This document shows positions 1 to 43,782 of a stretch of DNA of 43,782 nt, piece after piece. How positions within the stretch are numbered: position 1 is the stretch's first letter; every line of letters starts with the position of its first letter. The notes under the pieces are model-generated. The model was not told where the DNA came from. It did not search any database and saw only the letters and a list, made by a program, of their open reading frames with translations. A program made the translations under genes and the position numbers. Source of the DNA: a virus. Its lineage: Duplodnaviria > Caudoviricetes. The DNA lies in IMG/VR virus record IMGVR_UViG_3300011335_000838, positions 1 to 43,782 of that record. One strand, given 5' to 3'.

Positions 1-55
1 GGAGAAATAGCAGTTTTCATCGAAAAATCCTCTCAATTCCAATAAAGAATAACAC

Positions 56-86
56 AAAAAAAAATGCCCGCCATTAATGGCGGGCT
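56..86 (-). terminator. Rho-independent terminator
   Basis: GCCCGCCATTAATGGCGGGC perfect palindrome preceded on + by an A-run (U-tract on -), just downstream of ORF 96..347. Confidence 0.8.
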
Positions 87-95
87 TGAACATTA

Positions 96-347
96 TCAAC
101 GGTACAACTTCTCAGCAACCTCACGATCCGGTTCATTTTCGTTCAAGTGGGCGCATGGGATCGATTGCCCGGCCCGTTTTCCCGCCCGCAATTCGACAAT
201 CTCCAGGGGGAGATACTGATTGCCTGAGAGCTTTTTCCAAATAGATTGGCGGGCCTTTTGCGCGTTTGCTTCGGTTTTGTGGCAGGATTCAATCCTGCCA
301 AAAGTTCCATGGGGCTTGGTGAAAGTGTTAACAACCGCATACAACAT
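96..347 (-). CDS. hypothetical phage protein (83 aa, MLYAVVNTF...)
   Basis: ORF 96..380; the ATG at 347 has AGGAG upstream; followed by a terminator. Confidence 0.7.
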   Translation of the reverse strand: MLYAVVNTFTKPHGTFGRIESCHKTEANAQKARQSIWKKLSGNQYLPLEIVELRAGKRAGQSIPCAHLNENEPDREVAEKLYR

Positions 348-385
348 GATAAATCTCCTAATTCCAGTTCGATGGGTCACATTTG

Positions 386-598
386 TTACTTAGTTCGGAA
401 ACACTCCAGCCTCTCTTCCCCACATTTTTGTAGTCTTTTGAAGTTATCGGTTGAATACACACCCCAGAGCCTAGGTTCTTTAATAGACCAGGCGATGTTT
501 CGGCGAACCACCTCTTCGTGGTTCATCATTGCCCAACCCTCCGTAGGCCTCCTTTCTGGGGAAAAAACCACAAACATACCGAGAATGAAACTTGCCAT
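386..598 (-). CDS. hypothetical protein
   Basis: 70-aa ORF co-oriented with and just upstream of 96..347; start uncertain. Confidence 0.45.
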   Translation of the reverse strand: MASFILGMFVVFSPERRPTEGWAMMNHEEVVRRNIAWSIKEPRLWGVYSTDNFKRLQKCGEERLECFRTK

Positions 599-871
599 TT
601 CTCTGACTCCGTTTTCGCTTCACTTCCGTTTGATTCACTTCCCTATTTCTACTATCGACTCCATCGGGAAGCAAGTTCAATTATTCGAATTTATTCGAAT
701 TTATCTGAAATAATTGAAGGTTATACTAAAAAATTGGCATGGATTAATGGTCGGTCGCGTTGAATATGCTGGATTTGTAGGGATTTTTGTTGTAATAGTG
801 GATATGAATGGGAGGGTAATTTATTTTTTGGTTAATATTGTAAAATATTATTATACTTATTGGCCTGGAAT

Positions 872-1027
872 TCGGCCCCTTGCGGCCCCTTGCGCCCTTG
901 CGGCCTATCGGCCCCTTGCGGCCCCTTGCGCCCTTGCGGCCTATCGGCCCCTATCGGCCCCTTGCGGCCCCTTGCGCCCTTGCGGCCTATCGGCCCCTTG
1001 CGGCCCCTTGCGCCCTTGCGGCCCCTG
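872..1027. repeat. GC-rich tandem repeat (~36-bp unit built from GCCCCTTGCG / GCCCTTGCG / GGCCTATC subunits)
   Basis: About four imperfect copies of tcggccccttgcggccccttgcgcccttgcggccta, flanked by AT-rich DNA. Confidence 0.9.
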
Positions 1028-1590
1028 GCTAGTTTTCGGATTAATCCGATCCGATATCAAAGTGATATCACTTTTTGTTTGTTTAGACGATTATTTTTAA
1101 TGAAAAAAATAGTTGATCATTTTAGTAGGGTATAACGAATTAATACCCTAATTCCATACTATTTTCACCCCTAATATTCAATAAGTATCAATATCTTTAT
1201 ACTCCCAAATTAATAAAATATCCTAATAGTCTTAATATCCCGTAAGGTTTCAGCCTATTAAGATCTTAATACTCTCAATAAATTCTATTATTAGAGATCT
1301 TAATAGTATTAAATTCGCGCATTATAGAATACAATTAAGACCTTACAAGGTGAAAATTAAAAAATAAATTAATACTATTAATATCGTTAATAAAAAAATA
1401 AGCGAGTAAGAAGATCTTAATACGGAAAATATCTTCATTGGAGGAAAACCTTGAGCCTGGAAGCCAGGCTCATCTTAACCTCTCCCATATATAATTTCTA
1501 TTTCCCATTCTCAATCCAAATTCTCCTATACCTATCCTAATTTTCCCTGCTATTCTTACTCATATTCCCCTCTCCTCCTTGGACAGTCCA

Positions 1591-1728
1591 ATGGAACCCG
1601 ATCCCCACATCCAGTCAGCTAAAGCAGTCATAAAGATATCAGAAGCGGAAATACGCTATCTCAAATCTAGAATATCCATCCTAGAAGACCTAATCTCTCG
1701 CAAGCAGGAATTAGTCTCTAATGAGTGA
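1591..1728 (+). CDS. small hypothetical protein (45 aa, MEPDPHIQSAKAVIKISEAEIRYLKSRISILEDLISRKQELVSNE)
   Basis: Translated by hand (below the ORF-track cutoff); coiled-coil-like; stop overlaps the terS start. Confidence 0.5.
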   Translation: MEPDPHIQSAKAVIKISEAEIRYLKSRISILEDLISRKQELVSNE

Positions 1729-2221
1729 TTCTCTGGAGCCAACCATTGAGGATCGCAAGCGAGTGATCCGTCTCCTGAAGGGCAAGGATGAGCCGCGCGT
1801 CGATCCAGCCGTGACCCCGTCCCTAATCCCATCATCCCGCATTGAATCGGCCCTACTACGCTACAAGGGCCTACAATACCTCTCAGCTGACTACCTTGGA
1901 ATTACCCGTGCCGATCTAGCTGCTCGACTAGAAGCTGACAACCACCTACAAGAGATAGCATTAGATCAGCGTGGAAAGCTCCTAGATAAAGCAGAATCCA
2001 AGCTAATGGATGCAATTGAAAATGGTGAGAAGTGGGCAATCACTTTAGCCCTTAAAACCATTGGCCGTGAGCGTGGATATATTGAGCGTCAAGAGATATC
2101 CAACATCCATCAAGTTCGTCTTCAAATTGTAGAAGAAATAGTTGACATCAACGGCTCCTCCCAGATAGAAGTGAAAGCAAACTATATCCAAAACAATCTC
2201 CCCCAATCATTCAAAGAATGA
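1721..2221 (+). CDS. terS: terminase small subunit (putative)
   Basis: HTH-like segment plus LDKAESKL...G..WAI...LKT.GRERGY.ER pattern; overlaps the terL start. Confidence 0.75.
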   Translation: MSDSLEPTIEDRKRVIRLLKGKDEPRVDPAVTPSLIPSSRIESALLRYKGLQYLSADYLGITRADLAARLEADNHLQEIALDQRGKLLDKAESKLMDAIENGEKWAITLALKTIGRERGYIERQEISNIHQVRLQIVEEIVDINGSSQIEVKANYIQNNLPQSFKE

Positions 2222-3540
2222 CCCTTTCAGGAGCGCACATGGATCGGAGGCAGACAGGAAAGAAGCCGAGTCCGCCCATTCCCGCGCGGATGGACATTGT
2301 CACCAAAAAATTCCAACTCCATCAAACTCAATACAACTTTCATCATTCCCCCGCCCGTTATCGTGGATTCGTAGGTGGTCGAGGTTCAGGCAAATCCTAT
2401 GTTGGAGCGTACGACCTCCTACGCCGAGCGATGTCAGACGAGGGCAAGGGCCGTCTCTACATGGTGGTATCCCCCACCTACATCATTCTCCAAGATGCAA
2501 CCATCCGTTCCCTGGCGCAGTTGGCTGAGGACTTCGGCATAATTCGTGATCAATGGAAGCAACCGCCGCGCCTGGTATTGACCAATGGTTCTGAAATTAT
2601 TTTTCGCTCAGGTGATGATCCGGAAAAACTGCGTGGACCCAACCTATCCGGAATATGGCTTGATGAAGCCTCAATCATGGATGAGGAAGTCTTCAATATC
2701 GCAATCGCAACTTTGCGTGAGGGTGGAAGGGCTGGCTGGCTTACGGCCACCTTCACTCCCAAGGGCATGTCACATTGGACCTACGATGTCTTTGGCCGAG
2801 AAACCCGCGAGAACACAGCCCTCTTCAAATCCTCGACAGCTGACAACCCATTCCTTCCACCTGACTTCATCTCCGCTCTCTCTGGACAGTACTCTGACAG
2901 GCAATCATCCCAGGAGATCGACGGAGAGTTCGTCGATCAAGAAGGCTCAGAATGGCCCAACTCTCATTTCGGAGATCACATCTGGACCGACTCCTTCCCA
3001 GATCCCGATCAAATCACAATCCGCATAATTGGAATTGACCCGTCCAAAGGTAAGGATGCTAGATTTGGTGATTACTCCGCTATAGTAAAGCTAGCTAGAG
3101 ATAAAAATGGCATCCTATACTGTGAAGCGTATATGGAAAGAATCGATGCAGAGCGAATGATATCAAGAGTAATAAAAGATAACGAAGAGTTCTGTCCAGA
3201 CGGTGTAGTAATAGAATCTAACCAATTTCAGCATTTGCTAGCATCTCAAATACTTGAGGAATCAAAAAAGTCTGGTAATGTAGTACCAATCCTGACCCTA
3301 TACAATACAGTCTCAAAAGATGTGCGAATTCGCCGTCTTGGACCGTACCTGGCAAACAAGCTGATTCGTTTCAAGCGCAATGATGGAACCAAGATCCTGG
3401 TATCTCAACTGCGGGAATTCCCGCGAGGCAAGCATGATGACGGCCCCGATGCTCTTGAAATGGCACTCCGCTCAATGATTTCAATGTGGAATGGCCGTAG
3501 AAACCAAACGGGCAACAAAGCAAAAAGGCTGACATCATAA
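2218..3540 (+). CDS. terL: terminase large subunit
   Basis: Walker A GGRGSGKS, LRGPNLSGIWLDEA (Walker B), RNase H-like GIDPS...DYSA...HDDGPDA. Confidence 0.95.
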   Translation: MTLSGAHMDRRQTGKKPSPPIPARMDIVTKKFQLHQTQYNFHHSPARYRGFVGGRGSGKSYVGAYDLLRRAMSDEGKGRLYMVVSPTYIILQDATIRSLAQLAEDFGIIRDQWKQPPRLVLTNGSEIIFRSGDDPEKLRGPNLSGIWLDEASIMDEEVFNIAIATLREGGRAGWLTATFTPKGMSHWTYDVFGRETRENTALFKSSTADNPFLPPDFISALSGQYSDRQSSQEIDGEFVDQEGSEWPNSHFGDHIWTDSFPDPDQITIRIIGIDPSKGKDARFGDYSAIVKLARDKNGILYCEAYMERIDAERMISRVIKDNEEFCPDGVVIESNQFQHLLASQILEESKKSGNVVPILTLYNTVSKDVRIRRLGPYLANKLIRFKRNDGTKILVSQLREFPRGKHDDGPDALEMALRSMISMWNGRRNQTGNKAKRLTS

Positions 3541-5699
3541 TGGCAACTAACACCATCTGGAATCGATTCCTATCTGGCCTTGGAATCAATCGCTCCATAC
3601 CTGCTCCTTCCTTGGACAGTGTTCCGGGATCCGCTCGTCCCAGGCGGAATTTGAACGAGAGTGTCCTGACCAATGATTTCTGGATGTCATCCTACATCGA
3701 CATGATGGACAGGTTTCGTGATGGTGGTGGTCAATCCTATCCCATCTCCAATCCTCAAGACCGCAAGTACGGTTCCAACTATCCCTTCTGGTATTCCGAG
3801 CAACAGCTTTCCCTGATCCGGGCGCAAGCCCGCCTGGTGACCACCACCAACCCCAATGCCCTAGGACTCCTCAATGGACTCTGCTCCTATGTAATTGGCT
3901 CAGGATTCTCCTATCGTGCCATCCCCAAGGGGACTGTGGACATTGATGAATCTACAGTTCGCCGTTGTCAAGAAGTTCTTGAGCGATTCATATCGGAAAA
4001 TGAATGGGAAATAATGGAGCAAGAAATATTTAGCCGCTCCAGATCGGATGGTGAAGCTTTTATTCGCCTATTCCCTCAATCATCTGGCAGGCTGGTGATC
4101 CGCACAATCGAGCCGGAGCAAGTGTATATGCCGCCCGGAGAATCGATGGACAACTGGTCCTATGGGATCAACACCGATCCTGACGACTCATTCAATGTTC
4201 TCAACTACTATGTGGATTACCTGGCACCCAAGGGAGAATCCGCCGAACACGACAAAACACGCTTCGCATCTCCCAGTGGTGAAATTGTTGGTGCTGACCG
4301 TGTCATCCACATCAAGTGCAATGTTCCAAAATCAATCAAGCGAGGCCTATCAGATTTCTCCTATGAAACTCTAGACATGTTCACTCTCGCTGGAAAGTTA
4401 CGCAAGAATCTGGGCGAGGCGGCTTCAGTTCAATCCGCAATTGCAGCTATCCGCCAACATGATACCGCCACCTCAGCCCAAGTAGAAACCTTCGTTGATA
4501 ACAATATTGACTTCTCGGCAACCTCAAGTCCCAACAACCGCCAAACTGATTACCAGCGCATCGAACCCGGTTCATTCCTGGACATTCCAAAAGGAATGAA
4601 TTATGTCCAGCCTCCCGGTGCTGAATTCGCAAAAGATCACCTGGATATCTTTCAGGCTTTGCTGCGATCCGCTGGAAACCGCCATAATGCTCCTGAATGG
4701 CTATCATCTGCTAACACAGCTGGTGCAAACTATGCATCATCTCTAACAGCTGAAAGTCCATTCCTTCGCAATTGCATCAGGATGCAGACCTTCTACAAGC
4801 GATACTTCACGCGGATTGCCCGTGAGGCCGTCCGCACAGCTGCAGAGTATGGCGAACTCCCCATCAACATCCTCGATGTGATCGACATTATTGTCACTCC
4901 ACCCGCAGTAGAAGCCCGCGACAAGATTGCGGATTCGCAAGCAAACCAGACATATGTGACAATGGGCATTAAATCCGCCCAGACTGTCACACAGGAACTT
5001 GGCCTCGACTTTGATCAAGAGCAGCGCAATATCGAGCAGCAGGCCGATAAGATGGCATCTGACCTTCCACCAGGAGAGGATTCTCAATCCCAGGTTTCTG
5101 ATTCTGCCCTTAATGGTCTTCAGATTGAGAACCTGGTTGGAATCGTTATGCGAGCCGCCTCTGGCCAAATCAGCATCGAGGTTGCACGAGCGATTGCCAA
5201 GGCGGCATTCCCGCTCATGCCTGACGAGCAAATCACCGCAATATTCCCTGATAGCCTGGCAGGGACACGGGAAATCCCAGCCCGATCCAAGGCCGCGCCC
5301 AAGGAAATCAAAACCTCTCCCACTGGAGTGTCAAACGATCCAACCGCCCCACCAGAAGGCATGGAAGTATCACCAGTAGCAGAATCCAAATCGATAAACT
5401 TCAAGCCACCAGCATCAGTAAGAAGTGCTGCAAAAAGAGGATTGAAGCTTCGGGCCAAATACAATCGTGGAGGAACCGCAGTTGGAGTTGCAAGGGCGAG
5501 AGACCTGATGAATGGGGCCAACTTGTCACCATCGACAATCAAACGGATGACATCCTATTTTGCCCGCCATGAAGTGGACAAGAAGGGAGAAGGGTGGGGC
5601 GAAGACTCCGCAGGCTATATCGCATGGCTCCTGTGGGGCGGGGATGCGGGTTGGTCATGGGCTAGGAAGATTTCCGCCCAAATTGATAGGAAAAAATAA
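3540..5699 (+). CDS. portal protein with C-terminal extension domains
   Basis: Follows terL; DGEAFIR, VIHIK...RGLS, NYASS motifs of lambda-like portals; ~200 extra C-terminal residues. Confidence 0.85.
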   Translation: MATNTIWNRFLSGLGINRSIPAPSLDSVPGSARPRRNLNESVLTNDFWMSSYIDMMDRFRDGGGQSYPISNPQDRKYGSNYPFWYSEQQLSLIRAQARLVTTTNPNALGLLNGLCSYVIGSGFSYRAIPKGTVDIDESTVRRCQEVLERFISENEWEIMEQEIFSRSRSDGEAFIRLFPQSSGRLVIRTIEPEQVYMPPGESMDNWSYGINTDPDDSFNVLNYYVDYLAPKGESAEHDKTRFASPSGEIVGADRVIHIKCNVPKSIKRGLSDFSYETLDMFTLAGKLRKNLGEAASVQSAIAAIRQHDTATSAQVETFVDNNIDFSATSSPNNRQTDYQRIEPGSFLDIPKGMNYVQPPGAEFAKDHLDIFQALLRSAGNRHNAPEWLSSANTAGANYASSLTAESPFLRNCIRMQTFYKRYFTRIAREAVRTAAEYGELPINILDVIDIIVTPPAVEARDKIADSQANQTYVTMGIKSAQTVTQELGLDFDQEQRNIEQQADKMASDLPPGEDSQSQVSDSALNGLQIENLVGIVMRAASGQISIEVARAIAKAAFPLMPDEQITAIFPDSLAGTREIPARSKAAPKEIKTSPTGVSNDPTAPPEGMEVSPVAESKSINFKPPASVRSAAKRGLKLRAKYNRGGTAVGVARARDLMNGANLSPSTIKRMTSYFARHEVDKKGEGWGEDSAGYIAWLLWGGDAGWSWARKISAQIDRKK

Positions 5700-5701
5700 G
5701 G

Positions 5702-7750
5702 ATGAATCAATCTATTGCAAGAAGTAATAAAATACTTGCTGCCAAAATTGGCATACAGCAGATTGAAGTCCTTCAAGCCAACAACAACATCTCGCGGATG
5801 GTGCGAGGAGCTATATCTGCCCGCGAGCGCATTGCACTTCTACCAACCAATCTCTCGTCTTTCGAGAGGATATTGGAGCAAATGGTGTTAGCCTACCTGG
5901 ATGCAGGGAAGGTAGTAGTGAACAGATGTCCGGCCATGCTCACAAACCATCACAACGCCATGACCAAGATCCTCAAATCTTTCATCTTGGACAGTCCATC
6001 AGAGTTGCAAGAGGCGAACAAGAAGTCGATAGTAGCCCGAATATTCCCAGGCATTCCAAAAGACCTGGTAATGAATATTATTCACGGCAAATCTATCCCG
6101 GCAAAACTTCTCCAGAAAATGCAAAAGAATGGATTATCTACTTCTAGTATTGCAAAGCTGGCATCTATAGAGAATGATCCTATAAAAAAGAAGCAATTGG
6201 TATCACAATACTTTCACAAGCTAAAAACTTCAGCATATACTCTAACAAGAACAAATATATCAGAGATGACTTCGTTGATAAACAAAGAGGTGTATGGAGC
6301 AATACCGAGGGATCTTGTGGGATATCAGGTTCACGGGATCATGGATGACAGGATTAGGCCTGAACATCGGGCAAGGAATGGCACAATTTATTACCGCGTC
6401 CCCAGATATGGAAACCTGGGTCTGGAGAAGATGCCTAACCCGCCCCTGGAGGCCGATGGGAGCCATGCCTGGAATTGCCGATGCGTTACGGGTGAATGCC
6501 GGGTAAATGGCTATGTAAAATCAATTTCAAGGTTCTTATATGACGGGGAGTTCACCAAGATACGAACAGCTGGTGGCGCAGAAATCACCGTCACCAGTAA
6601 TCATCCTATAGCCACAAGATTTGGGCTTGTGCAAGCCAATATGATCTCTGAAGGCGATGACATTATCACAAACTTTAATAGTGTCAGTAATTTCTCCGAA
6701 AATGTAAAAAACAAAGTACCCACGATCAAGAATGTATTTGAGTCGATCCTCGTAAACGGTGGAAGGTTCGCCTCGTTTGATCTTCCAAAGCCTCTGGATT
6801 TCCACGGCGATGGGAAGTTCGCTAAAGGAAAAGTCGACATTGTATTTGCCGATAACAAATTGATGACTAAGGGCAATTCCACGCCCGTTCATTTCTTTCA
6901 CAAAAACGGATTCGTCTTGGCTGAAACGGTTGAGATGAGCGTTCCTGACTTGTCGTCCACGAGAATCGTCAGCCATCCCAAGCCATTTGATTCTCTCAGA
7001 AGAAGATTGGCATCTGGGTTTAATTCCAGCCTCAATAAGTCTAGCCAAAAGGCCGAACGACTTACCCTTGTTAGGTCCAGTCTTGGCAACGCCACCCCTA
7101 CTAATCCCATATTCCTTGGAGAGACAATTCAAGGATTCACCTGCAATATACCTAGGAATAAAATCCGGAGGCGGTTCTTTAAGCTTGGAGATCCTCATTG
7201 CTTCAGATTTAGTCCTGATTCTGACCCCAAGGCTGGAGAGCCATCTCCCCACAGTATCGCCTTTGACTCCAATTTCTCTTCCTATCTGCTGAAGAGATAC
7301 TCCGGAAATATATCGCTCGATAAAGTAGTTGAGATTACTAGGTTTCATAAAAAAGAACTCGTATACAGCGTTGATTCACACAATGGTTATTATATGGCAT
7401 CAGACAGCAACATTGCAATATTAAATGGGAACTGCTGGATCACGCCAATATTGAGTACCGATCCCAAAAAATTCTATGACTACAAGGGACGCATTATTCC
7501 TGATGCAAAGACCTTCAGTAACTGGTTTGGAGCGTCACCCAGATCAAAGCAAGTACTGGCGGTTGGCGTGAGAAGGCACCAGGAGGCTTCCAAGAGGTTG
7601 AAACCTGGGGAAACACTCCAATGGCATCACCTTCTTGACCCAAAGACGGGGATGCTGATGGATGCCAGTGAGATAAGGGCTGAGACTATAACGCAAAGAT
7701 CTGGACGAATTAGATCCATAAAATCAAAAATATTGAAAAATTCATCTTGA
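5702..7750 (+). CDS. MuF/SPP1 gp7-like head morphogenesis protein, intein-containing
   Basis: Follows portal; DDRIRPEH...G motif; removing the intein restores PP...HAWNCR|CWITPI. Confidence 0.85.
   Translation: MNQSIARSNKILAAKIGIQQIEVLQANNNISRMVRGAISARERIALLPTNLSSFERILEQMVLAYLDAGKVVVNRCPAMLTNHHNAMTKILKSFILDSPSELQEANKKSIVARIFPGIPKDLVMNIIHGKSIPAKLLQKMQKNGLSTSSIAKLASIENDPIKKKQLVSQYFHKLKTSAYTLTRTNISEMTSLINKEVYGAIPRDLVGYQVHGIMDDRIRPEHRARNGTIYYRVPRYGNLGLEKMPNPPLEADGSHAWNCRCVTGECRVNGYVKSISRFLYDGEFTKIRTAGGAEITVTSNHPIATRFGLVQANMISEGDDIITNFNSVSNFSENVKNKVPTIKNVFESILVNGGRFASFDLPKPLDFHGDGKFAKGKVDIVFADNKLMTKGNSTPVHFFHKNGFVLAETVEMSVPDLSSTRIVSHPKPFDSLRRRLASGFNSSLNKSSQKAERLTLVRSSLGNATPTNPIFLGETIQGFTCNIPRNKIRRRFFKLGDPHCFRFSPDSDPKAGEPSPHSIAFDSNFSSYLLKRYSGNISLDKVVEITRFHKKELVYSVDSHNGYYMASDSNIAILNGNCWITPILSTDPKKFYDYKGRIIPDAKTFSNWFGASPRSKQVLAVGVRRHQEASKRLKPGETLQWHHLLDPKTGMLMDASEIRAETITQRSGRIRSIKSKILKNSS
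6536..7348 (-). CDS. antisense homing-endonuclease-like protein: two HTH repeats + DUF559/Vsr-like nuclease domain
   Basis: RYISGVSLQQIGREIGV...WL and RYIAGESLNCLSKEYGI repeats; SQDE...QFVIGKYNVDF...IAVEI...DR...RGYFVFYI; lies wholly within the intein. Confidence 0.8.
   Translation of the reverse strand: MKPSNLNYFIERYISGVSLQQIGREIGVKGDTVGRWLSSLGVRIRTKSEAMRISKLKEPPPDFIPRYIAGESLNCLSKEYGISRGGVAKTGPNKGKSFGLLARLIEAGIKPRCQSSSERIKWLGMADDSRGRQVRNAHLNRFSQDESVFVKEMNGRGIALSHQFVIGKYNVDFSFSELPIAVEIQRLWKIKRGEPSTVYEDRLKYILDRGYFVFYIFGEITDTIKVCDNVIAFRDHIGLHKPKSCGYRMITGDGDFCATSCSYLGELPVI
7389..7418 (-). promoter_or_regulatory. sigma70-like promoter for the antisense endonuclease ORF
   Basis: On -: TTGCAA (7418-7413), 18-nt spacer, TATAAT (7394-7389), 40 nt upstream of the ATG at 7348. 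Confidence 0.6.
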
Positions 7751-7780
7751 CATGCCATATAAAGGTATCAAGATCAAGAT

Positions 7781-9253
7781 ATGTCTAACTCTACATCGAT
7801 ACTAAAGATGTCTATCAGCGAGACTGTCACCTCTGGAGAGGATGACGGAATATCCGTTGAGAGAGAGCTTGGCGTTATTCACAATGTCAAGATAATTGGA
7901 TTCACATCGGAAAATGACAGGCAATATACGCCTGAAGCTTTGGAAGAGGCGATTCCTCTGTACGAGGGGGTCCGGGTCAATATCGACCATCCAGAGAAAC
8001 ATCCAACTCAACAGCGTTCAAGCTATGACAGGTTTGGGAAGTTGACCAATGTCAGGTTTGTTCAGGGAAAAGGCCTGTATGGCGACCTGGTCTATCTGAA
8101 AAGCCATCCAATGGCCGAAATGATCTGCGAAGCGGCAGAGCGAATGCCTGAACTATTTGGAATGTCTCACAATGCCCAAGGCGAGGGTGTGGTGAACAAG
8201 AAAGGCATATTTGTTGTGTCAAAAGTAACTGAGGTGCGCCATGTCGATGTGGTTGCAGACCCGGCCACAACCCAATCGCTTGAAGAATCGGCGGACTCTT
8301 GCAAAACAGTCAAAAAGACAAAAGAGGCAGCGTATTCTGGAGTGGGTTACAAGTCGAAGCATCAAGGCCCAAAAGCCCGGCGAGGGTATGTAAAGGCCAA
8401 GTCCAAGAGCGCAATCAAATCGACAGCAACTGAAGCTGCAAATAACGATGGAAGCGACATGGATGTCGAAGTTAAGCCTGAAGAAGAAAAAGACAGAGAA
8501 TTACACTACAAAGTAATGCAAATCATTACCCGTGATGATATGGCGGATGACAGAAAAGCTGACGCAGTTATGGAACTGCTGCAAAACACATCAGAGGGGG
8601 ACGACGATATGAACGCAACTGAAGCTAAGGACGGTTCAATGGATGCCAAAGAGGAAGCCAAGGACAGAATCCCTGATCCAGAAAAAGATACTTCAACGGG
8701 TGATACTGACGAATCCCTTGAGGCGTATGGGGACGAAGAGAAGAAAGCTGACAAAAAGTCAAAACTATTGTCAGTAATTGATGCAGAGATGAGCAGCGAG
8801 GAAAAAGCTGACGCTATTGAAGCCATGTATGGTGATGGGGAAGAACCCGCAGAAAAAGACGCTATGGCTGGCGATATGGATGAGGGCGAAGACGAGCCTG
8901 ATGGTGATGAGGCCGATCCCGCCCTGTCTCAGGGGAAAAAAGAGCGGGTTAAAGCTGTGAAGGTCAAGGAATCCAAAGAATCCAAGAGATTCAAGACTGT
9001 TCATGATGAGCTTTCATTTTATAAAGCGAAGGATCGCATTAGAGAATTGTGCGAAAGCAGCGGGATCAAGTACGAAGACCAGCTGGTGGAAGACCTTTCG
9101 TCTTTGACGGCAGATGCTGCTGCAAGGCAGATCAAAAGGTTGGCCATCAGGTCAGAAAAGCCCAAATGTTCGACTCCACGACCTCTCCAAGAGAGTAAGG
9201 GAGAAACCGGGGTTCCTGGTAACGATAGTATTTTCCGTTGGTTACAAAACTGA
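7781..9253 (+). CDS. prohead protease fused to acidic scaffolding region
   Basis: NIDHP...GMSHNAQG...VDVVADPAT protease-like motifs; long D/E/K-rich C-terminus; sits between MuF and capsid genes. Confidence 0.8.
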   Translation: MSNSTSILKMSISETVTSGEDDGISVERELGVIHNVKIIGFTSENDRQYTPEALEEAIPLYEGVRVNIDHPEKHPTQQRSSYDRFGKLTNVRFVQGKGLYGDLVYLKSHPMAEMICEAAERMPELFGMSHNAQGEGVVNKKGIFVVSKVTEVRHVDVVADPATTQSLEESADSCKTVKKTKEAAYSGVGYKSKHQGPKARRGYVKAKSKSAIKSTATEAANNDGSDMDVEVKPEEEKDRELHYKVMQIITRDDMADDRKADAVMELLQNTSEGDDDMNATEAKDGSMDAKEEAKDRIPDPEKDTSTGDTDESLEAYGDEEKKADKKSKLLSVIDAEMSSEEKADAIEAMYGDGEEPAEKDAMAGDMDEGEDEPDGDEADPALSQGKKERVKAVKVKESKESKRFKTVHDELSFYKAKDRIRELCESSGIKYEDQLVEDLSSLTADAAARQIKRLAIRSEKPKCSTPRPLQESKGETGVPGNDSIFRWLQN

Positions 9254-9291
9254 TCCTCTAACGCATCTCAACCCTTTCTCTGGAGAGTCCA

Positions 9292-9846
9292 ATGAGTACG
9301 ACTTTTGGCGGTTTTCGACTGTTCAAGCCTGTTGAATCCAATTCCTCTATGCAACTTCCGTCAGTAGCTTCCACAGCGATTGCTGTTGGAGATCTGCTGT
9401 ACTGGGATACCACGGCCAAGACGCTGAAGCCGATGGATGTTTATGTGGGGTCTGGTACTGCTGCTACCGATAGGACCGCATTATCCCCACTGTTTGCTGG
9501 TGTAGCTCTCCAGGGAAAGCTGGCAGCTGACACTACTGCTGGTTATCCAGGATTTGCGGGCGAAGTCATCAGTTGTGCTTCAGATGCCCTGTATGAGGCC
9601 GCTTGTGCTTCCGCAACATTTGAGCCTGGCACTCTGGTGGCGGTTGTCTCCTCTGGTGCGGCGGCAGCTGGTGCCATTAGCCCTCAGACCCTGGTAGCCA
9701 CAACTACGGCAGAGCAGGCAATTGGCTATGTTGTCGAGCGATATGCTGCTGCAACCACCAGCGTGAGGGTTCGCCTGATTGGACGCTGGAGTCCATTCAA
9801 GTATTGCGATGTGAACAACATTACCCCCGCAATCAATGTACTGTGA
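9292..9846 (+). CDS. head decoration/cement protein (putative)
   Basis: Ala/Gly/Thr-rich, IAVGDLLYWD...FAGVA; immediately upstream of the major capsid gene. Confidence 0.65.
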   Translation: MSTTFGGFRLFKPVESNSSMQLPSVASTAIAVGDLLYWDTTAKTLKPMDVYVGSGTAATDRTALSPLFAGVALQGKLAADTTAGYPGFAGEVISCASDALYEAACASATFEPGTLVAVVSSGAAAAGAISPQTLVATTTAEQAIGYVVERYAAATTSVRVRLIGRWSPFKYCDVNNITPAINVL

Positions 9847-9891
9847 TTTTAATGTGATTGTTGGAACATAAGGCGACTTCTGGAGATTCAA

Positions 9892-11235
9892 ATGAATACG
9901 ATCAAGTTAAGGTCTTTGTATGAGAGTCGAGTCAAGCAAACCAATGGCCGGTGGCGTTTCCTGACGGAGATGCGGAAAGGCTTGGGGCTGTGCGACAAAG
10001 AAGGTAATGATCATCGGGATCTTGCTGGAAATCGTACGCTGAAGTCGAAGGAGGTGACTCCTGAGCAATTCAGCCTGCAAGAACTTGCCGAAGCGATTAT
10101 TGGGCCGTCCTGGAGAACCTTGTTCAATCCTGACTCCCAGGCACTCGCCAAGTACACCACCGCACGATCTTTGGTGGAGGGTGGGTTCCCCAACGAGAAT
10201 CGGGCACTGGTTGAGGCAACCGGGTTCGGTCTTGACCCCAGCGCATTCTTGAATATCAACACTTTCACCAGCATTGTTGGTGGATTGGTTGAAGTCAAGA
10301 TCCTGGAAGCTTTCCAGAATCCAGCTTTGATCGCTGATAAGATTTGCCCAGTTGAGTCCACAAAGCTCAATGGTCAGAAAATTATTGGTGTTCAGAACAT
10401 CGGTGATCGAGGCCGCAAACGATCTCCTGGTGAGACTCATCCTCGCGCCCAGTTTGGCGAGCGTTGGATTCAGACCCCTGAGACCCGCGAAAACGCACTC
10501 GCTATTGATGTGCTGAAAGAAACGGTGTTCTTCGATCTGTCTGGATCGATCCTGCGTCAGGCAGCTTCGGTTGGAGAAGAACTGGCTTACCGTAAAGAAC
10601 TAGAAGTTATTGATACCATCCTTGGTGTTAATAACAGCTTTGTTTACAACGGTACGGCATACAACACTTATCAGACTAGCCGAACCCTTGGCTACCTGAA
10701 CTCTGTTGTCAACCCCCTCGTGGACTGGACCTCGCTTCAGACCTCGAACATGTTGTTCATGCGTCAGCAAGATCCTCATACTGACAAGCGTTTGCTGCTC
10801 AGTCCCAACACCCTGTTGGTGAACCCGGCAAAGCTGGCAACTATCAACCTGATCCTGGGTGCGTCTGCAACTGACCGCAGAACGGTTGCTTCAGGATCGA
10901 CTCAGTCTTCTGCGACAGAGTTGCAGATTTCCTCGACCCCCAGCAACCCTTACAGCGGTCAATTCACGGTGCTATCTAGCCCGCTTATTGAGCAGCGTTG
11001 CCTGGCGGCTGATGGTTTGAACCTGAGTCAGGCCAATACGGACAATCTGTGGTTCATGATGGAGGCAGGAAAAACCTTCAAGTACATGCAGAACTACCCT
11101 TTGACCGTGACCCAGGCTTCTCCTAACCAGTACGAGATGCTCGACAGGGGCATCGTTGCAACTTATTTCGCTAACGAGCGCGGTATTCCGAGCGTGTGGA
11201 GTCCTTGGCATTCTGCCAAGAACACCAATGTTTGA
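9892..11235 (+). CDS. major capsid protein (HK97 fold, Mu gpT-like)
   Basis: 447 aa, position in head module, ETVFFDLSG...GEELA..KE and P.TLLVNP patterns, strong GGAG RBS. Confidence 0.85.
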   Translation: MNTIKLRSLYESRVKQTNGRWRFLTEMRKGLGLCDKEGNDHRDLAGNRTLKSKEVTPEQFSLQELAEAIIGPSWRTLFNPDSQALAKYTTARSLVEGGFPNENRALVEATGFGLDPSAFLNINTFTSIVGGLVEVKILEAFQNPALIADKICPVESTKLNGQKIIGVQNIGDRGRKRSPGETHPRAQFGERWIQTPETRENALAIDVLKETVFFDLSGSILRQAASVGEELAYRKELEVIDTILGVNNSFVYNGTAYNTYQTSRTLGYLNSVVNPLVDWTSLQTSNMLFMRQQDPHTDKRLLLSPNTLLVNPAKLATINLILGASATDRRTVASGSTQSSATELQISSTPSNPYSGQFTVLSSPLIEQRCLAADGLNLSQANTDNLWFMMEAGKTFKYMQNYPLTVTQASPNQYEMLDRGIVATYFANERGIPSVWSPWHSAKNTNV

Positions 11236-11252
11236 TAACTGGGAGTAGATTG

Positions 11253-11456
11253 ATGTCCGCAGTAGCCCCGAAGATCAGTCAACCTCTCCCTCCCCTGAAA
11301 ACCTGGGAGGTCTCTGGAATGGGACTTCCCAGGCATTATATTTCTGCCTATGGGCGCGAACAGGCCAAGTCTGAGTATCGTTTCCGATACCAACTACATT
11401 CCAGCCGGAGTGTGGAGGCTGTGGAGGCTTCAAATGTCAGTAGAGACACAGCTTGA
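11253..11456 (+). CDS. hypothetical protein
   Basis: ATG 11253 with GGGAG RBS; fills the gap after the capsid gene. Confidence 0.6.
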   Translation: MSAVAPKISQPLPPLKTWEVSGMGLPRHYISAYGREQAKSEYRFRYQLHSSRSVEAVEASNVSRDTA

Positions 11457-11652
11457 TACGGCAATTCTCAATGTAGCAACGCTAATAGCAACCATTACAG
11501 CGGACCCCAAGCCCAACTACACGGTGGATAACCAAAAAGTTGATTGGGGAGACTACCTAGAAATACTTACTAATAAGCTCTCAATACTCCAGAAGGCCAG
11601 ACAGCTTGCTGGTGGACCATTCCAGAGAGCAACAAGGATGATCTCCAGATGA
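11434..11652 (+). CDS. head completion/adaptor protein (gpW-like, putative)
   Basis: ATG 11434 after GGAGG; helix-PKPNYTVDNQKVDW-helix layout typical of gpW-like proteins. Confidence 0.6.
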   Translation: MSVETQLDTAILNVATLIATITADPKPNYTVDNQKVDWGDYLEILTNKLSILQKARQLAGGPFQRATRMISR

Positions 11653-11966
11653 AATACGCAGTCATTAATGCAAGCGCATCTGGATCAAATACTGTTGTCG
11701 CAGCAGTAGTTGGCAGAAGGATCAGGGTAGTGCATTACCTGGCAATCGCAGCTGGTGATGTGACCGCAACCTGGCTTTCTGCCGCAACTGCTATCAGCGG
11801 GCCTATGGCAATCCCCCAGAATGGTGGCATGGCTCCTTCCGCTGGAGTGTCCTCCCCAGCTGGTATTCTTGGACAGTTCCAAACAGAGGTGGGAGAAGCC
11901 CTGAATCTGTCTCTTAGTGGAGCTATTTCTGTTGGTGGGCACTTAACCTACATACTGGCAGACTAA
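11649..11966 (+). CDS. hypothetical virion protein
   Basis: Translationally coupled ORF in the structural operon, rich in small residues. Confidence 0.65.
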   Translation: MKYAVINASASGSNTVVAAVVGRRIRVVHYLAIAAGDVTATWLSAATAISGPMAIPQNGGMAPSAGVSSPAGILGQFQTEVGEALNLSLSGAISVGGHLTYILAD

Positions 11967-12589
11967 TGGCATTTCATCCAGTATTGAGTATTCGATATGT
12001 AGATGCAGAACCTATGCAGAAGGTTACTTCTACACGCTCAATAACAAAACAAAGTCGAACTCCAATAACCGATTTGGCCAGAGAAATAGTCTGGTCAACG
12101 ATTAAATTTTTCAATTCTGTAGTGAACTTTCTGAGCGGAAGACCGCATGATCCAGAGGATTTTCCCTACGAATATTCTTCCAGTACTGAAGAAGAAACTG
12201 TCACCAAAGAAGTTCCAGAAAACAGAAAACTATTGAATCAATCATTAAGCAGATTGGCTGTTTTGCTGGCTAGTACGCATAGAAGAAATCTCCTCAGGAC
12301 TCAAGGACCGCCAGGATCATTACCTGGAGAGTACCCGCACTGGAGAACAAAGAACCTGGCTAACAGCATCGGCTCAAAGATGGCTGGAAAAGGCAAGAAA
12401 AGCTTCGCACAGGTTGGGTATAACGACTATAAGCGTGGAAAAACTGGGAATCCAGCAGAATATTCTCAGATTTTGGCATTAAGAAAAAGGCTGAGCATAC
12501 CAGATACGGCAAGAACATTTTTTGCATCAAATGACAAAACTGACATGGGCTACATTGTTGAGTGGAGACATGACGGGAGTAGCAATTAA
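11966..12589 (+). CDS. neck/tail completion protein (HK97 gp10-like, putative)
   Basis: S.PGEYPHWRTKNLANSI...VG motif; position. Confidence 0.6.
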   Translation: MAFHPVLSIRYVDAEPMQKVTSTRSITKQSRTPITDLAREIVWSTIKFFNSVVNFLSGRPHDPEDFPYEYSSSTEEETVTKEVPENRKLLNQSLSRLAVLLASTHRRNLLRTQGPPGSLPGEYPHWRTKNLANSIGSKMAGKGKKSFAQVGYNDYKRGKTGNPAEYSQILALRKRLSIPDTARTFFASNDKTDMGYIVEWRHDGSSN

Positions 12590-13014
12590 TGTGGTCTATC
12601 GCCAATGACCATCTGGTATTTGATAATAAAGAGACCATTACATGGACTAATATTGGAAGCTCCACAGTAACAATCAACAATGTAGTAAGAGAGCCTTCCG
12701 TACTGCAATTTAATGATTCCAATGGTTCAGTTGTTTATGTTTCTGGAATCGAGTTCTTGATTTGGAAATACGAGGCTAGCAATAACCTGATTTGGGGTTC
12801 AGACAATAACAACAACTTGCTTTTAGAATCTGTTAGTAATGACATAATTCTTTGGGAGTCTTTTGATAATAATAGTCAGTTTATTCCAAGATTGTCTGCT
12901 GAAATTATCGACAATCTTGGAAAGAAGTACAAAGTAAATTCAATTGACGATGGAGTGCTGCGCTCCCGTTGGAGTGTCAAAGCCATATCCGTGGCAGCAC
13001 AGGGGACCAACTAA
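12589..13014 (+). CDS. head-tail joining protein (putative)
   Basis: Beta-rich ETITW...IID..GKKYKV.SID...RW; position. Confidence 0.55.
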   Translation: MWSIANDHLVFDNKETITWTNIGSSTVTINNVVREPSVLQFNDSNGSVVYVSGIEFLIWKYEASNNLIWGSDNNNNLLLESVSNDIILWESFDNNSQFIPRLSAEIIDNLGKKYKVNSIDDGVLRSRWSVKAISVAAQGTN

Positions 13015-13454
13015 TGGCTAGCAGTGTATTTTGGAGCGCACTGTACTTCACTAAGCAGCGTTTGATGGCAATACCTGGGATTCCAGAGGTAAAAATAAGG
13101 AAGAAACCTGTACTGCTCCAGGAAGATGCAATCCCCCTGATCCTGATCACTCCAGGAAAAGAGCAGGTGGAGATGGAGTGCTTCGACAAAGTAGTTGAAT
13201 ATGTGTACGAAGTGAATGTCGCAATGATTAGGCCTGGAAACAGGATTTATGAATCAGATGTTGAGGACTTCCTTAAGATAAGGCAATCAATAAGAGATAC
13301 CCTTTATCAGCCAGCAATACCTGGGATAAGCACCGTAATCGACTCGTTGATAGAGACAAGTCAGGCTTTTGACATTGTATCTGGAGATTCATCCAATTAC
13401 GATATCTCTAGTATGTTGATAAGATATAAGAGCATTGAGGAGAGGGTGAGCTAA
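13014..13454 (+). CDS. tail terminator-like protein (putative)
   Basis: ATG 13014 coupled to the previous stop; ~146 aa; precedes tail tube genes. Confidence 0.55.
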   Translation: MASSVFWSALYFTKQRLMAIPGIPEVKIRKKPVLLQEDAIPLILITPGKEQVEMECFDKVVEYVYEVNVAMIRPGNRIYESDVEDFLKIRQSIRDTLYQPAIPGISTVIDSLIETSQAFDIVSGDSSNYDISSMLIRYKSIEERVS

Positions 13455-13455
13455 A

Positions 13456-13944
13456 ATGCCGATGAACAGCGCATCGACACTAGTATCTCTGTCCTGGGAC
13501 CAATACAAGTTGGTGACAGGTTTTGATAATGTGTCCCAAGGCCCAGACTCAATTAGCTCGTCTGTTTCTCCCCTGGTGACCGGGGCAACCCCCTGCAACA
13601 TAGTTTTTGCCGAACAAAGAACTCTTACGGCGACAACTACACAAGCCTACAACTTGTTCTCAGGAGGTCTACTGGACTTTCTTGGAACAACCGTGGCAAT
13701 GACAAGAATATACGCAATAGCTATAGTGTGTACAGATGGAGATGTGACATTAGCACCAGCCGCTAGCAATGGACTGGTTTGGTTTTTTGCCGGAACCACC
13801 CCATCAATCAAAGTAGTTTCTGGTGGATCGTTCCTTCTCAGTCAGTACACAGCGCAAGTTGTAGCAAGTGGAACTCGTGAGATGAAGGTTACTGCTGGAG
13901 CGGCTTCTGCAACTTACCAAATAGCATTCCTGGGAGGTCAGTAA
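13456..13944 (+). CDS. hypothetical virion protein
   Basis: 162-aa Thr/Ser/Gly-rich ORF in the structural operon. Confidence 0.65.
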   Translation: MPMNSASTLVSLSWDQYKLVTGFDNVSQGPDSISSSVSPLVTGATPCNIVFAEQRTLTATTTQAYNLFSGGLLDFLGTTVAMTRIYAIAIVCTDGDVTLAPAASNGLVWFFAGTTPSIKVVSGGSFLLSQYTAQVVASGTREMKVTAGAASATYQIAFLGGQ

Positions 13945-13945
13945 T

Positions 13946-14374
13946 ATGGCTTTTTACGCTGGAAAAACTGGGTACATTTCTGTTGCGCCAACTATTGGTG
14001 GGGTGTTGGTTCGACAAACACTTGAAGAGTGGAGCCTAGAGCTAGAAACAGAAGAAGTGGAACTAACCAACTTTGAATCTTACGGGTTCAAATCAATTAT
14101 TGGTGGCATTCGCGGGGGAACGGTTTCTGGGTCTGGAGTTTATAATGGTGTTATCCCTCTTGTTCCATTCCAGGCTGGAACCTTGGTTGATATTGATTTG
14201 GGTCTACTTCAAACCGGATCAATATCGTTCATGGTGCAAGCATTGATAACCGGAATGACAGTAGGGATGAATGTCAAGGAAAAAGCTACTTTTGAATTTT
14301 CTGCAACATTGACAAACATTGATGCAACCGGAGCAATTAACGCAACGCAGAACCAGACAATTATCCAAGCATAA
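13946..14374 (+). CDS. tail tube protein
   Basis: GKTG...WSLELETEEVELTNFES.GFK..IGG..GGTVSGSG pattern of siphoviral tube proteins. Confidence 0.75.
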   Translation: MAFYAGKTGYISVAPTIGGVLVRQTLEEWSLELETEEVELTNFESYGFKSIIGGIRGGTVSGSGVYNGVIPLVPFQAGTLVDIDLGLLQTGSISFMVQALITGMTVGMNVKEKATFEFSATLTNIDATGAINATQNQTIIQA

Positions 14375-14396
14375 TTCCATATAGGGTGACAACGCC

Positions 14397-14903
14397 ATGC
14401 CTTTTTATTCCGGTAAAGGGTCTGGCGTTGTTTTTACATCAGAGACTCGCCCTGGAACGATTCTGTATTTGACAGCGAATCAATGGACATTGGAGATAAA
14501 GGATGAGGTTATTAATATCACCAATATTAAGCCTATGCGAGATAACAAAATTCTAGAACCGGATCTCAAGGCTTTTCCCGCATGGGAGAAGTACGGGATG
14601 CCTATGGAAAAACTGAATGGCGGGATGAGAGAGACAACCCTATCGGTTCATGGATTCTTGTTCCTAGACAACACCATTAGTGTGAATGAAGGCCCAAGAT
14701 ATCCAATCATCAATGAGAAGGGAAAGATTGAGCTTGAGTTTGTTGATGTAAACAATAAGAAAAGAATACTGTTTACGATGAATAGTGTTGTGGTTACCTC
14801 GACAAAGTTTGATACAAGTGTAACTGCATGTGTAGAATACGACATTGAGTTCCAGCCGTTGACTTACGAAGTAGACTACATGGCTCATCCCAAGGCGAAA
14901 TAA
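14397..14903 (+). CDS. second tail-tube-like protein
   Basis: MPFYSGKGS...WTLEIKDEVINITN...GGMRETTLSVHG parallels 13946..14374. Confidence 0.6.
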   Translation: MPFYSGKGSGVVFTSETRPGTILYLTANQWTLEIKDEVINITNIKPMRDNKILEPDLKAFPAWEKYGMPMEKLNGGMRETTLSVHGFLFLDNTISVNEGPRYPIINEKGKIELEFVDVNNKKRILFTMNSVVVTSTKFDTSVTACVEYDIEFQPLTYEVDYMAHPKAK

Positions 14904-14905
14904 TA

Positions 14906-15355
14906 ATGGGCATTCACACTCTTTCGGATTCAATTGGCGCAAGTGGCGGGGCGATTGAATGGACCTGTTCCAAAGGGACTGCTTATCAGATCTCCCTTCT
15001 CACCTTGGAAAAGCAATCCAAATTTGAACGGGCAATGGAGCGCAAGTGCATTGATTCTATAAAGGGACTGAGGACACTTCTGGAGAAGGACGAATATTCG
15101 GATGCATTGGCATCCGCCCTGGAATCAATCAAGGATGGGGATTATGTGTTTGGCGGGGCAAGGTCTTCTGAAAGCCTGAAGACCCTGTGGGGGATTTCGA
15201 CTCTGATTTCTATTCTCATGGGAATATCTGCTGAAGAAGCAAGCGTCATTATTAATGACAATGAAGATGTTGGCCCGCTCATCGAGATGGTAATTGAGAG
15301 GTCATTCCCAGTAGCAACGGGAAAGCTCAAGGCAGGCAAGGTGAAGAAGAAGTAA
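14906..15355 (+). CDS. tail assembly chaperone (gpG-like)
   Basis: Between tube and tape measure genes; ends with in-frame G GGA AAG slippery site. Confidence 0.75.
   Translation: MGIHTLSDSIGASGGAIEWTCSKGTAYQISLLTLEKQSKFERAMERKCIDSIKGLRTLLEKDEYSDALASALESIKDGDYVFGGARSSESLKTLWGISTLISILMGISAEEASVIINDNEDVGPLIEMVIERSFPVATGKLKAGKVKKK
15319..15325 (+). promoter_or_regulatory. -1 programmed ribosomal frameshift site GGGAAAG
   Basis: X XXY YYZ heptamer in the correct phase; the -1 frame is open to the stop at 15639. Confidence 0.8.
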
Positions 15356-15639
15356 ATATCAAGCCTAATTGGCCGCAGCTGGTTGCAGGACTGACTGATG
15401 AGCCTTATTGCCTGTCTATGGATAGCATTTCAAAGCTAACCGTAAGGCAAGTAATATTGATATATGGAAAGGAAAGGGATAGAAAGACAGGTAGTCCGAA
15501 AAGGATAGTTGCCACATGGGACGATGGTGGCGACCCTGTCTATAAGCAGTTCATTGCTATGGGCCTCGACTTTGGACGGTCACTAGAAGACCTGAATCAA
15601 GAGTGGGAGGCAGCGACAAAAAATGGCAACACCAGCTGA
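15319..15639 (+). CDS. gpT-like frameshift extension of the tail chaperone (gpGT)
   Basis: -1 frame reads GKAQGRQGEEEVNIKPNWPQLVAGLTDEPYCLSMDSISKLTVRQV... and includes ORF 15418..15639. Confidence 0.75.
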   Translation, partial: GKAQGRQGEEEVNIKPNWPQLVAGLTDEPYCLSMDSISKLTVRQVILIYGKERDRKTGSPKRIVATWDDGGDPVYKQFIAMGLDFGRSLEDLNQEWEAATKNGNTS

Positions 15640-17248
15640 CAATCTCGACGCATGTGCAGCAGCATTATCAACAATATCTCTGGGAGTTAGCAATTTAGCT
15701 TCAGCAATATCTACATCTTTAAAGACAATAGATGATTCCATAAAAGCTATATCACTAAGCCCATCAATAACTGTAAATCCTAAAATTACCGTAACTCCAA
15801 CAATAAATGTAAGTCCAATTATAACTCCAGTAATCAATATAAATGCTGGAAATGTGACCATAGATTTAACTCAAACAAATGCACATTTAGATACAATAGG
15901 AAGCTATTTGCTAGAAATAGCAATATATGTAGAAGACGCTATAAGTTTGCTTGGAAATATATTAAGGCAAATAGTACTTGCTAGTGGTGGGAGTACTCAG
16001 GCCATAGCTCTTCTTTCTCAAGTGAGAGAGATGCTTGGATCATTGGTAATGATTACTGATAATGCATCGCAGAACAGGGGTGGTGGTGGCGGTGGTGGCG
16101 GTGGTGGCGGTGGTGGCGGAGGAGGTGGAAAACAGCCTAGTATGAAGTCCTTCCTGGATAGCCTCAAAGGAGGGTTAGTTTCAGGGATTATTGAATCTGT
16201 GAATCAAGGATTCATGATATTCAAGAAGGCTAAGGATCTATTTAAACAGGCTGGCGGTGGTGCTGGTGCTGGTGCGAAAGGCGGCGGAAATGGAATGCCT
16301 CCCGAAATGGTTGGGCCTATGGCGGCTGTGACTGGAGTTGCTAGCGCAATAGGTGGCCTAGGCAGCGGATTCATGACTTTGATTGAGATGGTTGGAAAGT
16401 TTGTTGGATCACTTGATCCAGCCCTGATGCAACAACTCAACCTGGCGTTTGAGAATCTTTCAGCAGTAATTGGGACAGGACTCAGACCGCTTGTCAGCAT
16501 GGCGGTAGTTGTAATAAAAGCTTTTGGTGACGCATTAGTTCCTGTCATGAAGCAGCTTGAACCTGTAATGACCAAGCTATCAATGGTTATTATAAATATG
16601 GTTGTCCCATACATTCTCGTGTGGGCAGATCAAATAGAAACATTGATTCCAGTTATAGAAGCGTTACTTCCAGTAATTGGACTATTTGGTGATTTACTGT
16701 TGAAGTCTATGAAGATTTTAATACCTCCATTTAAAGTATTAGCTGGCGTTTTGATGATAGTGATTGGCGTATTCGATCTTGTTGTTAGCGGTATTTACAT
16801 ACTTTTGGCGGCGTTCTTTGCAGCGACCGGGGAGTTAAAAAGTTGGGTTCCAGGTATGGGAGATTCTTCTAAAGCAGATAAGCAAATGGCAAAAGATATG
16901 GCTGAAAAATCTAAAAATTCGGCGCAAGCAGCTGGAAAGGCAATGGTAGGTGGAGCGAATTTAATTATAGATGGGGTGGAAAATTCGCTTGGGCTAGACT
17001 CAACGAACAAGAAGCAAAAGCCCAAGCCTGGTGGAGCGGAAGGTGCTGCGGCCAAGGGTGCCTCATTCAGCGGCGTTGCTGACCTGGGTAAGAATATGAT
17101 GCAGGCGGCTTTTGGATCAAGTACCGCAAATGTTGCTAACGAGCAACTAAATCAACAGAAGCAGATGAATCAGCAAATTGAAAAAATTGGCGGGTGGCTA
17201 TTTGGATGGGCTAAGCCCAAAGAAGCGGCAGCTGGAGTCAGGAAATAA
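15623..17248 (+). CDS. tape measure protein
   Basis: Follows the chaperone; Ala/Gly-rich amphipathic helices with periodic Pro; 541 aa. Confidence 0.75.
   Translation: MATPADNLDACAAALSTISLGVSNLASAISTSLKTIDDSIKAISLSPSITVNPKITVTPTINVSPIITPVININAGNVTIDLTQTNAHLDTIGSYLLEIAIYVEDAISLLGNILRQIVLASGGSTQAIALLSQVREMLGSLVMITDNASQNRGGGGGGGGGGGGGGGGGKQPSMKSFLDSLKGGLVSGIIESVNQGFMIFKKAKDLFKQAGGGAGAGAKGGGNGMPPEMVGPMAAVTGVASAIGGLGSGFMTLIEMVGKFVGSLDPALMQQLNLAFENLSAVIGTGLRPLVSMAVVVIKAFGDALVPVMKQLEPVMTKLSMVIINMVVPYILVWADQIETLIPVIEALLPVIGLFGDLLLKSMKILIPPFKVLAGVLMIVIGVFDLVVSGIYILLAAFFAATGELKSWVPGMGDSSKADKQMAKDMAEKSKNSAQAAGKAMVGGANLIIDGVENSLGLDSTNKKQKPKPGGAEGAAAKGASFSGVADLGKNMMQAAFGSSTANVANEQLNQQKQMNQQIEKIGGWLFGWAKPKEAAAGVRK
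16078..16128 (+). repeat. (GGTGGTGGC)n poly-Gly coding repeat
   Basis: Seen directly; encodes a run of about 17 Gly in the tape measure protein. Confidence 0.9.
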
Positions 17249-17251
17249 ATC

Positions 17252-18346
17252 ATGGCACAAACCGATGCGGCAAAAAATGTCTATGAAATGGTGGATCGCA
17301 CATCGCCATCGAAAGCGACATTCCAGACAGACGGTGGGTCCGCAACGATGGATTTCATCGTTGATAGAAGCCAATTGAAAAACCTTGTTTCTGGACTGTT
17401 AGGCAAGGTTGAGAAATCCAATGATGGGTCTGGAAGCCTCAAGAGAACCCTGCCAGCTGCTCATCCTTACTACGATTGGATGTTTGCTTCCAAGATAAAT
17501 TCTATTGAAGGATTACAGCCAAACGGAAGATATGATGCTCTGAATGGCATGCGAGACAAATCGTTGAATTACATCACCGATTGCGCCATGTATTTGAAGT
17601 ACAAGATTACCGTGGAGTTTGAGCATAGACCATATTTGATGATGACTGACGAGGAAATAAAAGGGTTTCGTACACCAAATGCAAAATGGTATTACGATCT
17701 AAATGACAGCTTCAGGCCATTCGATGATTGTTGGGAATATTCAAGATTTGTTGATGTTGAATCACAACCAAATGTGGAATTCCTTTCTAGTCCTACTGGG
17801 CAATTTAAATTCAAAACGGCAAGTGGTGACCCACCAAATAACAATCCAATTAGTAACCAGAATGGTGGTGGAGTACAGATCAGGATCATTAAACAAAAGG
17901 TCAGAATGACATGGTTCTTTGTGCCATACACGATTGCGTTTGCTGAAAATGTTACTGCTGGGTTTGGGAAAGTAAATCAATATGATTTCTGGAATTATCC
18001 GAAGGGGTCTCTCCTTCTGGAAGGTTTTGAGATTAAAAGGTATCCTCCTCCAGAGCAGCTATTTGGAAACGATCCAGTAAACAGGCATCCCGCCGAATTG
18101 AAGCTGTGTGATATCACATTCATTTTTGGATGCTTTATTCCACCCGCTGATGATGTTTCAACAGACATTCCATCGGGGGCAGGTTACAACAAATTTAAGG
18201 TTCCATATGGACACAATTTGCTTCCAAGACCCGGAACAATAAAATACTATTATGTGGAGTCAGAACCTATTCCTTCATCACCTTCAATTGTCGCAAGGCC
18301 AGTTTATGAGTCTTATCCAATGCAACGACTATTCTTGGTGTTCTAA
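17252..18346 (+). CDS. tail tip/hub protein (putative)
   Basis: Directly after TMP; aromatic beta-rich, GKVN...FWNYPKGSLL motif. Confidence 0.55.
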   Translation: MAQTDAAKNVYEMVDRTSPSKATFQTDGGSATMDFIVDRSQLKNLVSGLLGKVEKSNDGSGSLKRTLPAAHPYYDWMFASKINSIEGLQPNGRYDALNGMRDKSLNYITDCAMYLKYKITVEFEHRPYLMMTDEEIKGFRTPNAKWYYDLNDSFRPFDDCWEYSRFVDVESQPNVEFLSSPTGQFKFKTASGDPPNNNPISNQNGGGVQIRIIKQKVRMTWFFVPYTIAFAENVTAGFGKVNQYDFWNYPKGSLLLEGFEIKRYPPPEQLFGNDPVNRHPAELKLCDITFIFGCFIPPADDVSTDIPSGAGYNKFKVPYGHNLLPRPGTIKYYYVESEPIPSSPSIVARPVYESYPMQRLFLVF

Positions 18347-18747
18347 TGGCAATCACCCCAGTAAGAAGCGTTGGAAACTATCTTTATGTTGAGTCAGAAT
18401 GGTTTGTTGCCAGGATAACCGCAATTGGATCACTTGGCGGGACTGCTCCATGCCAAGGGATACCTCATGCGTGGATCGAGCAGAAGCTCTGCTCTAATGG
18501 ATTAGCATATGTAAATGGGACTGAATCTGTAGAGAATGGATCAATAACCGCAACCAATCAACCAGCATACCCAATAAACGGAGGTCAAGCATCGGTTGGG
18601 GATTTGGTCCTAATGCGCCCGCGAGGCCTTGGAGATGGCGTGAATCCGGTCCTGGAATTCATGAGTACAAGTGGTGGTGGCGGCGGTGCTAGTGGCGTAA
18701 CTTCTGTCCAATGTACTGGTGGAAATCTGGTGGTGACTTATTCCTAG
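18346..18747 (+). CDS. minor tail protein (putative)
   Basis: Coupled ORF; FVARIT...AWIEQ...VG..V.MR OB-fold-like pattern. Confidence 0.55.
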   Translation: MAITPVRSVGNYLYVESEWFVARITAIGSLGGTAPCQGIPHAWIEQKLCSNGLAYVNGTESVENGSITATNQPAYPINGGQASVGDLVLMRPRGLGDGVNPVLEFMSTSGGGGGASGVTSVQCTGGNLVVTYS

Positions 18748-18757
18748 TACAGTAACG

Positions 18758-19243
18758 ATGGATTGCTCGACACTCTCGCCAGTAACTCCAACGAGTCCTG
18801 TGTATTTTCAATGCTGGGGTAATCGAGCATTACCAGCGACTCTCTCCTATAGCGCAGGCCCAACCACCAACTGGAGCGCAATGGCGTGTAATGATTGGCC
18901 GACATCCGTGATCACGGGGACTCTATATAGAGGGCTGTTTGGAAACAATCTGTGTAACGCCATTTGGAGTACAGCAGTTGGAACGAACTTTGGAGTAATA
19001 TTCAACTACAACGGATTTGCATCAAACCTCCTTCCTGTCAGCTGCACAATAAATCAAGCCAGCATGACTGGTGACTGGTCTATTGGGTCAATTTTTCCTG
19101 GCGTAACATACTCATTGAAATCTGGATCTTGCTCCCAAGCTTCTCCACCAGAGAGCGGGTTAGTTACAATGACATTCAGCACAACTATCACATCCCCATA
19201 CGGCGGGTGTGTCTGTCCGATTACCGTCTCATTTTCAGGATAA
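18758..19243 (+). CDS. Cys/Thr/Ser-rich minor tail protein
   Basis: 161-aa ORF in the tail operon. Confidence 0.6.
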   Translation: MDCSTLSPVTPTSPVYFQCWGNRALPATLSYSAGPTTNWSAMACNDWPTSVITGTLYRGLFGNNLCNAIWSTAVGTNFGVIFNYNGFASNLLPVSCTINQASMTGDWSIGSIFPGVTYSLKSGSCSQASPPESGLVTMTFSTTITSPYGGCVCPITVSFSG

Positions 19244-19249
19244 TCCAAA

Positions 19250-20329
19250 ATGGGATCTGGTTCCTACGCAGTACAGCTTGATGGCACCTGCCTGCAAAAC
19301 CCAACCCGCATTGGAATGCCATTCAAAGAATTCTGCATCCACACCCTGGTAAATACAAACTGGCCATTATCTGCTCCAACATATGTCCTGAGCGGAACCA
19401 CAGGTTGCGCCACATACTATAACAATCCAGGGACAGGATACCTGCCACCACCGAAGATTCCTGATGCGATTGAGAAGGGAGTCCCGGTATACGGCAATAC
19501 AACTTCAACGCCAACGATCCCAGGTCTTTTCAATGTAGGGGATCTTGCGAACTGGAGGTCACGATATATCGACAGTCGCCAAGCCACTTCAGGTGTGGTT
19601 ACTGGGCCTGCTGTCCAACAGGGCCACATGGTCACGGAGGTCCGCAGGAGACTGAAACGAACCACCGCAATAAACAATACTGATTACTTCAATCGTCTTG
19701 GATTCTACTTTACTGACTCCAACACTTCTTTATGCGGGAACAATGACTGGCTTGGGACACTAAATCCTTCCAGCTATTTTTGGACGAATAAAGGCCTGAT
19801 CGAACCGTTCATGGCAGGAGAATTCTTCGAGGATTCGGGTCAATCTCCAGTAATAGCGAACTACTACAACTTCCATACAATCCCATTCTGCACTCCAATT
19901 ACTGCGTACAGCGAAGAAGGAACTGTAAGGGGCCAGTATGTTGGTTACACCATAATTTATGTGTTCTCATTTGGATACATAAATCCCCCAACGACTGGAT
20001 GCAAGCCGCTGGATTACTACAGCTTGTCTCCCACTCCACCAGAAATCGACACTACTCGGCAGCTTCTCTCTCTGGACTGTCACCTGTATATGGCGGCGAG
20101 TCCAGTATCCGCGGGGAGCCTGAAATCTCCCAGGCTAAACACATTCAGGTTTTGGCACTATAACCGGGAAGGAAATCCTTACGATGTCTTTGACAAATAC
20201 TTCTACTTTTTGACTCAGGCTGTGGCAAGCGACTACTGGATATTCAATGTAAATTTCAACCACTACGGTGGCGGAAGTGAGACCATTCAGTTCAATCTCT
20301 CATTCCTGAAATCGTATGTGACTCCATGA
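19250..20329 (+). CDS. hypothetical tail protein
   Basis: 359-aa ORF in the tail operon. Confidence 0.6.
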   Translation: MGSGSYAVQLDGTCLQNPTRIGMPFKEFCIHTLVNTNWPLSAPTYVLSGTTGCATYYNNPGTGYLPPPKIPDAIEKGVPVYGNTTSTPTIPGLFNVGDLANWRSRYIDSRQATSGVVTGPAVQQGHMVTEVRRRLKRTTAINNTDYFNRLGFYFTDSNTSLCGNNDWLGTLNPSSYFWTNKGLIEPFMAGEFFEDSGQSPVIANYYNFHTIPFCTPITAYSEEGTVRGQYVGYTIIYVFSFGYINPPTTGCKPLDYYSLSPTPPEIDTTRQLLSLDCHLYMAASPVSAGSLKSPRLNTFRFWHYNREGNPYDVFDKYFYFLTQAVASDYWIFNVNFNHYGGGSETIQFNLSFLKSYVTP

Positions 20330-21714
20330 GTGAAAATGTACTTGTCGCAACCAATGTGTGCGGAACCATTAACACCATTCCAGTCAACTTGGACTGTTCG
20401 TTGTGCGCTCTAGGATTTCCTCAGGCGGGTGGAACCCTAGGACTTACCTTCTATGACGATTGCGATGCAGTAAGTCGATGGCTGGGTCCAACTGAGGAGA
20501 AGCTATCAGGGTTCCAATGCCCAAGACCCGCAATGAATGCTGAACCAGTGCCGAACACATGGATTGCAACGGGAACTTTCAATGGAATCGCTGTAGGGTC
20601 ATGCGTCAATCAATACCGAACCATCTCGACCCTGACAGCAATATCCACCACCCAGATCAGCATTTCCGTAATCGTTTATGTGTTGCGTCCGTACGGTGCA
20701 GGCAATGCCTGGATAACCTATGCAACATTCTCGGAAACCCTCACCGAATTGGCCAATGTCGATACCACAACATATAGGCAACGGAACTATCTGAGTCCTG
20801 TGAATTTGTCATTTACTCCCAACGCAATTGGGGGAGTTGGTGATGCTAAGAAATTCAAGATTCGCGTCACACTATTGCCCATGAGAATTGGATGTAGCGG
20901 GGCACCTCAGACATCAGTTCCTAATTGTGGATTCTGGGACGGCACTCAATGGCTAACCTGTTTGCGTGGATTCATCTCCTCCACGGCAAATTACCTTCGT
21001 CGAGAGTTCACGCAGCTGGGATTCAATGCTAGCGGATGCGGCGGAACAGATGCTTGCGGATGTGACCAGATCGTTCTGACTGCCACCAGCCCTCCAGCAG
21101 GTAATACAATATATAACAGCGGAGGAACATTCGTCACCAAATATGGAGTCCTTGGCCTGCCAGGAGCAATCGAGGCCATAGGTGCTACGCAAGAGCTTCA
21201 GGTTTGCGCTCCAACAGGATGCGGAGTGGATATAGTTGTAAAGCAAGTTAATGGTGGATCTATCTATATATGTACAAATGACAATAATGCAGGGTGGGTA
21301 GTATCACTTGCTACTGTAGCTCAATCATCTAGCCCAAGGATATTGACTGCCACACGAACTGGGTTTGTGGTGTACTTGTACACTCTGAACTTTCCAAACA
21401 GTGAAATTCTAAGCGAGGAGTGTTACACAACAATAGGTGAAGGGATATTTCAAGATCCTCCTCCTGAGCCTTCTCCCTCACTGGACGGTCCAGAGATGCC
21501 AAGGGGGGCTAAACAGTCAATTATTCAGAGAATATCAATCCCCTGTGTCAACCTGGGCCTTCCTCTGGAGAGTTCCAATAGTTGTGGGTGTGGAACCGCT
21601 GTGAAACATTCCTGTTCAATTTATGGTGAATGCAGGAAATTTGGTGGCAAGGATGGCGAATCAATGGTGTTATGTATAAATTGTAAAGATTACAGCCCAA
21701 AAGATTCATCTTGA
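20326..21714 (+). CDS. Cys-rich tail protein
   Basis: 462 aa; C-terminal C..LG.....CGC......C..YG.C......C..C.DY cluster. Confidence 0.6.
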   Translation: MSENVLVATNVCGTINTIPVNLDCSLCALGFPQAGGTLGLTFYDDCDAVSRWLGPTEEKLSGFQCPRPAMNAEPVPNTWIATGTFNGIAVGSCVNQYRTISTLTAISTTQISISVIVYVLRPYGAGNAWITYATFSETLTELANVDTTTYRQRNYLSPVNLSFTPNAIGGVGDAKKFKIRVTLLPMRIGCSGAPQTSVPNCGFWDGTQWLTCLRGFISSTANYLRREFTQLGFNASGCGGTDACGCDQIVLTATSPPAGNTIYNSGGTFVTKYGVLGLPGAIEAIGATQELQVCAPTGCGVDIVVKQVNGGSIYICTNDNNAGWVVSLATVAQSSSPRILTATRTGFVVYLYTLNFPNSEILSEECYTTIGEGIFQDPPPEPSPSLDGPEMPRGAKQSIIQRISIPCVNLGLPLESSNSCGCGTAVKHSCSIYGECRKFGGKDGESMVLCINCKDYSPKDSS

Positions 21715-21738
21715 ACATTTATATTATGATAGTACGAT
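21711..21738 (+). promoter_or_regulatory. possible sigma70-like promoter
   Basis: TTGAAC-N16-TACGAT in an AT-rich gap before the holin-like gene. Confidence 0.35.
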
Positions 21739-21769
21739 ATTACTAATATACATTTTGCTTGGAGTTATT

Positions 21770-22024
21770 ATGGACCTTGCTGAAATCGTTAGGTCTATAG
21801 GCCTGCCATCAGTCATTATACTTGGGATAGCATATGCTTTCTATCATAGTTCCACCTGGTTCGGGCGTGAGATTATAGTTCCACTCCGAGACCGGCATTT
21901 TGCGTTTTTATCATCGTTGGAAGGCACACTAAAAGCCCTCGCAACGACACAGCAAAGCATGGCTAACGAGATGGAACGGATCAGCGGATTGGTGCAAAGT
22001 TGTCCGCAAAAAGGGGTTGAATAA
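21770..22024 (+). CDS. holin-like membrane protein (putative)
   Basis: ATG 21770 after GGAG; one N-terminal TM segment (IGLPSVIILGIAYAFY) plus coiled coil. Confidence 0.5.
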   Translation: MDLAEIVRSIGLPSVIILGIAYAFYHSSTWFGREIIVPLRDRHFAFLSSLEGTLKALATTQQSMANEMERISGLVQSCPQKGVE

Positions 22025-22155
22025 TGAGCTTACCGCTTCTAGGTGCTGGGCCAGCCGTAGACGGTCCCTCTTACCCTGCCAATGCCCTCGCATGGCAAGG
22101 ATTAACCGATATTTTCTCATGGTCAACCGCTACTGATTTCCTATCATGGAGCTAA
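22024..22155 (+). CDS. small protein (43 aa, MSLPLLGAGPAVDGPSYPANALAWQGLTDIFSWSTATDFLSWS)
   Basis: Hand-translated; fills the gap exactly between the holin-like stop and the fibre start. Confidence 0.6.
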   Translation: MSLPLLGAGPAVDGPSYPANALAWQGLTDIFSWSTATDFLSWS

Positions 22156-22158
22156 AAA

Positions 22159-22998
22159 GTGGCAATTAAACGCATCGACGAACTAAGTGCCGCAACTCCA
22201 CTATTGACGGACTTCCTGCCCGTTACGCCCACGGGTGGGCCTTCAAGTAAAGCTACAACAGCGTCAGTTGTGGTAGCTGGGCTTAATCAGCCTAATAGCA
22301 CTACAGGTGCTGGTGCCAATTTAACGATTAAGGCGGCTAATGCTGGGGTTACTAATGGAGCTGGCGGTTCAATTATCCTGAGACCAGGCCTGCAATTAAC
22401 TTCTGGAGGAGACGGACAGGTAAGACTTGCTGACGCAGCTAACGCTAATAATTATCTGGCAATAGCCAACGCTTCTGGGCACTGTTCCGTATCTACTTCT
22501 GGTTGGTCATACATAAAAGTAAATAATACTTTATACACAAATCAAAGTTCATTTGGTTTTAGCGTAGGTAGTGAATGGGTAACCGCTGCCTTAAAGCATG
22601 CTGGCGGAAGCTCTCAACATATGGCAGTAATACAGGTAACGGACGGATCAACAGGTGGTGGATCATTTGCCTACACTCACGAAAATATCAACCTCACCAG
22701 CGTTACTGATGCTGCTTCAATTACTGGCTCCGGCTATCAACGCATTACAGGTGGTACAGTTCTAAACGGCATCCTGCCGCCGCCACCCGCTGGCGTACAT
22801 GTTAGCGGCAGAATGATAAAAATAGTAAATACCACAGGATCAGCTATCACGGTAGCAAACGAAAGCACATCGGTGACAACTGTTGGAAACAGGCTGAAAA
22901 CTCCAACCGGAGCATCAATAAACTTAGGCGCAAATCATATGCTGCAATGTATCTACGATACCGTCGATAGCAGATGGCGTGTATGGATGACTTCGTAA
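22159..22998 (+). CDS. fibre protein 1
   Basis: N-terminal KRIDELSAATP attachment motif; Gly/Thr-rich body; C-terminal YD....RWRV. Confidence 0.7.
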   Translation: MAIKRIDELSAATPLLTDFLPVTPTGGPSSKATTASVVVAGLNQPNSTTGAGANLTIKAANAGVTNGAGGSIILRPGLQLTSGGDGQVRLADAANANNYLAIANASGHCSVSTSGWSYIKVNNTLYTNQSSFGFSVGSEWVTAALKHAGGSSQHMAVIQVTDGSTGGGSFAYTHENINLTSVTDAASITGSGYQRITGGTVLNGILPPPPAGVHVSGRMIKIVNTTGSAITVANESTSVTTVGNRLKTPTGASINLGANHMLQCIYDTVDSRWRVWMTS

Positions 22999-23014
22999 TT
23001 TAAGGAGACTTATC

Positions 23015-23347
23015 ATGCCTGATGAAATTATTGAACCTGCTGGTCTAGCGATTCCAGCATCGAGTCCTACTGTGATTCCACCCGCTTTGAAGCGTGAGTT
23101 AGATCAATGGCTAGTTGCTAGATTGTTGTTTTCTGGTGACGGTGTGCGAGTTCCAATGACGGGCGAAGCATGGTTTGTTAAGGCTAAAAAAACCGATGGA
23201 TTCTGGGATATTGATGATTCGGTTAAGGTAAATTTGCACATTCCTGATGTATGGGCTAAGGCTGCAACCGACCCAGAAGTAGCCCAGGCTGTCGCTGCGT
23301 TGGTGCTAGTGTTAAATAAGTTGGGTAATGAGGCAGGGATTCTGTGA
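23015..23347 (+). CDS. fibre-associated protein/chaperone (putative)
   Basis: Follows fibre 1, AAGGAG RBS. Confidence 0.55.
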   Translation: MPDEIIEPAGLAIPASSPTVIPPALKRELDQWLVARLLFSGDGVRVPMTGEAWFVKAKKTDGFWDIDDSVKVNLHIPDVWAKAATDPEVAQAVAALVLVLNKLGNEAGIL

Positions 23348-23430
23348 TCGAGGAGTTCGCAACTGAAGCCGAGGGCGTGGCGAGAATCGCTGCGCTGGTA
23401 GCTCGCGGCTGCACCGTCACCCATAATTAA
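23344..23430 (+). pseudogene. chimeric remnant of a fibre chaperone and a fibre-2 C-terminus
   Basis: Reads VIEEFATEAEGVARIAAL|VARGCTVTHN*; first part matches 24726..24938, second matches the end of 23443..24714. Confidence 0.8.
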
Positions 23431-23442
23431 GGAGTCTAGTAG

Positions 23443-24714
23443 GTGGCAAATAAACGCATCGACGAATTAACTGCCGCGACTCCGGTTATCGGGGATTTTG
23501 TCGCTACAACTGGAGTGGGTGGACCTGCGACCAAGGCGACAGTGCAGCAGGCAGCCAATGCAGGGCTGCGTTTAGATACAGCCGTTATTGAGACCTATAC
23601 TGGGACAAATTATGTCCCTTACACTTATGCAATAACTCCAGGATTTCCGACAAGCTGTAATGGGGTTTTGACTGGCGTTAACACAGCAGGAGTTACGGTC
23701 GAGAGGTATGATCTGGCGGGTTCTGGGTTAGTGACGATAACGCAGAGCAATTTGGTTGGTGTTAGCGGTAACTATCAGCCCAACGGCATGGCATCGCTTA
23801 CCTCCTTATCCGCTCCGTTATTGGCTTATGTTGGTGGTGACTACGGCCCCAGCAACATGGCTGCTCTTACCACCCTATCCGCTCCACTACTAGCTTATGT
23901 TGGCAGTGGCTACAGCCCCAACAACATGGCTGCTCTTACCACCCTATCCACTCCACTACTAGCTTATATTGGTGGTAGCTACAGCACCAACACCATGGCT
24001 GCTCTTACTACCCTATCCGCTCCACTACTAGCTTATGTTGGTACTACCTACGGCCCCAGCACCATGGCTGCTCTTACCACCCTATCCGCTCCACTACTAG
24101 CTTATGTTGGTAATAACTACCAGCCCAGCAACATGGCTGCTCTTACCACCCTATCCGCTCCACTACTAGCTTATGTTAATAATAGCTACCAGCCCAGCAA
24201 CATGGCTGCTCTTACCACCCTATCCGCTCCACTACTAGCTTATGTTGGTATTAGCTACCAGCCCAGCAGCATGGCTGCTCTTACCACCATAGGCCTTCCA
24301 GCTCTGACAAGCGTCGGTGTAAACATAGCCAGAACTGTTTTTACCTCTGGACGAATTGCACCGGCAACAATGGCAGCGTTGACATCCCTAACTTTTCCGG
24401 TAATTGAAGTTATAGGTTCAACTAGTAGCATCTCAGTAAACATCATCACCGCTACAGCAGCATTAAGCACTTTCACGCTGGGCAGCACATTGCAGCGGGT
24501 TGAGGGCAATGTAATCATGACCAGCTGCGCTCTGACGCAGGCTTCCGTTGATAACTTGTTGGTCCGATTAGCAGCACTAGACGGCACCGGATTGACGACC
24601 GCCTACAGCTCAAAAACTGTAACAATTACCGGCACATCCGCAACGCCGTCAGCAACTGGGCTGGCGGCTAAGGCTACCTTGGTAGCTCGTGGATGTACTG
24701 TAACCCATAACTAA
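23443..24714 (+). CDS. fibre protein 2 with LRR/L-domain-like 23-aa repeats
   Basis: KRIDELTAATP N-terminus; eight repeats of xxYxPxxMAALTTLSAPLLAYVG. Confidence 0.8.
   Translation: MANKRIDELTAATPVIGDFVATTGVGGPATKATVQQAANAGLRLDTAVIETYTGTNYVPYTYAITPGFPTSCNGVLTGVNTAGVTVERYDLAGSGLVTITQSNLVGVSGNYQPNGMASLTSLSAPLLAYVGGDYGPSNMAALTTLSAPLLAYVGSGYSPNNMAALTTLSTPLLAYIGGSYSTNTMAALTTLSAPLLAYVGTTYGPSTMAALTTLSAPLLAYVGNNYQPSNMAALTTLSAPLLAYVNNSYQPSNMAALTTLSAPLLAYVGISYQPSSMAALTTIGLPALTSVGVNIARTVFTSGRIAPATMAALTSLTFPVIEVIGSTSSISVNIITATAALSTFTLGSTLQRVEGNVIMTSCALTQASVDNLLVRLAALDGTGLTTAYSSKTVTITGTSATPSATGLAAKATLVARGCTVTHN
23764..24318 (+). repeat. 69-bp coding tandem repeat, 8 units
   Basis: Near-invariant atggctgctcttaccaccctatccgctccactactagcttatgtt alternating with a 24-nt variable segment; first and last units diverged. 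Confidence 0.95.
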
Positions 24715-24725
24715 GGAGCCTTGAC

Positions 24726-24938
24726 ATGCCGAATACTGTTGGACCTGATCCGAGTTGGCGTTTGGTTCATGATGATATTTACTACTATTCGTGGTTTGAA
24801 TCGGGTGGATATACGACTTCGATTTATGTGATTGAAGAATTCACAACTGAGGCCGAAGGCGTGGCGAGAATCGCTGCGCTGGGGCTGGTGGATATCAATC
24901 CGCCTGAGCCACCGCCAGAACCACCTGTACTGGAATAA
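24726..24938 (+). CDS. fibre-associated small acidic protein
   Basis: AAGGAG RBS; follows fibre 2. Confidence 0.65.
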   Translation: MPNTVGPDPSWRLVHDDIYYYSWFESGGYTTSIYVIEEFTTEAEGVARIAALGLVDINPPEPPPEPPVLE

Positions 24939-24953
24939 ACTGGAGGCGTTCCG

Positions 24954-25139
24954 ATGCTCGAAAACATCCCCTGCGATGCCGACATAATCAGCCTAGGGGT
25001 GTTTTCGGCGCATTGCCTTTTTACGCTTGGCTTTTTGATCGGCATGGTATGGAAAAAGCTATTTGGAAAACAGCTGGGGCTGGTGGATATCAATCCGCCT
25101 GAGCCACCGCCAGAATTACCTGTACTGTCGCTGGAATAG
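24954..25139 (+). CDS. small membrane protein, chimeric duplicate
   Basis: GGAGG RBS; N-terminus paralogous to 25151..25285, C-terminus copies LGLVDINPPEPPPE of 24726..24938. Confidence 0.55.
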   Translation: MLENIPCDADIISLGVFSAHCLFTLGFLIGMVWKKLFGKQLGLVDINPPEPPPELPVLSLE

Positions 25140-25150
25140 GGGTTGCTCCG

Positions 25151-25285
25151 ATGATCGAAAACATCCCCTGGGTACTGATTGCTCTAATTAGCCTGGGGGT
25201 GTTTTCCGCACATTGCCTGCTCACTCTAGGCTTCGTCCTTGGAATGTCATGGAAATCCCTATTTGGATCAAAAGATAAGCCATGA
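25151..25285 (+). CDS. small membrane protein (44 aa, MIENIPWVLIALISLGVFSAHCLLTLGFVLGMSWKSLFGSKDKP)
   Basis: Hand-translated; ATGA overlap with the HNH gene. Confidence 0.6.
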   Translation: MIENIPWVLIALISLGVFSAHCLLTLGFVLGMSWKSLFGSKDKP

Positions 25286-25623
25286 GCCTGCTCAACCGGA
25301 TAGTTGGATCTGTAATCCAAATATGGGGTCAAACTCAGCGTAGTCCTCAATGGGGAGCGGTGCGGGATCATTGGGTCAAATCGAATCCATCATGCGCTGG
25401 GTGTGGTGCGATATTTAAATTAGAAGCGCATCACATCATTCCATTTCATGAGAATAGAGAACTCGAATTATCTGAACAGAATCTGGTAACCCTCTGCCGT
25501 GAATGCCATTTCCAGATCGGCCATATGAGAGACTGGTCGCTATTCAATCCTCAAGTAATAGCTGATGCAGCAGTTTATAAAAACCGTTACAATGAATCGA
25601 GAAATAACCACAAGTTGTATTGA
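25282..25623 (+). CDS. HNH endonuclease
   Basis: CAGCG...EAHHIIPF...NLVTLCRECH. Confidence 0.9.
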   Translation: MSLLNRIVGSVIQIWGQTQRSPQWGAVRDHWVKSNPSCAGCGAIFKLEAHHIIPFHENRELELSEQNLVTLCRECHFQIGHMRDWSLFNPQVIADAAVYKNRYNESRNNHKLY

Positions 25624-25636
25624 GAGAAGCCCCCCC

Positions 25637-26332
25637 ATGCTCTTGTTCATATGCCTCCTGCTTAACGCTGATCCAGAATTAAAATTTGTCTCCCCCATTC
25701 TGTCTGCTCCTGGACAGTTCATTCCTATTAAACCGTCCAGTGTGAGTGGAAAGATTGTCAAATATGTCGCGATTGATCCGGGCCTAAGTGTGTTTCCATC
25801 AAACCTCCTGACAGATCAATCTGCGACAGTTATTGTGGCCCAAATGCCGGGCCGTTACAGGGTGCTAGCCTATACGGCTGTTGGCGATATTCCATCAGAT
25901 CCAGTCATGATTGTCCTGGAAATATCTGGAAACGGTCCCCTACCCCCAGTTGTGCCACCAAAACCCGGTCCTGACACAATCCCCAATGATCCTCTTACCG
26001 CATCGATATCGGGGATTTTTGGGGCATTAACTGAGCCTAATAAAGAGATTAACCTCAAGACTCTTGGATCGTTCTACAGGGAATGTGCAAAGCTGTATAA
26101 AGATCCTGCCTTCCTAAATGTAGGCCAAGTATTCTCAGCTTCAAAAAAGTTATCAGAATCAATGCTGCCTAACTCTGTATTGCGCCCAGTTCGTGAGAAA
26201 TTCGGAGCGGAACTCAATATAGACTTTCCAACAGATGCGAACTCAGTTTTAACTGATGAACTTCGCTTGAAAGTCACAACTAAATTAGAGCGATTAGCCA
26301 AGGTTATCGATCAAGTCTTGGCGGGAGGATAA
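25637..26332 (+). CDS. exported protein with Ig-like N-terminal domain and Pro-rich linker (putative)
   Basis: Hydrophobic MLLFICLLL start, PGRYRVLAYTA strand, PLPPVVPPKPGP linker, helical C-terminus. Confidence 0.65.
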   Translation: MLLFICLLLNADPELKFVSPILSAPGQFIPIKPSSVSGKIVKYVAIDPGLSVFPSNLLTDQSATVIVAQMPGRYRVLAYTAVGDIPSDPVMIVLEISGNGPLPPVVPPKPGPDTIPNDPLTASISGIFGALTEPNKEINLKTLGSFYRECAKLYKDPAFLNVGQVFSASKKLSESMLPNSVLRPVREKFGAELNIDFPTDANSVLTDELRLKVTTKLERLAKVIDQVLAGG

Positions 26333-26333
26333 C

Positions 26334-27230
26334 ATGGAAGACCTGCATTTCGGTTGGTTTAATGACCCATTTGAAGTTGCCGCTATTGCTCAGCAACAAC
26401 CATTTCAAACATTCTCAGATACTCCAGCCTCAGAAGTTGGCGATATCCCAGACTCCTACTTCTCCTGGAAAGTCTTTGAGAATGTGACCAGGTCGAAAAT
26501 GCTGAATGAGAATCAGGGTAGCATCGGATCTTGCGTCTCATTTGGAACAGCAGCTGCAATCGAATGCACCATGATCCATGAAATAGCTTCTGGCAGCAAT
26601 GAGGACTTTCGCGAGATCTGTCAGGAAGTAATTTATGGTGGTAGCCGCGTTGAGATCGGTGGCAACCGCATTAGTGGTGATGGCTCCATCGGCGCATGGG
26701 CGGCTCAATTCGTGACCAAATACGGATTTCTGGACCGTGGAGTGTATTTGAGCGGGAAGTACGATCTAACCAAATATGATGTGTCACGATGCAAGTTGTG
26801 GGGGACCAAGGGAGTTCCTGATGATCTAGAACCTGAAGTAAAGAAGCATCCTGTCAAAACTATTACTCAGGTCAAATCATGGGATGAGGCTAAAAAAGCC
26901 TTGGCGCAAGGATACGGTATTTCTGTGTGTTCTAATCAGGGATTCAAGATGGTCAGGGATAAGGATGGATTCTGCACCGATAGTGGCAGATGGGGCCATT
27001 GCATGGCACTAATTGGTTATCGGACCAAGGGGCGTGAGGGCGGGTTCATCAAAAACAGCTGGGGTGCAGACGCAATGACCGGCCCAATAGGTGAGGGTGA
27101 TGGGCCTCCTTCAGGATTTTGGGCGGATTCTGCTGTAGTCGATAGAATGCTTAAAGCAGGGGACAGTTGGGCCTTCTCTGCTGTCGAAGGTTTTCCCAAA
27201 AAAGATATCATTGATTGGTCAACAATTTAA
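26334..27230 (+). CDS. papain-like (C1) cysteine peptidase
   Basis: NQGSIGSCVSFG (Gln/Cys), WGHCMALIGY (His), IKNSWG (Asn). Confidence 0.9.
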   Translation: MEDLHFGWFNDPFEVAAIAQQQPFQTFSDTPASEVGDIPDSYFSWKVFENVTRSKMLNENQGSIGSCVSFGTAAAIECTMIHEIASGSNEDFREICQEVIYGGSRVEIGGNRISGDGSIGAWAAQFVTKYGFLDRGVYLSGKYDLTKYDVSRCKLWGTKGVPDDLEPEVKKHPVKTITQVKSWDEAKKALAQGYGISVCSNQGFKMVRDKDGFCTDSGRWGHCMALIGYRTKGREGGFIKNSWGADAMTGPIGEGDGPPSGFWADSAVVDRMLKAGDSWAFSAVEGFPKKDIIDWSTI

Positions 27231-27240
27231 GGAGACTCTA

Positions 27241-27561
27241 ATGCTGACGCCTTACCCGCAGGTTTTTCCTCAAGAAGCCGTAATGATGCTGCTTGACAAG
27301 GTCAGGGGCCGTGAAGTTCCGCTGACGGATATGATTCACGGTGCCTGGAATGTAGTGGGTTATTCCTGCCAGCAAACCTTGGGCGGTGGCCAGATTGTTG
27401 GCCAGGAAGCTTTTGCTCAAAACCTGAGTGATGAAGATCTTCTCCAGGCTGTACTGGATCAGAATAATCCTAATCCTGAAGGCGTTGTAAGCCTGACGAT
27501 GATTCCTTGGCTATTGGTTGGAAGAATTGCCCTGAAGCTGCTAATCACCATCCTGGCGTGA
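27241..27561 (+). CDS. hypothetical protein with hydrophobic C-terminus
   Basis: ATG 27241 after AAGGAG. Confidence 0.65.
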   Translation: MLTPYPQVFPQEAVMMLLDKVRGREVPLTDMIHGAWNVVGYSCQQTLGGGQIVGQEAFAQNLSDEDLLQAVLDQNNPNPEGVVSLTMIPWLLVGRIALKLLITILA

Positions 27562-27607
27562 TTACCCAAGATGAGGGGAGATCGGGTTCCGTATGGCCCT
27601 TGTGGGG

Positions 27608-28249
27608 TCATGCGGGCGGGCTTCCCGGTCTCTCCTCTGTTATTATTTTGTTTCCTTTATTATCCCATGTAATTTTAAACATCTTTCCGTCAGGCATTCT
27701 TCCGCGCGTATTCCTTCTTTTGATAACTTTTTCATCCTCAATCTTCTGCTTGACACTTTCTAAAATTTTTGCCTTCCATTCCTGTTCAGTCAATCCTTTC
27801 CTGGAAATAATCTTTCCGCTACGCAACCCTCTCCACTCTGGAATGACGCGTTGTAACGCCCGGTCAGTCCTTCGACGATCAAACTCGGCAATTCTCTCTT
27901 TGATGTCATTTGCAATTTTTTCCCCATCGTTGGCAATAATCATAAATTCAATTAATCTATTCCAGTTTGTTGAATGGATTCTGTGATCTGTTGGATAAGC
28001 TTTTACATCCTCAATCCCATCAAAAACTACATCTTCTTTGCTGGACTTTGAGTAGAAGTCTAGCGAGATAATCATCTCATCGTATGTCCACAGCTTCCTA
28101 TCCCTGCCCTCATCGTTTGGTGGCGCAAGAAGGTATCCAGCACCAACAATCCTCCAGACCTTACTGAAATGGACCCCAAGCACTTTTCCAATATCTGATG
28201 CACTATAGAATTCTTTTGTCCAAAACTCGTCAGGCAATTCACCACTCAT
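27608..28249 (-). CDS. HTH DNA-binding protein
   Basis: FYSASDIGKVLGVHFSKVWRIV..G MerR/Xis-like HTH. Confidence 0.65.
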   Translation of the reverse strand: MSGELPDEFWTKEFYSASDIGKVLGVHFSKVWRIVGAGYLLAPPNDEGRDRKLWTYDEMIISLDFYSKSSKEDVVFDGIEDVKAYPTDHRIHSTNWNRLIEFMIIANDGEKIANDIKERIAEFDRRRTDRALQRVIPEWRGLRSGKIISRKGLTEQEWKAKILESVKQKIEDEKVIKRRNTRGRMPDGKMFKITWDNKGNKIITEERPGSPPA

Positions 28250-28251
28250 AA

Positions 28252-29382
28252 TTATGTCCTCTTATTAATTATGTTTTCAACCATTTGAATACGCTCACCA
28301 ATCCAACGCATTACTGGGACCGCCATACTGTTACCTAGAGCTTTATACCTTGGACTGTCATATTTGCTAAGGGTGTAATCGTCAGGAAATCCCTGAAGCC
28401 TTTCACACTCCCTAGGCGTCAACCTTCTGACCTGAGGCTCAACAGATCTAGGCAGAACTACAGGGAAACGGTTTTTTTCTGGCATCATCTGGCCTTTGGC
28501 TACGACTGAGTCTATTGTCTGGGATACCTCAGATCCATCCCAGAAACACCCCTTGGATGTAGCACGAACTACCGCTTCTACCTGGGTGGTTATTTCAGAA
28601 GATTGCGGACTCCTTGAAGGATCATTTGAAGCAGTTAATGTTGGAGCCGATATTGCTACGCATGGTTCTGTGTCATCCCGCTTGGTCTGACTGGTCAGGG
28701 TGGGAACTACTCTGCTTCCCGCAATGGTTCCTGATCTTCGCGCTTCTGCGACTGTGAACGCAATAGCACCGCATTCAATGCCCGGACAAGAATCTGCGGG
28801 AGAATCTTTCCTTTTTTTTCGCATCTCCTGATTATTCCAGCACAAGCTTTTTCGCTCAAAAAGTACCGCTGCGGAACTCCTCCAACATCCTGCTCCAAGA
28901 TATCCGATAAGGAAGACTCGCTTCCTTCGTTGTGGGACTCCGAAGTGTTTAGCGTCCAACACTCTCCATGATATGCCATACCCGAATTTGACCAGCGACC
29001 CGATAAAGGCGGCGAAATCCTTTCCTCCGTTACTGGACAGGACACCTGGGACATTTTCCCAGACAATCCAACGGGGGAGGAATCGAGCAGCAATTCCTGA
29101 AAACGCAAGGGCCAATCTACCACGCGGGTCATCCATGCCACCTCGTCCTCCAGCTGTGGAGAACGATTGGCGAGGGGTTCCTCCCACAAGAATGTCGATT
29201 GAACCAATTTTCCACTTTTCATATTCCGTTATGTCTCCCAGGTTCGGAGTCTCTGGATAATGTCTAGCAAGTATTGAAGCTGGAAATGGTTCTATTTCTG
29301 AATACGCTTCCGCTTTCCAGCCAAGGTGTTTCCAGGCTACAGTAGCCGCTTCAATTCCAGAGCATACAGAAAGGTATTTCAT
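28252..29382 (-). CDS. C5 cytosine DNA methyltransferase (catalytic Cys replaced by Arg as sequenced)
   Basis: SVCSGIEA (I), GGTPRQSFS (IV), ENVPG (VI), PQRRKRVF (VIII), RRLTPRECERLQGFP (IX), GNSMAVPV (X). Confidence 0.92.
   Translation of the reverse strand: MKYLSVCSGIEAATVAWKHLGWKAEAYSEIEPFPASILARHYPETPNLGDITEYEKWKIGSIDILVGGTPRQSFSTAGGRGGMDDPRGRLALAFSGIAARFLPRWIVWENVPGVLSSNGGKDFAAFIGSLVKFGYGISWRVLDAKHFGVPQRRKRVFLIGYLGAGCWRSSAAVLFERKSLCWNNQEMRKKRKDSPADSCPGIECGAIAFTVAEARRSGTIAGSRVVPTLTSQTKRDDTEPCVAISAPTLTASNDPSRSPQSSEITTQVEAVVRATSKGCFWDGSEVSQTIDSVVAKGQMMPEKNRFPVVLPRSVEPQVRRLTPRECERLQGFPDDYTLSKYDSPRYKALGNSMAVPVMRWIGERIQMVENIINKRT
28707..29222 (-). CDS. nested alternative-frame ORF inside the methyltransferase (possible second subunit)
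   Basis: 171 aa; SLSDILE...VPQRYFLSEKACAGIIRR..KKGK.LP..L resembles the post-motif-VIII segment of C5 MTases; start uncertain. Confidence 0.55.
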   Translation of the reverse strand: MKSGKLVQSTFLWEEPLANRSPQLEDEVAWMTRVVDWPLRFQELLLDSSPVGLSGKMSQVSCPVTEERISPPLSGRWSNSGMAYHGECWTLNTSESHNEGSESSLSDILEQDVGGVPQRYFLSEKACAGIIRRCEKKGKILPQILVRALNAVLLRSQSQKREDQEPLREAE

Positions 29383-29475
29383 TTATTATTATCCATAGTA
29401 CCACCACCTTGCAAGATCCCAAATTTCCGGGATAAACGGAATTAAACGCCAAAAATATTCCATGTCTTCTCCAGT

Positions 29476-29520
29476 AAAACCACCCGGCCAGTTAAGCATT
29501 AGAACACCAGCCGGGTGGCT
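29476..29520 (-). terminator. Rho-independent terminator
   Basis: CCACCCGGC...GCCGGGTGG stem followed by TTTT on -. Confidence 0.6.
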
Positions 29521-29650
29521 AATTATTTCCCGTGACCCTAGTTACCTGCACCACCTTCCCGGTATAAGCTACCGCCTCGGTGGCTGGAAAAAACCCTTGA
29601 AATGCGCCAAATTTCAAGGGATTTGCCAACCGGCAAATATCATGCGCCAT
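29519..29650 (-). CDS. small hypothetical protein (MAHDICRLANPLKFG..., 43 aa)
   Basis: ATG overlaps the end of 29640..29933; stop abuts the terminator. Confidence 0.35.
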   Translation of the reverse strand: MAHDICRLANPLKFGAFQGFFPATEAVAYTGKVVQVTRVTGNN

Positions 29651-29933
29651 GCTGAGCAACCAACAGCGGCCCAGATTTCCCATCGTCGTAGTAGACCTTC
29701 GTGAATTTGTGAACGACTGCGTGAAACGCAATCAGATATGCCCAGACCGCCATCGGCCCAGTCAATGTGACCTCACTCCTGTCGGTTGCGAGGGCAATAC
29801 TTTTGTTAAGATTTACGGCCATGATTTCCATAGCCAATTTTGGCGCAGTTACCAGGTTGGCACGGCCACCAATTTGAATAATCTCACATCCAGCCCATAG
29901 CGTTTCATTCGCCAAGCCTATGTCAATTCGCAC
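29640..29933 (-). CDS. Csx3/Crn3-like protein, copy A
   Basis: EVTLTGPMAVWAYLIAFHAVVH...VYYDDG...LLVAQH parallels the Csx3 pattern V.L.G.gP.WLY....H......YD.....V...H; AAGGAG RBS. Confidence 0.6.
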   Translation of the reverse strand: MRIDIGLANETLWAGCEIIQIGGRANLVTAPKLAMEIMAVNLNKSIALATDRSEVTLTGPMAVWAYLIAFHAVVHKFTKVYYDDGKSGPLLVAQHGA

Positions 29934-29964
29934 TATAACACTCCTTAAAAATTACCACAAACCA

Positions 29965-30037
29965 TCAGGCTAGCCGGAATCGAACCGGCGAACTGGCTGC
30001 TCACCAGCCCCCCTACCACAGGTCGCCATCATCCCCG
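29965..30037 (-). ncRNA. degenerate tRNA-like element
   Basis: Perfect T-arm GCCGG-TTCGATT-CCGGC, GGCTG/CAGCC arm, TGGTA D-loop-like motif; acceptor stem only partly paired, no CCA. Confidence 0.5.
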
Positions 30038-30084
30038 CAATCACGAGGGATGTTGGTGCCGTAAAACGGCTTATTAATTTCATT

Positions 30085-30417
30085 TTAAAACTCATCGTCC
30101 ATACCTGGCACCGAATGGCCGTAAATTAATACAGGTATATTTTTGCCATCATCATAATAAATATAACTGAATTTATGATGCAAAGTTCTGAGGCAACAAA
30201 GGTAGACCCACACCGGAGTAGATCCAAAAATTGTTATTGAATCTGAATTTTTAAAGAAACTCGATGACAATATTTTTCTAAGGTTAGGGACAATCAGATG
30301 AATCGCATCTACCATAGGTGTGGTAATTACTTTTCTTTGATATGGAGCAGTCCCAAGTTCTGCTATAATGCATCCGTAGTACAGCGCATCATTATTCAAG
30401 CTCATGTCCAGTTTCAT
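30085..30417 (-). CDS. Csx3/Crn3-like protein, copy B
   Basis: SITIFGSTPVWVYLCCLRTLHHKFSYIYYDDGKNIPVLIYGH aligns end to end with copy A. Confidence 0.55.
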   Translation of the reverse strand: MKLDMSLNNDALYYGCIIAELGTAPYQRKVITTPMVDAIHLIVPNLRKILSSSFFKNSDSITIFGSTPVWVYLCCLRTLHHKFSYIYYDDGKNIPVLIYGHSVPGMDDEF

Positions 30418-30839
30418 TTCTTGTTCCTCTTTTCCACTTCAACCCAAAGGTCGCAATCACATCCATGAACCATGTCAATAAACTTGGTGTATTCGGTTCC
30501 AGCGTAAATTTGCAGGTACTCTCCAGGGCCAAGGATTCTCGTTAACCAGGCAACGCAACTGTTATTGACGGACAACACAGAGAACTGACCAAAGTGCGGC
30601 GGTTGCAGAAAATCCCAGTCATCAAATGCAATTCTTGAGATTTTCTCCCCTGAAGGTTTTTCTGGGTTGTTGCAATGGTATGGCGACCTATCCCAGTTTC
30701 TAAGCCTAAGATCTTCAATTTCACCGTCATAAAAGTACGCAAAATTTTTATCTACAAAACACAGATGACCTTTACCTGGCATTGCACAATCTCCAACTAA
30801 ACGCCCCTGAGGCTCGGTTGAACCCCAAGGGCATCTCAA
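30414..30839 (-). CDS. hypothetical protein
   Basis: 141-aa coupled ORF; WD..PYHCN motif. Confidence 0.65.
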   Translation of the reverse strand: MRCPWGSTEPQGRLVGDCAMPGKGHLCFVDKNFAYFYDGEIEDLRLRNWDRSPYHCNNPEKPSGEKISRIAFDDWDFLQPPHFGQFSVLSVNNSCVAWLTRILGPGEYLQIYAGTEYTKFIDMVHGCDCDLWVEVEKRNKK

Positions 30840-30842
30840 TGA

Positions 30843-31172
30843 TCACCAGCGGCATACAGCAACGAATAAGCCATTAGCCATGCGAGCAATACCAACCTCG
30901 CGAGGCCTGCCACCAAACCTAGGTTGACAGCAATTGCCAACAGCTGCGACTTCAGTAGAACCCATTCCAATTCCCTCAAACAATCCATGCCCACCATTAT
31001 GGCGGAACCGTCCAGTAGAGGAAATCAAGAACGCAGCTGCCTGCGCTGTAGCCGGTGCGGCCTGGGAGACAACCACGGCAGTGGTAGTGATGCGATTGCG
31101 GAATGGGCCTGCATCAGCCAGACCACAGAACATTCCAACAGTAAGGGCGCAAGCGGTCAAATTCTTTAACAT
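30843..31172 (-). CDS. small exported Cys-containing protein
   Basis: ATG 31172 after GGAGG; signal peptide ending ADA; H.GG...FEGIG...NCC...EVGIAR...AVCRW. Confidence 0.7.
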   Translation of the reverse strand: MLKNLTACALTVGMFCGLADAGPFRNRITTTAVVVSQAAPATAQAAAFLISSTGRFRHNGGHGLFEGIGMGSTEVAAVGNCCQPRFGGRPREVGIARMANGLFVAVCRW

Positions 31173-31213
31173 GGAAAATCCTCCTTGAATTTTAAAATCA
31201 ACCAAATCAACTT

Positions 31214-31465
31214 TCATACAGGCTGGTAATTGTCAGGTTGTGCTTTTGGTTTAGAAGACTTCTTCTTCGTCTTCTTGGCAACCACCTTGGCAACTACCTT
31301 GGCAACCGGCTTGGCAATGCATAAGCTTGCGCTGTACTTGTCCAGGAGAGAGATGATCATCTCGGCCAAAGCCCTCTTCTGGACAGTCCCATTCTTATTC
31401 TTGGGTAGTGATCCCCATGAAACAGGGGCGAAATTATTCTTCGTTGTCAGACTCTTCTTCGTCAT
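31214..31465 (-). CDS. small basic protein
   Basis: Lys-rich with AKVVAKVVAKK repeats. Confidence 0.5.
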   Translation of the reverse strand: MTKKSLTTKNNFAPVSWGSLPKNKNGTVQKRALAEMIISLLDKYSASLCIAKPVAKVVAKVVAKKTKKKSSKPKAQPDNYQPV

Positions 31466-31778
31466 TAGTTGGCTCCATTAGTTTTTTAAACATATCGACC
31501 ATGTTCTTTTTCATATACTTTAAAAGGTATATGGATCTACCAACATGTTTGATAGATTCTTTCATATCGGTCTTTGGCCTACCCAACAAGCCAACAGCCT
31601 GGATGGCAAGATAAAGATAAGCGTATCGATATCTTAAACTGCAATGATCCGAGAGAAGCTTTTCAGCATCAAACCATTCAATGGCCTGCTCATCGAAGCA
31701 CACTCTTTTTAGGTCATCATCAGTAAAGTCTGCATCTGTGATGTCATCAATGAAGTCATCCCAGTTTCTATCTTTCAT
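31434..31778 (-). CDS. hypothetical protein
   Basis: 114-aa coupled ORF with GGAGG RBS. Confidence 0.65.
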   Translation of the reverse strand: MKDRNWDDFIDDITDADFTDDDLKRVCFDEQAIEWFDAEKLLSDHCSLRYRYAYLYLAIQAVGLLGRPKTDMKESIKHVGRSIYLLKYMKKNMVDMFKKLMEPTNDEEESDNEE

Positions 31779-33808
31779 TTTCCTCCTTTTGCGGAACGGT
31801 TCCTAAACCAATTATGACCATTCACAAGATAATTTTCCGCACACAACTTCAACTTGGCTAAAACTCGATCCCTGCTGAATCCAACCTTGCTTGAATCTAA
31901 CAGCAACTGAATCTCAGCCTTGCCGCCGAATTCCAGGTAGTCTTCAATCCAATCCGCCAGCTTATCGCCGCCACCCGCCAGAGCTGTGAGTGCGTATGTG
32001 TTTTCTCCAGTCTCCATCGTCGCCTGAAGTTCTGGTGGAAAGATTGAATTGCTTTTGGAAACAAACACTCTCCGGTTCCTTGAGGAAACATCCTCTCCCT
32101 CGATCTTGCGAATCTCAATCACTTGCCTGCACTGCCCAGTAATTCTCCTTCCCAATGCCTCACCACCAGCTGATAGATGGGTTACCAAGATAATACTTGT
32201 ATTGGTTCGGTGGGCCACTTCCGCCAGCGGCTTGAAAAACTTTATTCCATCCTCAGGACGCATAGTGTTATGCGATGTGGAATTCATGACCGTGTCAACG
32301 AATACCAATGACACTCCAGTAAGAAGAATCTTCTCCTCAAGCAATTTGAAATCCTTTTCCTTATCCAAAATCGTTCCCTCTGTTGGATCGCTATTCCAAG
32401 CGTTCAGGAAGATTGCTTCGGGTGGAAACCCAAACTGTTCGGGGAACTGAGTAATCTCGCCCCACTGCCCATCGCAAGCCAGCCACATGACCGTCGAACC
32501 CTTATCCAGGGTCGATGCCGCGCCATCAGGCCAACATTCCCCAGAGTTGATCCTTCGTGTCAAATCAGCACAGAATCGAGTCTTCCCTGCCCCAGGTTCC
32601 GCTGCAACACAAACCAATGCTCCACGCTGAATCCACCCCTCCCAGATCCATTGCAAGGACTTGCCCATCCGTATCAGATCGGCAACGGTGGCAACAGTAC
32701 GGACAGCAGGATCAATAGTTGGTGCAACTAAAATCTTATCTGGAACACGGACAGACAGTAAGCATCCCAATCTAGAATTGTCTATCTTCTTTCTTGCGTC
32801 TGATATCTTGTGGGATAAATCATAATCACTCCAAGGTGGAACGCATCCAGCATTCCATTCCTGGAGAAGTCCGAGGCTATCTGCATCGGAAAGGGCGAAG
32901 GATTCAACCAGCAGGGAGGCGACCCTGTAGGTGGAACCGTGACCTCCCGATCCAGCAACGGCTGGGGGTATTTTCTGTATGTAGGTTCTAGCCGCCTGTA
33001 TGGGGTCAGATTTGCCAGATCTATTGAGAAGCGACTTCTGGTCCGCCCAGATCTCAAGAGACCGTTTTAGGGCCACTACATTCGATTGACGGACAGCTTC
33101 GGTACATTCCCCTGGAGAAATAATCCCAGTAGTACGCCAAGGCCTCTCTGCGGTGGACGGTCCCTTGCGTGAGCGTGTCCCGTAAAGCCGGATCATTCGG
33201 GTCGAATCAAATGTCACCGGATCGACTATCGCTCCAGACGAATAGCACCTAGTGGTAAGCTCTGCAAGAAACTCCTTAACAAGCTGAGTGCTAGCCTTAT
33301 CTGCTCCCATACTTACTGGATATAGTAAGTGACATCCATTTCCACTATCTGCTATAACTGGAGATCCAAATCCAAATACTCCCAAGGTAGTCATCACATG
33401 CCTGGACAGGTCAAACGCTGCTGAACGCTCTGATTCGGTGGCACATGTATCGGGCGACCTAACTGAATCGCAATCCACCAATATCCACCGGCGGGATAGC
33501 ATGTGACTGGAATTGGATGACGAAACTTTTGTTATGAATGGTTTGCGCCATTTAGAGCAGTTCCTATCAGACAGCTTTGGGTCTATTGGATTGGATACAA
33601 GGTAAACGCCTATGCATTCTGGATTGTGATCTACTGGGGCGACATCCCTTGCAAGATCATTAGCTTGAGAACCAAAGTAAAACTGATTGCGGCAGACCCG
33701 TTCTAGCCCAGCTACCTGGGTAGAAAAAAGAGCGCGAACCTCGACTAGAGATTCGCGCTCAACCAGGAGTGCAAACGCATCAGCAATTCCGTATGAAACT
33801 GCTGCCAT
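31775..33808 (-). CDS. primase-helicase (AEP-like primase + PriCT + AAA_25/RepA-like ATPase)
   Basis: LVDCD, DSGNGCHL, RLYGT; EWN..C.PPW; AEPGAGKT, LVFVDT, LVTH. Confidence 0.85.
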   Translation of the reverse strand: MAAVSYGIADAFALLVERESLVEVRALFSTQVAGLERVCRNQFYFGSQANDLARDVAPVDHNPECIGVYLVSNPIDPKLSDRNCSKWRKPFITKVSSSNSSHMLSRRWILVDCDSVRSPDTCATESERSAAFDLSRHVMTTLGVFGFGSPVIADSGNGCHLLYPVSMGADKASTQLVKEFLAELTTRCYSSGAIVDPVTFDSTRMIRLYGTRSRKGPSTAERPWRTTGIISPGECTEAVRQSNVVALKRSLEIWADQKSLLNRSGKSDPIQAARTYIQKIPPAVAGSGGHGSTYRVASLLVESFALSDADSLGLLQEWNAGCVPPWSDYDLSHKISDARKKIDNSRLGCLLSVRVPDKILVAPTIDPAVRTVATVADLIRMGKSLQWIWEGWIQRGALVCVAAEPGAGKTRFCADLTRRINSGECWPDGAASTLDKGSTVMWLACDGQWGEITQFPEQFGFPPEAIFLNAWNSDPTEGTILDKEKDFKLLEEKILLTGVSLVFVDTVMNSTSHNTMRPEDGIKFFKPLAEVAHRTNTSIILVTHLSAGGEALGRRITGQCRQVIEIRKIEGEDVSSRNRRVFVSKSNSIFPPELQATMETGENTYALTALAGGGDKLADWIEDYLEFGGKAEIQLLLDSSKVGFSRDRVLAKLKLCAENYLVNGHNWFRNRSAKGGK

Positions 33809-33820
33809 TCTTTTCCTTCC

Positions 33821-34297
33821 CTAGACGATTACTTCTTCTTCAGGTTCTTCAGGCTCAATAAGATCGATTGCCTTCAGAGACTCCATTATTCTGGCTTCCT
33901 CCTCCAACTGCAACCGGACATCCTCCTGCTCCTCAACTTTGAACTTCCTAGCAGATCTCATCATCTCGCAATGGTCAGCTGCTTCCAACGCATGGGTAAC
34001 CACCTTGGCCCCCCATCCGTATTTCACGCCGTCCAAAAGATGCTTGGTATCAAAGAGATACCCAGCGATTGCTTCGTCAGTCGAATAGAATCGACCTGAG
34101 ATCCTGAGGGCTGGAAGCCTGCCTCTTTTGATCCATTTCATCACCGTCACTGTTGAGAAGGTCTTCCTGATGCCGCATTTTGGGATTGGCACTAGTGCCT
34201 CACCTTTCCCAATCATTTCATGAAGGTTCGCTGTCCACTTGACTAGTGCCTCATCGGCAGTCAGTAGCTTGGTTGGCTTGTTGGCTGGCTTGCTCAA
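33821..34297 (-). CDS. excisionase-like HTH protein (DUF1580-like)
   Basis: STVTVMKWIKRGRLPALRISGRFYSTDEAI. Confidence 0.65.
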   Translation of the reverse strand: MSKPANKPTKLLTADEALVKWTANLHEMIGKGEALVPIPKCGIRKTFSTVTVMKWIKRGRLPALRISGRFYSTDEAIAGYLFDTKHLLDGVKYGWGAKVVTHALEAADHCEMMRSARKFKVEEQEDVRLQLEEEARIMESLKAIDLIEPEEPEEEVIV

Positions 34298-34779
34298 AAT
34301 GGCATACTCACTTCCTCTGGGGCCGATTTCAGGCTAACCACATTGATGTTGTGGTAAGTCTTGCCATTGTTCTGCGACACAGTAGCTTTCTTCTTGGCAG
34401 CAAAGATGCGGCCTGGAAGTTTTTCAAAGCTGGTCAGGACATTCCTGGAAAATGGAATGCCATTGTTTTTCCAAGTCTTTGTGTCAGTTCCAAGAAGCAG
34501 GGCACAATCACTCCCCACCATATTCATGGCAACCTGGGAGCGCAGGAAAGAGACGCGCTCAATGTCCGCGCCAACGCAAGACGGCCCTTCAACAACCTCG
34601 AACAGCCACCGTACGATCCCCTCTCCGGTGGCCGCAATGCGGTCCATCGTTACGGAGACCACCTTCATGGTGTATTCGCCATCCTCTAGGCTGTCAGCCG
34701 TGAGCTTGCGTGACGGGTCAAACTCTTCCGAAAAACCATCCAGAAGGTCCGCAACCCAGTCATTACTATTATCTGTCAT
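34294..34779 (-). CDS. single-stranded DNA-binding protein (DUF669-like)
   Basis: LEDGEYTMKV...FEVVEG OB-fold pattern, acidic C-terminal ...MPF. Confidence 0.7.
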   Translation of the reverse strand: MTDNSNDWVADLLDGFSEEFDPSRKLTADSLEDGEYTMKVVSVTMDRIAATGEGIVRWLFEVVEGPSCVGADIERVSFLRSQVAMNMVGSDCALLLGTDTKTWKNNGIPFSRNVLTSFEKLPGRIFAAKKKATVSQNNGKTYHNINVVSLKSAPEEVSMPF

Positions 34780-36367
34780 AATTCCTCCGGTTCCTGAGTC
34801 CAGGGGGTGAACAGCGTTCTGCTATTCCACGCACCCAGGACTCGACACTATCACCCTCAAACCCCCCGCAAAACCTGAGTAAGTTCTTCGCCCTTGTTAG
34901 AGCGACATACAACAGGTTTTTTTCCTGCCTCCACGCCTCAGGGTCATTAGCCCTAGCGCACAGAAGACTGGGAGTCAGGATGGTGACATTATCTGCCTCC
35001 ATCCCCTTCGCTCGATGAATCGAGGAAAGAATCACTTTCGATCCACCTTCATCGTCGCTAAACAGATTATGGCAGACATCGATAATATTTCCAACTGAAT
35101 CACAATTATTTGAAATTGTTAGAAGGCAGTCGAGCTTCTCATTCAACGCGGTGATCGCTGACTGTTCGGCCTCACGCTCGACCAGTTTCTGCCGCTCCCG
35201 GTTGCGATAAACCTCTACCTTTTTGACAAGATCGGCGACACTAATGGCCTTGAACATCTCAATCAAATTGATCAATCCTTGTCCTATAGACCTTCCCTGG
35301 ATCCTGCATGGGATGTTGTTGCCAATCATTGCGTAAGCCAGCGAAATCAACGGTGAATTGTTGCGGCATATGATCAGGTCACCAGGAATGGATTTGGATG
35401 CAAGTGCTTCCGATCCAACACCTAACACCTCTCCCTCTGGAGCGTCAGGCCTGGCGTGAATTTGCGGCACCAATATTCGAGCCAGCCTGAGGTGGCTGGA
35501 TGGGCATCGCCAGCAGGTTGAGAGGGAAAATGGGCGCGCGTCCACATCCTTGCTCAGCCTCTGGAAGGCCTTGGAATCGGCACCGGCCCATCCCATGATC
35601 GCCTGGTAGGGGTCTCCAACAATCACAATAGACTCAGCTGTTCCCTTTAAGAACTGTTGCTGAAGAGGATTAAAATCCTGAGCTTCATCGGCGAATAATA
35701 AATCCCAGGTCGATTTTCTGAGCAGTTCATTCCTGACTGGAATTGAAATCATATCCAGAAAATCAATCGTCTCCAGGCGAGATGCTCCCTCGGAAACTAT
35801 CTCCTGGGCCGCACCTACAACCTCAGCTAGCGGCCCCTCTCCAGGGAGAATGATCCCCTGTTCGTCCGCATACTCACACACCTCGGCATTTATGAATCCG
35901 TCGGTGGACAGTCCCTTGTTGCGGATTAGATCGACCAACTGCAATACTGAGTTGTATGCTCCCAATACCTTGCCTTTCTTATCCACATAGGTTGGGAACC
36001 TATGAGAAAGAATCTTCAGGTATTTCTTGGAATCCAACTCGGACTTATGGCCAGCCCTTCTCAAAGTTGCCATGCCCATTGAATGCATGGTTCCAGAATG
36101 CCCATCAGGTCCGAGCTTTGATGCGATGTCGGTTGCGATGGACTTGTTGAAGCAAACAAACCCAATCTTCCTGTACCTTCCGGACTGCGATGCGAGCTTG
36201 GCGGCTTTTATACTGGTGGTTGTCTTGCCTGATCCGGCAACTGAATCGATGCTTACGCACCGCTTTGACCACCCCGCCAGATCTATTGGGTATTTACCCT
36301 GTCCAAGAAAAAAGTCGAATATTAGTTGTTGCTCTGAAGTTGCCTTAAACTCATTAGGAATTGCCAT
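34769..36367 (-). CDS. UvrD-like SF1 helicase
   Basis: VAGSGKTT, DEAQD, VGDPYQAI, SIHRAKGME, YVALTRA. Confidence 0.93.
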   Translation of the reverse strand: MAIPNEFKATSEQQLIFDFFLGQGKYPIDLAGWSKRCVSIDSVAGSGKTTTSIKAAKLASQSGRYRKIGFVCFNKSIATDIASKLGPDGHSGTMHSMGMATLRRAGHKSELDSKKYLKILSHRFPTYVDKKGKVLGAYNSVLQLVDLIRNKGLSTDGFINAEVCEYADEQGIILPGEGPLAEVVGAAQEIVSEGASRLETIDFLDMISIPVRNELLRKSTWDLLFADEAQDFNPLQQQFLKGTAESIVIVGDPYQAIMGWAGADSKAFQRLSKDVDARPFSLSTCWRCPSSHLRLARILVPQIHARPDAPEGEVLGVGSEALASKSIPGDLIICRNNSPLISLAYAMIGNNIPCRIQGRSIGQGLINLIEMFKAISVADLVKKVEVYRNRERQKLVEREAEQSAITALNEKLDCLLTISNNCDSVGNIIDVCHNLFSDDEGGSKVILSSIHRAKGMEADNVTILTPSLLCARANDPEAWRQEKNLLYVALTRAKNLLRFCGGFEGDSVESWVRGIAERCSPPGLRNRRNYDR

Positions 36368-37115
36368 TCTTATCCCCCTTCATTTCCATTAACCACAGTT
36401 TGATACCAATCGCCTGAACCGAACTCATTCCGCCCGAAGTCACCCCAGGAAACTCTTCCGCCATCAAACCCTTCAGGTTAGGAATTGATGCGGAAATTTC
36501 AACAAACAACTTGGCAATCTCTCGCTTCTGTTCGAGCGATGCTGGGACAGAGACAGGGGCAGCAACAGGTATCGGGGACGATGCCACTTGCTGCTGCACC
36601 TGCTGGATCGGCCCAGCAATTGCCCTGATATTTGGTGAGTCCGCCACTTCGGATTCATCCAGATAACCTAAACCACAGAGGCTCAGAGTGCAACGCCGCT
36701 TCGCCTTGGTGAGGGCTTTCATTTTTGCATTAGCCAGGTCCATTCCTTTCAGGTGTTCTACATACACATCCCCGCGATCCATATCACGCCGACCAGACTG
36801 ATCCTCCATCGTGACGATGGCAGAGTAAATTCCACCAACTTCCTCGAATTTGCATTCAACCAAGGTCACGCCATGAATTTGGCGTAGCTGGTCAGCACAG
36901 TTCCTTTTGGCGTAAAGGCACTCAGTGCCGTCCTTCTGCTTGTAGAATCCAAACGGTTGAGTTAAAGGATTCAACCCCAAGGTTTCGCAGGTGCGATTAT
37001 AAATCAGCACCTTCTCATCCGTTGGAAGCTTCGAGTAATTGTTTTGCATTAACGCCGCTTCGATTGAAGCGGAGTTCATATCCTTCGCAACCACAATTTC
37101 CAGATTCGTATTCAT
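36354..37115 (-). CDS. single-strand annealing recombinase (Bet/RecT-like, putative)
   Basis: C..LGLNPL..., MKA.TKAKRR..LSLCGLG.LDESE; ATG 37115 after GGAGGAG. Confidence 0.65.
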   Translation of the reverse strand: MNTNLEIVVAKDMNSASIEAALMQNNYSKLPTDEKVLIYNRTCETLGLNPLTQPFGFYKQKDGTECLYAKRNCADQLRQIHGVTLVECKFEEVGGIYSAIVTMEDQSGRRDMDRGDVYVEHLKGMDLANAKMKALTKAKRRCTLSLCGLGYLDESEVADSPNIRAIAGPIQQVQQQVASSPIPVAAPVSVPASLEQKREIAKLFVEISASIPNLKGLMAEEFPGVTSGGMSSVQAIGIKLWLMEMKGDKNGNS

Positions 37116-37156
37116 GATCGACTCCTCCTGTTCCATTACTGTGTTCCAATTCATGT

Positions 37157-37990
37157 TCAATCAGTACAGCTGCAAGGCATTGTATCATCATCGGGAAAAA
37201 TTAACAGGGGTTGCTCCTGAGCCATTCGGATTAGATTTCGGTAACTAGGCCGATCCGATCTAAATATCCCCTTCTTTTCCTTCCCATTCAAGTCCACACC
37301 GAAACTGGTCTCCTCCCTTTTTGCAAACCATTCCAGGTGAGAAGGGTTGTCCCTAGCAATCATGTCCAGCTTACTGGCACCCTTCAAGAAGCAACCAACG
37401 CAGTTGCTAAAAATCCTGGGAATATTAAGACGGAATGGTGATAGGTTCCAGTACGCTTCGACATCTTCAATGGTATGCTTGGCATCGTATATTGGGCATT
37501 CAATGTCCCTATTGTATTTGCCAGACTTGCTTTTGGAAACCCTCGCAGGCTCATCAAATCTCAAGCCCAGACACTCGGTATAATTATCCTCAAATCCAGG
37601 GATTGTTCTCACAAAGCGATCCATAGTCTTGATCTTCATTTCGGAAGTGCAAAACCTTGTCACAGGGTTTGGAAGATACTGACGATCCAGTATTACATCG
37701 TCAAATGGTTTCCCACTTCTATTGCTGCTTAGGTAATCCACCTCCTTGAATTTTCTTTTGGAGACATACTCCACCCACCTTATCTTTACTCCCATATGGT
37801 TTTGATATTCATTAATGAAATCGTATGTCTTCTCGTGTTCAATTCCGGTATTGGCAAACACCGGAATAATATTGCCTGGAAGCTTCCCTTCCCATGCTTC
37901 GATAATTTTCGACAGCATGAATGCCGATGTGGAGCCACCAGAGAAGGAGACTACCAGCGGTCCTTCTAGCCTGTATGGGTTGCGTTCCAT
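37157..37990 (-). CDS. PAPS-reductase family protein (NinC-like)
   Basis: SFSGGSTS PP-loop, FANTG.EH, RFCT..MKI, GLRFDE..R, NCVGCF. Confidence 0.85.
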   Translation of the reverse strand: MERNPYRLEGPLVVSFSGGSTSAFMLSKIIEAWEGKLPGNIIPVFANTGIEHEKTYDFINEYQNHMGVKIRWVEYVSKRKFKEVDYLSSNRSGKPFDDVILDRQYLPNPVTRFCTSEMKIKTMDRFVRTIPGFEDNYTECLGLRFDEPARVSKSKSGKYNRDIECPIYDAKHTIEDVEAYWNLSPFRLNIPRIFSNCVGCFLKGASKLDMIARDNPSHLEWFAKREETSFGVDLNGKEKKGIFRSDRPSYRNLIRMAQEQPLLIFPDDDTMPCSCTD

Positions 37991-38307
37991 TAGAAACGCT
38001 CAATTTCTTCTCGGATGATACGGATTTTATCATCCGCAATAATCCTCAGTATGGTTCTCCCGCCTTCAACAGAATCAACATAGACTCCGGTTTGAGTTTC
38101 GGAGTCCATCCCTCGAAGGCCCACAGAGTCACCGCGCCTCAGTACATGACTCTCCAGCGGATAACCATCGCACTCTAAAGTGATTGCGCCCATTGCAACT
38201 TTAGTTACCCTCCAGACATAACGATTGACTATCCCATTCCCTGGTGGATAAACCATTACGAATGCTTCTCCAGGTCGCCTGGAAATGCATAGTCCACCTA
38301 CTCTCAT
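37990..38307 (-). CDS. CsrA-like protein with two tandem CsrA-type halves
   Basis: LCISRRPGEAFVM... and VLRRGDSV...VEGGRTILRIIADDKIRIIREEI. Confidence 0.7.
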   Translation of the reverse strand: MRVGGLCISRRPGEAFVMVYPPGNGIVNRYVWRVTKVAMGAITLECDGYPLESHVLRRGDSVGLRGMDSETQTGVYVDSVEGGRTILRIIADDKIRIIREEIERF

Positions 38308-38885
38308 TTCAAATCCCTCCCATTTTTAGAAATTTCCCTAGCGGCTTTAAAGACTTTCACCTCGATTGTCTCGGTGATAAAACCTTTCCTTCTGCCCCCC
38401 AATAGTATGACGAACTGCGAAATACTTTCCGAAATTTCTCCAGCTGACAGTAAAGTCCTTGTGTCAACATTTGCAGCATAGGCAATGATTTCTGCAATGT
38501 GATCCTGACTGTCAGGCAATGCACTGAGATACATGCATACCGGATAGTCCAAACGACTCCAGAAGTTCATCTCTGCTGGGTACTGCTTCGAGTTAGCCAG
38601 GCACATCTCAACCGCATCCTGCCACTCTCCAAGGTTGACATGATGTATAAAATTCATTATCCTTGTGACGCGACTATCATTTCGTGTTACAATCTCAGCT
38701 GCGTCACCACCCTCCCTGATGCTGCCAATGTCAGCAGTAAGCTGTCCATTTGCCAGCATCAATAAAAGTTCAGCCGTGTCCTTATTTAGGCTTGTTAGCT
38801 TCTCGATGTACCGCCTTGCAGAGGCAGAAGTCAACTCGTCGTCAGGAGCTTCCAAGTCCATGTTTTCAACCTCGTCCATCATCAT
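38304..38885 (-). CDS. hypothetical protein
   Basis: 193-aa coupled ORF with GGAGG RBS. Confidence 0.7.
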   Translation of the reverse strand: MMMDEVENMDLEAPDDELTSASARRYIEKLTSLNKDTAELLLMLANGQLTADIGSIREGGDAAEIVTRNDSRVTRIMNFIHHVNLGEWQDAVEMCLANSKQYPAEMNFWSRLDYPVCMYLSALPDSQDHIAEIIAYAANVDTRTLLSAGEISESISQFVILLGGRRKGFITETIEVKVFKAAREISKNGRDLK

Positions 38886-39009
38886 CCTCCTTCCGTGTTT
38901 GCTTTATCTTCTCTGATGATATCAGCACCAGGACCATGAAGGAAGATAATGCTACCATCCATAGTGGAGTAGCTATACAGATCAGGGCAAGCACCGAATC
39001 TGATATCAT
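38866..39009 (-). CDS. small membrane protein (47 aa, MISDSVLALICIATPLWMVALSSFMVLVLISS...)
   Basis: Hand-translated; GGAGG RBS; one TM segment. Confidence 0.55.
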   Translation of the reverse strand: MISDSVLALICIATPLWMVALSSFMVLVLISSEKIKQTRKEDDDGRG

Positions 39010-39049
39010 GGCGGAAAATCCTCCAGTTCCAGGAAAACATGTAAATCTG

Positions 39050-39529
39050 TTAGGCGTTTTCTTTTGTATGGCATTGAAGACAAGTTGAATTAATCTTCAA
39101 CCTCGTAACAGACGACCGGCAGACCGGGCATTCTTTCCCAGGGCCGTTCATTCTGGATACCATCTTATCATGGGCTTCCTTGCCGCCCCAGATGGAATAC
39201 AGCCGTTCCATTGCCACACTCTCGCCTAACACCCGGATGTCAATGCCGGGGCCAACGCGGGCCTGAATCTCGGCCTCAACCTCAACATCGTTACCAATGT
39301 AGGTTCCTTCTCCAGTTCCTGAACGGTCCAGCCAAGGGGCGGGAGAGTGCATCGATGTCTCCCCTGTTTCCACATCGTACTTGATGTGGACCGATTGACC
39401 ATCAAAATATCCGCCCCCAGTCCAGGGGCCATTTGCAAGCGTTGGCTTTGCAATCTTCTTTAGCCTAGACCTGATCTTATCTATCAGGACCAGCTTTGTG
39501 TAATCCATATATGTCATGTCACTCTCCAT
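39050..39529 (-). CDS. hypothetical protein with C-terminal Zn ribbon
   Basis: CPVC...CLQC. Confidence 0.65.
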   Translation of the reverse strand: MESDMTYMDYTKLVLIDKIRSRLKKIAKPTLANGPWTGGGYFDGQSVHIKYDVETGETSMHSPAPWLDRSGTGEGTYIGNDVEVEAEIQARVGPGIDIRVLGESVAMERLYSIWGGKEAHDKMVSRMNGPGKECPVCRSSVTRLKINSTCLQCHTKENA

Positions 39530-39704
39530 TTAAAACCTCCCTTACCTTGCCTTCCATCTTGTATGCAGACAAGACAGATCCAATACCATCGGCCATTGCT
39601 TCCAGAAGATTCTGGATATCTTCATCGGTGTATGAAGTATCCTTTATCATTATAGATATAGCATGCCTAATAGCCTTAAGTACCGCAAGATGTTCTACTC
39701 GCAT
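39519..39704 (-). CDS. hypothetical protein
   Basis: 61-aa ORF overlapping both neighbours. Confidence 0.55.
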   Translation of the reverse strand: MRVEHLAVLKAIRHAISIMIKDTSYTDEDIQNLLEAMADGIGSVLSAYKMEGKVREVLNGE

Positions 39705-40267
39705 GGTGACTCCATATTCATTGAAGCAGCTATGCGCTTCATTCTAACAATTGAACTTTTGTATATATCGTTTACACGCTGCTTAGATACTCCCATCTCT
39801 CTAGATATCTCTGAGAATCCCTTGCCATCCAAGATGGATTCTGTAATCCGCCTGTACATTCCAGGCAGACGAGTTGTAAGGATCTTAATTGTGTCGCGGG
39901 CATCTTCCAGGCCCAGCTGGGTGCTTGGGTCAATCTCTACTCCTGGATCGAATACGGTTTTTCCATCCTCGCCGAATATTGATACGCTTCTAAGCGTAGT
40001 ACTTTTCACGGAGTACCACTGTTCATAGACGCGCTGCCTGGCGAACCGCATGGAGTTGAATGCGTAGGTAGAGAACGCCCCCTTCTCTGCGGTGTAGGTG
40101 AGAACGCAGCGCATTACGGCTACGCTTAGTTCGCTCTTCCAGTCTTCCTCGGTTAGGAAGGAAGGGCACTTCCATCGACGGGCGAACCCATTGACTAGGC
40201 CAATGTTGTCTCCAACCAACTGGCGTTGCTCCTCTGTCAGTACAGCTTCTTTAGTTGCCGGTGGCAT
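39695..40267 (-). CDS. sigma-70 family sigma factor-like protein
   Basis: LV.DNIGLV..FARR...ED...E....Y..EKG.FSTYA (region 2); FSEISREMGVSKQRVNDI (region 4). Confidence 0.85.
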   Translation of the reverse strand: MPPATKEAVLTEEQRQLVGDNIGLVNGFARRWKCPSFLTEEDWKSELSVAVMRCVLTYTAEKGAFSTYAFNSMRFARQRVYEQWYSVKSTTLRSVSIFGEDGKTVFDPGVEIDPSTQLGLEDARDTIKILTTRLPGMYRRITESILDGKGFSEISREMGVSKQRVNDIYKSSIVRMKRIAASMNMESPCE

Positions 40268-40733
40268 TGCTCTCCATACTCCTTTTTACCTTTAGTATTG
40301 CCTGACGCTTCAGCCTGCGGGCATCGACCCGCGAGCATCCAAACTTCGCCACGATCTCTCGGTGGTGCGATAGGGCAGCGAAGGCCACCCGATCACCGAC
40401 CCCAGCCAATGCGGCCATTAATGACTGCATTTCTTCTGACTGGGGTTTACTGGGGTCAACTACCTGGGCGAACTCTCTCCCACTCTGGAATGTCAGGCGA
40501 GAGTTGGTTACAGACCTGCGGTATACGCGGGTCTTGGCAGATCTCCACCACCAATACACCCAGGTGCGCCAGCATCCCTTGGTTTCATCCCAGCACTCAG
40601 CCGCCTGGCAGGTGGCCAGCGAAAGCTCCTGGTAGAACTCCTCGCGGTTCAGCCAGGGTTTCATGGACTTTCCAAGAAAGGAGTCCATGAAGCCATCATT
40701 CATTACGGACTCAATAAGCTGGTGCTTAGTCAT
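40251..40733 (-). CDS. divergent sigma-factor-like paralogue
   Basis: EEFYQELSLA..QAAECWDETKGCWRTWVY parallels region 2 of the neighbour; EIVAKFGCSR HTH. Confidence 0.55.
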   Translation of the reverse strand: MTKHQLIESVMNDGFMDSFLGKSMKPWLNREEFYQELSLATCQAAECWDETKGCWRTWVYWWWRSAKTRVYRRSVTNSRLTFQSGREFAQVVDPSKPQSEEMQSLMAALAGVGDRVAFAALSHHREIVAKFGCSRVDARRLKRQAILKVKRSMESNATGN

Positions 40734-40781
40734 CTCCGCACCTCCACTTGGACAGTCCCATCCTGATGGTGATATGTGCAG

Positions 40782-40803
40782 GTCACACTCACTTGAGTGT
40801 GAC
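40782..40803. promoter_or_regulatory. perfect 9-bp inverted repeat (operator or hairpin)
   Basis: GTCACACTC-ACTT-GAGTGTGAC upstream of the sigma-like pair. Confidence 0.5.
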
Positions 40804-40821
40804 TACATCCAGCAATCGTGC

Positions 40822-41031
40822 TTATTGTGATAGCAATCCATCGCATTGTATTTCTTCCACTCCATTTTCAGTTCCAATCCTTATTGTGATCGTTGCGGAA
40901 ATTTCAATGAATTTCGCATAATCACCAGCGTTTCCAACTGCATCCATTATAGCAGCACCCAGTTTGTCTGGATTGGAATTCGCAAACTTCTTTGCCACCG
41001 TTCGTACGGCTTGCAAGGTTTTCTGATTCAT
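40822..41031 (-). CDS. hypothetical protein
   Basis: 69-aa ORF in the - strand operon. Confidence 0.55.
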   Translation of the reverse strand: MNQKTLQAVRTVAKKFANSNPDKLGAAIMDAVGNAGDYAKFIEISATITIRIGTENGVEEIQCDGLLSQ

Positions 41032-41102
41032 GGAAACCCCAGGCGGAAATTCCCATGATCCAGGAAAACAGGAAAATCACAATAGCGATTGTTTTTGGGA
41101 CA

Positions 41103-41354
41103 CTACCCCTTGCATGGGGTAACAACCAGCAGACCCGCTATCGGGTCACCCATGAAGAATGCTGACTGGATGCGGGCATCCAGAAGGTCATACGCCTGCA
41201 CCTTTCCCTTCCCGGTCAGAACCATGCCCTTGCGGTCAGAGGCCCCGTAACGATCAACCAGGGCCGACCTGGAACTCTCGTCGAGGTCATCCTCCTTCCT
41301 GTACAGTTTGTACTGGAAGCTGGACAGTTGTTGTTTGCTTGATCTTTTTTTCAT
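41103..41354 (-). CDS. hypothetical protein
   Basis: 83-aa ORF in the - strand operon. Confidence 0.55.
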   Translation of the reverse strand: MKKRSSKQQLSSFQYKLYRKEDDLDESSRSALVDRYGASDRKGMVLTGKGKVQAYDLLDARIQSAFFMGDPIAGLLVVTPCKG

Positions 41355-41559
41355 TCTCTTCCACCTTTATAAGATATTTACTATGACTTGATATCACATA
41401 GTAAATTTGTTTGACATTCATACGGCTTGCACCGTATACCCGATTACGGATCTCAGGGATCTTAAATCCCTCTTGGAATAATTTGTAGATCATCTTGACG
41501 CGGGTCATCGTCAAGCCGCGTTTCCTCAGGCTCCAGGCATATTTTCCTTCAGGGGACAT
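41287..41559 (-). CDS. HTH-like DNA-binding protein (putative)
   Basis: IYKLFQEGFKIPEI......MNVKQIYYVI. Confidence 0.55.
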   Translation of the reverse strand: MSPEGKYAWSLRKRGLTMTRVKMIYKLFQEGFKIPEIRNRVYGASRMNVKQIYYVISSHSKYLIKVEENEKKIKQTTTVQLPVQTVQEGG

Positions 41560-41761
41560 ATTGGATCAATCCCCCTGGCGACCCGGACACTTCCGGCGCG
41601 GAATACTTCGCCTGGATCTCGCACCACCAATCCACCTGGTGGCAATTGCACTTCCTGGAAAGGCGGTCTCGGATAGATTCAGCACCATCGATTGATGATG
41701 CTGAATAAATTTTCTGCTGAACTCCCGATTGAGTCCAGCACCTGAAGATTATTGATATCAT
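41549..41761 (-). CDS. hypothetical protein
   Basis: 70-aa coupled ORF. Confidence 0.5.
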   Translation of the reverse strand: MISIIFRCWTQSGVQQKIYSASSIDGAESIRDRLSRKCNCHQVDWWCEIQAKYSAPEVSGSPGGLIQYVP

Positions 41762-41994
41762 TCCAAGCAGCCAACTATCTGCCAGGGTTTCAGGTTTTCC
41801 AGGTGGGCGGTGAAGTCTTCACCACATTCAGGAATGTGATCCTGGATAGATCCACCCTCGTTTTTGTCCAAGTAATCCATCACCCTAACCGCCAACTGCC
41901 GGGTTCCGCCCGGCCCCAGGAGTACCTGGATATGATCCAAGTACTCTCTTCTGCTGTCAAATGTTATCACTTGTCGTCTCCCAATAAATGCCAT
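41758..41994 (-). CDS. hypothetical protein
   Basis: 78-aa coupled ORF. Confidence 0.55.
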   Translation of the reverse strand: MAFIGRRQVITFDSRREYLDHIQVLLGPGGTRQLAVRVMDYLDKNEGGSIQDHIPECGEDFTAHLENLKPWQIVGCLE

Positions 41995-42230
41995 TTTCCA
42001 TCCAGGCCCAAACCCAGCTGTTCGGGGATCGGATAGATCCCCTCGTAGGCGCGGAGAAACACTTCACCCTTGCGCTTCTGGCCCTGGCGTAGGGTATAAC
42101 CCCAGGGCATCTTGGCCAGCCTTCTGGCGGCTGTATCGTAATTCTTGTGAGAAGAAAAAACTACGGTTTTGTCACCGTAATGCCCCGAATTTGGAACGAT
42201 AAACCAACGCATTTTAAGTACATTACTCAC
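41967..42230 (-). CDS. hypothetical early protein
   Basis: First ORF of the - strand operon; GGAGAG RBS. Confidence 0.6.
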   Translation of the reverse strand: MSNVLKMRWFIVPNSGHYGDKTVVFSSHKNYDTAARRLAKMPWGYTLRQGQKRKGEVFLRAYEGIYPIPEQLGLGLDGKWHLLGDDK

Positions 42231-42321
42231 TTTATCTCTCCATTAATCCCTGATATAGAAACCCATCTCCCATCTACTCTGAATAGATGGGGTCAGGGTG
42301 ACGATCAACCCCATAACCCTC

Positions 42322-42350
42322 AATCTATTCTACTGGATTTATCCTGTCAA
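42322..42350 (-). promoter_or_regulatory. sigma70-like early promoter
   Basis: On -: TTGACA-N17-TAGATT upstream of the - strand operon. Confidence 0.6.
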
Positions 42351-42687
42351 CACCTAATCGACCTAAAACTAAAAATAAATCCAATAAATTATTCCAACTA
42401 ATTCAAAAACCCCTATAAAATAAGCCTAAACCACCAATAAAAAAACTTATAAAAATTCCCTAAAATTCTTCCTCATGGACGGTCCAAAAAAGAATCTACT
42501 AAAATAATCCAGAATAGCAATTTAATGGCACACTAATTGCACCCCGCGCGCGGATATTAATATTAACACTACTTTATTAATTATCTAATTTATATAATAT
42601 ATATAAGATTATATTCTTTAATACCGAAGGTATTAAAGGGGGCTTCCCCTGCCTCTCCCCTGGGCGTAACTGGTGCGGTGGCCGGGG

Positions 42688-42882
42688 GCCGGAGGGGGGG
42701 TGCAGCGTCAGCGGAACCACCCCGCAACCCCAGGAGCATGCTTATATCCAGAATCATACACAATTAATATAATTAATATCGGAAGAATCCTGATATCAAA
42801 ATATCTAAACGGATGACGGATGTAAGCCTGCTCCTAGGGTTGCGGGGTGTGCTGCGCTGACGCTACGCCCCCCCCTCGGGCT
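42688..42882. repeat. long imperfect inverted repeat (~63-bp arms, ~68-bp AT-rich spacer)
   Basis: ggggggtgcagcgtcagcggaaccaccccgcaaccccaggagcatgcttatatcc vs ggatgtaagcctgctcctagggttgcggggtgtgctgcgctgacgctacgccccccc. Confidence 0.85.
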
Positions 42883-43011
42883 TCCCCCCCCCGGCGCAAG
42901 ACCCGCCAGGGGAAAGTCAGAACCCCTTCCAGTTCGACACAATGCCACCAAATTCCCGTTCGTGAGGTACAATTGACTCAGAACCCACCTAACCCATCCA
43001 GGATCGAAAAA

Positions 43012-43497
43012 ATGACCACTTTGTGCCCCGATCCAACTTTATCACTCTGGTCCGTGATCCTACCGATCCCGCCATCACAAAATAAACTATGGATACCAGT
43101 TGCTATCAGGGGACGATCACGACTGGTAACTTCCCCGGAATATAAGGTATGGCGTAACTCTTTAAACTTAGTAGAATTCAAGACTGCACCTATCTTCCTT
43201 GAACCAGTTGCGGTTGTAATTGACCTAATTCCAGGCAAGGATTTGTGCCAAAATTCTGACCTTGACAACTTTTTTAAAGCCCCAATTGATGCGCTGGTTC
43301 GCCACGGGATTCTGGTCGATGACTCAATTAAGTACATCCACCATGTCCAATCTACCTTGAGACCGTCCACGGATAACCGGGGCCAGGGCGTGATGGAAAT
43401 AAATATATATCACTCCTTCATGTGGACTGGTCAGAACATCCAGCAGCGGTATCTGTTTGATAGGGAAATAGGGTCACTAGACGAAAACATCCAATAA
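43012..43497 (+). CDS. rusA: RusA family Holliday junction resolvase
   Basis: PIPPSQNKLW...DLDNFFKAPIDAL..GILVDDS.I; ATG 43012 preferred to the track start. Confidence 0.85.
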   Translation: MTTLCPDPTLSLWSVILPIPPSQNKLWIPVAIRGRSRLVTSPEYKVWRNSLNLVEFKTAPIFLEPVAVVIDLIPGKDLCQNSDLDNFFKAPIDALVRHGILVDDSIKYIHHVQSTLRPSTDNRGQGVMEINIYHSFMWTGQNIQQRYLFDREIGSLDENIQ

Positions 43498-43751
43498 AAT
43501 ATATCGATTACTTTTCAACCGGAATTCGACCCCATCCAGGAAAACAATGATATAAATATATCGATTGTTTTTTGACGATAATTCCAATCTATCCCAATTA
43601 GTTTGAATTGAATCAGGATAATAATTAGTAATAAATTGATATCATTATTGAGATTGAATCAGCTATTGAATTAGAATTAGGATTGAAATAAATTCAGCGC
43701 GGGAATTGAGAATTATTCAACGCGGGTCCACCCCTCTCTCCAGTGGACAGT

Positions 43752-43782
43752 CACCAGCCAGCCACCAGCCACCAGCCGCCAG
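43752..43782. repeat. short tandem repeat (CCAGCCA-type) at the window end
   Basis: caccagccagccaccagccaccagccgccag. Confidence 0.7.

Follow-up and report, generated by a model that had tools for sequence, protein, structure and literature searches.

The closest described system to the locus reported here is that of Gosselin, Arsenault and Gogarten (bioRxiv 10.1101/2025.01.02.630785), whose text describes anti-sense VSR-like homing endonucleases (HENs) inside full inteins of actinobacteriophages and states that the nucleases of minor-capsid inteins are non-canonical without exception. As in that system, our intein is contiguous and in frame with its host protein and has its HEN encoded anti-sense. 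Their structural model resembles 3R3P and 1CW0 (Z 10.6 over residues 144-267), and ours matches the same two structures (1CW0 at Z 10.9, residues 141-260). Because that report already describes the layout, what we present is a new copy of a known arrangement, and the novelty that an earlier note on this DNA had assumed for it falls away. I-Bth0305I (PMC3239194) has, like the gene studied here, a Vsr-like catalytic domain with N-terminal DNA-binding repeats, but its gene lies within a group I intron of recA and it needs H213 (H213A was built as an inactivating mutant), a position held by Lys in our protein. Dassa et al. (PMC2677866) described Vsr-like endonucleases between inteins that, unlike ours, are split, likewise keeping the nuclease apart from the splicing frame. 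A cyanobacterial dnaX intein (bioRxiv 10.64898/2026.09.14.751524) shows similar frame-dependent selection on an out-of-frame endonuclease, although that enzyme is a LAGLIDADG protein in the +2 frame.

The DNA analysed is a whole 43.8-kb virus record (hereafter the window). Its antisense ORF finds matches opposite the MuF genes of four Gordonia phages (Affeca, Fosterous, Keitabear, Angelicage) and one Rhodococcus phage (REQ3), at ~25% identity; unlike these actinophage relatives, the window derives from a freshwater or riverine virus. It further differs from the Gosselin et al. system, as their text describes it, in having its intein inserted ahead of the second Cys in the MuF motif NCRC (2 of 114 representatives) and in belonging to a nuclease clade that lacks the catalytic His. 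What this copy adds to the known layout is a natural empty target, an uncommon site, controlled statistics on expression signals and a constrained sense motif over the catalytic strand.

The interrupted MuF gene and its antisense ORF

The MuF/intein locus is flanked by terminase, portal and head genes. Its features are listed below in window coordinates; L001 denotes the one close intein-bearing relative, which served as the partner for dN/dS comparison.

5702-7750, plus strand: interrupted MuF-like head protein ORF, 682 aa
5702-6481, plus strand: N-extein of MuF (minor capsid / head morphogenesis), 260 aa with ...NCR as its last residues; sense dN/dS 0.064 versus L001
6482-7432, plus strand: class-1-type intein of 317 aa, from Cys1 through Asn317 with Gly as the penultimate residue, ahead of the second NCRC Cys
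6593-6604, plus strand: intein block B (TSNH, from the sequence), overlapped by the C-terminal tail of the nuclease
6713-6859, plus strand: predicted folded segment opposite the nuclease core, sense residues 78-126, with constrained silent sites
6797-6814, plus strand: DFHGDG motif of the sense frame, lying exactly opposite PIAVEI (nuclease residues 179-184), the catalytic strand
6860-7261, plus strand: disordered, drifting linker, sense residues 127-260, pLDDT <50
7433-7750, plus strand: MuF C-extein, first residue Cys+1; sense dN/dS 0.029 versus L001
6536-7348, minus strand: antisense gene, 270 aa, with two HTH-like repeats (~1-110) and a Vsr/I-Bth0305I-like nuclease domain (141-260)
7389-7418, minus strand: sigma70-like promoter candidate TTGCAA-N18-TATAAT (10/12), within block F/G codons; the antisense ATG lies 40 nt downstream

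The intein spans Cys261 to Asn577 in MuF numbering. Its boundaries at 6482 and 7432 could be fixed because a natural intein-free allele of the same MuF, found on a metagenome contig (L304), is exactly 365 aa long with NCRC intact. Together with the ORF coordinates, this allele confirmed the earlier proposal of a 317-aa intein splitting NCRC after NCR, and it agrees with the 365-aa extein predicted there. The class 1 residues Cys1, block B TxxH, terminal Asn and Cys+1 are present, and T38 and H41 of block B were invariant in 72 aligned family inteins. The window intein has no block F Asp, no block F His and no penultimate His (VYSV; ...NGN). A block F Asp and a penultimate His are usual in class 1 inteins, though not universal; across the family the penultimate residue was Ser in 49, His in 38 and Lys in 24 (n = 116 inteins). 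The Pfam Intein_splicing profile gave a match (E 2.6e-7) that falls short of its curated cut-off, and an AF2 model of the sense intein had a HINT fold (Z 12.1, 12.0 and 11.6 to Hedgehog, PI-PkoII and NpuDnaB, with ~105-110 residues aligned). The intein is predicted to splice and yield a 365-aa MuF, for which the purifying selection on the exteins speaks indirectly. Contigs of four DNA runs contained no intein-skipping joint; their coverage was patchy and they are evidence neither way. Family inteins have an unusually short N-terminal splicing region, with the block B His at about residue 41, ~30 residues nearer to Cys1 than in solved inteins.

The antisense ORF starts at an ATG formed, on the opposite strand, by a His codon that shortly precedes block F, ends with a stop at 6538-6536 and overlaps block B with its 3' part. 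Its offset from the MuF start (6536-5702 = 834) places the MuF and antisense frames in codon register, so that the 270-aa ORF, its register and its overlap with block B are all as first described. Over the overlap, dN/dS between the window and L001 was 0.171 in the antisense frame and 0.955 in the sense frame (0.03-0.06 for the sense frame of the exteins); the dN/dS comparison proposed in the earlier note found purifying selection on the antisense reading. Substitutions at sense codon positions 1:2:3 were distributed 23:5:6 in the linker and 9:11:80 in the exteins (p 4e-12, window versus L001), and summed to 222:42:90 in eight independent family pairs. With the antisense protein as query, phmmer returned 1226 cluster representatives at E ≤ 1e-3, and a word-index homolog search returned one protein. 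Judged by its substitution pattern and homologues, the antisense ORF is a genuine gene under purifying selection. We consider it probable that the locus is a MuF intein with a conserved, codon-registered antisense gene for a predicted HTH plus Vsr-like nuclease, likely its homing endonuclease. Weighing against this are the Lys at the catalytic His position, the block F Asp, block F His and penultimate His that the window's intein lacks, and the weak ribosome site of its antisense gene.

A tblastn search placed the ORF opposite head or minor-capsid genes of Vibrio, Gordonia, Cronobacter, Salmonella and Pseudomonas phages, with the same opposite-strand placement in Aggregatibacter, Klebsiella, Escherichia and Rhodococcus phages (80 records at E ≤ 1, the weakest being unrelated HTH hits). 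Matches in Malisha, Fosterous and Affeca, on the strand opposite MuF, had E values of 3e-12 to 8e-10. The gene was unannotated in 20/20 opened phage records, Salmonella, Pseudomonas, Vibrio and Klebsiella phages included. At least 552 IMG/VR stretches carried the family in a single scan; of the two scans made, one took its pattern from the tail overlapping block B and was biased to inteins, and the other used nuclease-core patterns only. An opposite-strand ORF covered the nuclease match in register 0 in 141/141 distinct loci (181 examined), and the stops looked for in the antisense frames of homologues were absent. When loci were instead selected from the sense side by block B plus DFHGDG (119 fetched, 113 distinct, 44 without a parsable C-terminus, mostly owing to short flanks), the antisense frame was open in all 69 parsed loci. 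By these sequence surveys the family is far wider than actinophages.

In 108 of 114 representatives the insertion precedes the first Cys in the MuF motif; 2 have it ahead of the second and 4 have it elsewhere. The second-Cys site was used by the window lineage and by L085, whose nuclease is not among the closest. A search for the locus of the closest homologue (P0002) matched a distant member only, and a contig search for further relatives yielded no confirmed relative. Members of the same intein family occupied other Cys sites within MuF in L016, L036 and L039, and one (L032) combined a family intein and antisense nuclease with a host protein unlike MuF in appearance (insertion at ...LYG|C, then CRR). 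In Rhodococcus phage REQ3 (L015), a short intein starting with Ala had an antisense nuclease without the N-terminal HTH and kept a sense DLHGDA.

Signals and constraint in the shared codons

We compared signals in blocks F/G of 116 dereplicated inteins (131/141 parsed) with synonymous recoding of the same peptides. A CAT His codon no more than 8 codons upstream of block F was found in 108 (52 expected), GGAG/GAGG in 87 (18.6 expected), antisense TATAAT in 59 (6.7 expected) and TTGAC in 35 (10 expected; n = 116 throughout); the intein rows are related, and z-values of the enrichment therefore overstate its significance. No excess was seen in 67 ordinary control inteins (TATAAT 1 versus 2.4, ribosome site 0 versus 0.7), and a long antisense frame from block F occurred in 0/45 ordinary inteins. 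On this recoding test, blocks F/G across the family are enriched in start, ribosome-site and promoter signals. Inteins that have lost the His immediately preceding block F, the window's included, draw their ATG from another nearby His codon. The promoter-like site of the window recurs in L001, and a single such site is within chance (7 found versus 4.5 expected in the region); the window gene has a weak ribosome site, unlike most family members. The minus-strand promoter candidate would give the antisense gene signals separate from those of MuF, in line with the free expression of the nuclease suggested earlier. The main text of Gosselin et al., supplements aside, makes no mention of promoter, ribosome binding or start codon, and a literature search covering sources other than subscription papers and bioRxiv supplements gave no match for the promoter idea or for the DFHGDG motif.

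The promoter sequences suggest that a promoter displaced the usual penultimate His. The penultimate residue was Ser or Lys in 73/116 family inteins, and in those with a penultimate Lys and a -10 box in block F, the -35 match was 5-6 of 6 in 15/17. A separate proposal, that only this family has a His before block F, was rejected; the KlbA intein has the same His.

The central ~200 aa of the intein had been read as junk in the earlier note, and part of this stands: the linker at 127-260 drifts, with 23 sense versus 10 antisense amino-acid changes relative to L001. The unstructured part is only ~134 aa long, however, and residues 78-126 are constrained and predicted to fold, AF2 giving a pLDDT of 87-96 to residues 81-120. 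Four-fold degenerate nuclease codons were strongly biased in 10/30 columns opposite sense residues 78-126 versus 2/54 opposite 127-260, the region used as background (p 6e-6), and the bias peaked where DFHGDG lies opposite PIAVEI (109 of 116 inteins parsed). At nuclease position 182, Val was encoded by GTG in 89/91 cases (background 15%) and Ile by ATA in 13/18 (background 10%), which results in sense His or Tyr; sense H or Y stood opposite this position in 103/109. The A181 codon was GCC in 105/109, and position 180 gave sense Asp or Glu in 108/109. These fixed, nuclease-silent sites are most simply read as selection acting on the sense protein, and we think that residues 78-126 are probably a folded, selected part of the intein and not filler. 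A pTM of 0.58 in a model that is ~58% ordered suggests that this segment may dock on the Hint core. If folded and selected as proposed, a DFHGDG-bearing subdomain might compensate for a Hint N-terminal region that is ~30 residues short.

The fixed silent positions might instead be a DNA or RNA signal, such as an operator or RNA structure, and the AF2 confidence at 78-126 an echo of nuclease covariation, an explanation that we regard as unlikely though of real weight. First codon positions that are fixed can equally be read as fixed bases, an Atlas search with sense residues 60-132 gave no hit ≥0.9 and none that was informative, and inteins with DFHGDG but a dead nuclease, which would separate the two readings, numbered 0 in 69 parsed loci. 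Against this explanation, changes in the sense frame respect amino-acid chemistry, with His exchanged for Tyr, Asp for Glu and the rare ATA chosen for Ile; and AF2 leaves disordered the part of the sense frame that faces the HTH repeats, which are just as well folded. To a broader reading we give tentative credence somewhat short of even: the same codons would encode two working modules, with the catalytic strand PIAVEI in reverse forming a selected, folded DFHGDG subdomain and the block F/G motifs doubling as nuclease promoter, ribosome site and start codon, so that splicing domain and nuclease are physically interlocked. If so, hundreds of phages would hold a natural sense/antisense two-fold gene and not a nuclease parked in a junk loop. 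Should DFHGDG be needed for splicing, the family would offer, on a large scale and in nature, a case of two protein parts, both folded and selected, encoded by opposite strands of the same codons, with a bearing on the origin of overlapping genes and on why no decayed nucleases were seen in the loci examined.

Predicted nuclease fold, active site and the empty allele

Searched alone against Pfam, PHROGs and NCBIfam, the antisense protein gave weak HTH matches only, and an alignment and predicted fold were therefore needed to identify the nuclease. We aligned 78 of the 152 sequences then collected, picked for similar length, and obtained an AF2 model with a pLDDT of 90. The best Foldseek match was 3R3P (E 4.6e-4), and the best structural matches were I-Bth0305I (3R3P), Vsr (1CW0) and NGO0050 (3HRL), with Z 10.9 over residues 141-260 (for 1CW0, Z 10.9, rmsd 2.7, 112 aligned). 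A profile match to 3R3P (E 7e-5) and HTH matches at the N-terminus likewise favour the two HTH repeats and Vsr-like domain originally named.

E146 and D172 were invariant in 78/78 homologues, and Q163, E183 and R202 nearly so. Residues of I-Bth0305I map as E170 to E146, D196 to D172, N208 approximately to Q185 and D222 approximately to E200, the last lying two residues ahead of a conserved Arg at a position that was acidic in 41/78. Sequence alignment to 3R3P places K189 at H213, the EDxHD His, so the absence of this residue was correctly noted before. The two closest nuclease homologues (P0001 and P0002) also lack it, and a His within 8 residues of E183 was absent in 40/78 aligned homologues, a figure taken from the 78-sequence alignment only, as the locus-set counts held mis-parsed rows. 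By this model the antisense protein is a predicted EDxHD-like nuclease, yet strict EDxHD membership fails for want of the His. Decay, which the earlier note had entertained, is not indicated by the sequences, because E146, Q163, D172, E183 and R202 are kept and the His is missing in 40/78 homologues too.

The intein-free allele bears on mobility. Over 1070 extein bases, intein-bearing L001 differed from empty L304 at 24, and the window differed from L001 at 100 and from L304 at 98; because L001 and L304 are so close, a gain by homing or a precise loss was recent. The fourth codon downstream of the site is common to both intein-bearing alleles and differs in L304, a pattern that either a short co-conversion tract or an escape change in L304 could produce, as far as the three sequences go. 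Position -1 groups L001 with L304, and no upstream tract was seen. These three alleles are the mobility evidence and give no direction. Between the window and L001 the intein diverged less than the exteins (50/951 versus 100/1070 bases, p 5e-4); we rejected this as proof of recent homing, since double coding alone lowers divergence.

In the mechanism that we propose, the late MuF precursor would splice out the intein through Cys1, the block B His, Asn317 and Cys+1 to give the 365-aa MuF, and the nuclease would be expressed from a promoter and ATG of its own on the antisense strand, written in the block F/G codons. It would then cut the empty NCRC site of a phage infecting the same cell, into which recombination would copy the intein. 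A start codon lying opposite a His codon near block F would tie the antisense register to the splicing frame. With such signals, homing could plausibly be uncoupled from late-gene expression. The chief value of this copy is as a test case, in that the near-identical empty L304 (site around 1246/1247) offers a natural target for a Vsr-like nuclease without the His.

It is quite improbable that the window protein is a DNA-binding or nicking derivative that makes no homing double-strand breaks, its general-base His having been lost. Such a derivative would account for the missing His in the window protein, P0001 and P0002 and for the weak ribosome site, but it sits poorly with the retained E146, Q163, D172, E183 and R202, with Q185 and E200 at the N208 and D222 positions, with the frequency of His-less homologues, and with purifying selection on the nuclease that continues while the intein is patchy among near-identical phages. 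A homing endonuclease remains our preferred reading of the antisense gene. In 13 other window genes, in-register antisense stops made up 224 of 5973 codons, from which the chance of 279 open in-register antisense codons is ~2e-5. That the ORF is an unexpressed by-product of sense coding has a negligible probability: GC-rich genes do have long in-register antisense runs by chance, the longest in the other window genes reaching 230 codons, but the 1226 homologous cluster representatives, the 141/141 register, the antisense dN/dS of 0.17, the confident Vsr-like fold and the enriched signals already contradict it.

An Rfam search of the window gave no match. The portal has an additional C-terminal domain (phrog_2859; 5560-5690, plus strand), and in L304 the gene upstream of MuF has a C-terminal domain unlike that of the window's portal. 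Elsewhere, the window encodes a papain-family cysteine protease (26334-27230, plus strand; Pfam Peptidase_C1, E 1e-6) and two possible DNA-modification genes, a DNA methyltransferase (28252-29382, minus strand) and a PAPS-reductase-domain protein (37157-37990, minus strand).
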